The position numbers and the translations under genes were made by a program. Below are positions 1 through 64,000 of a stretch of DNA of 64,000 nt, piece by piece. Position 1 is the first letter of the stretch. Each line of letters opens with the position of its first letter. Origin of the DNA: Spirochaetia bacterium. Lineage in GTDB: Bacteria; Spirochaetota; Spirochaetia; CADAEX01. The notes below the pieces were generated by a model, which was not told the origin of the DNA, did no database searches, and saw only the letters and a program-made list of their open reading frames with translations. Location: assembly GCA_963662265.2 (NCBI GenBank), contig CAXXHA010000010.1, positions 128,001 through 192,000 on the forward strand. The letters are read 5' to 3'.

Positions 1-548
1 ATATCGCCTTCCTTTACAGAAACCAGCCCTTCCAGAAGATGAATTCCCCCTTCCTTGTGATGAAGGACATCCACTCCGAACCTGTTAAGCCTGAACGAGA
101 GATGGCGCCCGAGCATTTCATTCGGCCCCACTCCCATTACATGAATCCTTTTTGCATTGCAGATCAGGTTGATTGTCCCGTAAAAGGAATTATCATCCAC
201 AGTATTTACTGATTTCATCAGGTAATATATTTCCTGCTCTGTAATGCTTTTAAAAGAAAGCTCTTCCCCTTTGAAATCATCAATAAGGTTTCTTACCCTG
301 TTGCCTGGAGAAAAAATCTCCTTGTAGTTGGAAAAAAGATTTTCCCGGAACTCAGGAAATCCCTTAAACCCGAGGTTTTTGGCAAATCTGACTATTGAAG
401 CCTTGCTTACATCAATTTCGTCGGCAATTCTTGAAAGCGGATAATATATTACCTCTGAGACATTGGTAAGTATAAAATCCGCAATCTTTTTCTGCTGCCT
501 TGGAAAAGAATCATATCTGTCCTGTATTTCCTGATAACAATCCTTCAT
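1..548 (-). CDS. MurR/RpiR family transcriptional regulator (runs off the window start)
   Basis: Manual translation from ATG 548: MKDCYQEIQDRYDSFPRQQKKIADFIL...LSRIADEIDVSKASIVRFAKNLGFKGFPEFRE, an RpiR HTH followed by a SIS domain. Confidence 0.85.
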   Translation of the reverse strand, partial: MKDCYQEIQDRYDSFPRQQKKIADFILTNVSEVIYYPLSRIADEIDVSKASIVRFAKNLGFKGFPEFRENLFSNYKEIFSPGNRVRNLIDDFKGEELSFKSITEQEIYYLMKSVNTVDDNSFYGTINLICNAKRIHVMGVGPNEMLGRHLSFRLNRFGVDVLHHKEGGIHLLEGLVSVKEGD

Positions 549-555
549 ATGGCAA

Positions 556-1659
556 TTATCCCCTGAAAGACTCAACTTTTTCACCAGATTCAGAAGAGTA
601 AATATTACCTCTCCTTACATTGACATCAACTTTTTCTTCTACTTTATATTTAAGGTAATTTTCTTCCGGACCCTTTACAATCATGTCCAGCTTTCTGTTT
701 ACAGATTTCAGGTGCACCATAACTTCAGACCCCATCGGCTGTATGGTGTAGATAAAGAAATCACCATTTTCCGAAGACTTGATTTCAATATCTTCAGGTC
801 TCGCATTTACAGTAATCCCCTCTACAGCTGAAGTCTTGAGTTCTCCGGAAAAACCTATGCTGCATTCCGGCTCAATTTCAGGAACAAATGATTTGCCGCC
901 TGAAACTTTCACTTTAATGAGGTTTGTTTCAGGATTACCCATGAAATCGGCTACAAAAAGGTTTTCAGGATCATGGTAAACCTCGTAAGGAGTACCGATC
1001 TGCTGGATAACCCCCTCCTTCATGACAACAATCTTGTCTGAAAGAGCAAGCGCCTCAACCTGGTCATGTGTTACATAGATGGAAGTTGCTTCAAGTTCTG
1101 TATGGAGTCTTTTGAGTTCAGACCTCAGTTTCATCCTCAGCTTTGCATCAAGATTTGAAAGAGGTTCGTCAAAAAGAAGAATCCCCGGTTCATTAACAAT
1201 CATCCTTGCAAGTGCAACCCTCTGCTGCTGACCTCCTGAAAGTTCATGCGGATATCTCTTTTCGAGTGACTGAAGATCCATGGCATCTATTACTCTCACT
1301 ATTTTCTTGTTTTTCTCTTCCTGGGGAATTTTCAGTTTCCTGAGTCCGAAACCAATATTTCCCTCAACAGTCATATGGGGCCAGAGTGCGTAGTTCTGGA
1401 ATACAAGGCCAAGCCCCCTCTCCCCTGCAGGGTAGTTTATTTTTTCATCATAAGAAAACACAGGTTTTCCGTTAAGAAGTATTTCTCCCCCTTCCGGTGT
1501 TTCAAGACCTGAAATACACCTGAGAGTTGTTGTTTTTCCGCATCCTGAAGGACCGAGGAAAGTAACAAATTCCCCTTTCTTAATTTCAAGATCTATTTCT
1601 TTAACAGCAATCATATCGCCGAATTTCTTTAAAAGTCTGTTTAATTTGATAAAGCTCAT
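556..1659 (-). CDS. ABC transporter ATP-binding subunit (PotA/FbpC-like)
   Basis: Walker A GPSGCGKT, signature LSGGQQQR, Walker B LLFDEP, YVTHDQ. Confidence 0.95.
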   Translation of the reverse strand: MSFIKLNRLLKKFGDMIAVKEIDLEIKKGEFVTFLGPSGCGKTTTLRCISGLETPEGGEILLNGKPVFSYDEKINYPAGERGLGLVFQNYALWPHMTVEGNIGFGLRKLKIPQEEKNKKIVRVIDAMDLQSLEKRYPHELSGGQQQRVALARMIVNEPGILLFDEPLSNLDAKLRMKLRSELKRLHTELEATSIYVTHDQVEALALSDKIVVMKEGVIQQIGTPYEVYHDPENLFVADFMGNPETNLIKVKVSGGKSFVPEIEPECSIGFSGELKTSAVEGITVNARPEDIEIKSSENGDFFIYTIQPMGSEVMVHLKSVNRKLDMIVKGPEENYLKYKVEEKVDVNVRRGNIYSSESGEKVESFRG

Positions 1660-1785
1660 CTTTTTCCCCCTTTGCTTATTCGCTTTCGAGCACTTCCTCT
1701 ATGATGAAGTCTCTGCCTCGCCGAGCACTTTTCCTGCGAAAAAGTCTCTGTGCTGAATGAAAAAACATAGTTTTTTTCATTCTTT

Positions 1786-3564
1786 TTAAAGTTCAACCTT
1801 TCCGCCGAGTTTCTGTAAAGTCAGGTGACCGGAAATAATTATCAGTACTATAAGAAGCATTACCCCGTAGGCATGCTGTATAAATTCCTGTGTTGTGTAT
1901 CTGAAAATTATTGAAGTCATCAGCGTTGTTTTTGGTGTTACAAGAAGTATAACAAGGTCAAGGACCCTCATTGTTGTAATAAATGTTAAAAGCATAGCTG
2001 AAAGTACCCCTGTTTTTGAAAGGGGAAAAATTATTTTTCGGAATCTTGTACCCCAGCCTATGTTATGCACAACTGCGACCTCTTCAAGAGACGGATCGAT
2101 CTGGTGCATAGCTGTAATACCTGCAGATGAAGAATACGGCAGATACTTGATTACACAGACCAGTACAAGGAGGGCAAAAGTACCGTAGAGACTGGGAATC
2201 GGCCCCCAGCTTCTTGCGAAAATTGTGAGATAAATACCACCGAAAGCAACCCCTGGAATAAGGTATGGTGTAAATGTGAGGTTTTCAATGAATTTTGCAA
2301 GAAACGATTTACGTCCTTTAACTACTGTATATCCTATAAGAATACCCAGTACACCGCTTATAATTGATGTAATTCCCGCAAGCGAGACAGAATTCTTTAT
2401 TGCAGACAAAATTGTCTTGTTCCTGAAAATACCAGGCTGACCTTCTGCAATATTCGGATCACTCTTTCCAATCCAGTAATGCAGTGTAAAATTATCAGGA
2501 GCAAGAGAGCCTTCATTTTTCAAGAAAGTCTGAAGCCCGAGAATAAAAAGAGGTCCGAAAATAAATATAATAATAAATGCGAAAATAAGTATTGTTAGCG
2601 GAATTCTCCATTTGCCGAGTGCTACAGGTTTTTTCCTGGAGCCCTTACCGCTAATTGTTACATATCTTTTCCTTGTCCCAAGAAGCAGCTGGTTCATAAA
2701 AACAACAAATGATGTTGCAATAATCAGGATAAGTGCAAGAACATATCCCTCACCGTAAAGCTGGTTTTCAAGAGAGGCATAAATTCTTGTAGAAAATGTG
2801 TAATACCTTATAGGAAGACCAAGGAAAGCCTGGGTTGCGAACTCTCCCAGCCCCTTGCTGAATGTAAGAACAAATGCAGCTCCCAATGCAGGAAGAACCA
2901 TGGGAAGAGTTATCCTGAAAAGGATCTCACTTTTAGAAGCCTTTAAAAGTTCTGCACTTTCTTCAAGTCTTGAGTCAACATTTGCAAGCGCGCCGCGCAG
3001 CATTATGAAAAAGTATGGAACATAGTGAACACCCAGAGCTATAACTATAGGGATATAACCGTAAATAATCCAATCAGGAGGATTCACTCCAAAAAGAATA
3101 TTCAACAGCCCCGGAGTACCGCCGTATTTTTCACTGTTGAAAACAGTAATCCAGGCCATTGCAACTGTCCAGGACGGCACAATGTAGGGAATAATCATCA
3201 CTGTGGAAAAGAAACCTTTACACGGGATATCTGTCCTTACAATCAGCCATGCAAAAAAGCAGCCGACAATCAGCGAAAAAGCAGTCATTCCGACAGATAT
3301 TGTCAGACTGTTCCACGCAGGTTCGTAGAAAATCGACTTTGCAAGATCGCCTTTAAGCGCCCTGAGCCAGTTAAACATTGTATATGCGCCCTCTTCAGCA
3401 CCGCGTACCATTCGGGGACCATTTTCATCAAAAACAAACGAAGCATTAACCATATAGAGAACAGGGCTAAGTACCAGGACAAACAGACAAACTGCTATTA
3501 TCCAGCCCCATACATTTTCAGGTTTCAGCCTCTTTATAGTATGCATTATTCTGCTGTTATTCAT
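1786..3564 (-). CDS. ABC transporter permease (FbpB-like, duplicated domain)
   Basis: About 12 TM segments, two EAA-like loops (LEESAELL, LEEVAVVH), in operon with ATPase and SBP. Confidence 0.9.
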   Translation of the reverse strand: MNNSRIMHTIKRLKPENVWGWIIAVCLFVLVLSPVLYMVNASFVFDENGPRMVRGAEEGAYTMFNWLRALKGDLAKSIFYEPAWNSLTISVGMTAFSLIVGCFFAWLIVRTDIPCKGFFSTVMIIPYIVPSWTVAMAWITVFNSEKYGGTPGLLNILFGVNPPDWIIYGYIPIVIALGVHYVPYFFIMLRGALANVDSRLEESAELLKASKSEILFRITLPMVLPALGAAFVLTFSKGLGEFATQAFLGLPIRYYTFSTRIYASLENQLYGEGYVLALILIIATSFVVFMNQLLLGTRKRYVTISGKGSRKKPVALGKWRIPLTILIFAFIIIFIFGPLFILGLQTFLKNEGSLAPDNFTLHYWIGKSDPNIAEGQPGIFRNKTILSAIKNSVSLAGITSIISGVLGILIGYTVVKGRKSFLAKFIENLTFTPYLIPGVAFGGIYLTIFARSWGPIPSLYGTFALLVLVCVIKYLPYSSSAGITAMHQIDPSLEEVAVVHNIGWGTRFRKIIFPLSKTGVLSAMLLTFITTMRVLDLVILLVTPKTTLMTSIIFRYTTQEFIQHAYGVMLLIVLIIISGHLTLQKLGGKVEL

Positions 3565-3588
3565 TTTGGGTAAATCCTCCGAAGCTGT

Positions 3589-4749
3589 TTATCTGGACAG
3601 CCAGAAATCTCTTACTTTGAGACCATCGTAGTATACAAAGTCAGGATCAATTGACCATGCAAGTGATGATACTTCTGAGAGAGATTTGTCAAGCTGTGGT
3701 TTTATATCGCTTCTTGATGCCCACTGTCCGGGAACAAAGAAAGGAGCCATACCTTTTCCGCCCTCTGAATCACCAAGCATATATCTGATAAGAAGTTTTG
3801 CAGCATTTGGATGAGGAGCTTCTGCTGTCATGAGAAGGAAGTTGCTCTTTACAATACCGAATTTCGGCTCAACATCAAAAGCAATACCGAGTTTTGTTCC
3901 TTTTTTGTTGTATCTGATTTTTGATGAAGCAACACAAATACCTAGAGGAGCATTTTCCTGTCCTGCCTGTCCTGCAGCTTTAGCTGTTTTTCCATCTGAA
4001 GTTGTAAGAACAATGTCATTCTTCACAATTCTGTCAAGCCATTCATATCCGGCATTTTCGATACCATCAGAAAGCTCAATTTTTTTACCGTATTTCTTTT
4101 CATAGGCTGCCGCCATTTCATCTGAATGTTTAACAACCATCTGGAGAAAGTTCATGTTTTCAGGTGACTGCATAGGATCTTTCATCTGGAATCTTCCTTT
4201 CCATTCAGGTTCAGTGAAATCCCAGAGGTTTGTAACAGGTGGCTGTGAATAACTGTCTGTGTTATAGAAAATTACCTTTGCTTCGATTGAATGCTGAAGT
4301 ATGTCTTTTCTGTAATTTTCAGGAATCACATCTTCTGTTTTTACTCCGTCAACAAGAGTTGCAGGGACATAGTTTTTTGCAAGTCCTTTTTTAAGAATAT
4401 CTTTTTCAATTGAAGTTCTGTCAGCAAGAAGAAGAACGTCTGCATTGTAAACACCTGCAGCCTGCTCTCTTTTAAGCTTTTCAATCTGCTGAACAGTTGG
4501 AATATCAACTGCTTCAACTTCAATACCCGGATACATTGTCTTAAACTCTTCAACAGCATCAAAAATTCTTGATGTGAGAGCATAAATTACAACCTTACCC
4601 TCTTCCTTTGCAGCTTCATAAATTGCATCCCAGTCTTCTTCAACAACTGCAGATACAGCTTCTTCTTTTACTGGTTCTTCCTTGGTTCCGCCGGCAAAAA
4701 TCATACACGGGAGAACAAGAATCAATAGAATCAGAACCGCTTTTTTCAT
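3589..4749 (-). CDS. ABC transporter substrate-binding protein (FbpA/AfuA-like)
   Basis: Signal peptide MKKAVLILL..FAGG, AAKEEGKVVIY, APHPNAAKLLI; GGAGG RBS before ATG 4749. Confidence 0.85.
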   Translation of the reverse strand: MKKAVLILLILVLPCMIFAGGTKEEPVKEEAVSAVVEEDWDAIYEAAKEEGKVVIYALTSRIFDAVEEFKTMYPGIEVEAVDIPTVQQIEKLKREQAAGVYNADVLLLADRTSIEKDILKKGLAKNYVPATLVDGVKTEDVIPENYRKDILQHSIEAKVIFYNTDSYSQPPVTNLWDFTEPEWKGRFQMKDPMQSPENMNFLQMVVKHSDEMAAAYEKKYGKKIELSDGIENAGYEWLDRIVKNDIVLTTSDGKTAKAAGQAGQENAPLGICVASSKIRYNKKGTKLGIAFDVEPKFGIVKSNFLLMTAEAPHPNAAKLLIRYMLGDSEGGKGMAPFFVPGQWASRSDIKPQLDKSLSEVSSLAWSIDPDFVYYDGLKVRDFWLSR

Positions 4750-5103
4750 AAAATCCTCCATTTTCATTTACACCTGAATTCTGCCTCAGAAAAAAAGACA
4801 CAATATTCCGAAAACAACTTGTTTTTCCGAAGCAGTAACTGTATAAACAAATTTCCGGTAAAGAAATTTCCAGGCATGAAAACCGTGATCAGCTAAAACT
4901 GATATTTATTTCAGTGTTTTATTCAAGGTGTCCGGAATACCATGTTAATACATAGTATCCCGGATATAAATTATTAAAAATTCTGGTTAACAATATCTTA
5001 AGCGTGTTCTTTTTTCCTGTCAACATTTTTTTCATTTTTAGCCATATTTTAAACTTTTGTTTCATTTAGAACATTTAAAACCTATTTTAAGCAGATATAA
5101 AAC

Positions 5104-5140
5104 ATTTGTTTCATAATTTCGGGCAAATTATGAAACAAAT
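5104..5140. promoter_or_regulatory. Perfect 16-bp inverted repeat, candidate operator for the ABC/RpiR operon
   Basis: ATTTGTTTCATAATTT-cgggc-AAATTATGAAACAAAT; a further TTTGTTTCAT half-site near 5056. Confidence 0.45.
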
Positions 5141-5310
5141 AATGACAGGAAAAATTCAGTGTTAAAAAAAATCACAAAACAAGAGTTAAATTAAGCCTGA
5201 AACCGCTTCAGAGGATTATTTATCATGGTTCTGTATAATCAGCAGGAATTTTCCGGAATTTTATAAACAAAGTTAAAAACAGTTATCAAGTCTGATATAT
5301 ACTAAAAATA

Positions 5311-6042
5311 ATGGCAGTTATCAGATTCTACGAGGAGCTGAACGACTTCCTCGAAAATAAACAGAAAAAAACCCCCTATGAAGTACAGACAGCCCCCGGA
5401 CAGACTGTAAAAGATCTTATTGAATCCCAGAATGTTCCGCACACAGAAGTCGACCTGATTATCATAAATGGAGAATCTGTTGATTTCAGTTATCAGGTAA
5501 AGGAATATGACAGAATATCTGTCTACCCTGTGTTTGAATCATTCAATATAAAAGATGTTACACTGCTTAAAGACCGCCCCCTGAGAAGCAGCAGATTTAT
5601 TCTGGATGTGCATCTGGGAAAACTTGCAAGGTATCTGCGTTTTTCAGGGTTCGACACTCTCTACAGCAACAACTATGAGGACTCTGAAATAGCGGAAATT
5701 GCAGAAGAGCAGAAACGCGCTGTTATTACAAGGGACAGGGGACTTCTGAAACGGACAATAATTAAACGGGGATACTGGATAAGAAGCCAGGTTTCATCGG
5801 AACAATACAGGGAAGTTGTAACAAGATTCCAGCTTGAAGGGCTTGAAAACCTTTTCTCAAGATGTCCTGAATGCAACGGACTGCTGGAGAAAGAAGAGAA
5901 AAAAAATATTATCGATAAACTGCCTGAAAAAACAGCAATCTATCATAATGATTTTAAAAAATGCACAGTTTGCGGTAAGATATACTGGAAAGGGGATCAT
6001 TACTACAATTTCCTGGAAATGATCGGGAACCAGGATTCATGA
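5311..6042 (+). CDS. Mut7-C RNase domain protein with N-terminal ubiquitin-like domain
   Basis: RFYEELNDFL..TVKDLIES..VPHTEVD; FILDVHLGKLARYLR; C-terminal CxxC...CxxCGKIYWKG. Confidence 0.9.
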   Translation: MAVIRFYEELNDFLENKQKKTPYEVQTAPGQTVKDLIESQNVPHTEVDLIIINGESVDFSYQVKEYDRISVYPVFESFNIKDVTLLKDRPLRSSRFILDVHLGKLARYLRFSGFDTLYSNNYEDSEIAEIAEEQKRAVITRDRGLLKRTIIKRGYWIRSQVSSEQYREVVTRFQLEGLENLFSRCPECNGLLEKEEKKNIIDKLPEKTAIYHNDFKKCTVCGKIYWKGDHYYNFLEMIGNQDS

Positions 6043-6211
6043 TTTTCTTATATAACTGTTTAAACAGTCTATTTAAATTTATTTATTTAACAGGATTATG
6101 CCTGTAATATAGATTAATACAATATAATTATTTAACAGCAACAATTTTGCTGAAAGACAGCTGATACAGGAGATATCTATCAGAAAAGTATTTTTTATCA
6201 GAATCAGTCTT

Positions 6212-9200
6212 ATGGTTTTTATCTGCACATTATTCCCCAGTTACCTGTATCCGGAAAATTTCCGTTTTACCCATCTGACAATGGAACAGGGGCTTTCCAG
6301 CAATCTCGCGTTTTGCCTCCAGCAGGATTCAAAAGGATTCATGTGGATAGGGACCCTATCGGGATTGAATAAATATAATGGAAATGAAGTTACAGTATAC
6401 AGACCGGGAACAGGCCAGGGCAGTATTACAAGCTCCCTGATTTTTTCCTTGTTTGAAGATTCAAAAAAAAGGCTCTGGATAGGAACAGACGGGGGAGGAC
6501 TTAACAGATACCTGCCTGAGTCGGATAAATTCACTTCATACACACATGACCCCTACGAGCCTTTCAGCATAAGCAGCAACCAGGTTAATTCTATTATAGA
6601 AGATAAAGAAGGAAACCTCTGGATCGGAACAGACAGCGGCGGCATCAACAAAATGGTTAATGAAGGGGAATTTATTTCTTTCAGGAAATCCGACAATGAA
6701 GAAAGCAGCCTTAAAAGCGATACAATAAGGGTCCTCTATGAGACATCATCAGGAAACATACTTGCAGGGACAGAGAGGGGCGGCTTAAGCATAATAAGCA
6801 GGGGGAGAAGAGGAAGGACAAGGATTGAAACATATACAGCCGGCAGACAGGCTTATTCAATACCTTCAAATACAGTAAGAGCTATAACAGAAGATTCACA
6901 GGGAAACATATGGATAGGGCTTCAGAACGGCGGAATAGTCAAATTCATCCCCCGGACAGGAGCATTCATGCCGCTCAAAATTCCGGGGTTCGCAGATCAG
7001 AAAAGCATTTCAGTAAGAGCCCTTTATGAAGACTGCAGGAAAAACCTGTGGATTGGAACGGAAAAAGAGGGGATTTATATTTTCAACCTTGCTGATAAAA
7101 CATGGAAAACCGTCAGGGCGGAAGACTATGACAGGTTTACACTTTCCAGCAACACAATACGGTCAATTCACGCAGACAGAAACAATCTCATATGGATCGG
7201 AACACGAGACGGGGGGGTAAATCTCTACAATCCCGAAGCATCAAAATTCAAAACCCTGCCTCTCAAGGGGGGGACTCCCGGAATTGAAAAAAAACATCAG
7301 ATGAGAGAAATAATAAGAGACAGGAACGGCCTTATCTGGTATGCATCGGACGGTGGAGGGCTTTCTGTTTTCAACAGAAAAACCGGAAAAATAAAAAAAT
7401 ATACACAGAAAAATACAAACGGGAAACTCGGAAGCGACCAGTGCTATTCCCTGGCAGAGGACAGGGAAGGAATAATATGGATAGGAACTGACGGTGGAGG
7501 GCTTTCCGCATTTGATCCTGCAACTGAAAAATGGCTGGAAAATTTTTCTTCAGAAAAAAAGGGGACAATACTCAGCAATACAGTCTGGGACATATACATC
7601 GACAGCGGAAACAGCATGTGGATAGGGACAGAAGGGGGAGGTCTTACACTATACAAACGGAAAGATAACACCTTCAAGACATTCAAGTATGACCCCAAAG
7701 ACCTCGGCAGCCTGAACGGAAATTCCATAAAAGATGTTATTGAGGATTCAAAGGGAAGAATTTGGGTTGGTACCTGGGACGGGGGGCTTAACCTTTTCAA
7801 CAGGAAAACAGAAAAATTCTCACGCTTCATATTTGATCCTGAATCAGATATTACAGTCAGCGACAACAGCGTCAATGCAATTTTTGAAGATTCCAGGGGG
7901 CAGATCTGGATAGGAACAACAGGGGGAGGACTCAACCTCTTCAATGAAAGGGAAATGACATTTAAATCATTTACTCCCGAAGAGGGTCTTGCGGGAAACA
8001 ATGTACTTGGAATAACTGAGGATAATAACAGGAATATATGGATAACAACAAACAACGGCCTCAACTACCTGGATAATGAAACAGGTTCAATATACACATA
8101 CAGCAGGGAAGACGGACTACTAAGCAACGAATTCACACATAAGGCTATCTGCAGGACTGAAGAAGGATATATTTTTGCAGGAGGAACAGAGGGGATTAAT
8201 TATTTCAATCCGGAAGAAATAAAAACAGGCGGAAACCGTTCAGATATTGTGATGACAGAACTGAGCATACTTAACAGAAAAAATCGGAATTAATACCCTT
8301 TTTAACAGAAGAAAAATACTGGAGAAATCAATAACTGAAACAGAAAAGGTTGTTCTTACACAGAGCGATAAACTTTTCACATTCAGGTATTCCATCCTTG
8401 ACTTCACATCTCCCGCTAAAAACAGGTATTTCACAATGCTGGAAGGATATGACAGCAGCTGGAAGTACCGCGGAGGAAAAAACTACGTAACATTCGACTC
8501 CCTGCCGCACGGAAACTACACTCTCTATGTCAGGGGAAAGGATCATAACGGCTATGAAACAAAAAACAGGCTTAAAGTAAGTATAAAAATACTGCCCTAT
8601 TTCTGGCAGACCATTTATTTCAGAACTGCTTCAGCCCTGGTTTTCATTGGAATTATATTTATCCTGATAAAACAGAGAACACTTGCACTTGAAAGGCACA
8701 ACAGGGAACTGAGAAAATTTTCAACACATATACTTGAAATCAGGGAGGAGGAAAGAAAGAAAGTTGCAAGAGAAGTCCACGATGAACTGGGGCAGCTGCT
8801 GACTGCTCTTAAAATAGATATTTTCAGGACAGAAGACGGGGAAAAAAAGGAAAGCATGCTTTCCCTGGTCAACATGGCTCTTGAATCAGTAAAAAGCCTC
8901 TCAACAAGGCTGAGGCCTAAAGCTCTGGATACTCTCTCATTCTCGGAAGCTGTACAATGGCAGATTGTAGACTTCCAGAGAAGGACCGGCATCAAATGCA
9001 TTGCAGATATAGAAGAAACAGAAACTAATCCTGATCCGGAAACAGCAACAGTAATCTTCAGAATATTCCAGGAAGCCCTTACAAACATCATAAGGCATTC
9101 AGATGCTGACAGGGTGCAGATAAAATTCAGAAAAAATGAAACAAGCCTCCTTCTGAAAATCATAGACAACGGAAAAGGAATTCCCGATGAAAAGCTTGAA

Positions 9201-9383
9201 AGCACTTCGTCATTCGGAATTATAGGAATGAAGGAACGGAGCAACATGCTGGGGGCAAAACTCAGGATTGATTCAAATTACAGAGGAACAGAAGTGGAAC
9301 TGGTTATCCCCTTCAACAGGAAAACAAAAAAGAAAAAAACATCTGTCAATAAAACTTTATATGATACACTGGACATGAAATGA
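6212..9383 (+). pseudogene. Hybrid sensor histidine kinase (beta-propeller repeats + Y_Y_Y + HisKA_3/HATPase), split by one frameshift
   Basis: ORFs 6212-8293 (WIGT-GGGL repeats) and 8436-9383 (AREVHDELGQ, FQEALTN, DNGKG) join in frame if one A is removed from A6 at 8278-8283. Real mutation or sequencing error. Confidence 0.8.
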
Positions 9384-10015
9384 ATATACTTATTGCAGAT
9401 GATCATCCTCTTATAAGAAAGGGACTAATGCAGATACTTTCCGACAGCAAGTACATAAAAAATGTATATGAAGCAGGGAACAGCACGGAAGTCTTTACAC
9501 TTCTTGAAAACGAAAAAATTGATGTGCTGATTCTCGATATTTCAATGCCGGGAAAAGACGGTATAGAAATACTCAAGGATGTAAAAATACAGCATCCTGA
9601 AATTGCGGTTCTGATGCTCAGCATACAGCCGGAAAACCAGTATGCTGTCAGGGCATTTAAATACGGAGCATCAGGATGCCTGAACAAGGCATCAGCCCCC
9701 GAGGAACTGATAGAGGCAATAAGAAAAGTACAGTCAGGCGGCAGATATCTCAATGATGCGGTCAGCGAAATACTGCTCAATAACATCACATCGGAAAGTA
9801 CAGGTCTTCCCCACAGGCAGCTTTCGGAAAGGGAATACCAGGTCATGCTGTTACTTGCAAAAGGGAAAACCATAAGCGAGATTTCAGAGAAGCTTAACTT
9901 AAGCATAAAAACAGTAAGCACCTACAGGACACGGCTCCTTACAAAAATGAACCTGCATACAAACTCGGACCTCACCTATTATGCGATGAAAAACAACCTG
10001 ATAAGCAACCTGTGA
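9380..10015 (+). CDS. NarL/FixJ (UvrY-like) response regulator
   Basis: REC domain (ADDH, LDISMPG) plus LuxR HTH (LSEREYQV, KTVSTYR); overlaps the kinase stop. Confidence 0.95.
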   Translation: MNILIADDHPLIRKGLMQILSDSKYIKNVYEAGNSTEVFTLLENEKIDVLILDISMPGKDGIEILKDVKIQHPEIAVLMLSIQPENQYAVRAFKYGASGCLNKASAPEELIEAIRKVQSGGRYLNDAVSEILLNNITSESTGLPHRQLSEREYQVMLLLAKGKTISEISEKLNLSIKTVSTYRTRLLTKMNLHTNSDLTYYAMKNNLISNL

Positions 10016-10093
10016 CGTCACAGCCTGCCTGCTTTCCGGATTTCATTACTTCACGATTAAACCATATTGTTTTATTTCCAATAACAGTATAAT

Positions 10094-10159
10094 TGTAGGA
10101 TTATTCCTACAGGCGAATTTTAGAACCACCTACATACAGCTGACTATTTTCACCCTACA
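10094..10159. promoter_or_regulatory. Candidate response-regulator binding sites upstream of the cit operon
   Basis: Palindrome TGTAGG-N6-CCTACA at 10094-10111, plus CCTACA half-sites at 10129 and 10154. Confidence 0.5.
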
Positions 10160-10180
10160 CTTTTAATCAGAGTATTAGCC

Positions 10181-11236
10181 ATGAATAATTCTGAAGAAAG
10201 TCTGTTTATAACAAACCCGGAAGGGGAAATTTTATCTCAGATAAATAAGCTGCTTGAAGACAACAGCCTGACACTTGATTCTGATATAGAAGGAGACTCT
10301 TCTGCTGAGAATAGACGGAGAAGCGGCTGCCACAGGTTCAATTTCGGGGAATGTCCTTAAATGCATAGCAGTCAGCGATTCCTTTAAAAACAGGAATCTC
10401 ACAGGCAACCTCCTGACACAGCTTATTTCAAAAGAATACCAGAAAGGCAATACTGATCTTTTCCTTTTCACAAAACCGGATAATAAGAGTATTTTTGTTC
10501 AGTTAGGCTTCTTTCCCGTCTATGAAATTGAAGACAATGTGGTCCTGATGGAAAACAATCCCTCGGGGCTTTCCACCTTCATTGAAAACCTCATACATGA
10601 AACAGAACAGAAAAATCTTTCCGGAAACAAAATAGGTTCAATTGTAGTTAAACTGCAATCCCATAACAAAGGGTCACCTCTATCTGATAGAAAAAGCTGC
10701 AAACGAATCAGATATCCTCCACCTTTTTGTTGTTGAAGAGGATAGATCAGTATTTCCTTTCCCGGTAAGATACGCTCTTGTAAAAGAAGCAACTGAACAT
10801 ATTAAAAACCCTTGTACTTCATTCCGGATCAAACTATATAATTTCAAACTCCACTTTTCCCTCATATTTCATAAAAGACTCACAAAAAATAGTTGATCTT
10901 CATGCAAGACTGGACCTGGGCATATATTCTGAAAAAATAGCCCCGGCGCTCGGAATAAACAAGAGGTTTGCAGGGGATGAGCCGCTCTGTCCTGTAACTT
11001 CAAACTACAACAAATTCATGAGCGAGATACTCCCGGAGAGAGGAATTGAGTTTGAAATTATCAAACGGCTTGAAAAAGAGGGTGAGCCGGTAAGTGCTTC
11101 CCGTGTAAGAAAACTCCTTGTTGATGAAGATTATGAAAACATAAGAAATATTGTTCCGGAGTCAACCTACAGCTTTCTCACATCTGAAGAGGGTAATGAG
11201 ATAAGGGAAATCCTCAGGAGAAAAAACAGTCTGTAA
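10181..11236 (+). pseudogene. citC: [citrate (pro-3S)-lyase] ligase, with three +1 frameshifts
   Basis: Stitched translation gives GNVLKCIAV, IVV-NCNPITKGHLYLIEKAA, STFPSYF, RFAGDEP, PVSASRVR. Extra bases near 10292, 10650 and 10810. Confidence 0.85.
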
Positions 11237-11429
11237 TTGTTAGGGCGGCAGTTGAAAGACTGCTGGAAATAACAGGAAACATTGAAATTATTACCCGGTT
11301 AAAACCAGGTAAAAAATAGAAACAACACTGACCGGATAATAGACGGGAAGTGCTCAAGATAGGGACATAAAGTCATGTTTTGCTAACACAGCTCTATGCC
11401 CCCGATTGAATACGGAAGAAGGGAAAATA

Positions 11430-11723
11430 ATGAAGATTGTAAAAACAGGAATGGCAGGAACACTTGAATCCAGCGATGTGATGATTACTGTCAGGAAAAA
11501 TCCCGGCAAAGGGAATGAGATACACCTTCAGAGCATTGTTGAAAAACAGTTTGGTAACCAGATCAGGAAAGTTGTCAAAGGCTTTCTTGAGAAATTTTCG
11601 GTGGAGGACGGACTTGTTCAGATCAATGACAGGGGTGCACTTGACTGTACTATTGAGGCGAGGCTTGCAGCAGCTGTATACCGTGCATCGGGAAAAACTG
11701 ATTATGACTGGGAGAATATATAA
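11430..11723 (+). CDS. citD: Citrate lyase acyl carrier protein (gamma subunit)
   Basis: AGTLESSD motif, DRGALDCTI. Confidence 0.95.
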   Translation: MKIVKTGMAGTLESSDVMITVRKNPGKGNEIHLQSIVEKQFGNQIRKVVKGFLEKFSVEDGLVQINDRGALDCTIEARLAAAVYRASGKTDYDWENI

Positions 11724-12625
11724 TGGCTAAACTTAGAAGAACCATGCTTTATGTTCCCGGTAATAATGCGGGAATGATTAAAGATGCCCATATCTACAGG
11801 TCTGATTCTGTAATGTTTGACCTTGAAGATGCGGTATCTGTCAATGAAAAAGACACTGCAAGATTTCTTGTTTACAAGGCATTGAAAACTCTTGATTACG
11901 GCGGAATCGAAACAGTAGTAAGAATAAATTCAATTGAAAGCGGTTTCGGGGAAGAAGATGTCAGGGCAATTGTAAGGGCAAAACCAAATGTAATAAGACT
12001 TCCTAAAACAGAGACTGCTGATGATATCCATGAAATTGAGTCACTCATAGAGAAGGAAGAGGAAAAATGCGGCTATAAGAAAGGGACAATAGGTCTCATG
12101 GCTGCAATTGAATCACCTCTGGGAGTTCTCAATGCCTATGCAATTGCCACATCAAGCAAAAGACTGATCGGCATTGCTCTGGGTGCTGAGGATTATGTCA
12201 CATGCATGAAGACAACAAGATCGCCGGAAGGGACAGAACTTCTTTTTGCAAGAAGCCAGATACTGAATGCGGCAAGGGCTGCAGGTATATATGCCCTTGA
12301 TACTGTCTATTCAGACCTCAACAACGAAGAGGGATTTGAAAAGGAAATCAGACATATCAAACAGCTCGGGTTTGACGGCAAATCAATTATTACCCCGCGT
12401 CAGATCGAACCTGTACACAGGATTTTCGCTCCTTCTGCAAAAGAAATTGAATATGCAAAGAAAACCATCAAGGGGATTAAAGAAGCGGAAAAGAAAAAAT
12501 CAGGAGTCATTGCTGTAGACGGCAAGATGGTTGATAAGCCTTTTGTAGAAAGAGCAGAGAGGATTCTCGAACTTGCAAAAGCATCAGGAGTCCTGAAAGA
12601 TTATAAGGAAGGGAAAAATGACTGA
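11723..12625 (+). CDS. citE: Citrate lyase beta subunit (citryl-ACP lyase)
   Basis: RRTMLYVPGN, FDLEDAV, GAEDY, GKMVDKP. Confidence 0.95.
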   Translation: MAKLRRTMLYVPGNNAGMIKDAHIYRSDSVMFDLEDAVSVNEKDTARFLVYKALKTLDYGGIETVVRINSIESGFGEEDVRAIVRAKPNVIRLPKTETADDIHEIESLIEKEEEKCGYKKGTIGLMAAIESPLGVLNAYAIATSSKRLIGIALGAEDYVTCMKTTRSPEGTELLFARSQILNAARAAGIYALDTVYSDLNNEEGFEKEIRHIKQLGFDGKSIITPRQIEPVHRIFAPSAKEIEYAKKTIKGIKEAEKKKSGVIAVDGKMVDKPFVERAERILELAKASGVLKDYKEGKND

Positions 12626-14156
12626 AAACGAACTGGGCAGAGTAATCCCTAAAAAAATTGATTATATAGGCGCGCTTAAACCTTTTGAAGGTGCTTATGC
12701 GCATACTCCCCTTGTAAAAAAGGAAAAGGGGAACAGGCAGCTTCCGAAACTCAACAAGCTTGTAAATTCAATCGAAGAGGTTGTTGTAAAATCCGGTCTT
12801 AAAAACGGAATGACAATTTCGTTCCACCACCATTTCAGAAACGGCGACAAGATCCTTCCAATGGTAATGGATGTCCTTACAGGAATGGGGTTCAAAGACC
12901 TTACAATAGCAGCCAGTTCGCTTACATCAGCCCATTCAGGTCTTGTTGAACATATTAAGAAAGGGACTGTAAAACGGCTTATTACATCAGGCATCAGGGG
13001 AAGGCTTGCCGAGGAAATTTCAAACGGCCTCATGGATATCCCTGTTCTGATCCATTCGCACGGAGGAAGAGCAAGAGGTATCGAAACAGGACAGATCAAG
13101 ATTGATGTGGCTTTCCTTGGAGTTCCGTCATGCGATGTTTACGGGAATGCAAACGGCTACACAGGGACTTCTGCCTGCGGTTCGCTGGGATACGCAAGGG
13201 TAGATGCCGCATACGCGGGAAAGGTAGTCCTTATTACAGATAATATTGTTGAATACCCGAATACACCATTCAGTATTCACCAGGACCAGGTCGACTCAAT
13301 CGTTGTTGTCGATGAAGTGGGTGACCCCGAAGGTATTTCAACAGGGGCTGTAAGAATTACAAAGAACCCCAGAGACCTCCTTCTTGCAGAACTTGTTTCA
13401 GAAGTTGTAATCAACTCGGGATATTTCGAAAACGGGTTTTCCATCCAGACCGGTTCGGGAGGCGCCTCTGTAGCCACTACCCGCTTTTTACGGCAGCACA
13501 TGGAAAACAGGAACATAAAGGCAAGCTGGGCACTGGGGGGAATATCAGGCCCCATGGTCAAGCTTCATGAAGAGGGATTCATAAACAGGCTCCTCGATGT
13601 ACAGAGTTTCGACACAGAGGCAATCAGATCAATCGGGGCAAACAGGTATCACTCCGAAATCGATGCTTCATACTATGCAAACCCCCTTAACAAGGGATGT
13701 GCAGTCAACAAGCTCAATGTTGTTATCCTAAGTGCGCTTGAAATTGATACAAATTTCAATGTCAATGTAATAACAGGTTCTGACGGCGTTATCAGGGGAG
13801 CATCAGGCGGACACTCGGATACTGCAATAGGATCAGGCCTTTCAATAATAGTTGCGCCTCTCATAAGAGGAAGAACCTCAACAGTAATAGATTCAGTCCA
13901 GACAGTTATTACCCCCGGCTCAACAGTCGATGTACTTGTAACTGACAGGGGAATTGCAGTCAATCCCAGGCGTGAGGAAATTAAAAGAAGGCTCAAAAAA
14001 GCTGATCTTCCTGTTTTCTCAATAGATGATCTTAAGGAAAAGGCTGAAAAAATTGTAGGAAGGCCTGATCCGATCAAGTTCACAAAGAAAATTGTCGGTC
14101 TTGTTGAATACAGGGACGGAACAATAATTGACGTAATAAGACAGGTTAAAAACTAG
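12618..14156 (+). CDS. citF: Citrate lyase alpha subunit (citrate:ACP transferase)
   Basis: ISFHHHFRNGD, HSHGGRARG, QTGSGGAS, GASGGHSD. Confidence 0.95.
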   Translation: MTENELGRVIPKKIDYIGALKPFEGAYAHTPLVKKEKGNRQLPKLNKLVNSIEEVVVKSGLKNGMTISFHHHFRNGDKILPMVMDVLTGMGFKDLTIAASSLTSAHSGLVEHIKKGTVKRLITSGIRGRLAEEISNGLMDIPVLIHSHGGRARGIETGQIKIDVAFLGVPSCDVYGNANGYTGTSACGSLGYARVDAAYAGKVVLITDNIVEYPNTPFSIHQDQVDSIVVVDEVGDPEGISTGAVRITKNPRDLLLAELVSEVVINSGYFENGFSIQTGSGGASVATTRFLRQHMENRNIKASWALGGISGPMVKLHEEGFINRLLDVQSFDTEAIRSIGANRYHSEIDASYYANPLNKGCAVNKLNVVILSALEIDTNFNVNVITGSDGVIRGASGGHSDTAIGSGLSIIVAPLIRGRTSTVIDSVQTVITPGSTVDVLVTDRGIAVNPRREEIKRRLKKADLPVFSIDDLKEKAEKIVGRPDPIKFTKKIVGLVEYRDGTIIDVIRQVKN

Positions 14157-14356
14157 TCTGAAGAAAACAAAATATTTTCAGCGCTGAACATGGACGGAAC
14201 AGACAACATCCGTCCACTGAACATCTGCTGATGATATAAAGTTCCCTGCTCTGCTGGAACAGTGCAGGGAACAGAGAAACAGCCATTGGAAAAGACTGTT
14301 TTCCAAAAGTATCTATTTCTGATTATTCAGAAAAAAAAAAAGGAGTAAAGATTAAA

Positions 14357-15358
14357 ATGAAGAAAATCACAGCAATCATTACAATCATGCTGATTTTATC
14401 AGCATCTGCAGTATTTGCAGGCGGCTCAAGTGAAAAGGGGGGTAAAGTTGTATACCCCAAAGGCAACTTTGACTTTGTAGCACCAGGCGGAGCCGGCGGC
14501 GGATGGGACCTTACAATAAGAACTACAGCAAAAGTTCTCAAAGACACAAAACTTGTAAAAGTTCCAATGCCTGTAAGAAACAATCCCGGAGCTGGCGGAT
14601 CTGTTCACCTTACAAGTCTTCAGGAAATGAAAGGCTCAGATAAAACTATAACAGTTTATTCACCGCCACTTATTCTCACAAACCTCAACGGTACTACTGA
14701 TTTAGGCTACAAAGATGTAACTCCTCTTGCACGGCTCATTGCTGACTATGCAGTATATGTTGTTGCGGCTGACTCTCCTTACAAAACAATGAAAGATGTA
14801 ATGGATTCGCTTAAAAAAGATATTAAAAGCGTAAAAATCGGCGGGGCCTCATCTGTTGGATCAATGGACCACCTTCAGTTCCTCATCATGGCCAAAGCTT
14901 CAGGAATCAAAAAACTTAAGGAAATCGACTATGTAAGTTTTGATGACTCAGGTTCTGCACAGGTTCTCGGCGGACACATCGACCTTTTCTCAACAGGTCT
15001 TTCAGAAGTTCAGGGTCTCATCGAATCAGGCGACCTCAGAGCTCTTGCACAGTCAGCAGACCACAGAGTTGGCGAGGGCATTGTAGGTGAAATCCCGACA
15101 TGTCAGGAACAGGGTATTGATGCAACATTTGTTAACTGGAGAGGAATTTTCGGACCTCCAGAAATGCCTGAATATGCTGTTTCATACTGGAGAGACATTT
15201 TCGCAAAAATGGTAAAGACAGATGAGTGGACAGCTGCAAAAAAGACAAACGGCTGGGACGATGCTTATCTTGACGGACCTGATTTCGGAACATTCCTTGA
15301 GCAGGTTAATGAAGATTACAAAGGTATTCTTTCAGAAATCGGAATGCTTAAAAACTAA
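14357..15358 (+). CDS. tctC: Tripartite tricarboxylate transporter substrate-binding protein
   Basis: APGGAGGGWDLTIR, NNPGAGG, NWRGIFGP. Confidence 0.9.
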   Translation: MKKITAIITIMLILSASAVFAGGSSEKGGKVVYPKGNFDFVAPGGAGGGWDLTIRTTAKVLKDTKLVKVPMPVRNNPGAGGSVHLTSLQEMKGSDKTITVYSPPLILTNLNGTTDLGYKDVTPLARLIADYAVYVVAADSPYKTMKDVMDSLKKDIKSVKIGGASSVGSMDHLQFLIMAKASGIKKLKEIDYVSFDDSGSAQVLGGHIDLFSTGLSEVQGLIESGDLRALAQSADHRVGEGIVGEIPTCQEQGIDATFVNWRGIFGPPEMPEYAVSYWRDIFAKMVKTDEWTAAKKTNGWDDAYLDGPDFGTFLEQVNEDYKGILSEIGMLKN

Positions 15359-15371
15359 TTAAAGCTATCCT

Positions 15372-15405
15372 CTGAATCCCGGAACAGGGATTCGGGGGGC
15401 TTTTT
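15372..15405 (+). terminator. Hairpin followed by a T-run between tctC and tctB
   Basis: CTGAATCCC-ggaaca-GGGATTCGG followed by TTTTT. Confidence 0.5.
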
Positions 15406-15406
15406 A

Positions 15407-15895
15407 ATGGAGATTAACGTGAGTATATCACTTATCACAGGTTTAATAACCTTTATTATCGGAACAAGCTACACTCTTGCAGCTGCATATCTGCCTGCAG
15501 CTTCAGTCGGAAGGGCCCACGAACCTAAGCTGTTTCCTCTCGGACTCGGAGCATTGATGATTATTTTAAGCATCTCCCTTATAGGACAGGAACTTATCAA
15601 AAAGGGGCAAAAAGAAAAAACAAACAAAGAAAAAGGTGTTTTCAAGTTTGATTCAAATATGAAGAATATTTTATTAACTGTCTTAAATGCACTTGTTTAT
15701 TCATTTCTCTTTGCAAAAGCAGGCTATGTTATATCAACGTTTATTTTTGTGGGATTTGAGCTGATACTCTTCAGCGGTGTAAAAAAATGGAAATCCTGCT
15801 CAATTATTGCTCTTTCATTCAGCCTTGTCATATATATATTATTCAGCAAGATGCTGGGAGTTTATCTGCCGGTAACTCCGTTCATCTGGATTTAG
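15407..15895 (+). CDS. tctB: Tripartite tricarboxylate transporter small membrane subunit
   Basis: 4-5 TM segments, PKLFP, C-terminal LGVYLP; lies between tctC and tctA. Confidence 0.85.
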   Translation: MEINVSISLITGLITFIIGTSYTLAAAYLPAASVGRAHEPKLFPLGLGALMIILSISLIGQELIKKGQKEKTNKEKGVFKFDSNMKNILLTVLNALVYSFLFAKAGYVISTFIFVGFELILFSGVKKWKSCSIIALSFSLVIYILFSKMLGVYLPVTPFIWI

Positions 15896-15904
15896 GAGGT
15901 AATT

Positions 15905-17413
15905 GTGGAAAGTTTATCACTTCTTTTACAGGGTTTCACAGTAGCGCTTGAGCCGATGAACATTATGTGGGTAACACTCGGCGGCGTGCTTGGAACAATA
16001 ATCGGGATGCTTCCCGGACTGGGACCTGCAACAGGTGTTGCAGTACTTCTTCCGCTCACATTTACAATGGGACCTGTTGCAGCCCTTATTACAATGGGCG
16101 GTGTTTATTACGGAGCAATGTTCGGAGGTTCCCGTGCATCAATTCTCATAAACACACCGGGCGACGGCGCAGCAGTAGCGGCAACCTTTGACGGATACCC
16201 GATGACTTTAAAGGGTAAAGCTGAAGCTGCTCTTGCAATATCTGCAATTGCATCTTTTATAGGCGGTATTCTTGCAACTATTATAATGGTATTTGTTTCA
16301 ATTCCAGTTGCAAGGTTTGCAATAAAATTCGGCCCTGCAGAATATTTCCAGCTTTTTGTCTTTGCTCTTGCAGCAACAGCATCAATGACTGAAGGAAACA
16401 GAATCAAGGGATTCATGTCAATGACTCTGGGGCTTATGATCGCGACTATAGGTATTGACGGGCAGTCGGGGGTAAAAAGATTTACTTTCGGAATACTAGA
16501 GCTCCAGTCAGGAATTGATTTCCTCGTTGTAATTATTGCAGTTTATGCTCTCGGCGAAGTATTCAAGAGTTTCAAGAATATTGCAGAGGGGAAAAAGACA
16601 GTACAGAAGAATTTCGGAAAGATATGGATTTCAATGAAAGAATGGAAAAGATCTGTATGGCCTATCCTTAGAAGTTCTCCTCTCGGGTTCTTTGTAGGAG
16701 CTCTCCCCGGAGCAGGAGGTACTATGGCCTCCCTCATGGCTTACAACAATGAAAAACAGATGTCAAACCACCCCGAGGAATTCGGCGAAGGGGCAATAGA
16801 AGGCGTTGCCGCACCTGAAGCTGCCAACAACGCAGCATCTGTAGGCGCAATGATTCCAATGCTTACCCTGGGTATTCCCGGGTCAGGAACTACAGCTGTA
16901 ATGATGGGAGCACTTCTCATGCTCGGACTTCAGCCTGGACCTCTTCTTTTCCAGCAGCAGTCAACTATTATCTGGGGACTTATCGCAAGTATGTTTATAG
17001 GAAACATCATACTCGCAGTAGTAAATATCCCGCTTGCAGGAGCGCTTGTACGAGTTCTTTCTGTACCTCCAAGAATTCTTTACCCGATAGTACTCGGTCT
17101 TTCCTTTGTAGGTGCATTTGCAATCAGCTACAGTGTCATGGATTTCTATCTCCTTATTCTATTCGGAGTAATGGGATTTGTAATGAGCAAGGTAAATATT
17201 CCTGCAACGCCTATGATACTGGCAGTAATAGTCGGAAACAATATGGAGCAGTCATTCAGACGTGCCTATAAAATAGCAGATGGAGAAATGGGTATTTTCT
17301 TTTCATCACCGATTTCCATAGTTCTTTTTATTCTTACAATAATTTCAATACTTTACCCGTTTATAAAATCATTTATTGTAAAAAACAAGGAAGCAAAAAA
17401 GTCGGCATCCTGA
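15905..17413 (+). CDS. tctA: Tripartite tricarboxylate transporter large membrane subunit
   Basis: [30 protein letters not shown]. Confidence 0.95.
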
Positions 17414-17471
17414 TTTTAATGTGCAATAATTTTTCAGGATAATGTTTAAAAAAAAATCATATTAAAAGTAT

Positions 17472-17503
17472 ACGGGGATCAGTATGGTCCCCTTTTATTT
17501 TTT
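17472..17503 (+). terminator. Rho-independent terminator after tctA
   Basis: GGGGATCA-gta-TGGTCCCC followed by a T-rich tail. Confidence 0.55.
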
Positions 17504-17771
17504 AACAGGATAAAGGCTCTATAACAAAAACTGATAAATTATTCAGCATTTAAGCATTGTTACCAGTGTATTTTCTGAGTTACCTGAAAAACCAGTACTA
17601 TAGTCAGCCATTACAGAACCGGAGAATAATTAATTTTTCATTAAAAACTTATTTAGATCAAACAAAAGTATAACCAGATTATTTTAATAATTAAATATTT
17701 CATAGCAGCACAATTCTGTTGTAAACTTTTATTAATAAGCATTTTTCACCAGACAGGAGCATAACAGAGAG

Positions 17772-19421
17772 ATGAGAAAGGAAGTCACAACCAGGGATAT
17801 CTGCAGGGCAAGAGATATCAGAATGGAAAAAATCAGCAGTCATTTCGAAAACAGCGGACAGGGGGTTATCCTGTTTTTACTGAATATACCGGGAAGTATA
17901 AAAGATACTCCTCTTTACCGCAGGATTTTCAACACAGGTATAAGGCTTCTCAAACATAATTTCAATAAAAATAATATCAGATTCTCTGTAAGTGAAATAA
18001 GTATGCCGGAATCCGGGACAGGACCCGAGGCATACATATCGGTTTCAGAAGATGATCTTCTGTCTGTAAAAAAAATAACTGCGGAAATAGAAAACAGCCA
18101 CCCGCTGGGAAGAATCTTTGATATTGATCTTTTTGACAGGAATCTTGAACAGGTGAAATCAGGAAGGGAAATGAGAAAATGTTTTATCTGCGACAGTCCT
18201 GCATTTGAATGCGCGAGAAGCAGAAGACATTCCCTTGCCGAAATTACAGATCATATAAATAAAGAAGCAGAAAAATATTTTGATTCCCTTTGCTGGAAAA
18301 CTGCATCTAATGCAGCAAGGGCAATGATGAGTGAAGTTCTTGTTACGCCAAAACCCGGACTTGTCGACAGGCTTAACTCAGGTGCTCACACTGACATGGA
18401 TATATTCACATTTACAGACAGCACAACCGCTCTTGTAAAAACATTTTACGATATGGCATCAACTGCCTGCAGCTTCGGAAGCTGCGGAGAAATAAGTCCT
18501 GAACATAATTCTCACTCCGGAACTGATTCTTCAGTTTTAAAAGAAGAGACTGAAGGCCGCAAAGATGCGGCGGGAAAAAACACAGCCGGAGCAGAAGAAA
18601 GCACAGAAGGTAAACAGGGAAATTCATGTCCAGAAGATTCTGAAAAAGAGCTTCACCGTCTTCTTGAACCCCTGAGAAAGATCGGCATTGAAGGAGAAAA
18701 GGAAATGTTCAGGATAACAAAAGGTGTGAATACGCAGAAGGGGCTGATCTTTTCAATAGGAATACTTGCGGGTGCTGCAGGATATCTTGTTTCAGAGAGC
18801 AGGGATGAGATAACTCCTGAACTGCTTTGCCTTACAGGCAAAAAAATTGTAAAGGGAATTACTGAAAAGGATTTTAAACAGGTAAAAGAATCATCCTGTC
18901 TGAATTCAGATAATCCAGGATCTCCCGAAACAATTACAGACAATCTCAAGCAATCAGCAGATTCTGCAAAATCAAAGCAGGTTTCAAACAGACTGAATAA
19001 AGAAATAACCACAGGGGAAAGACTTTACTTAAAGTATGGGATTAAAGGGGCAAGAGGAGAAGCAGAAGGGGGATTTAAGTCTTCTCTCAGGGCGCTTTCA
19101 ATTCTCAAGGAACATCTGGAAGATGAGTGGGATTTCAACCTTTCCCTCGCAGACACGCTTATCCATATTATTGCGGAAACTGAAGATACAAATATTCCGG
19201 GAAGAAACTCCATAGAAACTCTTTCATACACAGAAAACAAATGCAGGGAATTTATTAAAGAGGGTGGAGTAATACGGGATAACGGGATAGAGGAGCTTGA
19301 AAAACTTGATAAAGATTTTATTGAGAAGAATATAAGCCCGGGAGGAAGCGCTGACATACTTGCAACAATGCTTTTCCTGTTTTTCATGGAAAAGGATGTG
19401 TTTTCAGCAAGTACTGCTTAG
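17772..19421 (+). CDS. citXG: Fused CitX (holo-ACP synthase) and CitG (triphosphoribosyl-dephospho-CoA synthase)
   Basis: N-terminal NIPGSIK, HPLGRIFDID, CFIC..CARSRRH; C-terminal TPKPGLVD, GVNTQKG, SPGGSAD. Confidence 0.9.
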   Translation: MRKEVTTRDICRARDIRMEKISSHFENSGQGVILFLLNIPGSIKDTPLYRRIFNTGIRLLKHNFNKNNIRFSVSEISMPESGTGPEAYISVSEDDLLSVKKITAEIENSHPLGRIFDIDLFDRNLEQVKSGREMRKCFICDSPAFECARSRRHSLAEITDHINKEAEKYFDSLCWKTASNAARAMMSEVLVTPKPGLVDRLNSGAHTDMDIFTFTDSTTALVKTFYDMASTACSFGSCGEISPEHNSHSGTDSSVLKEETEGRKDAAGKNTAGAEESTEGKQGNSCPEDSEKELHRLLEPLRKIGIEGEKEMFRITKGVNTQKGLIFSIGILAGAAGYLVSESRDEITPELLCLTGKKIVKGITEKDFKQVKESSCLNSDNPGSPETITDNLKQSADSAKSKQVSNRLNKEITTGERLYLKYGIKGARGEAEGGFKSSLRALSILKEHLEDEWDFNLSLADTLIHIIAETEDTNIPGRNSIETLSYTENKCREFIKEGGVIRDNGIEELEKLDKDFIEKNISPGGSADILATMLFLFFMEKDVFSASTA

Positions 19422-19435
19422 TATTTTACATAGCC

Positions 19436-20335
19436 TTACTGCTTGCTGTACCCCTTGGCCCAGGCAAACATGATATTTATAAAATTCTTTAAATTATCTG
19501 AAAAATATTTGTCCACGTGATAAATCATATAGAATTTTCGGCTCAAATCAGCATCATCAATATGGAGCGCGGCAAGATCTCCCGACTGGACCTCTTTCTC
19601 AACTACTTTTTTGGAAATAACAGCATATCCTGCACCCTGCATAACCATGTTTTTTACAGCTTCAGTATCAGAGAGTGTACAGACTGTCTTGAATTTAATT
19701 TTATTACGCTTTGTAAACTGCTCAACAGTATCCATTGTACCGCTTCCCTTTTCAAAAAGAATCATCGGAAGGCGGTCAAGTTCTGAAGGGTCAACCTTGC
19801 TCTGGCCTGCAAGTTCTGAATTGGGGGAAGAAATCAGCACAAAATTTTCATTGAATATTTCCCGTGAAATTATCTTGGGATTCTTAACCTTATGAGAAAC
19901 AATCCCGAAATCATTTTCCATTCTTATCGTAGTGTTTACAACATTCTCATTCGGCATCGCGAAAACAGAGACCTTGATATCGGGAAACTGGTTCAGGAAT
20001 TCCGGCATAAAATCGGGAAGATAATATGAACTGAAACTGTTTATGGTATTTATTACAACTTTTCCTCTTTTCTGCCTCTTATAGTCACGAATGCTTTCTT
20101 CAATTCTGGCTTCTGTCTCAAAAATATCTACAGCCAGATTGTAAATCATTACACCGGCATCAGTCAGAACAAATCTCTTTCCGGTTTTGTTGATAAGGGT
20201 GAGACCTGTTTTTTCCTGCAGGTCCTGCACCTGCCTTGTGACTGAAGGCTGGGTAATATCAAGGTGGCCTGCAGCTTTTGTAAAGCTGCTGAATTTTGCG
20301 GTGTAATAAAAGGACTTTAAATTATCAAGGTTCAT
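19436..20335 (-). CDS. LysR family transcriptional regulator
   Basis: SFTKAAGHLDITQPSVTRQVQDL HTH. Confidence 0.95.
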   Translation of the reverse strand: MNLDNLKSFYYTAKFSSFTKAAGHLDITQPSVTRQVQDLQEKTGLTLINKTGKRFVLTDAGVMIYNLAVDIFETEARIEESIRDYKRQKRGKVVINTINSFSSYYLPDFMPEFLNQFPDIKVSVFAMPNENVVNTTIRMENDFGIVSHKVKNPKIISREIFNENFVLISSPNSELAGQSKVDPSELDRLPMILFEKGSGTMDTVEQFTKRNKIKFKTVCTLSDTEAVKNMVMQGAGYAVISKKVVEKEVQSGDLAALHIDDADLSRKFYMIYHVDKYFSDNLKNFINIMFAWAKGYSKQ

Positions 20336-20862
20336 AGTAATATCTCTTAGTTAAATTATATTAAAGAAAAACATACAACAATGTATGCGTCCCATGCAAT
20401 ATTATACAGTAAAAAAACTGTTTTCACAGTCAAAAGAATTTGCAGACTCAGCTTTTAAGGTAAAAATCACTTCCTGAATAATAAGATCTGCAAAAAATTA
20501 TCAGATGGAAACCTGCATTTAAATCTTATTTCATGATTTTTCCGGAAAAAAAACTGATAAACCGAAGCAGGTCAGCAAACTGCCGGCAATAAAAAATCCT
20601 GATAACTGAGTAACAAAGGGCGTATCAGCTATCAGGATTAAATCAGGTTTTCATGCTGTTTAATATTCATTATTCAGCATAACGTCCGGGAAAAGGACCG
20701 TGGTAAGTTTTCTTATCCAGATCCCGGTCGTGAAAATCAATAATCCCGCCACAGGCAGTATGACTCCCGGACTGCTCCGGATTATGCCAGGCTGCAATGG
20801 ATGGATTATATGGCAAGTGTGCAGCCACCCGCCATTAGAACAACTCTACGCACCCGAAGGCA

Positions 20863-22011
20863 CTAGGCAAGCACAGGGATAATAGCCAGCAGAATTCCGG
20901 CAGCAACAGCTGACCCGATAACACCGCTCACATTAGGCCCCATAGCATGCATGAGGAGAAAGTTTTCAGGATTTGCCTCCTGACCGACTTTATTTACTAT
21001 TCTGGCTGACATAGGCACAGCAGAAACTCCGGCAGCCCCGATAAGCGGGTTGATCGGATCTTTTCTGAACTTATTCATCAATTTGGCAAGGAGAATTCCA
21101 GATGCAGTACCGATTGCAAAAGCAACTAATCCGAGGAGGAGTATTGCAAGAGTTTCAGGATTCAAGAATTTATCAGCCTGAAGCTTTGATCCCACGGCAA
21201 GACCAAGCATTATAGTAATAATATTAATGAGTTCATTTTTAGCAGTGTTTGCAAGTCTGTCAGTTACACCGCTTTCCTTGAGAATATTTCCAAACATCAG
21301 ACATCCAACCAGAGGGGTTGCTGTCGGAAGAAAAAGTATTGTCACTGTAAGAACAACAAGGGGAAAAAGAATTTTTTCTCTTCTTGAAACTTCCCTCAGC
21401 TGGACCATCTTGATCTTTCTTTCCTCTTCTGTTGTAAAAAGCTTCATTATAGGGGGCTGTATAATAGGCACAAGAGCCATATATGAATACGCGGCTACCG
21501 CAATCGCCCCCAGGTAGCGTTCCGAGAATTGGCTGGCAAGAAAGATCGCTGTCGGCCCGTCCGCCCCACCGATAATACCTATCGATGCTGCATCGAAGAG
21601 GTTGAAGTCAATAAACGGGAGTTTTGAAAGAAAAATAGCCCCGAATATTGTGAAGAAAATGCCGAACTGGGCAGCAGCTCCGAGAATAAACATTGTCGGA
21701 TTTGCAATCAGCGGACCGAAGTCAGTCATTGCCCCTACACCCATGAATATGAAGAGGGGAAACATTCCGGTTTCAATACCGAATGAATATATCTGACCGA
21801 TAAAACCGTCAGGCCCTGCAATACCGGCTATTGGTATGTTTGCAAGAAGGCCTCCGAAACCTATGGGGAGAAGAAGAAGCGGTTCAAAATTCTTTACAAT
21901 AGCAAGAAAAAGCAGCAGCAGACTGATTGCAATCATAGTTATTGTCTTGATATCGAAATTATAAATTCCGCTGGAAGCCCAGAAATTACTTAATGCTTCT
22001 AAAAATTCCAT
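20863..22011 (-). CDS. oadB: Na+-translocating decarboxylase beta subunit
   Basis: [35 protein letters not shown]. Confidence 0.95.
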
Positions 22012-22015
22012 AAAA

Positions 22016-23890
22016 TTAAGCCTCTATAACCATCAAAGGATCTCCGGTTTTTACCTGATCACCGGTTCTTACATTTATATTTATAACTTCACCAGAATGA
22101 TATGTTTTAACTTCAACTTCCATCTTCATGCTGTCAAGAATCATTACAACATCGCCTTCAGATACTTCATCACCCTCTTTGACCTTCATATTAAATACAG
22201 ATCCCGGAAGGGGGGATCTCAGTACTCCGTCGAAATCATCTGATGAGGAGGAAGATTTTTCTGCTTTTTTCTCTTCTTTGGCTTTCTTCTTCTGATCCTT
22301 CCTTTCCTGTTTTTCAGCTTTCTTGATTGCCTTGATATCTACATCAATAAGCTCATCATTTACAATAGCTTTCTGGCCATCCATCTTAATCCTGTACTCG
22401 GTTCCGTTGACATTTACAACATACTCGTTGCTTCCCTTGTCTTCAGGCTGAACCTCTTCTGCCGCGCTGCCAGCGGCAGGGATGCCGACCACTTTGAAAA
22501 CCTTTTCCTCACCTTTACCGTTTAGAAAATTAACACCTTTTTCGCCGCATACTGCCGCTATAAATAAATTTTCATCTGTTTCTTCAAGGTTTTCGCTGCG
22601 GAGCATCTCCATGGCAGAAGATATTCCCTTGTTTTTGTCTTTATCGTTAAACTCGAGTACAGAACCTGTAAATTCCTCAAGATTGAGTTTTTCCTTTGCA
22701 ATCCCGATGATTTCAGGATCAGGACTTACAGGAGTCTTTCCGAAATATCCCAGAATCATCTTGCCGTAACCGTCTGCAATCCTTGTCCATGGTCCGAAAA
22801 ACTCATTATTAAAAGCCTGCTGAAAATAAAACTGGGAAACAGGAGTTACACTTGTTCCTCCCCCCCCGCAGGCAATAACTTCATTCATCCTGTCCATTAC
22901 TTTTGTATATCTTTCCTCTTCAATACCCATGTCTCTCATCATATTGGTATTTGCAGTAAGAGCGCCACCAGGCATTGCAGAAGAGATAATATCCGGATCA
23001 GTTTTTCTGGCCTCTACAGGGAATACATAGTCTGAGAGAGCCTTTTTAAGAGCACTTTCAGCTTTTCTCACCTTTGCAAGATCAATATCGAGATAATAAT
23101 CTGTACCTTTGAGAATGTGGGCCATTGAAAGGACATCAGGCTGAGCAGTACCACCTGAAACAGGGGCAATTGAAAGGTCAACCTGGTCAGCACCAGCTTC
23201 AACAGCTGCCATATAGGCTGAAAGGCAGGTACCTGCCGAACTGTGGCTGTGATATATAATCTTCTTGTCATCACCGACAAGTTTTCTTGCCTCTTTGATA
23301 GTCTCATGAACTGTTTTAGGTGTTGAAGTACCTGCAGCATCCTTGAAACAGATAGATGTAAAAGGAATATCCTCTTTTAGAATTGACTTGAGTATTTCTG
23401 TGTAGAATTCCTTGTCATGAAGACCTTTAACAGGATCAGGAATATCCATCATTGTAATTGTTACTTCATGATTAAGACCGGCACCGCTGATACACTTACC
23501 GGAATAGATAAGATTGTTGACATCATTCAATGCATCGAAATTTCTGATTGTTGTTATACCGTGTTTTTTGAAAAGTTTGGCATGAAGGTCAATCACATCA
23601 GATGACTGAGACTCAAGCCCAATAACATTGATACCTCTTGAGAGGGTCTGAAGATTTACATCAGGTCCCGCTATCTCACGGTATTTATCCATGATTTCGA
23701 AAGGATTCTCGTTACAGTAGAAAATTAAAGACTGAAACTGAGCTCCTCCCCCAACTTCAAAATGTCTGAATCCTGCTTCACACGCTGCTTCAAAAGCCGG
23801 CAGAATGTCAGCCCCTTTTACCCTGCTTCCGAAATAGGACTGAAATCCGTCGCGGAAGGCAGTCACCATAAAATCAATCTTTTTTTTCAT
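22016..23890 (-). CDS. oadA: Oxaloacetate decarboxylase alpha subunit (carboxyltransferase plus biotinyl domain)
   Basis: [25 protein letters not shown], biotin site DSMKME. Confidence 0.9.
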
Positions 23891-24200
23891 TTATGAATCC
23901 TGTCCTTAATTAATATGTATGCAGCTGAAATTCCATTACAGAAACATGCCTCCCGATGTTTTTATAAATACTGAAAGAATCTCTTTACAGGCACTTTTCA
24001 AGTACTTCTATCTTTACAGTATAATACATCTGTATACAGAAAACACATTTCCAGGCTTAAGATATTACACTGCAGCAATACCTTCTCCGGAATTACAGCC
24101 TCTATAACTGCCATGTGGGTGATAAAATCACTCTTCAGGGCATAATAAAACCCATAAGGTATAAATACCAAATGGGCTCTTTTTTTATTTATTTTTCAGC

Positions 24201-24389
24201 TCAGCTCATTGAATGACGAAGAGCTGCAATCGCAATTGCAATTTCTTTCTCTCTGTTGCTTTTTCTGCCGAATGACAATTTCCCGGCATCAAACATGGCC
24301 AGAAGTTTAACTGCACCGATCATCACTACAAGAAGTGAGAAAACTGTCAACATTCCGATAACTGCTATAATAAATCCTACTGTCATCAT
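24201..24389 (-). CDS. oadG: Decarboxylase gamma subunit (OadG-like)
   Basis: GMLTVFSLL TM segment, C-terminal EIAIAIAAL, upstream of oadA. Confidence 0.75.
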   Translation of the reverse strand: MMTVGFIIAVIGMLTVFSLLVVMIGAVKLLAMFDAGKLSFGRKSNREKEIAIAIAALRHSMS

Positions 24390-24665
24390 AAACCTCCAAA
24401 CCTATGTTTATGTATTGTTACGATACATATATTATTTAAATTTCGTATCATTATCATGTATATTTGTATTATACGGTGGATTATTGCTCCGGTCAAGCTT
24501 ATAAAGTGAAAATAATTAATATTTTTCATATTTTTTCGGGAGCTGTGGATTTTATGTTAAAAAGAGGTTTATGAGTATTAAAACAGGGATTTATGTGGCA
24601 TGAGATTAAGATTGCAGACCTGATAAGGCAGACACAAAAAAGGGGCTGTGATTCAGAGATAATTT

Positions 24666-25391
24666 CTAGATATTATCAGACAGAAAGCTGAACACTTCAG
24701 CAAGATCGGAATACCTGAGAGATGCTGTGCTGTCGAGGGGAGTTTCCATATTATTCACAATAACCAGCTTCCCGCCGTTTCTGACGGCATATAAGGGAAA
24801 TGAGGAAGCAGGCTGTACAACAAGGGTGGATCCGAGAACCAGCATCAGATCGGCCCTGGAAGATTCATCAATTGCTTTACCAAGCGCCTCTTCAGGAAGC
24901 ATCTCGCCGAAAAATGTGACATCAGGCTTTACTACCCCGCCGCACTGACTGCAGACAGGATACTGCCCTTTTTTCACGATTTCACAAACAGACTCATATT
25001 CCATTTCCATGCCGCAGGAGAGGCATCTGTGAACAGAGGGGGAGCCATGGACTTCTATAACATTTTCCGATCCCCCTTTCTGATGAAGAAGATCAATATT
25101 CTGTGTTATTACAGCCTTAACAATCCCCATTTTTTCAAGACGCGCAAGTTCTGTATGGACTATTGAAGGTTTTCTTTCCTCAAGATTATAGATAAGCTCC
25201 CTTGAATTCTGGTAGTAGAAGAGGGGGTCTTTCCTGAAATACCTGATATCAAATATTTTTTCAGCATCGGCAGATTTATAGAGACCGTTCTTTCCCCTGA
25301 AGTCCCGGATCCCTGATAATGTGGAAACACCTGCGCCGGTAAATACAACACAGTATTTTGATTTTTCAAGAGCACTGACAAGTCTTTCCAT
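24666..25391 (-). CDS. cobB: NAD-dependent protein deacylase (Sir2 family)
   Basis: TGAGVSTLSGIRDFRG, TQNIDLLH, HGS, zinc CxxC pairs. Confidence 0.92.
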   Translation of the reverse strand: MERLVSALEKSKYCVVFTGAGVSTLSGIRDFRGKNGLYKSADAEKIFDIRYFRKDPLFYYQNSRELIYNLEERKPSIVHTELARLEKMGIVKAVITQNIDLLHQKGGSENVIEVHGSPSVHRCLSCGMEMEYESVCEIVKKGQYPVCSQCGGVVKPDVTFFGEMLPEEALGKAIDESSRADLMLVLGSTLVVQPASSFPLYAVRNGGKLVIVNNMETPLDSTASLRYSDLAEVFSFLSDNI

Positions 25392-25548
25392 AGGGATCCT
25401 CTTTAATCTGAGTAATATGAATTATTCAAAGCATCAATTCATTTATATCTGAATAAATAATATAATTTTTCAATATTATATATTTAAAACCGGGAATCCG
25501 GCCTGATTCCTCTCTAAGCGGTACTTTCAAAAAAAGCTTCAGAAGTTA

Positions 25549-26670
25549 TCAGCAGTAATTTCTTTCTATAAATTTCTTGAAAATATAGAGAGAATCATTA
25601 AAATCCTTTCTTCCCAGCCCCAGCCGGAAATACCTGTCATTATAACCGAAAAGTTTTCCCGGAAGCAGGAGAAGATCTTCCTCTTTTATCAGCTTTTCTG
25701 AAACATCAGAGGCAAAAATATCCTTTTTGAAACAGGGAAATGCAACAGAACCTCCCGAAGGCTCATTCCACTGAACAATATCTGCAAGATCCTCAAATAC
25801 ACCTTCGGCATAATCAAGATTGCTCCTCACAATATCGCTGCTCCTGGTAATCAGGTACTCACGGTGTCTGAGTGCAATTCTAGCGACCTCTTCAGACGGG
25901 GCGCTGTTGCATATAGTTGTATAATCCTTCATCAGGGCAATTTTCCTGTACAGTTCCCTGTTTCTCGCGGCAATCCACCCTATCCTGAGTCCAGGAAGAC
26001 CGAATGATTTTGACAGACCAAAGAGGGAAACACTGTTTTCATAAACAGTACAGCAGGCAGGAAGAGGCTCCCTGTAATTATGCTCAAGCAGCCAGTACAT
26101 CTCATCGGAAAATATAAAAACATTATTTTTCCGCGCAATATCAATAATCGCCATATAATCATCATGGGGAGGGATAAATCCTGTAGGATTGTGAGGAAAG
26201 TTGATAAAAAGCGCTTTAAGCCCCTTCTTAACTTCTCTTTCAAAAATATTAAGGTCAAGAAACCACTCCCCGTCCCTGTTTTCAAGCTCCCATTTTGCAA
26301 GTTCACAGCCGAGTGATTCAGGTATGGATTCAAAAGACTGATATATCGGGTTTAAAAACATTACCCGGTCTCCCTTCTCAAGAAGCGAATTGAGGGTAAG
26401 ATAAATACATTCCTCGGGCGCTGCAACAAATATTTCATCGGCTGAAAAACCCTGGTAAAGAGCGGCAATTTCATCTCTTAAGGCAGCAGAACCGTTTGAT
26501 TCTGTATACCCGAGATTCATATTCATGAAATCGTTCTTCTCTTCATTATCCAGAAGATTCAGGATCCGGCTGAGAGAAAGAGTTTCACAGTCCGAGCAGC
26601 TGAGCTGCCTTGAAACTGAAAATTCAAATTCAGCAAAATACCTTTCAAGTCTGAATGGTGTATATTTCAT
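25549..26670 (-). CDS. Class I/II PLP-dependent aminotransferase
   Basis: NFPHNPTG, SDEMY, SKSFGLPGLRIGW. Confidence 0.9.
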   Translation of the reverse strand: MKYTPFRLERYFAEFEFSVSRQLSCSDCETLSLSRILNLLDNEEKNDFMNMNLGYTESNGSAALRDEIAALYQGFSADEIFVAAPEECIYLTLNSLLEKGDRVMFLNPIYQSFESIPESLGCELAKWELENRDGEWFLDLNIFEREVKKGLKALFINFPHNPTGFIPPHDDYMAIIDIARKNNVFIFSDEMYWLLEHNYREPLPACCTVYENSVSLFGLSKSFGLPGLRIGWIAARNRELYRKIALMKDYTTICNSAPSEEVARIALRHREYLITRSSDIVRSNLDYAEGVFEDLADIVQWNEPSGGSVAFPCFKKDIFASDVSEKLIKEEDLLLLPGKLFGYNDRYFRLGLGRKDFNDSLYIFKKFIERNYC

Positions 26671-26818
26671 TATTACCAACTCCCGTTAATCTGCAACAGA
26701 TTACTTTATTTATATTGAATCTCCCGGATCTGTCAGCCATTATTCAACTATCAAAATCCGGCATTTCCTCTATTTACAACTTTATAACATTCTCATGTGT
26801 TCTGTAAATTAATTTTTA

Positions 26819-28027
26819 TCAGAGTACAATTCTTCCGTATTTACCGTCAAAGCCGTAAACTATATCAAATGTATTGTTTTTTATACGGCTTATCCCTTCT
26901 GTAACAGCATCCGGAATATTTTTCAAGGGAGGAAGATCATCTTCCAGCCAGATAGCGCTTTCCCGGCCCGCCTGCATTATAATATTCATGTAAATTTCAG
27001 AAGCCTTCTTTGTGCCGGCTCCGCAGGAGAGGCTTTCTGCAATAACCTCAATCAGCGGGATCTGGTAGACAAAAGGCTGAGTATTTTTCTTTTCTCCGCT
27101 GTATATGAATGAAGTTCTCTCCCTTACCCCATGCACAAGAGGTTTTCCGCATACCGGGCATATTTCAGGAGGGTTATCGAGAAAAAAAACATCCTCACCG
27201 GCATGTCCATCCCTGTCTCCCCTGTGTCCTGTAAGGTAATACCGCCCTTCGAATGGGGGAAATTCGGCAGTCTTTACTATTGAAGAGTTTTTTATAGAAC
27301 TGAAAACACCTTCCGTGCTTATTTCATCCGCATCAATCTCGGTAAACTCTCTCCCAAGCCTGTTGAATGCAGCAGAGTGCGCATCGCTTGATGATATTAC
27401 AGGGACACCGAGAGCCCCGGATACAGAAGAAAGCATCTCGGGGTCTGCACTCAATCCTGATTCAAGTGCATCAATCAGGTTCTCACACTCTCCCCATATT
27501 TCAGATACTGAATCAACAGGATTTTTCCCTCCCAGTATCCCGTCAGGTGTAACCACATGGGCTGGGATAAGAAGAGACGGAATCTTTCTTTTAAAGTCTG
27601 AGAAAAACTGCTGCATCTCCTGGGCAGAATCAAATTTGACGAAAGGACGTCCAATCCCGAGCTTGCTTCCCTGTTTCAGAAACATCCTGCGGGCTTCAGG
27701 GATACTCTCCTTGTTTTTAAAGAGAATAACCATATGAAAAAGCTTTCTCTTTTTTTCATTACGGGAATAGGGAAGTGTTATTATCACCTCTGTCTGTGGA
27801 AAGAGATAGTGAGACTCGCCTCCCCGGCTTATATTCCAGAGCTGCCTCTCTTTGTCAAACTCAAATTCAGCATCAAGTTCATTCTCCCATTTCTCCAGGA
27901 GGATGTCCCCGCTTCCATATATATCTATACCCTTTGCCCCCATTACAAACCGGAGCCTTTCAAAATCAACCTTACCGCTAGCCCCGGCGTACGGGGAATG
28001 AGAATGCAAATCAACAACAAGATTCAT
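26819..28027 (-). CDS. Endonuclease Q-like PHP-domain protein
   Basis: DLHSHS, PAHV, ESGLSAD, SSDAHS, RLGRE, CPVCG, GFDGKYG. Confidence 0.8.
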   Translation of the reverse strand: MNLVVDLHSHSPYAGASGKVDFERLRFVMGAKGIDIYGSGDILLEKWENELDAEFEFDKERQLWNISRGGESHYLFPQTEVIITLPYSRNEKKRKLFHMVILFKNKESIPEARRMFLKQGSKLGIGRPFVKFDSAQEMQQFFSDFKRKIPSLLIPAHVVTPDGILGGKNPVDSVSEIWGECENLIDALESGLSADPEMLSSVSGALGVPVISSSDAHSAAFNRLGREFTEIDADEISTEGVFSSIKNSSIVKTAEFPPFEGRYYLTGHRGDRDGHAGEDVFFLDNPPEICPVCGKPLVHGVRERTSFIYSGEKKNTQPFVYQIPLIEVIAESLSCGAGTKKASEIYMNIIMQAGRESAIWLEDDLPPLKNIPDAVTEGISRIKNNTFDIVYGFDGKYGRIVL

Positions 28028-28261
28028 AGTATTTTCCTTGAAATCAGTATTCAGAAGTTCAGAATCCCTTTAAACAGGGATACACCGGTATTTTCCCGGT
28101 ATAAAACTCTGCAGGGATAACCGATTATATTCTAAATTGTGAGTGAATAAAACCTCTTTTTGTCATGGCAGAACAAGCGGAATATATTGTTATTGATTCA
28201 GCAACTTAATAACACTTCATGGATGGCAAAACATCTGTTTATCTGTTAGATTCTTCCCGAT

Positions 28262-29164
28262 ATGATTAAACAGAAATACAGGGCGGAAATATATCTTGCA
28301 ACAGCAACTCTGATCTGGGGAGCAACCTTTGTTATAATAAAAGAGGGGCTTAAAAGCTCATCCCCTGTACTCTTCATAGGAATCAGGTTTACAGCAGCCT
28401 TTCTCATTATGGGAGTATTAAACAGGAAAAGCTTCAGAAACGCGACAGGGAAAATGTGGAAACATGCCCTGATTCTGGGAATTCTGAATTACATAGCATA
28501 TGCTGCCCAGACAATCGGCCTTGAATACACAACAGTCGCAAAATCAAGCCTGGTAACATACCTGTTTTCCGTCATCACCCCTCCTCTTCAGTATATAATA
28601 ACAGGGAAGAAACCATCTGCCGGAAATGTTACAGGCCTTTTAATTGTATTTACAGGGATGATGATTATAACATCCCCCGGGGCAGAGGGGATAAATTTCG
28701 GAGACATACTGACACTTGCTAGCGCATTTTCATATGCCTTCTATATTGTATATATTGATGTCTATTCTTCGGCCAAAGACGCAGGATTCCTGGTATCAGT
28801 GCAGTTTCTGATAACCGGGCTGCTTGGTTTTATTACAGCTCCAATGGTTGAAAAAACCTTTATCGTGTTTGATCTGAACCTCATATTATCAATAGCCTAC
28901 CTTTCAATACTTGGAAGCGTTGTAGCAATCTACCTTATTAACCGTTTTCAGAAATATACAACTCCCACAAAAGCAGTAATTATATACTCACTCGAACCTC
29001 TTTTTTCCGTTCTTCTGGGTATAATAATTCTCAACGAATCAAAATCTGCTGCAAAATTCAGCGGCATGGCACTCATAATCGGAGGGATACTGTTTTCTGA
29101 ACTATGGGAGAATTTCAGGAATAAAAAAGCTTCCAGGAAAGAATACATGCTGAAATCAGATTAG
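28262..29164 (+). CDS. DMT/EamA family transporter
   Basis: IWGATFVIIK, 10 TM segments, SLEPLF. Confidence 0.9.
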   Translation: MIKQKYRAEIYLATATLIWGATFVIIKEGLKSSSPVLFIGIRFTAAFLIMGVLNRKSFRNATGKMWKHALILGILNYIAYAAQTIGLEYTTVAKSSLVTYLFSVITPPLQYIITGKKPSAGNVTGLLIVFTGMMIITSPGAEGINFGDILTLASAFSYAFYIVYIDVYSSAKDAGFLVSVQFLITGLLGFITAPMVEKTFIVFDLNLILSIAYLSILGSVVAIYLINRFQKYTTPTKAVIIYSLEPLFSVLLGIIILNESKSAAKFSGMALIIGGILFSELWENFRNKKASRKEYMLKSD

Positions 29165-29219
29165 GAATAATTTTCGATTTTCGTAGCAACAGAATCCTTT
29201 TATGACAGGATTCTGAGCA

Positions 29220-30098
29220 TTATCTTTTCCGCAGCGACTTGTTTTTATACATGACAGTATCTGCTCTTCTGAGGACCTCTCCAAGTGTCATATCGCAGTG
29301 GACAGGAACAAGACCGTATGTAAAATCAACTTCATAGTCTCTTATCTCGTCTCTGACCAGGGATCTGAACCTTTCAATTATTCCGCCTGCCACCTCAAGC
29401 TCCATTGTATCGACAACAAGAACAAATTCATCTCCGCCCAGCCTGAAAAACTGATCACTGCTTCTCTTGTACCGTGTTAAGATTTCCGCAAAATCCCTGA
29501 GAATCCGGTCCCCTGTATCATGGCCGTGTCTGTCATTTATTTCCTTGAATCCGTCAAGATCTATATAGCAGAATGTAACAGATTCTGTAATCATTTCATC
29601 TCCATAAAGCTGAAGAAGGGCCCTCCTGTTATAAATTCCGGTAAGGGAATCATGAAGAGATGTATGCTTGAGAGTTACTATTTTCCGGTCCTTCCTTTTC
29701 GTAATAACAACAAAGCCAAGCAGAAGAACAGCAACAGATATGAGCATTATATAATCAGCAAAAAAATCTTCAATTTTATCGACAACACCATCTTCAGCAA
29801 ACCAGAATATTTCTTCAAACCATTCGAGAAAATAAACCAGAGACATGATAAGTATTGCAAGCGAAACAAGCCTGAATCTGAATTCCCTGTAAATTATATA
29901 AGCTGTAAATAAAAGGACAAAACTTATTATCGAATTATTGTAAACTTCATAAACTTCACGAATAAGACCGTTAGCAGTCATATAAATAATAACAGAAAAA
30001 TAAACAATAAAACTGACAAGAAATTCGAGAAATATTCTGTTGTTGAGGATCTTATGAGAGTTATTTGAATTGGGATTACATTTGTTTTCCTTTCCCAT
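29220..30098 (-). CDS. Membrane-bound diguanylate cyclase
   Basis: N-terminal TM segments; DSLTGIYNRR, DLDGFKEIND, RLGGDEF. Confidence 0.9.
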   Translation of the reverse strand: MGKENKCNPNSNNSHKILNNRIFLEFLVSFIVYFSVIIYMTANGLIREVYEVYNNSIISFVLLFTAYIIYREFRFRLVSLAILIMSLVYFLEWFEEIFWFAEDGVVDKIEDFFADYIMLISVAVLLLGFVVITKRKDRKIVTLKHTSLHDSLTGIYNRRALLQLYGDEMITESVTFCYIDLDGFKEINDRHGHDTGDRILRDFAEILTRYKRSSDQFFRLGGDEFVLVVDTMELEVAGGIIERFRSLVRDEIRDYEVDFTYGLVPVHCDMTLGEVLRRADTVMYKNKSLRKR

Positions 30099-30201
30099 AG
30101 AACAATAATAGCATAATTATCTGAAATTACATATTTTTTTAACAAACAAAGATTTATGCTTTATTGCCTATTACAGATAATCTGATAGAATTAAACGTGT
30201 T

Positions 30202-32370
30202 ATGCAAAGATTAAACACAAGATCAACAAGAGTATCAGCATCATTAATATCGGCAGTAATTGTATCTTCAGTGCTTTATGCAGTTTCACCCTGTCTTACA
30301 GACAAAAGCGCTGTATTAAAACTGAAGATTGAAGATATTTCCGACATATTATTTTCAGCTTCCATAATTATTCACATTGCCTGGATAATTATGATTTCAG
30401 CGCTTAAAGGTAAACAGGGGAATATCGCACAGAGGCTTCCAGATTTTTTCATAGTTTCCACACTGATGTTTTTTCTATTCAACTACCTTTTCGCCGCAAA
30501 CGCAGGACTCGAATATGTCCAGAGATTTGCAAAAACATCAGATGTTCTCAGCTTTGCACCTGACACAGGAACAGAGAGGCTTATAACAGCGCTGCTTTTT
30601 ACCCCGATCCTGGCGGCAGATATATTTGCTTCTTTAGTTTTCAGGAGAGAAAAACTTCTTTCCATAAACAGCATGAGGCTTCCCCTCACACTGCTGTCTG
30701 CCCTCTTATACGCTTTTTCATTCCCCTCCTTCCTGCATCTTGAAGGTTTCGGGATACTTATATTTATTGCATTTATACCGCTTTTGATAGTTTTCAAGAT
30801 TTCTTCAGTCAGGAGAGCTGTTTTCTACGGCATAGCATTCGGAATATTTCAGACAATGATTATCAACTACTGGCTCGCAACATTCAGCCTTGTATCTCTT
30901 CAGTTTGTCACAATACTCTACACCCTTCTTTTTACTTTTTTTATGTCGTTTTCCGTCTATATCTACAGAAAATCAAAAATCGGGTGGCTTCTATTCCCCT
31001 TTGCATGGATTGTATTTGAATGGGCAAGATCTTCCGGCTTCTCGGCATATCCGTGGTGCCTGACAGGATCAGCTATTTACAAATACCTTCCCCTTATCCA
31101 GATCGCATCTGTCACAGGTATATGGGGAATATCCTTCATGGTTGTTCTTATAAACACTTCGCTGGCAGAATTACTGTATACAACACTTGCATCAGGCAGT
31201 GAGAATAACACTGCACAACCAGCAGCCAAAAAAAGCTTCACACTTCTCACTGAAGGCTCAAGCGGCCTTTATGATGAAGGGCAGGCGGAGAAGAGAGGCA
31301 GGAAGGAAAAATTATTCTGCAAGCCATGCAGCAGTCTGAAAAAATACATACCTGTAATAACAGCATTGACTGTAACATCAGCAGTCCTGATATTCGGCCT
31401 TTATGAGCTAGAAAGAGACAGCAGATTAAAAGCAGACAGGAAGGTCTCCCTGTCTCTCATACAGCAGAATGCGGATCCGAGGAAAACAGGATACGGAGAA
31501 AGCTTTGAATCGCTTAAGAAACTTACAGATGAGGCAAGAAGCCTTGAGAAAACAGACCTTGTGGTATGGTCTGAAACAGCCTTTGTCCCTAACATAAGAA
31601 GGTGGGGTTCACTTGAAAGAGACTACAACTCACTCACCCGGATTACACACAAATTCCTCGATTACCAGAGAGAGGGAAATTTTTATCTCGTTACGGGAAA
31701 CGATGACTACGAGATTATTGAAAACAGCGACGGGAGTGTTGTGAGAAATGAATATAACGCAGCAGTATTTTTTTCCGACAAGGGAAAGAGGCTTGATACA
31801 TACAGGAAAATCAGGCTTGTCCCGTTCACAGAATACTTTCCCTTCAAAAAGCAGCTTCCATGGATGTATGAAATACTGATAAAGATGGATGTATACCTCT
31901 GGGAACCGGGAAAAGTCAGGACAGTTTTCAAACATCCCGAATTCAGCTTCTCAACCCCTATCTGTTTCGAAGACCTTTTCCCCGGTTATGTCAGGGGCTT
32001 TGTGATAAACGGTGCAGATATGATTATAAACATATCAAACGATTACTGGTCTCTCACAGAAACCGAAGGGATGCAGCATTTTGTAAACAGCCTGTTCAGG
32101 GCTGTCGAAAACAGGAGACATGTTGCAAGAGGGACTGCATCAGGACTTACTGGTGTAATTGACAGGACAGGAAAAATTCTTGAGACAGTACCTTTCTACA
32201 GCAGGGAATATATGAATATAGATATTCCGATCAGTAATGAAAACAACAGGTCCCTTTCATTTTACACAAGGCACGGAGACTGGTTCCCGTTTCTTTCCCT
32301 GCTTGTCTTTGTTACAGCTTTTTTTCTGACCGCAATACTGGATATTCTCAGGAAAAAAACAGGACGGTAA
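30202..32370 (+). CDS. lnt: Apolipoprotein N-acyltransferase with N-terminal membrane extension
   Basis: VVWSETA, YRKIRLVPFTEY, ICFEDLF, NISND, RAVENRR. Confidence 0.9.
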   Translation: MQRLNTRSTRVSASLISAVIVSSVLYAVSPCLTDKSAVLKLKIEDISDILFSASIIIHIAWIIMISALKGKQGNIAQRLPDFFIVSTLMFFLFNYLFAANAGLEYVQRFAKTSDVLSFAPDTGTERLITALLFTPILAADIFASLVFRREKLLSINSMRLPLTLLSALLYAFSFPSFLHLEGFGILIFIAFIPLLIVFKISSVRRAVFYGIAFGIFQTMIINYWLATFSLVSLQFVTILYTLLFTFFMSFSVYIYRKSKIGWLLFPFAWIVFEWARSSGFSAYPWCLTGSAIYKYLPLIQIASVTGIWGISFMVVLINTSLAELLYTTLASGSENNTAQPAAKKSFTLLTEGSSGLYDEGQAEKRGRKEKLFCKPCSSLKKYIPVITALTVTSAVLIFGLYELERDSRLKADRKVSLSLIQQNADPRKTGYGESFESLKKLTDEARSLEKTDLVVWSETAFVPNIRRWGSLERDYNSLTRITHKFLDYQREGNFYLVTGNDDYEIIENSDGSVVRNEYNAAVFFSDKGKRLDTYRKIRLVPFTEYFPFKKQLPWMYEILIKMDVYLWEPGKVRTVFKHPEFSFSTPICFEDLFPGYVRGFVINGADMIINISNDYWSLTETEGMQHFVNSLFRAVENRRHVARGTASGLTGVIDRTGKILETVPFYSREYMNIDIPISNENNRSLSFYTRHGDWFPFLSLLVFVTAFFLTAILDILRKKTGR

Positions 32371-32377
32371 AACAGGG

Positions 32378-33301
32378 ATGGCTGATTTTTACAGGTACAG
32401 GGCAAAATCTGCACTGCATCATCACAACAGGAAAAACCTACCCTACTCCACAGACCTGAACCTTTATACAGGATGCAGCCACAGCTGCATATACTGCTAT
32501 GCCGCGGCCAGGAGGATACAGAGAACAGGAAGAGACTGCGGGAAAACAGGATACAAGGAAAACATTACAGAGCTCCTTGAAAAGGAACTTTACAGCGAAG
32601 ACTTCAGCCGAAAAATAATAAACATAGGGGGATCTACCGATTCCTACCAGGAGAGTGAAAGGGAAACCGGAGCAATGAGGGATATACTCAGGCTGCTGAT
32701 AAAACATCGAGTTCCTGTAATAATAAGCACAAAGTCTGACCTGATACTGAGGGACATTGATCTTATCAGGGAACTTTCAGGGCTGACATATGTAAACATT
32801 GCTTTTTCAATATCAACACTTAATCCTGATCATTCCGCCATATTTGAACCGGGAACACATGAACCTTTAAGAAGAATAAAAGCACTCAAGGAATTTTCAG
32901 AAGCGGGAATAAATTCTGCCCTCCACTTCTTTCCTGCAATACCATTCATATCTGATACCGAGGATATGATTGAATCGGTGGTATCGTCAGCTGCTGATTC
33001 TGGATGCAGGTATCTCATGCCGGGGTTTCTGTATCTCACGGGAAATATCAGAAACGTCTTTTTCGAAAAGCTGAAGAAGAGAAGCCCTGAACTGGAAGAG
33101 AAAATCAGGAATGTGTATGTAAGCGGAAAACTCGATAAAGAAGTTAAATACAGTTTTTATGCAAAACTCAATAAATATGCTGCAAAATACGGAGTTGAAA
33201 CAAACTACAGGAAATTCACACCTGAAAACCTCATCCCGCCCGGAAGAAAGAATCATAAAATGGAATACAGCAGAACTGAAGGACAGCTTGAACTGTTTTA
33301 G
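32378..33301 (+). CDS. Radical SAM protein (SplB/Rv2578c-like)
   Basis: YTGCSHSCIYCYA, TDSYQ, STKS; C-terminal QLELF clamp-binding-like motif. Confidence 0.85.
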   Translation: MADFYRYRAKSALHHHNRKNLPYSTDLNLYTGCSHSCIYCYAAARRIQRTGRDCGKTGYKENITELLEKELYSEDFSRKIINIGGSTDSYQESERETGAMRDILRLLIKHRVPVIISTKSDLILRDIDLIRELSGLTYVNIAFSISTLNPDHSAIFEPGTHEPLRRIKALKEFSEAGINSALHFFPAIPFISDTEDMIESVVSSAADSGCRYLMPGFLYLTGNIRNVFFEKLKKRSPELEEKIRNVYVSGKLDKEVKYSFYAKLNKYAAKYGVETNYRKFTPENLIPPGRKNHKMEYSRTEGQLELF

Positions 33302-33452
33302 CAGCAATAATCAGGCATTCAGAATATTTATATATTCAAAGAGCCTTGAAATCCTGAATCTTTAAAAGCCTGTCACACTTGATAAAATATCAATTACTAT
33401 TTATTTTTAAGTGTGAGAAACAGTCACAAACAGATCAAAACAGGGAAGAATA

Positions 33453-33968
33453 ATGGGCGAAAAACTATATTTTACTTATAACGACATACATAAAACAATA
33501 AAAAAACTCTCTATAGAAATTTCAGAATCAGATTTCAAACCTGACCTCATGGTTGCGATAGGAACAGGGGGATTTATCCCGGCACGAATCATGAAAACAT
33601 TCCTTAACCTTCCTATCCTCACAGTCGGAATCAAGTACTATGACAGCAACAACAAGATTCAGAGTGAACCTGAAAAAATCCAGTGGATCGATGAGGTGGA
33701 AAAAAGGCTCAAGGGGAAAAAAATACTTCTGGTCGATGAAGTTGATGATTCCCGTTCAACCCTGGAATACTGCCTGAGAGAGCTCCTCAAGCATGAACCA
33801 GAGGAAATCGCAGTTGCAGTGCTTCACCAGAAAGACAAGGAAAAGGCAGGTGTAATACCTGAGGAAATAAACAGATACTTCACAGGGGAAACAATACCTG
33901 ATTACTGGTGCTGCTACCCGTGGGATGCAGATGACATCGATATGCATGACAGCTCAAGCAGGAAATAA
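33453..33968 (+). CDS. Purine phosphoribosyltransferase family protein
   Basis: AIGTGGFIPA, LLVDEVDDSRSTL, YPW. Confidence 0.88.
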   Translation: MGEKLYFTYNDIHKTIKKLSIEISESDFKPDLMVAIGTGGFIPARIMKTFLNLPILTVGIKYYDSNNKIQSEPEKIQWIDEVEKRLKGKKILLVDEVDDSRSTLEYCLRELLKHEPEEIAVAVLHQKDKEKAGVIPEEINRYFTGETIPDYWCCYPWDADDIDMHDSSSRK

Positions 33969-34339
33969 TATTTAAGATTTTCCGGATTATCTATAAACAG
34001 GATAATCCGGAAAAAACTGCCCCAGAAAAAGCACCACCATTCACCCGGTTCTGATCCCATCTGAATCAAAACATTCTGAAACTTTTTTACAGATCTTTCC
34101 CTTTTTACTGATAGCTTTACAGCTTCTTTACAGAACCCCCTTGTAACAGGTCTGCATTTTTTTCAAGCATCGCAACACTACCTTTATATTTTATCCGCCC
34201 TTGGGCAGGAACTTCTTCTTTACAGGACAGGAGGGGAAATAACGCAGACTGAAAACTTCAGCAAAATAACAGATCAGGAAAACTTCTTGTAAAAAAAACT
34301 TATTCACATGTTATTATTGGAAAAACAGGGGGATGAGAA

Positions 34340-34660
34340 ATGATAGATATTAATCTTGATTCGATTAAAGAACGGGAAGTTGTAAAGGGATTCAGGGGAA
34401 GATTTATCCATTCCGAGAGCATGACACATGCCTACTGGAACATTGATAAGGGAGCCGACCTCCCTGAACACGCTCATGTTCATGAACAGGTTGTAAACAT
34501 TCTTGAAGGGGAATTCGAACTTACAGTTGGAGGAGAAAAAAAGATTATCAAACCGGGCGACATTGTGGTTATCCCGTCCAATATACCCCATACAGGAAGA
34601 GCAATAACTAACTGCAGAATACTTGATGTGTTTTCACCTGTGAGAGAGGATATGAAGTAA
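34340..34660 (+). CDS. Cupin domain protein
   Basis: PEHAHVHEQ, IPSNIPH, DVFSPVRED. Confidence 0.9.
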   Translation: MIDINLDSIKEREVVKGFRGRFIHSESMTHAYWNIDKGADLPEHAHVHEQVVNILEGEFELTVGGEKKIIKPGDIVVIPSNIPHTGRAITNCRILDVFSPVREDMK

Positions 34661-34685
34661 ACAGTCCCGGACTTTCCTTGCAGTG

Positions 34686-34707
34686 TTATCACGCAATACA
34701 GACAATT
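34686..34707 (+). repeat. 22-bp direct repeat, copy 1 (downstream of the integrase gene)
   Basis: TTATCACGCAATACAGACAATT; 21/22 identical to 35619-35640. Confidence 0.85.
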
Positions 34708-34742
34708 TGGATTTTAAGACTTATCAGGAAATACACATAACT

Positions 34743-35543
34743 CTATAACGGGCTCTTCACCCTCTTTGATACAGGGTCTGCAAGGTTTATATAGATCATT
34801 GTTGTCTTGACCGATTTATGCCCCAGAAGATCCTTAACTGTCTTGATATCAATCCCGGCCTCTATCAGGTGCGTGGCGAAACAATGCCTGAGAGTATGGC
34901 AGGTTGCACTTTTCTGAATCAAACTCTTATTGAGAGCATTCTCGAATATTTTCTGGACCGTCCTTACAGAATATTTCTTCCCTGAAATTGTCCTGAAAAC
35001 ATAATCAGAAGCATTTCTCCCTGCAGTAAGCTGTCTTAAAGATTCTGAATACTTTTCCGAAAGAAGAGTAATCCTGTCCTTGTTCCCCTTGGAATCCCTT
35101 ATCTTAAGCGATAAGTCATTGAAATTAATATCCCTTATTTTTATTCTGCAGACCTCACTCACACGGAGACCGCTGCCGTAAAGAAGGGAGATAATAAGCT
35201 GATGCTTTTTGTTCTCAATATTTCCTAGAAGCTTAAGGACCTCCTCCCTTGAAAGAATATCGGGAAGCCTTTTCCTTGTTCTTACCCTGTCAAGCTTATA
35301 AGGACAGGGCTTGTCCAGTACAAGAGTATAAAACAGCTTTATCGCTGACCAGGCAAGCCTTCTCTGCTCACTCGAACTCTCTTCATTTTCAAGAAAAAGA
35401 GCAATCCTCCTTTCAGGATCAAAATCAGTTTTCCGGGAATATTCAAGAAAATGCTTCAGATGACCCGTATAAATCCTTACAGTATTTTTCGAATAATTCC
35501 GGTTCTTAAGCTCCCTTGTAAAATCTTCAAGATAATTTTTCAT
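34743..35543 (-). CDS. Tyrosine recombinase, IntI-like but lacking the IntI-specific insertion (putative integron integrase)
   Basis: RNYSKNT N-terminal SAM-like domain, RLPDILS, LLYGSGLRVSE, SKGNKDR, HTLRHCFATHL, LLGH, TTMIY, C-terminal KSPL. All catalytic residues R-K-H-R-H-Y present. ATG 35543 has a G-rich RBS. Confidence 0.9.
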   Translation of the reverse strand: MKNYLEDFTRELKNRNYSKNTVRIYTGHLKHFLEYSRKTDFDPERRIALFLENEESSSEQRRLAWSAIKLFYTLVLDKPCPYKLDRVRTRKRLPDILSREEVLKLLGNIENKKHQLIISLLYGSGLRVSEVCRIKIRDINFNDLSLKIRDSKGNKDRITLLSEKYSESLRQLTAGRNASDYVFRTISGKKYSVRTVQKIFENALNKSLIQKSATCHTLRHCFATHLIEAGIDIKTVKDLLGHKSVKTTMIYINLADPVSKRVKSPL

Positions 35544-35590
35544 GAAAAACGACCCCCTAGTATGTATAACAAGGGAAAAAGTAATTCTGC

Positions 35591-35619
35591 TTGAATTATA
35601 CACCCGCAGACTTTAAAAT
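35591..35619 (+). promoter_or_regulatory. Pc-like sigma70 promoter facing the cassette array
   Basis: TTGAAT-17 bp-TAAAAT, 25 bp upstream of the attI core. Confidence 0.55.
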
Positions 35620-35650
35620 TATCATGCAATACAGACAATTATAGTTATCG
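35619..35650 (+). other. attI-like site (repeat copy 2 plus core G/TTATCG, crossover between 35644 and 35645)
   Basis: First GTT of the array with no upstream attC arm. GTTATCG..TGACAGGC is complementary to the end of cassette 1 (GCCTGTCA..CGATAAC). Confidence 0.75.
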
Positions 35651-35866
35651 TAAATGACAGGCCTTTGGAAATTTAGAAAGTCATTGATTCTTGACTTCTT
35701 TCTTCATGGCAAGGAACACAGCTGTATAAATTCAATTGTGAATTATGATGCTAATTATTGAAATATTAAGAATAGTTAAAATGCCGAGAATTAAATTTGA
35801 AGAAGCCATGAAGAAATTCTGACTTACATTGATTTGTAGATCTTGAAGCCTGTCACTCCCGATAAC
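35645..35866 (+). other. ORF-less cassette 1 body
   Basis: About 220 bp with no ORF of 60 aa or more; ends form a long imperfect inverted repeat including TTTCTTCATGGC/GCCATGAAGAAA. Confidence 0.7.
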
Positions 35867-36029
35867 AGAGAATACCCGGTTCAGGCATAAGTAGTAAAAA
35901 GTATAGGGCTTAACTGCCGTTCACCCAAAATGTCGGAGCTTTTCTTGTTGCGTGTAAAATCTGGTAGGTATATGATTATTTTAATACGTGGAGAATCCGA
36001 CATCTTCGGATATTCTCAGAACGTTAAGT
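35860..36029 (+). repeat. attC-like site 1 (long type, 170 bp)
   Basis: CGATAAC-A-GAGAATACCCG...CGGATATTCTC-AGAAC-GTTAAGT; closely similar to 37032-37202 and 45660-45827. Confidence 0.9.
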
Positions 36030-36098
36030 GCAATTCTTTGCTTAATATATTTTTTCCTCGCCATCCATGGCTCGGATTTAGAAAAGGAGTATTTCAAA

Positions 36099-36965
36099 AT
36101 GAAAAAAATTATTATTTATTGTTTAGCACTGTTTTTATTATTTTCATGTGCTAATAATGAATTTAATGTAGAACTTGGTATTGATGCAAACTTCATTGAG
36201 AATGATTTAAAAATTACAGGATCAACAAATCTTCCGGATGGTGCAATGATTTCATTAAATCTTAAACCACTATATGAAGAAGAAGTTTCTATTAAAGATG
36301 GAAAAATTGAACATACATTCTCTTTTAATGGAGATGCTATACCTGATGGAGATTATACACTAGAAGCAATATTTATTCCTACTCAAAACGAATCACCAAA
36401 ATTAAAAAATATGATTCTAATTGAAAATGAAAATGTATATGAAAAAGATGGAATAAAATATTATTATATCGGAAATAATTTTAATATAAACAAAGTAGTT
36501 AAAAATAAAGAGCTAAAAAATTTAATAAACAGAAAAGTTCCATATGAAAAATGGAATGATTGGGGAAATCCTGAAACTCTTGAACAAACTAACAATATTT
36601 TTTGGGCAGCATATCTCGAGAAAGCTGATATTTCTTTTATATCAAAAAAAGAGAATGATAAAATCATTTTTGCATGTAGAGGAAAAGAAAAACTAGAAAA
36701 ATATTTTACTGATCGTCAAAATAATATTGAAATTGGATTTTCTCTTTGGGATGGTTCGCATAAAAAACTTACAGAATTAATCAAACAAAGTATGAATGAC
36801 GCAAAAAGTTATGAACATGTTAAAACTGTTTACTGGGATAAAGGAGATCATTTAATAGTTAAAACAGATTTTAGGGGTGCAAATGTTTTTGGAGGTATCG
36901 TCTTAGATTCTGTTACTGCTAAGACATCTATTGATGGTGAGATCTTAGAAATAATTTCAGATTAA
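36099..36965 (+). CDS. Hypothetical lipoprotein (cassette 2)
   Basis: AAGGAG RBS; MKKIIIYCLALFLLFSC lipobox; C-terminal FRGANVFGG motif. Confidence 0.75.
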   Translation: MKKIIIYCLALFLLFSCANNEFNVELGIDANFIENDLKITGSTNLPDGAMISLNLKPLYEEEVSIKDGKIEHTFSFNGDAIPDGDYTLEAIFIPTQNESPKLKNMILIENENVYEKDGIKYYYIGNNFNINKVVKNKELKNLINRKVPYEKWNDWGNPETLEQTNNIFWAAYLEKADISFISKKENDKIIFACRGKEKLEKYFTDRQNNIEIGFSLWDGSHKKLTELIKQSMNDAKSYEHVKTVYWDKGDHLIVKTDFRGANVFGGIVLDSVTAKTSIDGEILEIISD

Positions 36966-37031
36966 TTTTTTACTGCCAGAAAGTACATCCCTGTACTTTC
37001 TGGAATTTATTAAAATTCAGCAAAGAACAGC

Positions 37032-37202
37032 ACTTAACAGAGAATACCACGGTTCAGGCTTAAGCAGTAGAAGCATGTAGCAAAACAGCCGTTCACCCAA
37101 AATGTCGGGACTTTTTATTGTTGCAGGTGGAATCTGTTGGGTATAAGATTAATTAAATATCTGGAGCATCCGACATCTTCGGGTATTCTCAGAACGTTAT
37201 GT
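37032..37202 (+). repeat. attC-like site 2 (long type, 171 bp)
   Basis: ACTTAAC-A-GAGAATACC...GGTATTCTC-AGAAC-GTTATGT. Confidence 0.9.
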
Positions 37203-37431
37203 ACAATGAGCCCGACAAGAGGAAGACGCCCGGACCTCCGGCCGACGGGCGAAGAGATAATATATATATGTTATATCGAAAGAAGGAGTAAAAATGAGAT
37301 TGAAGGCATTAATATTAGAGAACTTCCGAGGCTATTCTGGAGTAAATTTAATTAATTTTGAAAAAGACTGGAAATGGCAAGTCATTTTCCCCACATTTAG
37401 GAAATTAAAAATCCCCCACCTGCAGAAAAAA

Positions 37432-38172
37432 TTATACCCCCTTTTTCTCCTGAATTCTATATGAATCTCCCTCAAGGGAGAAAACATGCGCATGATGTAA
37501 AAGCCTATCAAGCATTGCTGTTGTCATGATTTCATCACCCATCATTTCAGACCACTGATCAAAACCTTTATTTGAAGTAATTATTACTGACGATCTTTCA
37601 TAGAGTTCGCTGATAAGATTAAAAAAAAGATTGGCCTCTTTTCTGTCGATAGGCGTATAGCCTATTTCATCAATAATTAGTAACGAAGATCTGAGAATCC
37701 TGTTTATTCTGAATGAACTTGATCTCATAGTTTCCATTGTTTTCAACAGTTTTATTAGTGAAGTTATCCTTTCAAAACAGACAGTGTATCCGGCTTCAAT
37801 TGCCTTGTACCCGAGAGCAATTGATAGATGTGTTTTCCCAAGGCCGGGAGGTCCAAAGAACATGATATTTTCAGATTTATCTATCCACCTGAAATCCTTG
37901 AGATTATTTAACTGTTCTTCAGTTATCCCTTTTATTCTTGAAAAATTGAATGTCTCAAGTTCCTTAATTACAGGAAAATGGGCACCTGTAAGATTTCTAT
38001 GAAGACGTCTTTCATTTCTGAAATGTACTTCTTCTGTAAGAAGGATGCTTAAAAAATCAAGATGAGATATTTTCTCCTTTGTTGCTTTTTCAAGTGCCTC
38101 ATCAAGATTAACAGATATTCCTTTAAGCTTTAGACTATCAAGTATTCCTGTACAGTAATCAAAACAGCTCAT
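37432..38172 (-). CDS. istB: IS21 helper ATPase
   Basis: GPPGLGKTHL, LLIIDEIGY, ITSN, AMLDRLLHH. Confidence 0.95.
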   Translation of the reverse strand: MSCFDYCTGILDSLKLKGISVNLDEALEKATKEKISHLDFLSILLTEEVHFRNERRLHRNLTGAHFPVIKELETFNFSRIKGITEEQLNNLKDFRWIDKSENIMFFGPPGLGKTHLSIALGYKAIEAGYTVCFERITSLIKLLKTMETMRSSSFRINRILRSSLLIIDEIGYTPIDRKEANLFFNLISELYERSSVIITSNKGFDQWSEMMGDEIMTTAMLDRLLHHAHVFSLEGDSYRIQEKKGV

Positions 38173-39731
38173 AAAGCACCTCCTAAAAGACTTACAAGTG
38201 AGGTGTAGTAACTTAAATCCCTTTTCTTTACTTCTATGTTTTTATTCTCATGTTTTACAGCTTTTATTCCTGTAAGAAGCTGTGGCAGAATATCCGGATA
38301 ATTTTCAGTTTCACAGCTTCTTACATAAAGATAAGACTCTTCAAAATTCCTTGCAGATAGTGTTCCGTTTTCAATGCATAAATCTGCAGTTTTTGCTATT
38401 AACTTATCATCAGGATTTGAGTTTATGAAAGCATAAAGCTCGCGCTGCTGATCTCTGTAATACCTGCTGTATTTTTTGTAATTCTGATCAACATATTGTT
38501 TCCATGAGTTACTGCTAAATCTGTTCTTTAATTTTTTGATAACTTCATCGGGCTTGGAATCATAATTCCTGAAATGATTATGTTTGGTTATTTTTTTCCC
38601 CTTTATCGGTGAGATTTTGTGCCTGGCAATCTCTTCTCCATCTATTTTGTCATAGATAAAAAGGTCTGTATCTGTTTGGTAAATCCAGACAGTTTTTTTT
38701 CTGAACCTGTTAGGGACAGAGTAAAATGAAGATGAAACACTTATCAATGATTTACTATTTACTTCCCTTGATTCTTTATTTATGATGCTTTCCCTTCTGA
38801 AAATAGACGGCTTTAATTTTTTAAAATGTGGAATCTCTTTAAGCAAAGCTTCTTGAGGAATTATTCCAGTTGCCTGGCATATTTTACCGTTAGCTCTTCT
38901 TGAAAGCCAATTATTTAATGCCTCCTGTATTTGATCAAAGGATGTGAAATGTCTTGCTGAAAAGAAACTGCTTTTGATGAATTTCACAAAGTTTTCGACT
39001 TTACCTTTGCTCTCAGGGTCTGCTTTTCTGCAGACATACATCTTAAACCCCTGCTCATCCTTGAAGGCTTTAAATTCTTTTGTATACTTAATATCTCCGC
39101 TGTTTTCTTTAACAACCATGACTTTGTCCTGATCAATCACGATTTCTTCAGGTACCCCTCCTATTATTTCAAAGGTATCAAGTAAATGATTTATCACATC
39201 TATGGATTTAAACGGCCTCTTCTGTACTGCTGCATACTTGAATCTGCTTACAGATAGAATGACTCCAAAGATATATACTTTCTCACCGGTTTCTATTTCA
39301 GTTTCTCCGAAATCAAGCTGTAGTTGTTTTCCATGTGGAAGTTCTTCAACCGGTGTATAGATTCTCTTGTATTCGTAATTATCTACTTCTCCTGTTTTCT
39401 TTAAGAAAATGAGATAATTTCTCAAAGTCCTTTCAGTGCCGGGAAGTTCTCCATATTTTTCTTCAAGAACATCATAGATTGATGAAGTGTATATTTTATT
39501 GTTATTTAAATTAAAAATATTCAGTATTTCATCTTTGAAAGGAGCAAAAATCTTTTCCTTTTCTACACTGTTTATCTGGTATTCAAGATACTCTGCTTCC
39601 GACATTTCAAAGTATTTTCTAACTGTTTTTCTGTCGATTTTTAATTCTCTGGATATTTTCCTTTTTGAATATCCTCTATTCTTGAAAACTCTTATTTTTT
39701 GGTACATATTCATAGTAATCATTTGAGTCAT
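38169..39731 (-). CDS. istA: IS21 transposase
   Basis: N-terminal HTH, QLDFG, GGVPEEIVIDQ, PESKGKVEN. Confidence 0.95.
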   Translation of the reverse strand: MTQMITMNMYQKIRVFKNRGYSKRKISRELKIDRKTVRKYFEMSEAEYLEYQINSVEKEKIFAPFKDEILNIFNLNNNKIYTSSIYDVLEEKYGELPGTERTLRNYLIFLKKTGEVDNYEYKRIYTPVEELPHGKQLQLDFGETEIETGEKVYIFGVILSVSRFKYAAVQKRPFKSIDVINHLLDTFEIIGGVPEEIVIDQDKVMVVKENSGDIKYTKEFKAFKDEQGFKMYVCRKADPESKGKVENFVKFIKSSFFSARHFTSFDQIQEALNNWLSRRANGKICQATGIIPQEALLKEIPHFKKLKPSIFRRESIINKESREVNSKSLISVSSSFYSVPNRFRKKTVWIYQTDTDLFIYDKIDGEEIARHKISPIKGKKITKHNHFRNYDSKPDEVIKKLKNRFSSNSWKQYVDQNYKKYSRYYRDQQRELYAFINSNPDDKLIAKTADLCIENGTLSARNFEESYLYVRSCETENYPDILPQLLTGIKAVKHENKNIEVKKRDLSYYTSLVSLLGGAL

Positions 39732-41717
39732 TCCTGGTAGTTTTTGTCGTGATTACATACTAAGGTTTGACTCTTTTTTTTCCTATAGGGTGGGGAATTT
39801 TATTTTCCATCCTATGGGGATTTCATGTTACCATTTCCAAAGACCTAACATCTTTTATAGGAAAGAATGATAGTGGTAAGTCATCAATTCTTGAAGCTCT
39901 TGAGATATTTTTTAATAGTAAAGTTATTAAAATTGATGGTGATGATAAATTTGTACGTTCATTAGAAAATATTGTGAATATTGGTTGTGTTTTTACGGAT
40001 CTTCCAGAAAAAGTCATTATTGATGAAACTAATGAGACATCATTTATAGATGAATATCTTACAAATGAAAATGAGGATTTGGTTGTTTTAAAGAGATTTA
40101 AAATACAGAAAACTGCAAGTAAACCGGAAACATTTATAATAGCAAATCATCCTAGTAAAACTGGTTATGACGACTTACATAGTTTAAAAATCGGCGAATT
40201 AAAGAAGAGAGGAAAAGAATTAGGTATTAAAGATACCGTAGAAGATCAGAGAATTAGTGCTCATTGGAGAAAAGCGATTTGGTCTTCAACTGATAATTTG
40301 GAAATACAAAAATCTGAAATTGAAATTACACAATTAAGCACAGAATCAAAAAAATTATATACAAGAATAAGTGAAGCAATGCCAACATTTGCTCTTTTCC
40401 GATCAGATAGAGAAAGTAGTGACTCTGATCCCGAAGCGAAAGACCCTATGCAATTAGCAGTAAATGAAGCAAAAAAAACTTATGAAGCTCAAATTAATGA
40501 ATTACAAGAGAAAATAGAAAAAAGTGTTTTCGAGGTTGCAGAAAGAACGCTAGAAAAAATGAATGAAATGGATCCTTCTTTAGCTAATGAATTGAACCCA
40601 AGATTAAAAGAAACACCAAAATGGAGTTTTAGTTTTACAATTGATGGTGATGAAAATATTCCAATTAATAAGAGAGGTAGTGGGGTCAGGAGACTTGTTC
40701 TTTTAAATTTCTTTAGAGCAGAAGCTGAAAGAAAGAAAATTCAAAATCATTCTCCTGATGTAATATATGCAATTGAAGAACCTGAAACATCTCAGCATCC
40801 GAATTATCAGCAATTATTGATTGATTCATTGATAGCATTATCACAAAATGATAATTGTCAGGTTTTATTAACAACACATGTTCCAGCATTGGCAGAAAGA
40901 TTAGAAATTAACTCTATTAGATTTATTGAGAAAATCGGATTAGGTGAAATTAAAGTTCATATGCATAATGATTATGTTTTAGAATTAGCTACAGAAAGTT
41001 TAGGGATAATGCCTGAAAAAGAAATATCTTTAGCCAATAAAGTTATATTAGTTGAAGGTCATAGTGATATAACATTTTTGAATAAAATTAGTGAAGAATA
41101 TAAGAATGCGGGAGAAATAACGTCAACATTAAGTGATTCAAAAATATATCCAATACCTATTGGTGGATGCGGGAATCTTAAACATTGGATAACCAAACGC
41201 ATAATAGATAAAATGGGAATAGAATATTTTATTTTAATGGATTCAGATTTAGGAGATCCAGTAAATAATTCTAGAAACATTACTAAAATAAATGAAATTA
41301 ATACAAATGGTCAAATCGGATATTTAACAAATAAACGAGAACCTGAGAACTATATTGATCCAGATTTATTGAAAACAAAGTATGATAAAGATATTAGATA
41401 CACTAACACTTGTGATGCGAAAAAAATAATTGGAAAAGAATTAACAATTAGACCAAATGATGTTCTTGAGTTTATATGGCCACATATGGAATATCAGCAT
41501 ATGAAAAAAATGGCGAAATATGGTGATAAAGATGAATTCAAAGAGTGGATGGATGCGTTCTTAGAATAATGATAATATGAATATTCTAGCTAAGAAGATT
41601 ATAATGGTGAAGAATCCAAACCTCTGAAATAAAGACAAATAGAGAATGTAATTACTTTTTACAAATAGTATTGCTGACGATATTTTTAAGAATAGCTTAA
41701 ATATCTGGTAGAATACG

Positions 41718-41746
41718 TTCAATAACAATTAAATAAATGGTATAAT
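41718..41746 (+). promoter_or_regulatory. Internal sigma70 promoter for the methyltransferase (probably leaderless mRNA)
   Basis: TTCAAT-17-TATAAT with extended TGn; ATGs 3 and 6 nt downstream of the -10. Confidence 0.5.
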
Positions 41747-41749
41747 TTT

Positions 41750-43546
41750 ATGATGGAAACGAGTCTTTCAGTTCTTATTGAAGATTTATCAGTCTCAGCA
41801 AAGAAATATGAAAATGAATATAACGATGATGAGATGCTTACATTTGCTATTTCATTTTGTCAGAGATTAATATCAACATATTGGCAGATTAATATCTCTG
41901 ATACAAAATATTCAATTACTCCGTATAATTCTGAGCTATATGGATATCTGAAAGGGCAACCAATAATTATTGCTGATCAAATCGCACAGTTATTATCTGC
42001 AATGCCAAATAAGGATGCTGGTTTCTTTATTGGAAATATTTATACATCATTACTTCCGAAGAATGTCAGGTCAAAAAACGGCGCTTATTACACACCTCCA
42101 ATACTCGTACAAAGATTATTAACATCTATTGATAACTATAGATTTGATTGGATTAATAGTAAAATATTGGATCCTTCATGTGGTGGAGCTGCATTTCTTA
42201 CAAGTATATCCAGATTTATTATTGAAAAATATAAACATGAATTATCAGCAGATGATTTATTTTCCTTTATTGAAAAAAACATACAAGGGTATGAAATTGA
42301 TCCTTTTGCAGCATGGATCTCACAAACATTGTTGGAATTTGAATTATATGATCTATATCTCAAAGTAAATAAAAGAATAAAAAAAATCATTTCTGTAACT
42401 AATTCCCTTGAGGAAAATTACGACAAGAATTTTGACCTTATCATAGGAAATCCCCCTTATGGAAAAGTAACAATTGAAAAAAACTTAAGAGAGAAATTCA
42501 GTAATAGCGTATATGGACATGCCAATCTTTATGGATTATTTACAGATTTAGCATTAAATCTTTTAAATGAAAATGGATATATAGCCTATGTTACTCCAAC
42601 TTCGTTTTTGGGTGGAAATTATTTTAAGAATTTAAGAAAACTTTTAGGAGAAAATTCTCCTTTAGTTTCTATTGATTTCATAAAAGATAGAAGTGGCGTT
42701 TTTAGTGATGTTCTTCAAGAAACAGCACTAGCAATATATAAAAAATCAAAATTTGTAAAAAAAGTTGAAATATCTGAATTATCAACTACAAAAAATCTTG
42801 ATTCCTTATCAATTATAAAAATTGGAAGTTTGCTAGTTAATCAAAATACAGAAAAACCCTGGCTTATTCCAAGAGAAAAAGATCAATTATCGTTATATAA
42901 GAATATTTCTTCCTTCGAGTATACTTTACGGGACTATGGATTTAAGGTCCGTACTGGACAACTTGTATGGAACAGACACAAGGAACAATTATCAAGTTCA
43001 AAAAGAAACTCTTATCCTTTAATATGGGCCGAATCCATATTAAGAAATGGAAATTTTGAATTTAAATATACAAAGAAGAATCATTTCCCATACTTTAAAT
43101 TGGAAAGAAAACAAAATTATTTACTCACAAATAAAGAATGTATTATATTACAGCGAACAACATCTAAAGAACAAAGTAGAAGATTAATATCTTCAATACT
43201 TCCAAATGAATTTATTAGTCAATATGGTGGTGTAGTTATTGAAAACCATATTAATATTATAGAACAGAATGAAGAAACAGTTTTAGATTTAGTTACACTT
43301 AATATCTTGTTAAATTCAATAGCAATAGATAGAATTTTTCGTTGTATTAATGGCAGTGTAGCCGTTTCTGCTTATGAGTTAAATTCAATACCATTTCCAT
43401 CCCCAGAAAAGATTTTGAATCTAAAAAAATTCTTAATTAAAAATGATAAACGAAGCTCAATAGAAGAATATATTCTAGATATTTATGGAGGCAATATTGA
43501 TGAGTCAACTTCCTACAGTTCAATCGATACAAGACAAACTGGATAA
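41750..43546 (+). CDS. N6-adenine DNA methyltransferase (BsuBI/PstI/Eco57I-like, gamma class)
   Basis: GAYYTP, LDPSCGGAAFL, IIGNPPY, TRD with LQRTTSKEQSRRL. Confidence 0.92.
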   Translation: MMETSLSVLIEDLSVSAKKYENEYNDDEMLTFAISFCQRLISTYWQINISDTKYSITPYNSELYGYLKGQPIIIADQIAQLLSAMPNKDAGFFIGNIYTSLLPKNVRSKNGAYYTPPILVQRLLTSIDNYRFDWINSKILDPSCGGAAFLTSISRFIIEKYKHELSADDLFSFIEKNIQGYEIDPFAAWISQTLLEFELYDLYLKVNKRIKKIISVTNSLEENYDKNFDLIIGNPPYGKVTIEKNLREKFSNSVYGHANLYGLFTDLALNLLNENGYIAYVTPTSFLGGNYFKNLRKLLGENSPLVSIDFIKDRSGVFSDVLQETALAIYKKSKFVKKVEISELSTTKNLDSLSIIKIGSLLVNQNTEKPWLIPREKDQLSLYKNISSFEYTLRDYGFKVRTGQLVWNRHKEQLSSSKRNSYPLIWAESILRNGNFEFKYTKKNHFPYFKLERKQNYLLTNKECIILQRTTSKEQSRRLISSILPNEFISQYGGVVIENHINIIEQNEETVLDLVTLNILLNSIAIDRIFRCINGSVAVSAYELNSIPFPSPEKILNLKKFLIKNDKRSSIEEYILDIYGGNIDESTSYSSIDTRQTG

Positions 43547-44582
43547 AATATTTCCTCAGGGTTTAGAAAACAGAGGTTATTTGACTCGAGAAATGGCTGC
43601 CAAGACAATATTTGTTATGATTTATTCAACAGCAGTTGAAGGAACAGATATTTGGATTAGACCTGATCAAATTACAAAAATGACTGATAAGCAAGCAGCC
43701 ATTACCGATATTGATAAAAGAGAAGAATGGTATGAAATGACACTTCGTCCTGGAGCTATGAAGGATATTAAAGATCGATGGTATGCTGCAAATACAAGAG
43801 AACCTATTAGAGATGAAACATTAAGATACGGTCTGATAGTGTATAATGCGGTAATAGAGCGCGCAGGTTTACCTACAACATCTTCAAAACCAAGATATGC
43901 TCTACAACGGGAATTCTATGAATTATTTATGGTTGACGAAAATGCAGATGATTTTATTAAAAATTGGCAAGATAAATATTTATCTGCTGAATCATTAGCT
44001 CGGGTAAAATTATTAGGTCAATCAAAACAATCAAAAACTAATAATGAAAATATTTTGATTGATCTGCCAGATGGTCAGAGAAGAAAAATGCTTCCTGGAC
44101 CAAGTTCATTTCTTACAAAAGCAACTGTAGAATTATTCTGTAAATCTTTTTTAAAAAATCCCGTTGTAATTTTCATTAGTGAATCAGGGAATAAAGTAGT
44201 ACTTAAAGATGATGAATTAGCAAAATCAATTGGATTTAATATTCCAGCGGAAAAAAGTTTACCAGATCTGATAATCGCTGATCTTACTGATGACAATACG
44301 CTAATATATTTTATTGAAATAGTTGCAACAGACGGCCCAATTAACAGAAAAAGAAAAGATGATTTGCTGAAAATTGTAGCTGAATCTTCATTTAAAAGAG
44401 AGAATGTATTTTTTATGACGGTATTTGAAGATAGGAATTCAGCACCCTTTAAGAAAAATATATCTTCGATAGCACCAAATACACTTATTTGGTTTGCCTC
44501 AGAACCTGAATTTATAATGATCTGGAATTCTTTAAAAAATTATAAAATTGCAGATATGTCTAGTTTCATAAATGAAACATAA
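43500..44582 (+). CDS. BsuBI/PstI family type II restriction endonuclease
   Basis: WYAANTREPIRDETLR, LPDLII..FIEIVATDGPI (PD-(D/E)xK type); overlaps the MTase end. Confidence 0.9.
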   Translation: MSQLPTVQSIQDKLDKIFPQGLENRGYLTREMAAKTIFVMIYSTAVEGTDIWIRPDQITKMTDKQAAITDIDKREEWYEMTLRPGAMKDIKDRWYAANTREPIRDETLRYGLIVYNAVIERAGLPTTSSKPRYALQREFYELFMVDENADDFIKNWQDKYLSAESLARVKLLGQSKQSKTNNENILIDLPDGQRRKMLPGPSSFLTKATVELFCKSFLKNPVVIFISESGNKVVLKDDELAKSIGFNIPAEKSLPDLIIADLTDDNTLIYFIEIVATDGPINRKRKDDLLKIVAESSFKRENVFFMTVFEDRNSAPFKKNISSIAPNTLIWFASEPEFIMIWNSLKNYKIADMSSFINET

Positions 44583-44677
44583 AAAATAGTTTCAGTAGTC
44601 TTGGCTATTTTTTTTAAAGTATAAATGAAGAATCCAGACCTAACTCCGTTGAACGGTCTGGATGTCGGGCTCAAAGC

Positions 44678-44759
44678 ACATAACAGCGAATATGCGGTTT
44701 CGCTTCGCTTTACCCAAACTGGCCTTTGGCCAGCTTCGCATATTCGCGGAACGTTATGA
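44678..44759 (+). repeat. attC-like site 3 (short type, 82 bp)
   Basis: ACATAAC-A-GCGAATATGCG...CGCATATTCGC-GGAAC-GTTATGA, perfect 11-bp stem. Confidence 0.9.
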
Positions 44760-44834
44760 ATAATTCCTGACCAAGAAGAGACCTTTATACTCGCCATCCA
44801 TGGCTCGTGAAGAAATAGAAAATCTTATATTGTA

Positions 44835-45164
44835 TTAAACACTTAGTATTTTATGATCTTCCAGAATATTACCATCCATTTCTAACAACTGCAAAAATCT
44901 AGAAGCTGGTCCTTGAGGTTTGTTTCTACCGGATTCCCAGGCTTCAACCGTTTTTACAGATACACCAAGTGCTTCTGCGAAAATAGTCTGTGATAAATTC
45001 AATGATAACCGGATTTGTTTTATTTTGGATGCATCATATTTTGGAATTGGAGAAATACTGACTTTCCTTCTTTTTACTGAAGGTAATTTACCTTTACTAT
45101 ATTCAAGAGATTCATTGAGTCCGGAGATAATTGAGTTATAATAATTTTTATCATCGTTTTTCAT
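44835..45164 (-). CDS. HigA-like HTH antitoxin
   Basis: IRLSLNLSQTIFAEALGVSVKTVEAWESGRNKP. Confidence 0.9.
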   Translation of the reverse strand: MKNDDKNYYNSIISGLNESLEYSKGKLPSVKRRKVSISPIPKYDASKIKQIRLSLNLSQTIFAEALGVSVKTVEAWESGRNKPQGPASRFLQLLEMDGNILEDHKILSV

Positions 45165-45514
45165 TTCTGCCCTCCGTTCGTACGTAAATTATTCTTAATC
45201 TGATCTATCAAAGACTTAATATTGTTTTTTTCACCTTTCGTAAGACTTTGCTTTTCACTTTTTCTAAAACAGGCAATCATATGAATCTGTTCAAATGATG
45301 CAAAATCAACATATAGTGTTCTTACGCCACCACTTTTACCTTTTCCTGGAACTGACCATCGAAGCTTTCGCAAGCCCCCTGTTCCTTGAATCATTTTTCC
45401 AGCTTCAGGATTCTCACAAAGCAATATCTCAAGATCTTTGAGATCATCATCTGTCAAATTGGCATCTGCCCACTGTTTTTCGAATGTTGGCATATACACA
45501 AATTCTCGTGTCAT
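45161..45514 (-). CDS. RelE/HigB-like toxin
   Basis: NPEAGKMIQGTGGLRKLRW, GKSGGVR; upstream of the antitoxin. Confidence 0.9.
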   Translation of the reverse strand: MTREFVYMPTFEKQWADANLTDDDLKDLEILLCENPEAGKMIQGTGGLRKLRWSVPGKGKSGGVRTLYVDFASFEQIHMIACFRKSEKQSLTKGEKNNIKSLIDQIKNNLRTNGGQK

Positions 45515-45520
45515 GATTAA

Positions 45521-45549
45521 TTATTACACCCTATTCAATAGGGTGTCAA
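45521..45549 (-). promoter_or_regulatory. TA promoter with palindromic operator
   Basis: Minus strand TTGACA-17-TAATAA; the spacer is the palindrome ACACCCTATT-g-AATAGGGTGT. Confidence 0.75.
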
Positions 45550-45659
45550 GAGTTGAAAATACAAATATTCTAACCTTTAGTTATACTTTTACCTTTTACT
45601 GTCTCAAAAGGACTTCCATGTCCTTTTGAGAATGAAATATCTTAATGGTCAGGAACTAT

Positions 45660-45827
45660 ACATAACAGAGAATACCCGGTTCAGGCATAAGCAGTAAAAG
45701 TTCGGGGCTTAACAGCCTTTCACCCAAAATGTCGGAACTTTCTTGTTGCAGGTGGAAACTGGAGGGTATATGATTAATCAAATATCTGAGGCATCCGACA
45801 TCTTCGGGTATTCTCAAAACGTTATGT
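45660..45827 (+). repeat. attC-like site 4 (long type, 168 bp)
   Basis: ACATAAC-A-GAGAATACCCG...CGGGTATTCTC-AAAAC-GTTATGT. Confidence 0.9.
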
Positions 45828-45881
45828 TCAATTTTTGGTCTAAAATATGTTTAAAAGGTAATTATCCAATAAGGAATCATT

Positions 45882-46550
45882 ATGGTAAAAGAAATGTACT
45901 TGGAATTAACAGGCGTCAATGGAAGACAAATTCAAAATACATATTGGTCTAATGTTGATAATCCATCAAAGATTGTCATTTTCTTTTCCGGTTATCGATA
46001 TCCTACTGAAGCCCCATTATTTCATTTTCTAAAAATACATTTTTTATCAAAAAATTGGGCAGTTTTAACTCTAGATTATAGGTATAATGAAGATTCAGTT
46101 TTTTTGAAGTTATCTGACCCTGAACAAATGAATTATTTGAATACTGAAGCTTTACTTATGAAAAAAAAATTAGAAGAAAATCTTAATTTCGAGCAGTATT
46201 GCTTTATTGCGAAATCTCTTGGCACAACCATTCTATATAAAATGTTAGAAAATGATTTTATTTTCATGAAAGATTTAAAGAATCAATTTGTATGGCTTAC
46301 TCCTGCAGAGTCTAATAGGAAGATATCTGATTTTATTTTAAAAAATACAATTTCTTCGATTTATGTGATTGGAGATGATGATCCATATTATGATGAGGAC
46401 ATCATTTCAAAATTAAGAGATAATTCTTCTTGCTTATGTACAATTGTTTCTGATGCAGGGCATATCTTTAATCATAAAGAAAATCTAGACTTAACCATGC
46501 AGAATAATTTTAATGTCATTAGGTATCTAATTGAGAAGATTAATGTTTAA
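45882..46550 (+). CDS. Alpha/beta hydrolase-fold protein (cassette 5)
   Basis: Nucleophile elbow AKSLGT, GDDDP, AGH. Confidence 0.7.
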   Translation: MVKEMYLELTGVNGRQIQNTYWSNVDNPSKIVIFFSGYRYPTEAPLFHFLKIHFLSKNWAVLTLDYRYNEDSVFLKLSDPEQMNYLNTEALLMKKKLEENLNFEQYCFIAKSLGTTILYKMLENDFIFMKDLKNQFVWLTPAESNRKISDFILKNTISSIYVIGDDDPYYDEDIISKLRDNSSCLCTIVSDAGHIFNHKENLDLTMQNNFNVIRYLIEKINV

Positions 46551-46578
46551 GATACAACCAGATGAGACCAAAAACTGA

Positions 46579-46593
46579 ACATAACAGCGAATA
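46579..46593 (+). repeat. attC-like site 5, left arm only (cut by IS3)
   Basis: ACATAACAGCGAATA identical to the start of site 3, immediately followed by the IS end. Confidence 0.8.
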
Positions 46594-46650
46594 TGGCATT
46601 CCCCCAAAACTGTAGACACTTGATATACTTAGAAACTAAGGAGTATTAAA

Positions 46651-46938
46651 GTGCCAAAGAGTCCCTACACAGAAGAATTTAAAGACGAAATATTAAAGCA
46701 AATAATGGAAGAAGAACACAGTGTTCTTGAAGTATCAAAAGCAACAGGAATAAGTGACGTTACTCTTTATAACTGGCTTAGAAAGGCCGGGTGGAAATCC
46801 GGGGAGTCTCGAGAAAAGAAAAAATTAACAGAAGCAGAAAAGGAAAACAGAGAATTAAAAGCAGAGATCAGAAAGCTTAAGATGGAGCGTGATATCTTAA
46901 AAAAGGCCGCAGCGTACTTTGCGAAGGAGTCCCAGTAA
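46651..46938 (+). CDS. IS3 OrfA
   Basis: YTEEFK HTH, ERDILKKAAAYF; A6G slippery site at 46899-46905. Confidence 0.92.
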   Translation: MPKSPYTEEFKDEILKQIMEEEHSVLEVSKATGISDVTLYNWLRKAGWKSGESREKKKLTEAEKENRELKAEIRKLKMERDILKKAAAYFAKESQ

Positions 46939-47795
46939 AGTACGCTTTTATTCGGGACAACAGAAAAGCGTTTCCAATTCGCCCTATGTGCAGGATATTA
47001 AAAGTTAATCCATCAGGATTTTATCGGTGGTTAAAAACACCAGAATCTCCTAGAACAATAGAAAATAAAAAAGTGACAGAACTAATCCGTTTTTACTGGG
47101 AAGAAAGCGGTCAAGTATATGGAAGTCCAAATATACATGAGGATCTAAAAGAAGCAGGTTATAGCTACGGTGTTAATCGGGTTGCTCGTTTGATGAGAGT
47201 AGCTGGAATAAAAGGTGCTTACAGACGGAAACGGCATCATGTACCTTGGGTTCCTGGAGAAATTTACCAGAAGAATACTTTGAATAGAGAATTTTCTGTT
47301 GCTGAGCCAAATCAAGCTTGGTGTACTGATATAACATATATCCGAACTTATGAAGGCTGGTTATATCTGGCAGTAGTAATTGATCTATTTAACAGAGGAG
47401 TTGTTGGCTGGTCGATGAAGAATCATCAGAAAGCAATTATTGTTATGGATGCTTTGTTTATGGCAGTAAAAAGAAGAAGACCTACAAAGTCTGTTCTTAT
47501 CCATTCTGATCAAGGGTGTCAGTTTACAAGTAAGGATTGGGAGGATTTTTGTGAGGCCCACTCTTTGGAAATTAGCATGAGTAGAAGAGGTAATTGTTGG
47601 GATAATTCTGTAGTTGAATCATTCTTTTCAAATCTTAAAAGAGAAAGAATCAGGAATAAAATTTATAAAACCAGAGAGGAGGCAAGAAAAGATATTTTTA
47701 ATTATATTGAAATGTTTTACAATACAAAAAGACGGCATGGTCATTTAGGAAAGCGAAGCCCTGCTGATTTTGAAGATAAGTTTTCATCAGATTAA
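46935..47795 (+). CDS. IS3 OrfB (DDE integrase core; expressed as OrfAB by -1 frameshift)
   Basis: WCTDITYI, HSDQGCQF, GNCWDNSVVESFF; the 5' coordinate is approximate. Confidence 0.92.
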   Translation, partial: VKYAFIRDNRKAFPIRPMCRILKVNPSGFYRWLKTPESPRTIENKKVTELIRFYWEESGQVYGSPNIHEDLKEAGYSYGVNRVARLMRVAGIKGAYRRKRHHVPWVPGEIYQKNTLNREFSVAEPNQAWCTDITYIRTYEGWLYLAVVIDLFNRGVVGWSMKNHQKAIIVMDALFMAVKRRRPTKSVLIHSDQGCQFTSKDWEDFCEAHSLEISMSRRGNCWDNSVVESFFSNLKRERIRNKIYKTREEARKDIFNYIEMFYNTKRRHGHLGKRSPADFEDKFSSD

Positions 47796-47822
47796 AGTGT
47801 CTACAGAATCAGGGGAATGCCA

Positions 47823-47984
47823 GTTGAAAACTTTAGTGCTGTCGATAGGACATACGATGAAGTAATTAAAAAAGGGGCAATATCAATTCTTAAGCCAACA
47901 ACAGAACCTTGGGGACAAAGAACGTGTTATGTGGCAGATCCTGAAGGAAACTTAATTGAAATTGGATCATTTCAGAAAGATTGA
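47823..47984 (+). pseudogene. 3' remnant of a VOC/glyoxalase gene
   Basis: VENFSAVDRTYDEVIKKGA..PTTEPWGQRTCYVADPEGNLIEIG*; starts exactly at the IS3 end. Confidence 0.85.
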
Positions 47985-47997
47985 TAGAGGGGGATAT

Positions 47998-48345
47998 ATG
48001 TCAACTACACCGGATTTTATTGAATTTGTCTTTGATCAGATTGATAATAAATGGAATAAACGATATAGGAAAATGTTTGGAGAATATATGGTTTACGTAA
48101 ATGACAAACCGATATTGCTTGTATGTGATAATATAGTTTATGCAAAAAAATTGGATTGCATAAAGCCATTTATTAAGGAAAAGGAATGTGGATTTCCATA
48201 TAATGGAGCAAAAGAACATTATATAGTTGATGTTGAAGATGATGAACTTTTTAGTAAAATTATCGAGGAGCTTGAAAAAGTAATTAAAGTACCTGTGAAA
48301 AAGAATAAAAGACGAATAAGTAACGTACAGACTGAAAGATATTAG
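47998..48345 (+). CDS. TfoX N-terminal-domain-like protein
   Basis: RYRKMFGEYMVYVNDKPILLVCDN; GAGGGG RBS. Confidence 0.75.
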   Translation: MSTTPDFIEFVFDQIDNKWNKRYRKMFGEYMVYVNDKPILLVCDNIVYAKKLDCIKPFIKEKECGFPYNGAKEHYIVDVEDDELFSKIIEELEKVIKVPVKKNKRRISNVQTERY

Positions 48346-48420
48346 TGAAAATGTGAAGCCAAAAATATCCATGTATTTGGCAGAGGATATAATCAATAAT
48401 TTCTAAAAACAAAAACTGGG

Positions 48421-48502
48421 TTACAACAAGAAATATACGATTCTGCTTCACTCCAACCAAATACGGAGTTGCCACACTTCGCATATTCCTGAAACGTTAC
48501 AG
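48421..48502 (+). repeat. attC-like site 6 (short type)
   Basis: TTACAAC-A-AGAAATATACGA...TCGCATATTCCT-GAAAC-GTTACAG. Confidence 0.8.
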
Positions 48503-48526
48503 GCAACTACATTCTGAGGAGACTTA

Positions 48527-49078
48527 ATGATAAACAGTGAACGACTTACTTTGAGAAACATCGAAGAGAGAGATATTACTTTTCTTGAAGAAATCTTACT
48601 CGATAAGCGTTTAATGAAATTTATACCACTCCCAATTTCGAATCATGATCAGGTTGAATCATTTATGAAATCATTGATTAAAGCCCAATGTTTACAAAAG
48701 AGAAAACAGTATTTTTTAATAATTGAAGCGAATGATTCAAAGCAGCAAATTGGTACGATAACTGGAAAAATTATTAGCGAAGAAATACAAGATGGTATCG
48801 GTATTCTGGGATATACAATTTTGAAAGAATATTGGGGAAATGGATATGCTACTGAAGCAACAAATACTATTATTTCCTTTTTTCTGAATGAATTGAAACT
48901 TCATAGACTCGAAGCATCAAGTGTAGCTGACAACAAATCATCAGAGAATGTGTTAAAAAAAGTAGGAATGAAATATGAAGGGACTAAACGTAAGTCTCTG
49001 AATATTGATGGAATCTGGTATGATGAATTACAATACGGGATTCTCAGAAACGATATTTCTGCGAACTTTGAATTGTAG
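48527..49078 (+). CDS. GNAT acetyltransferase, RimJ/RimL type
   Basis: SERLTLR, YWGNGYATEA, NKSSENVLKKVGM. Confidence 0.9.
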   Translation: MINSERLTLRNIEERDITFLEEILLDKRLMKFIPLPISNHDQVESFMKSLIKAQCLQKRKQYFLIIEANDSKQQIGTITGKIISEEIQDGIGILGYTILKEYWGNGYATEATNTIISFFLNELKLHRLEASSVADNKSSENVLKKVGMKYEGTKRKSLNIDGIWYDELQYGILRNDISANFEL

Positions 49079-49082
49079 CTTC

Positions 49083-49166
49083 CTATAACAGCGCATGTGC
49101 GGTGCTGCATTCGGCTTTACGCAAATTGGCCTTTGACCAACATCGCATATTCGCAATACGTTGTAC
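49083..49166 (+). repeat. attC-like site 7 (short type)
   Basis: CTATAAC-A-GCGCATGTGCG...CGCATATTCGC-AATAC-GTTGTAC. Confidence 0.8.
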
Positions 49167-49289
49167 ATCATATCAAAATATTATCGTCATTAGCGGCGAT
49201 TAAAGGCAAAAAAGATTTTAAAGAGAAAGGCGATGTTTTTGAAGTAAAAGACATTTCCTGGATAGAAAATATCAGAGGAAAAATATTAT

Positions 49290-49829
49290 ATGAAAAGATA
49301 TATTGCCTTGTTGCGGGGAATTAATATAAGTGGAAAAAACAAGATATCCATGTCTGAATTAAAGAATGGATTTACAGAACATGGTTTTACAGAGGTTGTG
49401 ACATATCTTAATAGTGGTAATGTGATCTTTTCATGTATTAATAATAATGAAGCTGTTCTTTCAAATGAAATAAAGTTAATGATAAAAGAAAGATTTGATT
49501 TAAACATACCGGTTTTTGTTGTCTTACAAGAAAAATTAGAAGAACTATTAAATCATGCTCCCGGTTGGTGGGGAAATGATAACAAAGAAATATATGATAA
49601 TCTCATTTTTATGATGCCTCCTTTATCTTATGAGGAGTTTTATGATGTAATCGGCAATCCTAAAGCGGAATATGAAAAAGTGCATAATTACAGCAATGTT
49701 ATTTTCTGGTCATTTATACGGAAAGATTATCAAAAGACAAATTGGTGGTCAGGGACTGCTGGCTCAAACATAAGTGATAAGATTACAATTCGAACAGCTA
49801 ATACAGTAAGAAAGATAGTGAGTATGTGA
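49290..49829 (+). CDS. DUF1697 family protein
   Basis: YIALLRGINISG, TYLNSGNVIF, TIRTANT. Confidence 0.85.
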   Translation: MKRYIALLRGINISGKNKISMSELKNGFTEHGFTEVVTYLNSGNVIFSCINNNEAVLSNEIKLMIKERFDLNIPVFVVLQEKLEELLNHAPGWWGNDNKEIYDNLIFMMPPLSYEEFYDVIGNPKAEYEKVHNYSNVIFWSFIRKDYQKTNWWSGTAGSNISDKITIRTANTVRKIVSM

Positions 49830-49879
49830 TATATAGTAGTGAGGTTAATTAAAATCTCAATATTACTTATGGAGAAAGA

Positions 49880-50028
49880 ATGAGAATTGAAAATGTCAGC
49901 AAAAAAGACTATTCACAGTTAATTGAAATATGGGAAACTTCTGTACGTTCAACTCATGATTTCCTGACTGAAAAGGATATTATATCGTTAAGATCTTTAA
50001 TAATTGATAAATATTTTCCTGCTGTTGA
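49880..50028 (+). pseudogene. Truncated YjaB-like GNAT fused to half an attC
   Basis: IWETSVRSTHDFL N-terminus; the sequence switches to an attC right arm at TTGAC (~50025). Confidence 0.7.
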
Positions 50029-50058
50029 CCAACTTCCCATATTCGTGAAACGTTATAA
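50025..50058 (+). repeat. attC-like site 8, right arm only
   Basis: TTGACCAACTTCCCATATTCGTGAAAC-GTTATAA matches the right arm of site 7. Confidence 0.7.
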
Positions 50059-50095
50059 GCAATTAATAAATTGATTAGTTTAAAGGAGTTCTAAT

Positions 50096-50590
50096 ATGAA
50101 AGCTGCATTAATGATAATTGATATGCAAAAAGAATATTTCACTGGTCTTGCAAAAAAATCAATGACCGAAGCATCCGAGTATATAAATGAAGTTTTAGGG
50201 TATTTCAGAGAACGAAAACTGCCTATTGTTTGGGTTCAGGATATTGATAAAAAATGTGGAGTTGTTCCAGATTCAGAAGGTTTTGAAATTATTGATTTAC
50301 TAGAGAAGCAGAATAATGAAATAAGTATTTTCAAAGAATATGGAAATAGTTTTAATAAAACAGAATGTGGAAATATCCTAAAGAAAGAAAATGTCGATGT
50401 AATTGTAATAACTGGATACTGTGCAGAATATTGTGTTTTATCTACATATCGAGGCGCTCAGGATTTGGATTTTACACCAGTCATACTGAAAAAAGGAATT
50501 GCGAGTGGTGATTATCAGAATCTACAATTTATTGAGAAAATCTGTGATACAATTCCCTATAATATAATCAGCAAGATGATTGGAAAATAA
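50096..50590 (+). CDS. Isochorismatase/cysteine hydrolase family protein
   Basis: IIDMQ, K..NSF, GYCAEYCVLST. Confidence 0.9.
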   Translation: MKAALMIIDMQKEYFTGLAKKSMTEASEYINEVLGYFRERKLPIVWVQDIDKKCGVVPDSEGFEIIDLLEKQNNEISIFKEYGNSFNKTECGNILKKENVDVIVITGYCAEYCVLSTYRGAQDLDFTPVILKKGIASGDYQNLQFIEKICDTIPYNIISKMIGK

Positions 50591-50613
50591 TACTCCCAAG
50601 TACTACTGACTGT

Positions 50614-50706
50614 TCATAACAGGGGCTATTTACTCCGCCAAGTCGGGCTTCGTGCTGCACCATTTTTGGCCTAAGCCAAACATCACATAACCCAAGAACG
50701 TTATTG
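50614..50706 (+). repeat. attC-like site 9
   Basis: TCATAAC-AGGGGCTAT...ATAACCCAAGAAC-GTTATTG. Confidence 0.7.
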
Positions 50707-50741
50707 GCAATATCCCTTAAGATCAACATGTGAGGAAGATA

Positions 50742-51647
50742 ATGAGAATCAAGCTGGAAAAGCATACGACAAGCATATTACAGGCACTCCTCGTGACTTT
50801 TCTCTGGTCTACATCTTTCATTATCATCAAAAAGGGATTGCTCTCAATACCACCTCTGACATTTGCTGGCCTAAGATACTTTTTTGCATCACTTTGCTTG
50901 TTGCCATTTTCATTTATGCCGCAACGTCAATCTGAAATCCGGAAATTGGGTAAAAATAAATGGGGTAAACTGATTATTTTAGGCATGGTATTCTATGTGT
51001 TTACCCAGGGGATACAATTCATAGGTCTATCACTTCTGCCTTCCACAACTGTCAGCTTAATGCTCAATTTTACTCCTGTAATAGTTATGATACTAAGTGT
51101 CGTATTCATTAATGAAAAACCGGTGAAAAGACAAGTCGCGGGAGTATTCATCTTTGTTGCAGGAGCTCTTGTTTATTTTCTACCTTTATCAAATCTCGGG
51201 GCGCAGTTAATAGGATTGATTGTTATGGCCTTTGGCATTATTTCAAATGCAATTTCATCGGTTTTAGGAAGAAATATAAATCGAGATAAAGAAATTACTC
51301 CGTTTACAATTACATTAATTTCGATGTCATTTGGTTCAATGCTTCTCCTGATTACCGGGCTTGTCATTGAAGGAATACCAAGTATACCACTCCGGTCATG
51401 GATATCTCTGATTTGGTTATCAGTTGTAAATACCGCATTTGCATTTACACTTTGGAACCGATCTCTTCGTCACCTTACAGCAATGAAATCAAGTATCATC
51501 AACGGAACAATGTTGATTCAAATCGCTATATTGGCCTGGATTTTTCTAGGAGAGGGCCTCTCCGGGACCAATATCGGCGGCATGATTATTGCATCAATCG
51601 GTGCAATATTAGTCCAGTTGCGGTATAAAGAGAAGGTAAGCAATTAG
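50742..51647 (+). CDS. DMT/EamA family transporter (cassette)
   Basis: LWSTSFIIIK, 10 TM segments, IFLGE. Confidence 0.9.
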   Translation: MRIKLEKHTTSILQALLVTFLWSTSFIIIKKGLLSIPPLTFAGLRYFFASLCLLPFSFMPQRQSEIRKLGKNKWGKLIILGMVFYVFTQGIQFIGLSLLPSTTVSLMLNFTPVIVMILSVVFINEKPVKRQVAGVFIFVAGALVYFLPLSNLGAQLIGLIVMAFGIISNAISSVLGRNINRDKEITPFTITLISMSFGSMLLLITGLVIEGIPSIPLRSWISLIWLSVVNTAFAFTLWNRSLRHLTAMKSSIINGTMLIQIAILAWIFLGEGLSGTNIGGMIIASIGAILVQLRYKEKVSN

Positions 51648-51665
51648 CGGAGACCGGGAGACTAT

Positions 51666-51748
51666 CAAGAACAGTGAATATGTGGTTCAGCATTCAGCAT
51701 CTCCCAAAATGCCGTTGACCAACATCGCATATTTACAAAACATTATAG
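51666..51748 (+). repeat. attC-like site 10, degenerate (GTT changed to ATT)
   Basis: CAAGAAC-A-GTGAATATGTG...CGCATATTTAC-AAAAC-ATTATAG. Confidence 0.7.
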
Positions 51749-51786
51749 TTAATTTTGAATTAAGATTTTAATCAAGGAGTTTTCAT

Positions 51787-52218
51787 TTGAATATTACTAA
51801 AATGACAATAGCTGACTATGACGAAGCATTTAAACTCTGGTCAAATACTGAAGGGATGGGACTACGCTCCCTTGATGACTCACAAAAGGGTATTGATTCT
51901 TTTTTACAGAGAAATCCCAACACAAATTTTGTTTGCAGAAATAACAGTGAATTGATTGGTGTCATTTTATCAGGGCATGATGGTCGAAGAGGTTATATTT
52001 ATCATGCTGCTGTACATCCAAATTACCGGAGAAAGGGAGTTGGAAGAAAACTTGTAAAAGAAGTTATTTCTTCGCTGGACAAAGAGGGAATAAAAAAAGT
52101 CGCATTAGTTGTTTTCTCAAGCAATCAGAAAGGCAATGACTTCTGGGAATCTTTAGGCTTTATAAATAGAAAAGACTTGAATTATAGAAATCTCGCTATT
52201 GATCCTACAAATATTTGA
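51787..52218 (+). CDS. GNAT acetyltransferase (YpeA-like)
   Basis: GHDGRRGYIYHAAVHPNYRRKGVG; TTG start with AGGAG RBS. Confidence 0.88.
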   Translation: MNITKMTIADYDEAFKLWSNTEGMGLRSLDDSQKGIDSFLQRNPNTNFVCRNNSELIGVILSGHDGRRGYIYHAAVHPNYRRKGVGRKLVKEVISSLDKEGIKKVALVVFSSNQKGNDFWESLGFINRKDLNYRNLAIDPTNI

Positions 52219-52243
52219 TAAGCAAACACTTAATTTAAACTTT

Positions 52244-52333
52244 CAAGAACAGACAATATATGATCCGCCCAGCTACGGGCTCGCCAAATCCATTACTTAG
52301 TGCTAGACTTCATATATTTCTTAAACGTTATAT
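52244..52333 (+). repeat. attC-like site 11, degenerate
   Basis: CAAGAAC-AGACAATATATGA...TCATATATTTCTTAAAC-GTTATAT. Confidence 0.7.
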
Positions 52334-52361
52334 CTAATTATATTTTGTAAAGAGAACATAA

Positions 52362-52883
52362 ATGAAACATATAGAAATAAAAGAAATTACTGAAATAGAC
52401 ATCCCTGAAATTGTAGACATTTGGTATGAAGTTTCTCTTCAAGCTCATGGATTTATTTCCAGCGAATATTGGAGAGCGAACAAAGATCAAATGAGTAATA
52501 AATACATACCAATGTCTGAAACATTTCAAGCAACAGATGGTGAAAATATATTAGGATTTATCTCATTATTAGATGATTATCTTGCTGCAATTTTTGTAAA
52601 ATCTGAATTCCAGGGAAGAGGAATTGGATCTTTATTATTAAACCATGCAATGAGTCTTCGCAATAATCTGCAATTAAAAGTATTCTGCAAAAATGCAAAG
52701 AGTATAGAATACTATAAATCAAAAGGTTTTTCTGTAATTTCAGAATCAAAAGATAATGAGACAGGAGAAAATGAGCTTGTCATGAAGTGGCATAAAAAAA
52801 AACTAGACGTAACAAGAAATATGCACAGCCCTACAGGCTTGGCCTTCGCAAATGCAGCGTTGCTTCTCTTTGCATATTTCTGA
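52362..52883 (+). CDS. GNAT acetyltransferase (YiaC-like); ORF reads through attC 12
   Basis: AHGFI, FQGRGIGSLLL; the original stop was probably near 52804 and lost by A-run slippage. Confidence 0.8.
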   Translation: MKHIEIKEITEIDIPEIVDIWYEVSLQAHGFISSEYWRANKDQMSNKYIPMSETFQATDGENILGFISLLDDYLAAIFVKSEFQGRGIGSLLLNHAMSLRNNLQLKVFCKNAKSIEYYKSKGFSVISESKDNETGENELVMKWHKKKLDVTRNMHSPTGLAFANAALLLFAYF

Positions 52884-52893
52884 AACGTTTGGC
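52807..52893 (+). repeat. attC-like site 12 (short type)
   Basis: ACGTAAC-A-AGAAATATGCA...TGCATATTTCT-GAAAC-GTTTGGC, perfect 11-bp stem. Confidence 0.8.
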
Positions 52894-53014
52894 GCAATTT
52901 GTCCCCCAAGAAAAACATTGCCCGGACATCCAGCCAACAGACTAAAATAACACTTCATGATGTGGTAATTAAATTAGCTGGTGAAAAAAACCATTTTTTA
53001 TGAGAAAATAGTTT

Positions 53015-53521
53015 ATGAATGAACAAAATTTTATAGAAAAAGATAATAACATTAGAAATAAGTTTGATACCATAATTTTATACTATTCTTATCATCATAA
53101 AAATACTGAAAAGATTGCAAAAGCAATAGGCGATATTTTAAAAGCAGAAGTCTATCCAATAGAAGAGTTGAAACAAATAAATATTGATAAATATAAATTG
53201 ATAGGTTTTGGAGCAGGAATTGATAGTTGTCAACACTATAAAGAGTTAATCGAGTTTATAGATAAAATAGAAAAAAATGAAGGAAAAGAGGCGTTTATCT
53301 TTTCGACCAGCGCGATTTACAATAAAGATAAGATGAAAAACGATCATTTAAAATTGAGAAATATTTTAGAAAACAACGAGTATAGAATTATAGGGGAATT
53401 TAGCTGTAAAGGTTTTAACACCAATAGTTTTTTGAAATATTTCGGAGGAATGAATCGAGGTCGTCCAAATGATGAAGATATAAAAAATGCTCAAGAGTTT
53501 GCAAAGAAATTATTAATATGA
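53015..53521 (+). CDS. Flavodoxin family protein
   Basis: YYSYHHKNTEKIA, IGFGAGI, GMNRGRPN. Confidence 0.85.
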   Translation: MNEQNFIEKDNNIRNKFDTIILYYSYHHKNTEKIAKAIGDILKAEVYPIEELKQINIDKYKLIGFGAGIDSCQHYKELIEFIDKIEKNEGKEAFIFSTSAIYNKDKMKNDHLKLRNILENNEYRIIGEFSCKGFNTNSFLKYFGGMNRGRPNDEDIKNAQEFAKKLLI

Positions 53522-53630
53522 GCAACTAGGGTGCTCGATAAACTTAATGTTTTTATAAAGAAGTTTGTTGATCCAGAGATTTAGAATCCAGACCGAACTC
53601 TGTTTAATATTCTGAATGTTGAACCAAAGC

Positions 53631-53745
53631 ATATAAGAGGGGCTATGTCGCATTGCTATAAGCTCACTGGCCTGAGGCATATGGCCTATGTCAAAATTTC
53701 TGCGCAGTAACTCCGGGAACTTAGCATATTCTTGAACCGTTAAAT
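53631..53745 (+). repeat. attC-like site 13, degenerate
   Basis: ATATAAG-AGGGGCTATG...CATATTCTTGAACC-GTTAAAT. Confidence 0.55.
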
Positions 53746-53785
53746 ACATTACAATTTGTTTAATAACACCTTAAAGAGGACAATA

Positions 53786-54235
53786 ATGATAAGACAACTG
53801 AATGAAAAGGATTATTCTATCTGGCTTGAAATGGCAGAAGAAGTTGAGCATTTATTTGGACCGATGGTACAAAATAAAGATTTTCAGGAAGGGATTAAGT
53901 CATGCATCAATAAAGGTGACTCATTTTGTACGACTAACAGTGATGGAATTGTGACCGGTATAATTGCTATAGACAGGACACAAAATGAAATTTCCTGGCT
54001 TGCTGTTAGGAAACAGTATAGAGGTAATAAAACAGGTGATATTTTAGTAAAAAAAGCAGTAGATGAATTACTTGATAATGGGAATATCTATGTTCAAACA
54101 TTTTCTGAAAATGCTGAGGTTGGAAATAGTGCCAGAAAGCTATATTTAAATAATGGATTTACTGATTTTAATGCAGCCGGTAAAAATCCAGCTGGAATAG
54201 ATACTGTAATAATGGTGAGAAAGGCTGGAAAATAG
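53786..54235 (+). CDS. GNAT acetyltransferase
   Basis: EVEHLFGPM, ISWLAV..YRG, ARKLY..GF. Confidence 0.85.
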   Translation: MIRQLNEKDYSIWLEMAEEVEHLFGPMVQNKDFQEGIKSCINKGDSFCTTNSDGIVTGIIAIDRTQNEISWLAVRKQYRGNKTGDILVKKAVDELLDNGNIYVQTFSENAEVGNSARKLYLNNGFTDFNAAGKNPAGIDTVIMVRKAGK

Positions 54236-54463
54236 TAAAAATCGTACAAGATCTAATCTTATAATGTTATATGTAACAATTTTTGATAAAATTATTTCAA
54301 CAAGGAATAAAATAAATGTTTGAATGGAATCACAATTCCACCTAAAACAACTTTCAAGGAGATAAAGAAAGCATCGCAATTTTCTGAAACAACAAGGGAT
54401 TTTTCCGATTAAATATAATATGATAAAAAAAAGATTCTGGAATTACTGGGAGAATTATAATAT

Positions 54464-54820
54464 ATACAGCCAAAAGAATTAGTAAAATTATGGGTAGATG
54501 CTTTTAATGATGGAGATGCAACAAGAATATCCGATTTCTATGCAGAAAATGCTGTTAACCACCAGGTAGCTAATGAACCAGTTGAAGGAAAATCTGCAAT
54601 AACTGATATGTTTAAACAGGAATTTTCTGCTGCAAAAATGGTTTGTGTAGTTGAAAATATTTTTCAAGATGGAGATTGGGCAATTCTTGAATGGAAAGAT
54701 CCTTTAGGATTACGGGGCTGCGGCTTTTTTCATATCTTAAATGATAAAATAATTTTTCAGAGAGGTTATTGGGATAAACTCAGTTTTTTAAAAGCACATA
54801 ACTTGCCAATTCCAGAATAG
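54464..54820 (+). pseudogene. SnoaL-like/NTF2 family protein, start codon apparently ATA
   Basis: Frame open from 54464: IQPKELVKLWVDAFNDGDA...AILEWKDPLGLRGCGFF..QRGYWD; GGAG RBS upstream. Confidence 0.7.
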
Positions 54821-54828
54821 AAAACTTC

Positions 54829-54926
54829 TCTTAACAGCAAATATGCACTTCATCATTCAGCTTCTCTTAAAAACAGCAATTTGCCGGCTTTGCAGTAAAT
54901 ATAGCATTCCAACTAAAACTTTATAT
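54829..54926 (+). repeat. attC-like relic
   Basis: TCTTAAC-A-GCAAATATGCA left arm is recognisable; right arm eroded. Confidence 0.5.
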
Positions 54927-55044
54927 AATAAAATTTAAAATAAGAAGGAAACACTGTGGCCTAGAGGAAATAAGAGAGATTTACAGGCAAAAGCTGTTTG
55001 CTCAAATGTTTTTTTACAAGTATTATTGAAAAAAGGAAAAAGTA

Positions 55045-55488
55045 ATGAGAATAGAAAAAATTAAAAAGAACAAGAAGCAGCACCTTGATTTATTGCTATT
55101 GGCAGATGAGCAAGAGGATATGATTGACAGATATCTGGAAAGTGGAGATATGTTTGCACTATTCGATCATGACTTGAAGACTGTTTGTGTTGTTGCCGCA
55201 ATAGACAAAGAAACATGCGAATTAAAAAACATAGCAACATATGAAAAATACCAGGGTAAAGGATATGCTAAAGCTCTAATTAAATTTGTCTCAGATTATT
55301 ACAAAAACGACTATGAAACAATGCTTGTCGGAACAGGAGAAACTCCCAAAATATTGTCATTTTATGAAAGTTGCGGATTTGAAAAATCTCATGTTATCAG
55401 GAATTTTTTTACAGATAATTATGACCATCTAATGTTTGAAGACGGAATACAGCTTATTGACATGGTTTATCTGAAGAAATTTTTATAA
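55045..55488 (+). CDS. GNAT acetyltransferase
   Basis: [28 protein letters not shown]. Confidence 0.9.
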
Positions 55489-55560
55489 ATATCTGCGGCT
55501 AATAAAAATCTTTCCGCATCCTTTAATAGGAAGGTAAGAAATACACGTCAGGAGTAAATT

Positions 55561-56073
55561 ATGTATAATCATTCAATTCCGTATAAGAAAAAAGGATTAT
55601 ATATCCTGATTACATTGCCGCTTATTCTGGTTTATATATTAATAGGATATTATTTAAACAATATAGGTAATATTAATCTCATCATTTATATCACTTTATT
55701 TACTATAACAATTATTTTTCAGAGTTATAATTGTATATATTGGAAATGTCCACATGTTGGAACTCTTTGCCCAGGCGCCGGCGGTTTTTGTGTACTATCA
55801 AGTCCTATTGGAAAATTATTAATTAATATGAAAATAAAGAGTTCTGAGAAATTATATAAAATACTCTGCAGCATTGCTTTTACAGGTTTTTTGGGGATAA
55901 TTTTATATCCGGTCTATTTCATATATAAATTAAGTATTTTATATCTAGCTTTTTATTTTTTTATAATTTCAGCTTATTTCTTGTTTATGATGATATTGAT
56001 CTGTCCTGACTGCGGAGCTAAAAAAGCATGCCCGGGAGGACAATTTTCATTAAAAATAAAAAAACAATGTTGA
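55561..56073 (+). CDS. Hypothetical 4-TM protein with paired Cys motifs
   Basis: CxxxxCPHxGxxCPG and CPxC....CPG motifs following TM pairs. Confidence 0.65.
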   Translation: MYNHSIPYKKKGLYILITLPLILVYILIGYYLNNIGNINLIIYITLFTITIIFQSYNCIYWKCPHVGTLCPGAGGFCVLSSPIGKLLINMKIKSSEKLYKILCSIAFTGFLGIILYPVYFIYKLSILYLAFYFFIISAYFLFMMILICPDCGAKKACPGGQFSLKIKKQC

Positions 56074-56242
56074 AACAGTTTAATAAGGAAAGTTCAGATA
56101 AATATTTTACCGGAACAAAACTAATGGAGCCTGGATTATTGTGATAAGAAAGGAATTATAAAGCTAAGGCAGATATTCGGATGAACACAAGGTAAACAGG
56201 ATTCATACATCAGGACTCATAAAATGATAAAGGAAAATATTT

Positions 56243-56743
56243 GTGGTTGAAAAATTTGCAATACCAGGTGTAGGCGGAATAATAAGAAAATATAATAATA
56301 ATTCGCAGGAATATATTCTTGTTCAGGACAGAGTAAAACCGAATTATGAAAACATGAAAGGAATCATTGAAATCCCCGCAGGAAAAATAAGAGAATTTGA
56401 AAATATCTATTCTTGTTTAAGAAGAGAAATTTATGAAGAAACCGGCTTGAGTGTTGAAGAAATTGATGGTGAGGACTTATCAGAAATTATAAAAATCAAT
56501 AATTATGAAGTCCTGTCATATGAACCTTATTCCAGCAGTCAGAATATATCTGGAGATTATCCGATCTTAGTACAGGTATTTTTATGTACTGTTAATGACG
56601 GAAAAGACCCGATTAAAGAAAGTGATGAGTCGAAAAATATTCGATGGATAACGAAAGAAGAATTAAAGAGACTACTGCTTGAAGAGATAGATAGTTTCTT
56701 TCCAATGCATATATCTACTTTGAAAAAATATTGTGGAATATAA
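56243..56743 (+). CDS. NUDIX hydrolase
   Basis: PAGKIREFENIYSCLRREIYEETGL Nudix box. Confidence 0.9.
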   Translation: MVEKFAIPGVGGIIRKYNNNSQEYILVQDRVKPNYENMKGIIEIPAGKIREFENIYSCLRREIYEETGLSVEEIDGEDLSEIIKINNYEVLSYEPYSSSQNISGDYPILVQVFLCTVNDGKDPIKESDESKNIRWITKEELKRLLLEEIDSFFPMHISTLKKYCGI

Positions 56744-56796
56744 CAACAACAAAATAATTCCATGTTTTTTATTTAAAAAGGAGTGTTGGTTAATAA

Positions 56797-56934
56797 ATGC
56801 TTGAATGGAAAGATCCTTTAGGATTACGGGGCTGCGGCTTTTTCCATATCTTAAATGATAAAATAATTTTTCAGAGAGGTTATTGGGATAAGCTCAGTTT
56901 TTTAAAAGTACATAATTTGCCGATCCCAGAATAG
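56797..56934 (+). pseudogene. Duplicated 3' fragment of the SnoaL-like gene
   Basis: 56800-56934 is nearly identical to 54686-54820. Confidence 0.85.
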
Positions 56935-56939
56935 TTTTT

Positions 56940-57018
56940 TTTCAACAAATATGCAGTTCAGCTTTTCGCTTCACCTGAACTGGATGTTGGTAAATAAGCA
57001 TTTATGAGAAACATTGGG
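56940..57018 (+). repeat. attC-like relic
   Basis: CAACAAATATGCAGTTCAGC...GCATTTATGAGAAAC-ATTGGGT, resembling the short-type sites. Confidence 0.5.
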
Positions 57019-57057
57019 TATAATAAAAAACTTTGACGGAGGATTTAGGAGGTAAGA

Positions 57058-57774
57058 ATGAAAATATTAATTCTTGGAGCGAGTGGAGCAACAGGGAAGT
57101 TAGTTACAATGCAATTTGTGAAAAAGAAAATTAATGTACGTATCCTGGTAAGAGAAAGCGCTTTTCTCCCGAAAGAAATACTAGAAAGTAAAAATGTCGA
57201 AATCATTAGGGGGAATATTAATGATTTTAATAATGAACAGGTTATAACATTACTTGAAGATTGCACAGCCGTGATTTCATGTCTTGGACATAATATTACA
57301 TTTAAGGGAATATTCGGAAAACCTCATTACCTGGTATATTCAGCAATAAAAAAGATTTGTGAATCAATAACAAAAAATGAAAGCAGTTTAAAAAAGATTA
57401 TCCTTATGAGTACAACAGCTTATACAAACAAAAATAATGGAGAAAAAAATACAATAGGAGAAAAAATCATATTTTCTCTGCTTTTGCTGTTATTGCCACC
57501 TCATAAAGATAATATAAAAGCGGGTAAATATCTTAACAGGAAAATAGGGAGAAGCAGCAATATTGAATGGGTAGCTGTACGCCCGGACACATTATTTGAT
57601 GAAGAAGTTGAAAGTAAATATAGTGACTATGAATCTTTAAAGAGAAGTCCGATTTTCAATGCCGGAAAAACAAGTAGGATAAATGTAAGCCACTTCATGT
57701 CACAGCTTGTCAGCAATGAAGAGCTTTGGGAAAAATGGAAATTTAAAATGCCTGTAATTTATAATGAAGAATAA
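57058..57774 (+). CDS. NAD(P)-binding oxidoreductase (atypical SDR)
   Basis: ILGASGATG Rossmann motif, VRPD, SRINVS. Confidence 0.88.
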   Translation: MKILILGASGATGKLVTMQFVKKKINVRILVRESAFLPKEILESKNVEIIRGNINDFNNEQVITLLEDCTAVISCLGHNITFKGIFGKPHYLVYSAIKKICESITKNESSLKKIILMSTTAYTNKNNGEKNTIGEKIIFSLLLLLLPPHKDNIKAGKYLNRKIGRSSNIEWVAVRPDTLFDEEVESKYSDYESLKRSPIFNAGKTSRINVSHFMSQLVSNEELWEKWKFKMPVIYNEE

Positions 57775-57898
57775 GAGTGAAGAGATACTTCCCGTAATAC
57801 CTGGGGGGTAGAGAGAATACCGGTATCATTGGAAAAGACAAGAAAAATTTCGAATCAGCTACCCAGGCAGTATTCAGGGAAGAAAAGGGAAAAGATCT

Positions 57899-58807
57899 AT
57901 GTATGAAAAGAAAATATATTTTATTCAGGATTATATCTGCACTCACCTGGATAAAAATTTAAGTCTTGAAAAACTGGCCCGGATTGCAGCCTTCTCCCCC
58001 TTCCATTTTCATAGAATATTTAAGGAAATTACAGGAGAAAATCTCTATGATTTTATTCAAAGAAAAAGACTGGAAAACGCATGTACAATGCTATCTTCAA
58101 ATCTTGATATGAAAATTATTGATATTGCCCTGTACAACGGATTCTCAACCCCTTCCTCATTCTCAAAAGCATTTAAAAACCACCTAAAAGTAAGTCCATC
58201 TGAATACCGCAGACTTAATTCCATAAAAAACAGCAAGAATGGAACATATAACAGCAATCCGGACAAAGATTCATTTTTTACTGATGAGTATATTACAGAC
58301 AATGATTTAGCAGATTTATACACATGGAGGGAAAAAATGAATGTAAAGATAGAAGAACTGCCGGAATACCGTATCGCTTATATGCGGCAGATAGGACCTT
58401 ATGGATCCTCAAATATTCAGTTGATGCAGAAACTGAAGAAATGGGCAATTACAAGAGGCCTTCTTACTGAATCATCAGTAATACTCGGAATAGCTCATGA
58501 TGACCCAGGCATTACACCGGCAGAGAAATGCCGCTATGATACCTGTTTAGTAATTTCAGATGACTATGAGCTGGAAAACAGGGTATGTGAAAGCAGACTC
58601 CCGGGAGGAAAATACGGGATTATTAGAGCTGAACATTCTGCTGAAGCAATTAAAAAAGCATGGAAAGATATCTTCACTTCCTGGTTACCGGAAAGCGGTT
58701 ACCAAATTGATGACAGGCCTGTCTTTGAAAGGTATACAGGTGCTGCAATTGACATAACAATTGAGCCTGTTACCTGTGAGATTTGCATACCCTTAAAACC
58801 TGAATAG
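57899..58807 (+). CDS. AraC family regulator with GyrI-like effector domain
   Basis: FSPFHFHRIFK, GFSTPSSFSKAFK, HDDP..CRYD, LPGGKY. Confidence 0.92.
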   Translation: MYEKKIYFIQDYICTHLDKNLSLEKLARIAAFSPFHFHRIFKEITGENLYDFIQRKRLENACTMLSSNLDMKIIDIALYNGFSTPSSFSKAFKNHLKVSPSEYRRLNSIKNSKNGTYNSNPDKDSFFTDEYITDNDLADLYTWREKMNVKIEELPEYRIAYMRQIGPYGSSNIQLMQKLKKWAITRGLLTESSVILGIAHDDPGITPAEKCRYDTCLVISDDYELENRVCESRLPGGKYGIIRAEHSAEAIKKAWKDIFTSWLPESGYQIDDRPVFERYTGAAIDITIEPVTCEICIPLKPE

Positions 58808-59021
58808 GCTGTATTACAGAGAGCCGAACTGTCTTCGTATACGAATATATGCTTCGGCTCTGGTTGTTCAATCATCTTCTTTTCATAATTCCGAAAATCA
58901 GAAATAAAAATAATTAAAGATAATACTGTCCCGAGACATAACAGGATATGGCTATTGATCTGTTCCTTCTTTGTAAATACTATTAAAAATGGAGGTGCCA
59001 GATATCCTTCAGGAGAAAAAC

Positions 59022-59822
59022 ATGGAAGAAATATACTTAGCCGGAGGATGCCTCTGGGGAGTTCAGGAGTATCTGAGGCACCTGCCCGGCGTTACACTCA
59101 CCGAAGCCGGAAGAGCTAATGGATCAGCAAATACACTGGACAGCGATTATGACGGGTATGCAGAATGCGTTAAGACACAGTTTGATCCCGGCATAATATC
59201 ACTGGAACAATTATTATCATATTTCTTCGAAATCATCGATCCATACAGCAGGGACAGACAGGGAAATGATATAGGAAAAAAATACCGAACAGGTATATAC
59301 AGCACTTCCGGAGAGCACTTGAGAAGAGCCGGAGAATTCATAAAAAAACGAAGCGATGCAGAAAAAATAGTGGTGGAAATTCTGCCTCTTGTAAATTACA
59401 TACGAAGTGCTGATGAGCATCAGGACAGGCTTCAGAGATTTCCCGGGGACTATTGTCATATTCCCAAAAACAAGCTCTACAAATACAGGGAAAACAGGAC
59501 AGAATACAAACTGGAAATATATTTATCCAGAGAACTGATACCACAGATGCTTGCTGAAGTCACAAAATCAGGCGCATGCAGAGTAGGCAACTATGACAAT
59601 GTTGCATCATATTATGAAATAGAAGGCTGCTGGAAACCGCTTGAAAATTCAGCTCCAGCTGCGGGAGAAAAGAATACAGTCAACTACGGCAGGGAATACA
59701 AACTGGAAATCAGATGCAAAGAAAAAAAAGTCAGGGATGTATTACAAAAAATCAGGGAACTGCATCCATATGAAGAGCCCCTGATAAATATCATTAAACT
59801 GGAAAACCACAACTTTGAATAA
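59022..59822 (+). CDS. Short MsrA fused to a YqfO/NIF3 PII-like domain
   Basis: LAGGCLWG, QGNDIGKKYRTGIY, ADEHQ, YCHI; C-terminal YKLEIY..GACRVGNYD..HPYEEP. Confidence 0.8.
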   Translation: MEEIYLAGGCLWGVQEYLRHLPGVTLTEAGRANGSANTLDSDYDGYAECVKTQFDPGIISLEQLLSYFFEIIDPYSRDRQGNDIGKKYRTGIYSTSGEHLRRAGEFIKKRSDAEKIVVEILPLVNYIRSADEHQDRLQRFPGDYCHIPKNKLYKYRENRTEYKLEIYLSRELIPQMLAEVTKSGACRVGNYDNVASYYEIEGCWKPLENSAPAAGEKNTVNYGREYKLEIRCKEKKVRDVLQKIRELHPYEEPLINIIKLENHNFE

Positions 59823-59944
59823 AAATCCTGAATAGATAACAATCAATATTATAATGTTCCTGCCATCTGATTCTAAAGATTTAAACAAAATAATTGCTGA
59901 TGACAGGAGGGCATGAATGACACAAAATCGGGGAATAAAAAACA

Positions 59945-60499
59945 ATGAACAGACACATAATAATTATTCATGAAATATACGGAGTAACAGAAAATCTCAT
60001 CAAATTAAAAAACACACTGGTAAAATCCGGCTTCACAGTTTCCCTCCCTTCTTTATATGAAGACAATTATGAAGGATCCGATGAAAAGATATCTTATGAT
60101 AAATTCTATTCAGAAGTAGGTCTTGAAAAAGCATACAATATAATTAATGAAATTATTCAGGAAAACAGGGAGAAAGAGATAGTTCTGATTGGATTCAGTA
60201 CAGGTGCGACAGTTGCCTGGCTTCATTCTGCAAATAAAAGAGTAAAAACAATAATCGGAATTTACGGTTCCAGAATCCGCAACTACCTGGAGATTGAACC
60301 TGCGGCTGATGCAAACTTATTTTTCTGCAGAGAACCGTCATTTGATATTGAAAAGATAAACAATATCCTGAATATGAAAAAGAATGTTTTATCGGAAATC
60401 ATACCGGGGAATCATGGATTTTACGGAAAATCAGCATATGATGATTTAAAAGTACAGGACCTGAATGAGGAAATTCTCAGGATTTTAAACAAGCCGTGA
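59945..60499 (+). CDS. Dienelactone hydrolase family protein
   Basis: IHEIYGV, GFSTGA, YGSRIR, HGF. Confidence 0.85.
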   Translation: MNRHIIIIHEIYGVTENLIKLKNTLVKSGFTVSLPSLYEDNYEGSDEKISYDKFYSEVGLEKAYNIINEIIQENREKEIVLIGFSTGATVAWLHSANKRVKTIIGIYGSRIRNYLEIEPAADANLFFCREPSFDIEKINNILNMKKNVLSEIIPGNHGFYGKSAYDDLKVQDLNEEILRILNKP

Positions 60500-60604
60500 G
60501 TGTAAATAAAACCTTTCTCTTTTACTGCGGATAGAGACATAATTCATGCAGGAATGGTTGCTGCATATAACTAACAATAAACGCATGGAAAAAAGAGCTT
60601 TTTC

Positions 60605-60633
60605 TTGACCGCATGCAATGCCCAATGTATGCT
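60605..60633 (+). promoter_or_regulatory. sigma70 promoter upstream of the chelatase gene
   Basis: TTGACC-17-TATGCT. Confidence 0.5.
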
Positions 60634-60730
60634 TTAATCAGGCACATTAAAAACTATAAAAGAATCTATCGAAAAAGACAGGGGACAAGCCCTTTCTGCC
60701 TGAAACCTAACAGTATGAGGTAAGTAATAA

Positions 60731-61903
60731 ATGCGAATGTACCCGTTCACAGCAATTGTCGGTCAGGAGGCTATGAAGACAGCCCTGATTATCCACGCTA
60801 TTGATCCGTCAATAGGCGGAGTACTGATAAGGGGCCAGAAAGGAACTGCCAAAAGTACAGCTGTGAGGGCGTTTGCAGATCTTCTTCCGCGTATCAGGGT
60901 TGTTGCAGGTTGTCCATACCACTGCCCGCCTGATGCATCTTCCTATATACATGATGACTGCAGGCAGAAAGCAGAAAGAGGAGAAAGCTTCATTTCTGTT
61001 GAATGCCCTGTTCCGCTGGTTGAACTGCCTCTCGGGGCCACAGAAGACAGGCTTGTCGGATCACTTCATATAGAACAGGTTATCCACTCGGGAAAAAGGA
61101 TTTTCGAACCAGGCCTGCTTGCAGCAGCCAACCGGGGCATACTCTACGTCGATGAGGTAAACCTTCTGGATGATCACCTGGTGGATCTTCTTCTCGACAC
61201 AGCTGCGTCCGGTATAAACCGGGTAGAGAGGGAGGGGCTTTCAGAAATACATCCGTCCGAGTTTATACTGATAGGCACAATGAATCCGGAGGAGGGAGAA
61301 CTCAGGCCTCAGTTTCTCGACCGATTCGGCCTCTGCATCGGGGTTACAGGGGAACCTGATGTGAAAAAACGGAGTGAACTTGTCAGACGCCGTCTTGCTT
61401 TTGAAAAAGATCCTGAGACATTCTGCTCTTCATGGGATAATGCCCAGGATGCACTTCGGAAGCAGATTGAGAAGGCGCGTATTCTTTTAAAGGAAATATC
61501 CATACCTGATGATGTAATAGATTCCGCATCAAAACTTGCAATAAAAGCAGGTGCCCAGGGGCACCGCGCGGAAATCACAATGACTAAGGTTGCGGCAGTA
61601 CTTGCAGCTTTTCAGGAACGGGAAACAGTAACACATAAAGATATTATTGAAGCTGCAACAATGGCACTTCCTCACAGGATTGACCGCTTTATCGAGCACG
61701 GGGGAGCTGATCTTCCGGAGGAACTGAAAGATGCGCTGAAAGAGGTATTCGGGGAAATGCCTTTTGTGCTTGAGGATGAATCAGAAGAGGATGACAGGTT
61801 CCCCTTATACAGACCTGATGATGATATATTCCCCGGCTCCCATGCCGGCGGCATGACTATCTTCTCATTCCTAAAAAAAAAGCACCCAGCATTGTTCTCC
61901 TAG
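60731..61903 (+). CDS. ChlI-like chelatase AAA+ ATPase (0-frame product of a chlD-like gene)
   Basis: [49 protein letters not shown]. Confidence 0.92.
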
Positions 61904-62680
61904 CTGACGAAACACCACTCCACCTTTCATTCGAAGAACAAAGCAGTTTACCAATGCGGAAAAAACTGAAACCCTCAAGCTGCGGCCGCCATATAGCATC
62001 TGTCCCGTTCAAAGAGGGAGAACATGTAAATGAAATCGATCCACTGGCAACCTGCCTGGCAGCAGCTCTGCGAAGGGCAACGGGAACCTCTTCTGATGCA
62101 GATAACATCATCACCGAACAGGATCTCAGGCGGAGACTCCGGGTGCAGCCTGTGAGAAAAACAATTCTATTCCTGATTGATTCATCAGAATCAATGCTGG
62201 TTGAAGAGCAGATGAAGCTTGCAAAAGGGGCTGTTCTCGGACTGCTGACAAAGGCTTATCAGAAAAGGTACAGGGTCGGTGTTGTTGTATTCCGGGATTC
62301 CCGTGCGGAAGTAGCCCTTCCCCCGACAACAAGTATTGCCAGAGCCCGCCGTGCGCTTCAGGCTGTCGCAACAGGCGGAGGCACCCCGCTTGCAGACGGA
62401 CTTCATACAGTACTCAGGCTGATTAAAATCGGAACGTATCCGACATCCGGATGATGTTACCCAGATGATTCTGGTCACTGACGGCCGGCCGTCTGTTTCA
62501 ATGCAGCAGGGAGCAGATCTCAGAGAAGAGGTCCTTACAATAGCCGCCAGGTTTCCCGCCCGGAACATCCCCTCAATAATTCTTGTCACAGAAGAGGCGG
62601 GAGAACTTATCAGGGAGATTGCGGCAAAACTGAATGCACCTGTCCGGAAAATAACAGATGTTATTCTGGACAGTAATTAA
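61873..62680 (+). CDS. ChlD C-terminal vWA domain in the -1 frame (second break near 62427)
   Basis: Frame open from the A9 run; [27 protein letters not shown]. An extra A at 62425-62428 splits it. Confidence 0.75.
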
Positions 62681-62808
62681 TATTAACTTTGAGGATAATT
62701 TTTTTATACTGAAGAGAAGCAAACCAGGTTTATAATATGGGAAATCTTTTTACTTATTTTGAAACATAAATTAATATAAATAATCCAGTAAATACTGAGA
62801 GGATAAAT

Positions 62809-63583
62809 ATGAGCCTTCCTGAAAAAATGAAAATCATCCCCCTTACACCGGAAAATATTCTGGAATACGGATTCTGCGGATATAAAGATGCAGCAAAACA
62901 CAAGGAAATGACAAGAAAGGCAGACTGGTTCAGAAAGTATTATCCCAGAGGTCTCAGAATAAATATTCTCATGTCAGAAAAAAAACGGCAGCCAGGGGAT
63001 GATAGAATATATTCCGGGAGAGTATGCTCACCGCCCTGTAAAGGCAGACAACTATATGTTTATTCACTGCCTTTTTACCGGCTATAAGAAGGAATACAAA
63101 AACCAGGGCTACGGAAGCCTCCTGATAGAAAGCTGCATAAGCGAAGCAGAAAAACTCGGAAAGATCGGTGTTGTTGTCGTAACAAGAAAGGGATCTTTCA
63201 TGGCAAAGAAAGATATATTTATAAAAAAAGGATTCTGTGTTGTTGATAAAAGGAAACCTGACTTTGAATTACTGGAACTGAAATTAAAATCATCACCTGA
63301 CAATCCGGAATTCTCAAATATTTTTCCGGACAAGTATAAGGAAGGGCTTTTCATTCTCCGCTCTCCCCAATGTCCCTACACGGAAAAGAATGTAAAAGCA
63401 ATGGCAGGAACAGCAGAGAAAATGGGGCTTAACCCGGTAGTCGTTGATCTTAACGGGCATGAAGATGCCAGGAAAAATCCCAGCCCTTTCGGGACATTCG
63501 CACTGATATATAACGGGGAAATACTGAGCCACCACCCTATCAGCAATACAAGGTTCATGAATATCATGAAATCCATCTCATAA
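62809..63583 (+). pseudogene. GNAT + YoaP domain protein, split at an A-run
   Basis: ORFs 62809-63087 and 62999-63583 join if one A is removed near 62980; GMIEYIPGE, SPQCPY, SPFGTF. Confidence 0.8.
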
Positions 63584-63742
63584 TACGGAAATCCTGCTTA
63601 TTCATTTCAAGAGTCAGCCATTATGCGGAAAGACAAATTGCCTGGTGATATAAAATAATTTATATCTTCCTGCAAAATATAAACTATAAAAAATGATGCA
63701 GAATTGACTGTATATGGAAAAATACATGGAGTAAAATATTTC

Positions 63743-64000
63743 ATGATAAAAAAAATTACACTAAAAGATTTTGACATAGTAAAAGATTTGTTTAAAAGTG
63801 TGACTGCTGATATGAGTTCTGCCGGTATTGATCAGTGGGATGATAAATACCCGTCATACGATATATTAACAGAAGATATTACTTCGGGATCTGCTTTCGG
63901 TTATTTTATTGAAAATAAACCTGAAGCCTATATTGTTCTTAATGAAAAATATGACAGGGAATATGATGAAGTGGAATGGCAGTATGATCATGGCAATTCA
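63743..64000 (+). CDS. GNAT acetyltransferase (partial, runs off the window end)
   Basis: MIKKITLKDF...GIDQWDDKYPS...EYDEVEW. Confidence 0.75.
   Translation, partial: MIKKITLKDFDIVKDLFKSVTADMSSAGIDQWDDKYPSYDILTEDITSGSAFGYFIENKPEAYIVLNEKYDREYDEVEWQYDHGNS

Follow-up and report, generated by a model that had tools for sequence, protein, structure and literature searches.

A hairpin site with asymmetric spacers in a chromosomal cassette array beside an IntI-like recombinase lacking the IntI insertion

The site analyzed here (site 3) occupies positions 44679-44758 of the window, i.e., the whole 64,000-nt stretch of DNA from a Spirochaetia bacterium that was analyzed. It is probably an attC-type hairpin of a sedentary chromosomal cassette array, the cognate enzyme of which is most likely the adjacent 266-aa recombinase that lacks the I2 domain of integron integrases; site and enzyme would together constitute an integron variant. 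We infer which enzyme acts on the sites, their use as single strands, and the role of the bulge beside the crossover.

Structure of the site and organization of the array

Site 3 lies on the + strand and reads CATAAC-A-GCGAATATGCG...CGCATATTCGC-GGAAC-GTTATG. It has a perfect 11-bp stem and scores 89.5 bits with R1, a covariance model built from seven sites of the window. Its parts are the following.

44679-44684, + strand: R'' box, CATAAC
44685, + strand: single-A spacer
44686-44696, + strand: L'' arm, GCGAATATGCG
44737-44747, + strand: L' arm, CGCATATTCGC
44748-44752, + strand: spacer', GGAAC
44753-44758, + strand: R' box, GTTATG

A repeat search finds the two arms, 11 nt each with 40 nt between them, to be 100% complementary. 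When folded with DNA parameters, the bottom strand reaches -20.5 kcal/mol versus -17.0 kcal/mol for the top strand. In the bottom-strand fold, an R helix of 6 bp with an additional G.T pair is followed by a bulge of 4 nt that is confined to one arm, and the stem beyond it is uninterrupted.

The array to which the site belongs runs on the + strand from 35.8 to about 57 kb of the window, with open reading frames that each have a site behind them. These units (promoterless, with one open reading frame and one site each) lie beside the gene of a tyrosine recombinase, the first site being located 258-318 nt from the integrase start, and the original prediction of attC-type sites is upheld, the sites belonging to a cassette array. 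Ten sites are complete, with starts at 35861, 37033, 44679, 45661, 48422, 49084, 50615, 51667, 52245, and 52808. The other sites and features of the array are listed below.

35586-35660, + strand: block conserved with the relative L001, with possible promoters and a candidate attI crossover (GTTATC, 35644-35649)
35861-36028, + strand: site 1, long form, 168 nt; GATAAC-A-GAGAATACCCG...CGGATATTCTC-AGAAC-GTTAAG; 10/11 Watson-Crick pairs; R1 25.9 bits
37033-37201, + strand: site 2, long form, one extra A in the 5' arm; R1 28.2 bits
44835-45514, - strand: RelE-like toxin and HTH antitoxin cassette in reverse orientation (Pfam PF06296, PF01381)
45661-45826, + strand: site 4, long form; perfect 11-bp stem GAGAATACCCG/CGGGTATTCTC; spacer' AAAAC; R1 43.4 bits
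46580-46593, + strand: site 5, 5' half only (CATAACAGCGAATA), interrupted by an IS3-family element
46594-47822, + strand: IS3-family insertion sequence within the array; inverted repeats 46594-46620 and 47796-47822; transposase Pfam matches
48422-48501, + strand: site 6; TACAAC-A-AGAAATATACG...CGCATATTCCT-GAAAC-GTTACA; 9 Watson-Crick pairs; R1 79.5 bits
49084-49165, + strand: site 7; TATAAC-A-GCGCATGTGCG...CGCATATTCGC-AATAC-GTTGTA; R1 85.4 bits
50036-50059, + strand: site 8, 3' half only; CCCATATTCGT-GAAAC-GTTATA; behind a truncated acetyltransferase fragment; R1 22.1 bits, E 0.053
50615-50705, + strand: site 9, irregular stem with the same ends; 7/11 pairs in register 1/5; R1 64.4 bits
51667-51747, + strand: site 10; AAGAAC-A-GTGAATATGTG...CGCATATTTAC-AAAAC-ATTATA; R' degenerate; R1 80.5 bits
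52245-52332, + strand: site 11, extra C in the 5' arm; R1 69.2 bits
52808-52892, + strand: site 12; CGTAAC-A-AGAAATATGCA...TGCATATTTCT-GAAAC-GTTTGG; perfect 11-bp stem; R1 74.9 bits
53631-53747, + strand: degenerate or hybrid site, TAAG in place of TAAC, arms unmatched
54830-54848, + strand: further 5' half, degenerate
56942-57024, + strand: last recognizable site, degenerate; R1 27.7 bits

The complete sites share the general layout RYYYAAC-A-(11-nt arm)...(11-nt arm)-NNNNN-GTTRRR. Cores of the RYYYAAC/GTTRRRY type (CATAAC...GTTATG and variants) are found in all ten, one of them with ATT. The 5' spacer is a single A in 10/10 sites, while the 3' spacer is 5 nt long and ends in AAC in nine of them (the exception is AATAC at 49155). 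R' equals GTT in nine sites, with ATT at 51742 as the exception. The hexamer AACGTT occurs ten times in the window, nine times at the 3' end of a site. The long forms of about 168 nt (35861, 37033, 45661) share a conserved loop insert.

Canonical attC sites have a spacer of five to six bases per arm and two or three extrahelical bases (Nivina 2016, PMC5027507). The original prediction had taken a similar description as its reference (roughly symmetric spacers of 5-6 nt and an extrahelical base in L''), and the canonical array on contig C8 of the same genome (see below) agrees with that of Nivina 2016. All ten complete sites of the window have spacers of 1 versus 5 nt instead, as had been predicted, and the stems described as perfect in sites 3, 4, and 12 indeed comprise 11 Watson-Crick pairs (44679, 45661, 52808). 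The accompanying claim that the proximal stem holds no extrahelical base stands for seven of the ten sites, which have none of the canonical kind (two to three on L'', about 6 bp apart). It does not stand for two or three others, where extra unpaired bases occur at 37033 (an A near bp 9), 52245 (a C after bp 3), and 50615 (irregular stem), at positions that vary from site to site without conservation.

The cassettes encode, among others, five GNATs, a DUF1697 protein, an isochorismatase, an EamA transporter, a flavodoxin-like protein, a NUDIX protein, and a Cass2/GyrI regulator. Between the sites at 37033 and 44679 lie an IS21 element, an OLD-family ATPase, and a restriction-modification pair. 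The array looks partly decayed, with two IS elements and half or degenerate sites at five places. Contigs of another sample run from 46578 into a site like that at 44678 and have no IS at this place (side of 79 letters in two runs and 41 in one). Neither a recombination product nor an excision was seen in contigs of other samples, where most joints had ambiguous sides of fewer than 30 letters.

Pairing register and covariation

The chance expectation was determined with the register fixed at 1/5, at least 9/11 Watson-Crick pairs, and 100 first-order shuffles, both strands being counted together. Seven such matches occur in the window; they lie between 35.8 and 52.9 kb and are confined to the + strand, whereas the shuffles yield 1.13 matches on average and at most four (both strands, n=100). 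In register 1/5 the ten complete sites have 11, 11, 11 (44679, 45661, 52808), 10, 9, 9, 9, 9, 8, and 7 Watson-Crick pairs. The sole mismatch of site 1 is an A.C on the top strand that corresponds to a G.T on the bottom strand, and the same applies to two A.C pairs of site 6.

A scan of all spacer combinations gave good pairing only on the diagonal on which the second spacer exceeds the first by 4 nt (mean 8.0-8.7/11). The symmetric registers in this matrix give only 4-7/11 pairs per site, so the alternative register with 5/5-6 spacers, named beforehand as the outcome that would speak against the asymmetry, does not exist.

Pairing is kept while the sequence changes, as predicted. For the sites of the window, pairing in the stem amounts to 88%, with 7/11 pairs varying on both sides. 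When 36 matches from 18 sources are aligned, pairing reaches 94.8% and all 11 pairs vary on both sides; this alignment was fitted to R1 and thus favors structure. None of 500 shuffles equals the observed covariation, and slid partners pair at no more than 41% (36 sites). The three AAC/GTT pairs are invariant in 36/36, 36/36, and 34/36 of the aligned sites.

The adjacent recombinase

The IntI insertion is reportedly needed for attC recombination, to go by the title of the 2001 work of Messier and Roy. The recombinase next to the array has the following position.

34743-35543, - strand: tyrosine recombinase, 266 aa, IntI/Xer-like, no IntI insertion, divergent from the cassettes

An upstream GTG at 35603 would extend the protein to 286 aa. 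The catalytic motifs are in place (GLR, KGNK, HTLRH, LGH, IY). The protein scores 206.1 bits with the NCBIfam model XerA_Arch (NF040815), which is under the cut-off of 220, and 204.9 bits with the integron integrase model TIGR02249, again under the cut-off (265). The latter match consists of two stretches, the first on profile positions 2-177 of 315, and skips approximately positions 178-239. The alignment with VchIntIA (2a3v) likewise falls into two pieces, query residues 11-182 and 195-266 on chain residues 12-188 and 246-317, leaving about 45 residues of VchIntIA (189-245) without a counterpart. Box I and HxxRH lie 91 aa apart, versus 133 aa in canonical IntI. Judged by these profile scores, the alignment with VchIntIA, and the motif distance, the recombinase is a protein without the IntI insertion, as predicted; the IntI-specific additional domain (I2; intI_Cterm region) has no equivalent in it. 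The protein does not fit a XerA/dif system either, given that it remains below the family cut-off and faces at least ten complete hairpin sites flanking cassettes. Other Xer-like genes are present elsewhere in the same genome.

In a tree of integrases built by a quick method with the insertion columns kept, canonical IntI proteins form one clade (SH-aLRT 100) and insertion-less proteins are found in at least three lineages. The two Xer-like outgroup proteins (from the same genome) have very long branches and do not group together, so that this tree does not fix the root or, with it, gain versus loss of the insertion.

A canonical integron in the same genome

A full IntI is encoded on contig C8, outside the view of the original prediction, and raises the alternative that the array in the window is served in trans. 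C8 IntI matches TIGR02249 in one stretch (profile 2-315, 382.5 bits). Twenty canonical sites lie within 20 kb on the strand opposite to IntI, with 5/5 spacers, single-base bulges, and the pattern TAAC-AATAA-GTTG(G)AGC(A)G...C-GCT-CAAC-TGGGC-GTTAT. This layout was recovered by the same method as used on the window. In canonical arrays the bulges are located at bp 5-6 and 10-12.

The two site classes were compared with R1 and with R2, a covariance model built from ten canonical sites of C8, each model thus representing one array. R1 has no match on C8 better than E 0.41, and all its matches in the genome fall inside the window. R2 has 84 matches, all in canonical loci of the source genome and four others, and none in the window or in L001, L054, L130, and L136, which carry arrays of the window's type. 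The models are therefore mutually blind, indicating that two site classes coexist unmixed in one genome; the comparison of covariance models that the original prediction had proposed separates the classes in both directions. Rfam gave no match in the window at gathering thresholds.

Distribution across the phylum

Used as query against 401 genomes from the phylum, the short integrase found matches in 117 at E <= 1e-40; 42 genomes of the same sample carry a canonical IntI. Five of the proteins found in this way were compared with NCBIfam, and all match TIGR02249 in two stretches and below the cut-off. The distance from box I to HxxRH, measurable in 28 of the 31 insertion-less proteins, is 91-97 aa. 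Most insertion-less proteins have an N-terminal extension of about 100 aa, which also occurs in the canonical IntI of the phylum.

Up to 20-40 kb were taken around 29 insertion-less and 10 canonical genes. Sites were identified with a fold scanner in which AAC and GTT were forced to pair, the bottom strand was folded, and spacers and bulges were read off (dG <= -15). The tallies below use site classes and thresholds that were chosen after viewing the data, and the related genomes among the loci are not independent.

31 insertion-less loci (window and L001 included): 54 asymmetric bulge-free sites, 19 canonical-type sites, 12 loci with at least two asymmetric sites
11 canonical loci: 1 asymmetric bulge-free site, 80 canonical-type sites, no locus with at least two asymmetric sites

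Fewer than two asymmetric sites were found at 19 of the 31 insertion-less loci in the stretch scanned. Genome G317, in which a canonical array reaches the insertion-less gene, accounts for nine of the 19 canonical-type sites tallied beside insertion-less integrases. Counter to the main reading, the insertion-less recombinase of G317 thus adjoins canonical sites.

Sites of this layout are also detected by R1 in further genomes, including isolated matches outside the phylum. The model matches around six of nine insertion-less genes in a first batch and six of 20 in a second, and nowhere in 20 stretches around 10 canonical IntI genes. On flanks of only 1.5 kb to either side of 29 integrase homologues it gave one weak match (E 0.6), the flanks being too short and the model too family-specific. 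Taken together, the comparative tallies and the mutually blind models support a link between site layout and integrase type.

The prediction of a conserved 4-nt excess with an NNAAC spacer describes the window well and does not extend to all related arrays. In the related arrays the excess is 2-4 nt depending on the family (spacers of 1/5, 3/5, 3/6, or 4/6), NNAAC is limited to the family of the window and one other clade, and only the C before GTT is general. AACGTT is not retained in related families, which have TTTCGTT or GGTCGTT instead.

The gene of the insertion-less integrase borders the array, with 0.2-5 kb between it and the first site, and is divergent or co-oriented. Downstream of this gene, four related genomes remain homologous up to the junction of GAGTTGGAG and TTAGGC, a break that resembles an attI crossover. 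In the window, GTTATC at 35644-35649 may be the attI crossover; the surrounding block (35586-35660), kept in L001, is not shared by a third relative, G044, in the alignment. In L001, which is 82% identical, the core side is syntenic at 70-80% identity and the integrase occupies the syntenic place. The arrays of L001 and the window have no cassettes in common, only sites.

This turnover bears on the idea that the hairpins work at the RNA level, as terminators or REP-like elements, and are no recombination sites at all. Stable hairpins placed just behind open reading frames would suit such a role. However, the AAC/GTT cores are conserved beyond the stem, no T run follows the hairpins, Rfam gave no match, a tyrosine recombinase stands at the edge of the array, and the sites flank units that differ wholly between relatives at a syntenic locus. 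In a class 1 integron, moreover, a homologous site coincides precisely with the boundary of a cassette (see below). We consider a function restricted to RNA very improbable.

Service in trans deserves more weight. Under this alternative the array would be a CALIN, an attC cluster with no integrase of its own, either served by the C8 IntI or a relic, and the short recombinase would be an unrelated enzyme of the Xer-like or mobile-element kind. In favor of this view, a full IntI is present in the genome, the array shows decay, and a class 1 integron contains a homologous site. [quoted passage not shown] By the integrase criterion alone, the array would indeed count as a CALIN in the sense of IntegronFinder, if its sites were detected. 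Yet the C8 IntI has its own array of the other site class and the classes are unmixed in both arrays. Moreover, none of the ten genomes that carry asymmetric arrays with an insertion-less integrase (91-100% complete) encodes a canonical IntI. Across several families, many genomes have the insertion-less gene at the edge of the array, and the attI-like crossover adjoins it in four. On balance we regard service in trans as unlikely and favor the adjacent recombinase as the cognate enzyme.

Strand stability and a possible mechanism

Folding of both strands of the asymmetric sites, oriented with the long spacer on the 5' arm of the bottom strand, shows the bottom strand to be the more stable one in 48 of 51 distinct sites, with a mean margin of 4.27 kcal/mol; the original prediction had proposed this comparison of the strands. 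Canonical sites under the same treatment, oriented by their bulges, have the more stable bottom strand in 71 cases versus 7 (79 distinct sites), with a margin of 2.4 kcal/mol. This value is close to the 2.12 kcal/mol reported for 263 attC sites (Nivina 2016, PMC5027507). The stability bias fits the use of the sites as folded single strands.

A different reading starts from recombination of duplex DNA by classical two-strand exchange, with the AACGTT palindrome as the central region and a hairpin that is incidental or serves cruciform extrusion. For insertion-less relatives, duplex DNA is the expected substrate (Escudero 2016; Escudero 2020, PMC7790495), and AACGTT ends nine sites out of ten occurrences in the window. 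This palindrome is, however, not retained in the related families mentioned above, and the bottom strand is more stable in nearly all sites. Furthermore, the arms beside the crossover vary between sites and yet co-vary with a partner 40-130 nt away, which points to selection for intrastrand pairing and not for a sequence bound as duplex. Duplex recombination therefore appears rather unlikely to us, and we continue with the folded bottom strand as the probable substrate.

In canonical sites, the extrahelical bases and I2 are credited with strand choice and with the block of the second cleavage (Escudero 2016). The 4-nt excess of the asymmetric sites could functionally replace the extrahelical bases or set the strand choice, a hypothesis for which the spacing offers a possible basis. 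The bottom-strand fold presents an R box of 6-7 bp (CATAAC/GTTATG plus G.T), a bulge of 4-5 nt on one arm, and an unbroken stem of about 11 bp, the bulge lying directly 3' of the AAC that would hold the crossover. On this strand the scissile AAC would be cut between the second A and the C, and the C plus 5 nt would separate the cut from the L arm, equal to the canonical distance of about 6 nt. The opposite arm would offer only G plus 1 nt (about 2 nt), and the top-strand fold only 2 nt after AAC. Because the spacing after AAC is about 6 nt on the bottom strand versus 2 nt on the top strand, the one-sided excess could select the strand. Two monomers would be correctly placed only on the bottom-strand fold, where the L-side monomer would lack a phosphate at the right distance for cleavage. 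Neither extrahelical bases nor the I2 helix would then be required for strand choice and for the exchange of only one strand, and the product would presumably be resolved by replication.

In its most general form, the proposal is that a second integron lineage without I2 exists, in which IntI-like recombinases use bulge-free hairpins, a one-sided excess of 2-4 nt beside the crossover sets the strand and blocks the second cleavage, and this system and the canonical integron are orthogonal to each other even within one cell. We see the arguments for and against this broader proposal as evenly balanced. The lineage may represent the state before the acquisition of I2. Escudero 2020 (PMC7790495) describes this acquisition as the innovation, with the insertion needed for attC recombination, and calls the 'intermediates' lacking.

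According to the prevailing account, I2 and the extrahelical bases enable integron integrases to recognize and recombine folded single strands. The value of the system lies in the fact that insertion-less relatives of IntI are paired, genome after genome, with arrays that follow a different structural rule. If this pairing is functional, it provides a natural test of strand choice and single-strand exchange without I2 as well as candidate forms to fill the evolutionary gap between Xer and IntI. Surveys that require both the insertion profile and the canonical attC model would then undercount cassette arrays. There is also a possible bearing on the origin of some aminoglycoside acetyltransferase cassettes in class 1 integrons.

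Comparison with known systems

The link between the asymmetric site class and insertion-less integrases appears to be new, and sites and enzyme would constitute an integron variant; our literature search, with supplementary files and subscription journals outside its scope, found no description of the site class or of this link. A close precedent for the sites is the Spirochaetes attC model of Ghaly 2021 (PMC8352920), to which six aacA cassettes were assigned. These 'Spirochaetes-type' attC sites probably are the same family as the sites of the window or overlap with it. In a class 1 integron of a Klebsiella plasmid, a site homologous to those of the window in its loop and ends lies behind aac(6')-Ib, at the cassette boundary, so IntI1 may have handled one such site once. 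We rejected this site as proof that IntI1 uses the asymmetric class, as its two arms are mismatched and only one of 72,556 plasmid records contained at least 80% of the query. In contrast to the present analysis, the accessible text of Ghaly 2021 (PMC8352920) makes no mention of spacer asymmetry, missing bulges, or an insertion-less integrase, and it gathers IntI only by the profile of the additional domain.

With canonical integrons (VchIntIA/VCR, class 1 IntI1, and C8) the system shares the tyrosine recombinase at the array edge, the enzyme of the window being about 40% identical to the IntIs of the phylum. Both have promoterless cassettes in one orientation, each terminated by an imperfect inverted repeat whose cores are of the RYYYAAC...GTTRRRY type, a more stable bottom strand, toxin-antitoxin cassettes in reverse orientation, and cassette turnover at a fixed locus. 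In contrast to canonical integrons, the integrase of the window has no I2 and the spacers are 1 versus 5 nt against the canonical 5-6 nt per arm. The sites also lack conserved extrahelical bases, their L stem continues for about 11 bp, and the class is missed by the canonical-site model and vice versa.

CTX phage provides a precedent for insertion-less enzymes acting on a folded single strand. On its attP(+) site, insertion-less Xer-type enzymes carry out one strand exchange, which is followed by replication. One phage site and the host dif are involved, together with two different recombinases and no cassette array. The activity of XerC/D on this folded single-stranded phage DNA is mentioned in Escudero 2020 (PMC7790495). 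The CTX case differs from the window in having neither a cassette array nor R/L boxes of the attC type. Archaeal XerA is the best solved relative (4a8e, XerA-like, from Pyrococcus) and gives the best contiguous match, with the same domain layout and no insertion. Unlike the XerA/dif system, however, the protein of the window scores below the family cut-off (206.1 < 220) and is accompanied by many cassette-flanking hairpins as opposed to a single dif.

Organization of the cassette array

The stretch between the sites at 37033 and 44679 contains four features:

37432-39731: IS21 element
39767-41569: OLD-family ATPase/TOPRIM protein
41750-43546: Eco57I-type methylase
43485-44582: BsuBI/PstI-type endonuclease

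The region 37203-44678, flanked by a site on either side, may represent a large defence cassette that has been broken up by the IS21 element. An IS3 insertion follows the segment 46578-46593. In the contigs of public runs X6-X8, which come from another sample, the cassette whose end lies at 46578 is followed by a site that is intact and resembles the one at 44678; therefore, the IS3 insertion is specific to the strain of the window.

In the three long sites (35861-36028, 37033-37201, and 45661-45826), the loop contains a common, conserved insert of about 120 nt that forms stems of its own (GTTCACCCAAAATGTCGG...CCGACATCTTCGG) and is 89-91% identical to a site (5253-5425) in L001, a relative with a syntenic integrase. 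Two different sites are each preceded by a copy of another shared block (~44630-44678 and ~53585-53630), which is about 45 nt long and includes a small hairpin (GAATCCAGACC...GGTCTGG). A C-terminal protein fragment (...WKDPLGLRGCGFFHILNDKIIFQRGYWDKLSFLK...) is likewise present twice (54608-54820 and ~56815-56935) and each copy is followed by a degenerate site, which looks like a duplicated cassette in decay.

Insertion-less integrases and neighbouring recombination sites

An N-terminal extension of about 100 aa is found in most of the insertion-less integrases compared and in the canonical IntI of the phylum; it is absent from the 266-aa protein of the window and from two relatives. In four related genomes of family f19 (L132, L135, L136, and L140), the shared homology stops at GAGTTGGAG|TTAGGC, approximately 100-130 nt past the integrase stop codon. 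This break looks like an attI-type crossover of an insertion-less integrase.

Outside the phylum, single sites with the 1/5 layout were identified in a Kapabacteria MAG (L008), a Methanophagaceae archaeon MAG (L009), and Belliella (L012), all adjoining recombinase genes that are broken or insertion-less. One of these sites is thus found in an archaeal bin (L009).

Comparison with canonical integrons

Two integrons are relevant here:

Contig C8:58000-78862, same genome, outside the window (L022, L014): complete canonical integron, full IntI and 20 classical attC sites
L013 3998-4092, class 1 integron of Klebsiella plasmid NZ_CP044036: site behind the aac(6')-Ib cassette

The C8 IntI scores 382.5 bits on TIGR02249 (full IntI), and the 20 classical attC sites lie on the strand opposite to its gene. 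The window array and a canonical integron are thus both present in one genome. The class 1 integron site is homologous to the window sites (37.2 bits with R1, the covariance model built from seven of them) and matches them in its AAC-A...GGAAC-GTT ends, but its two arms do not pair.
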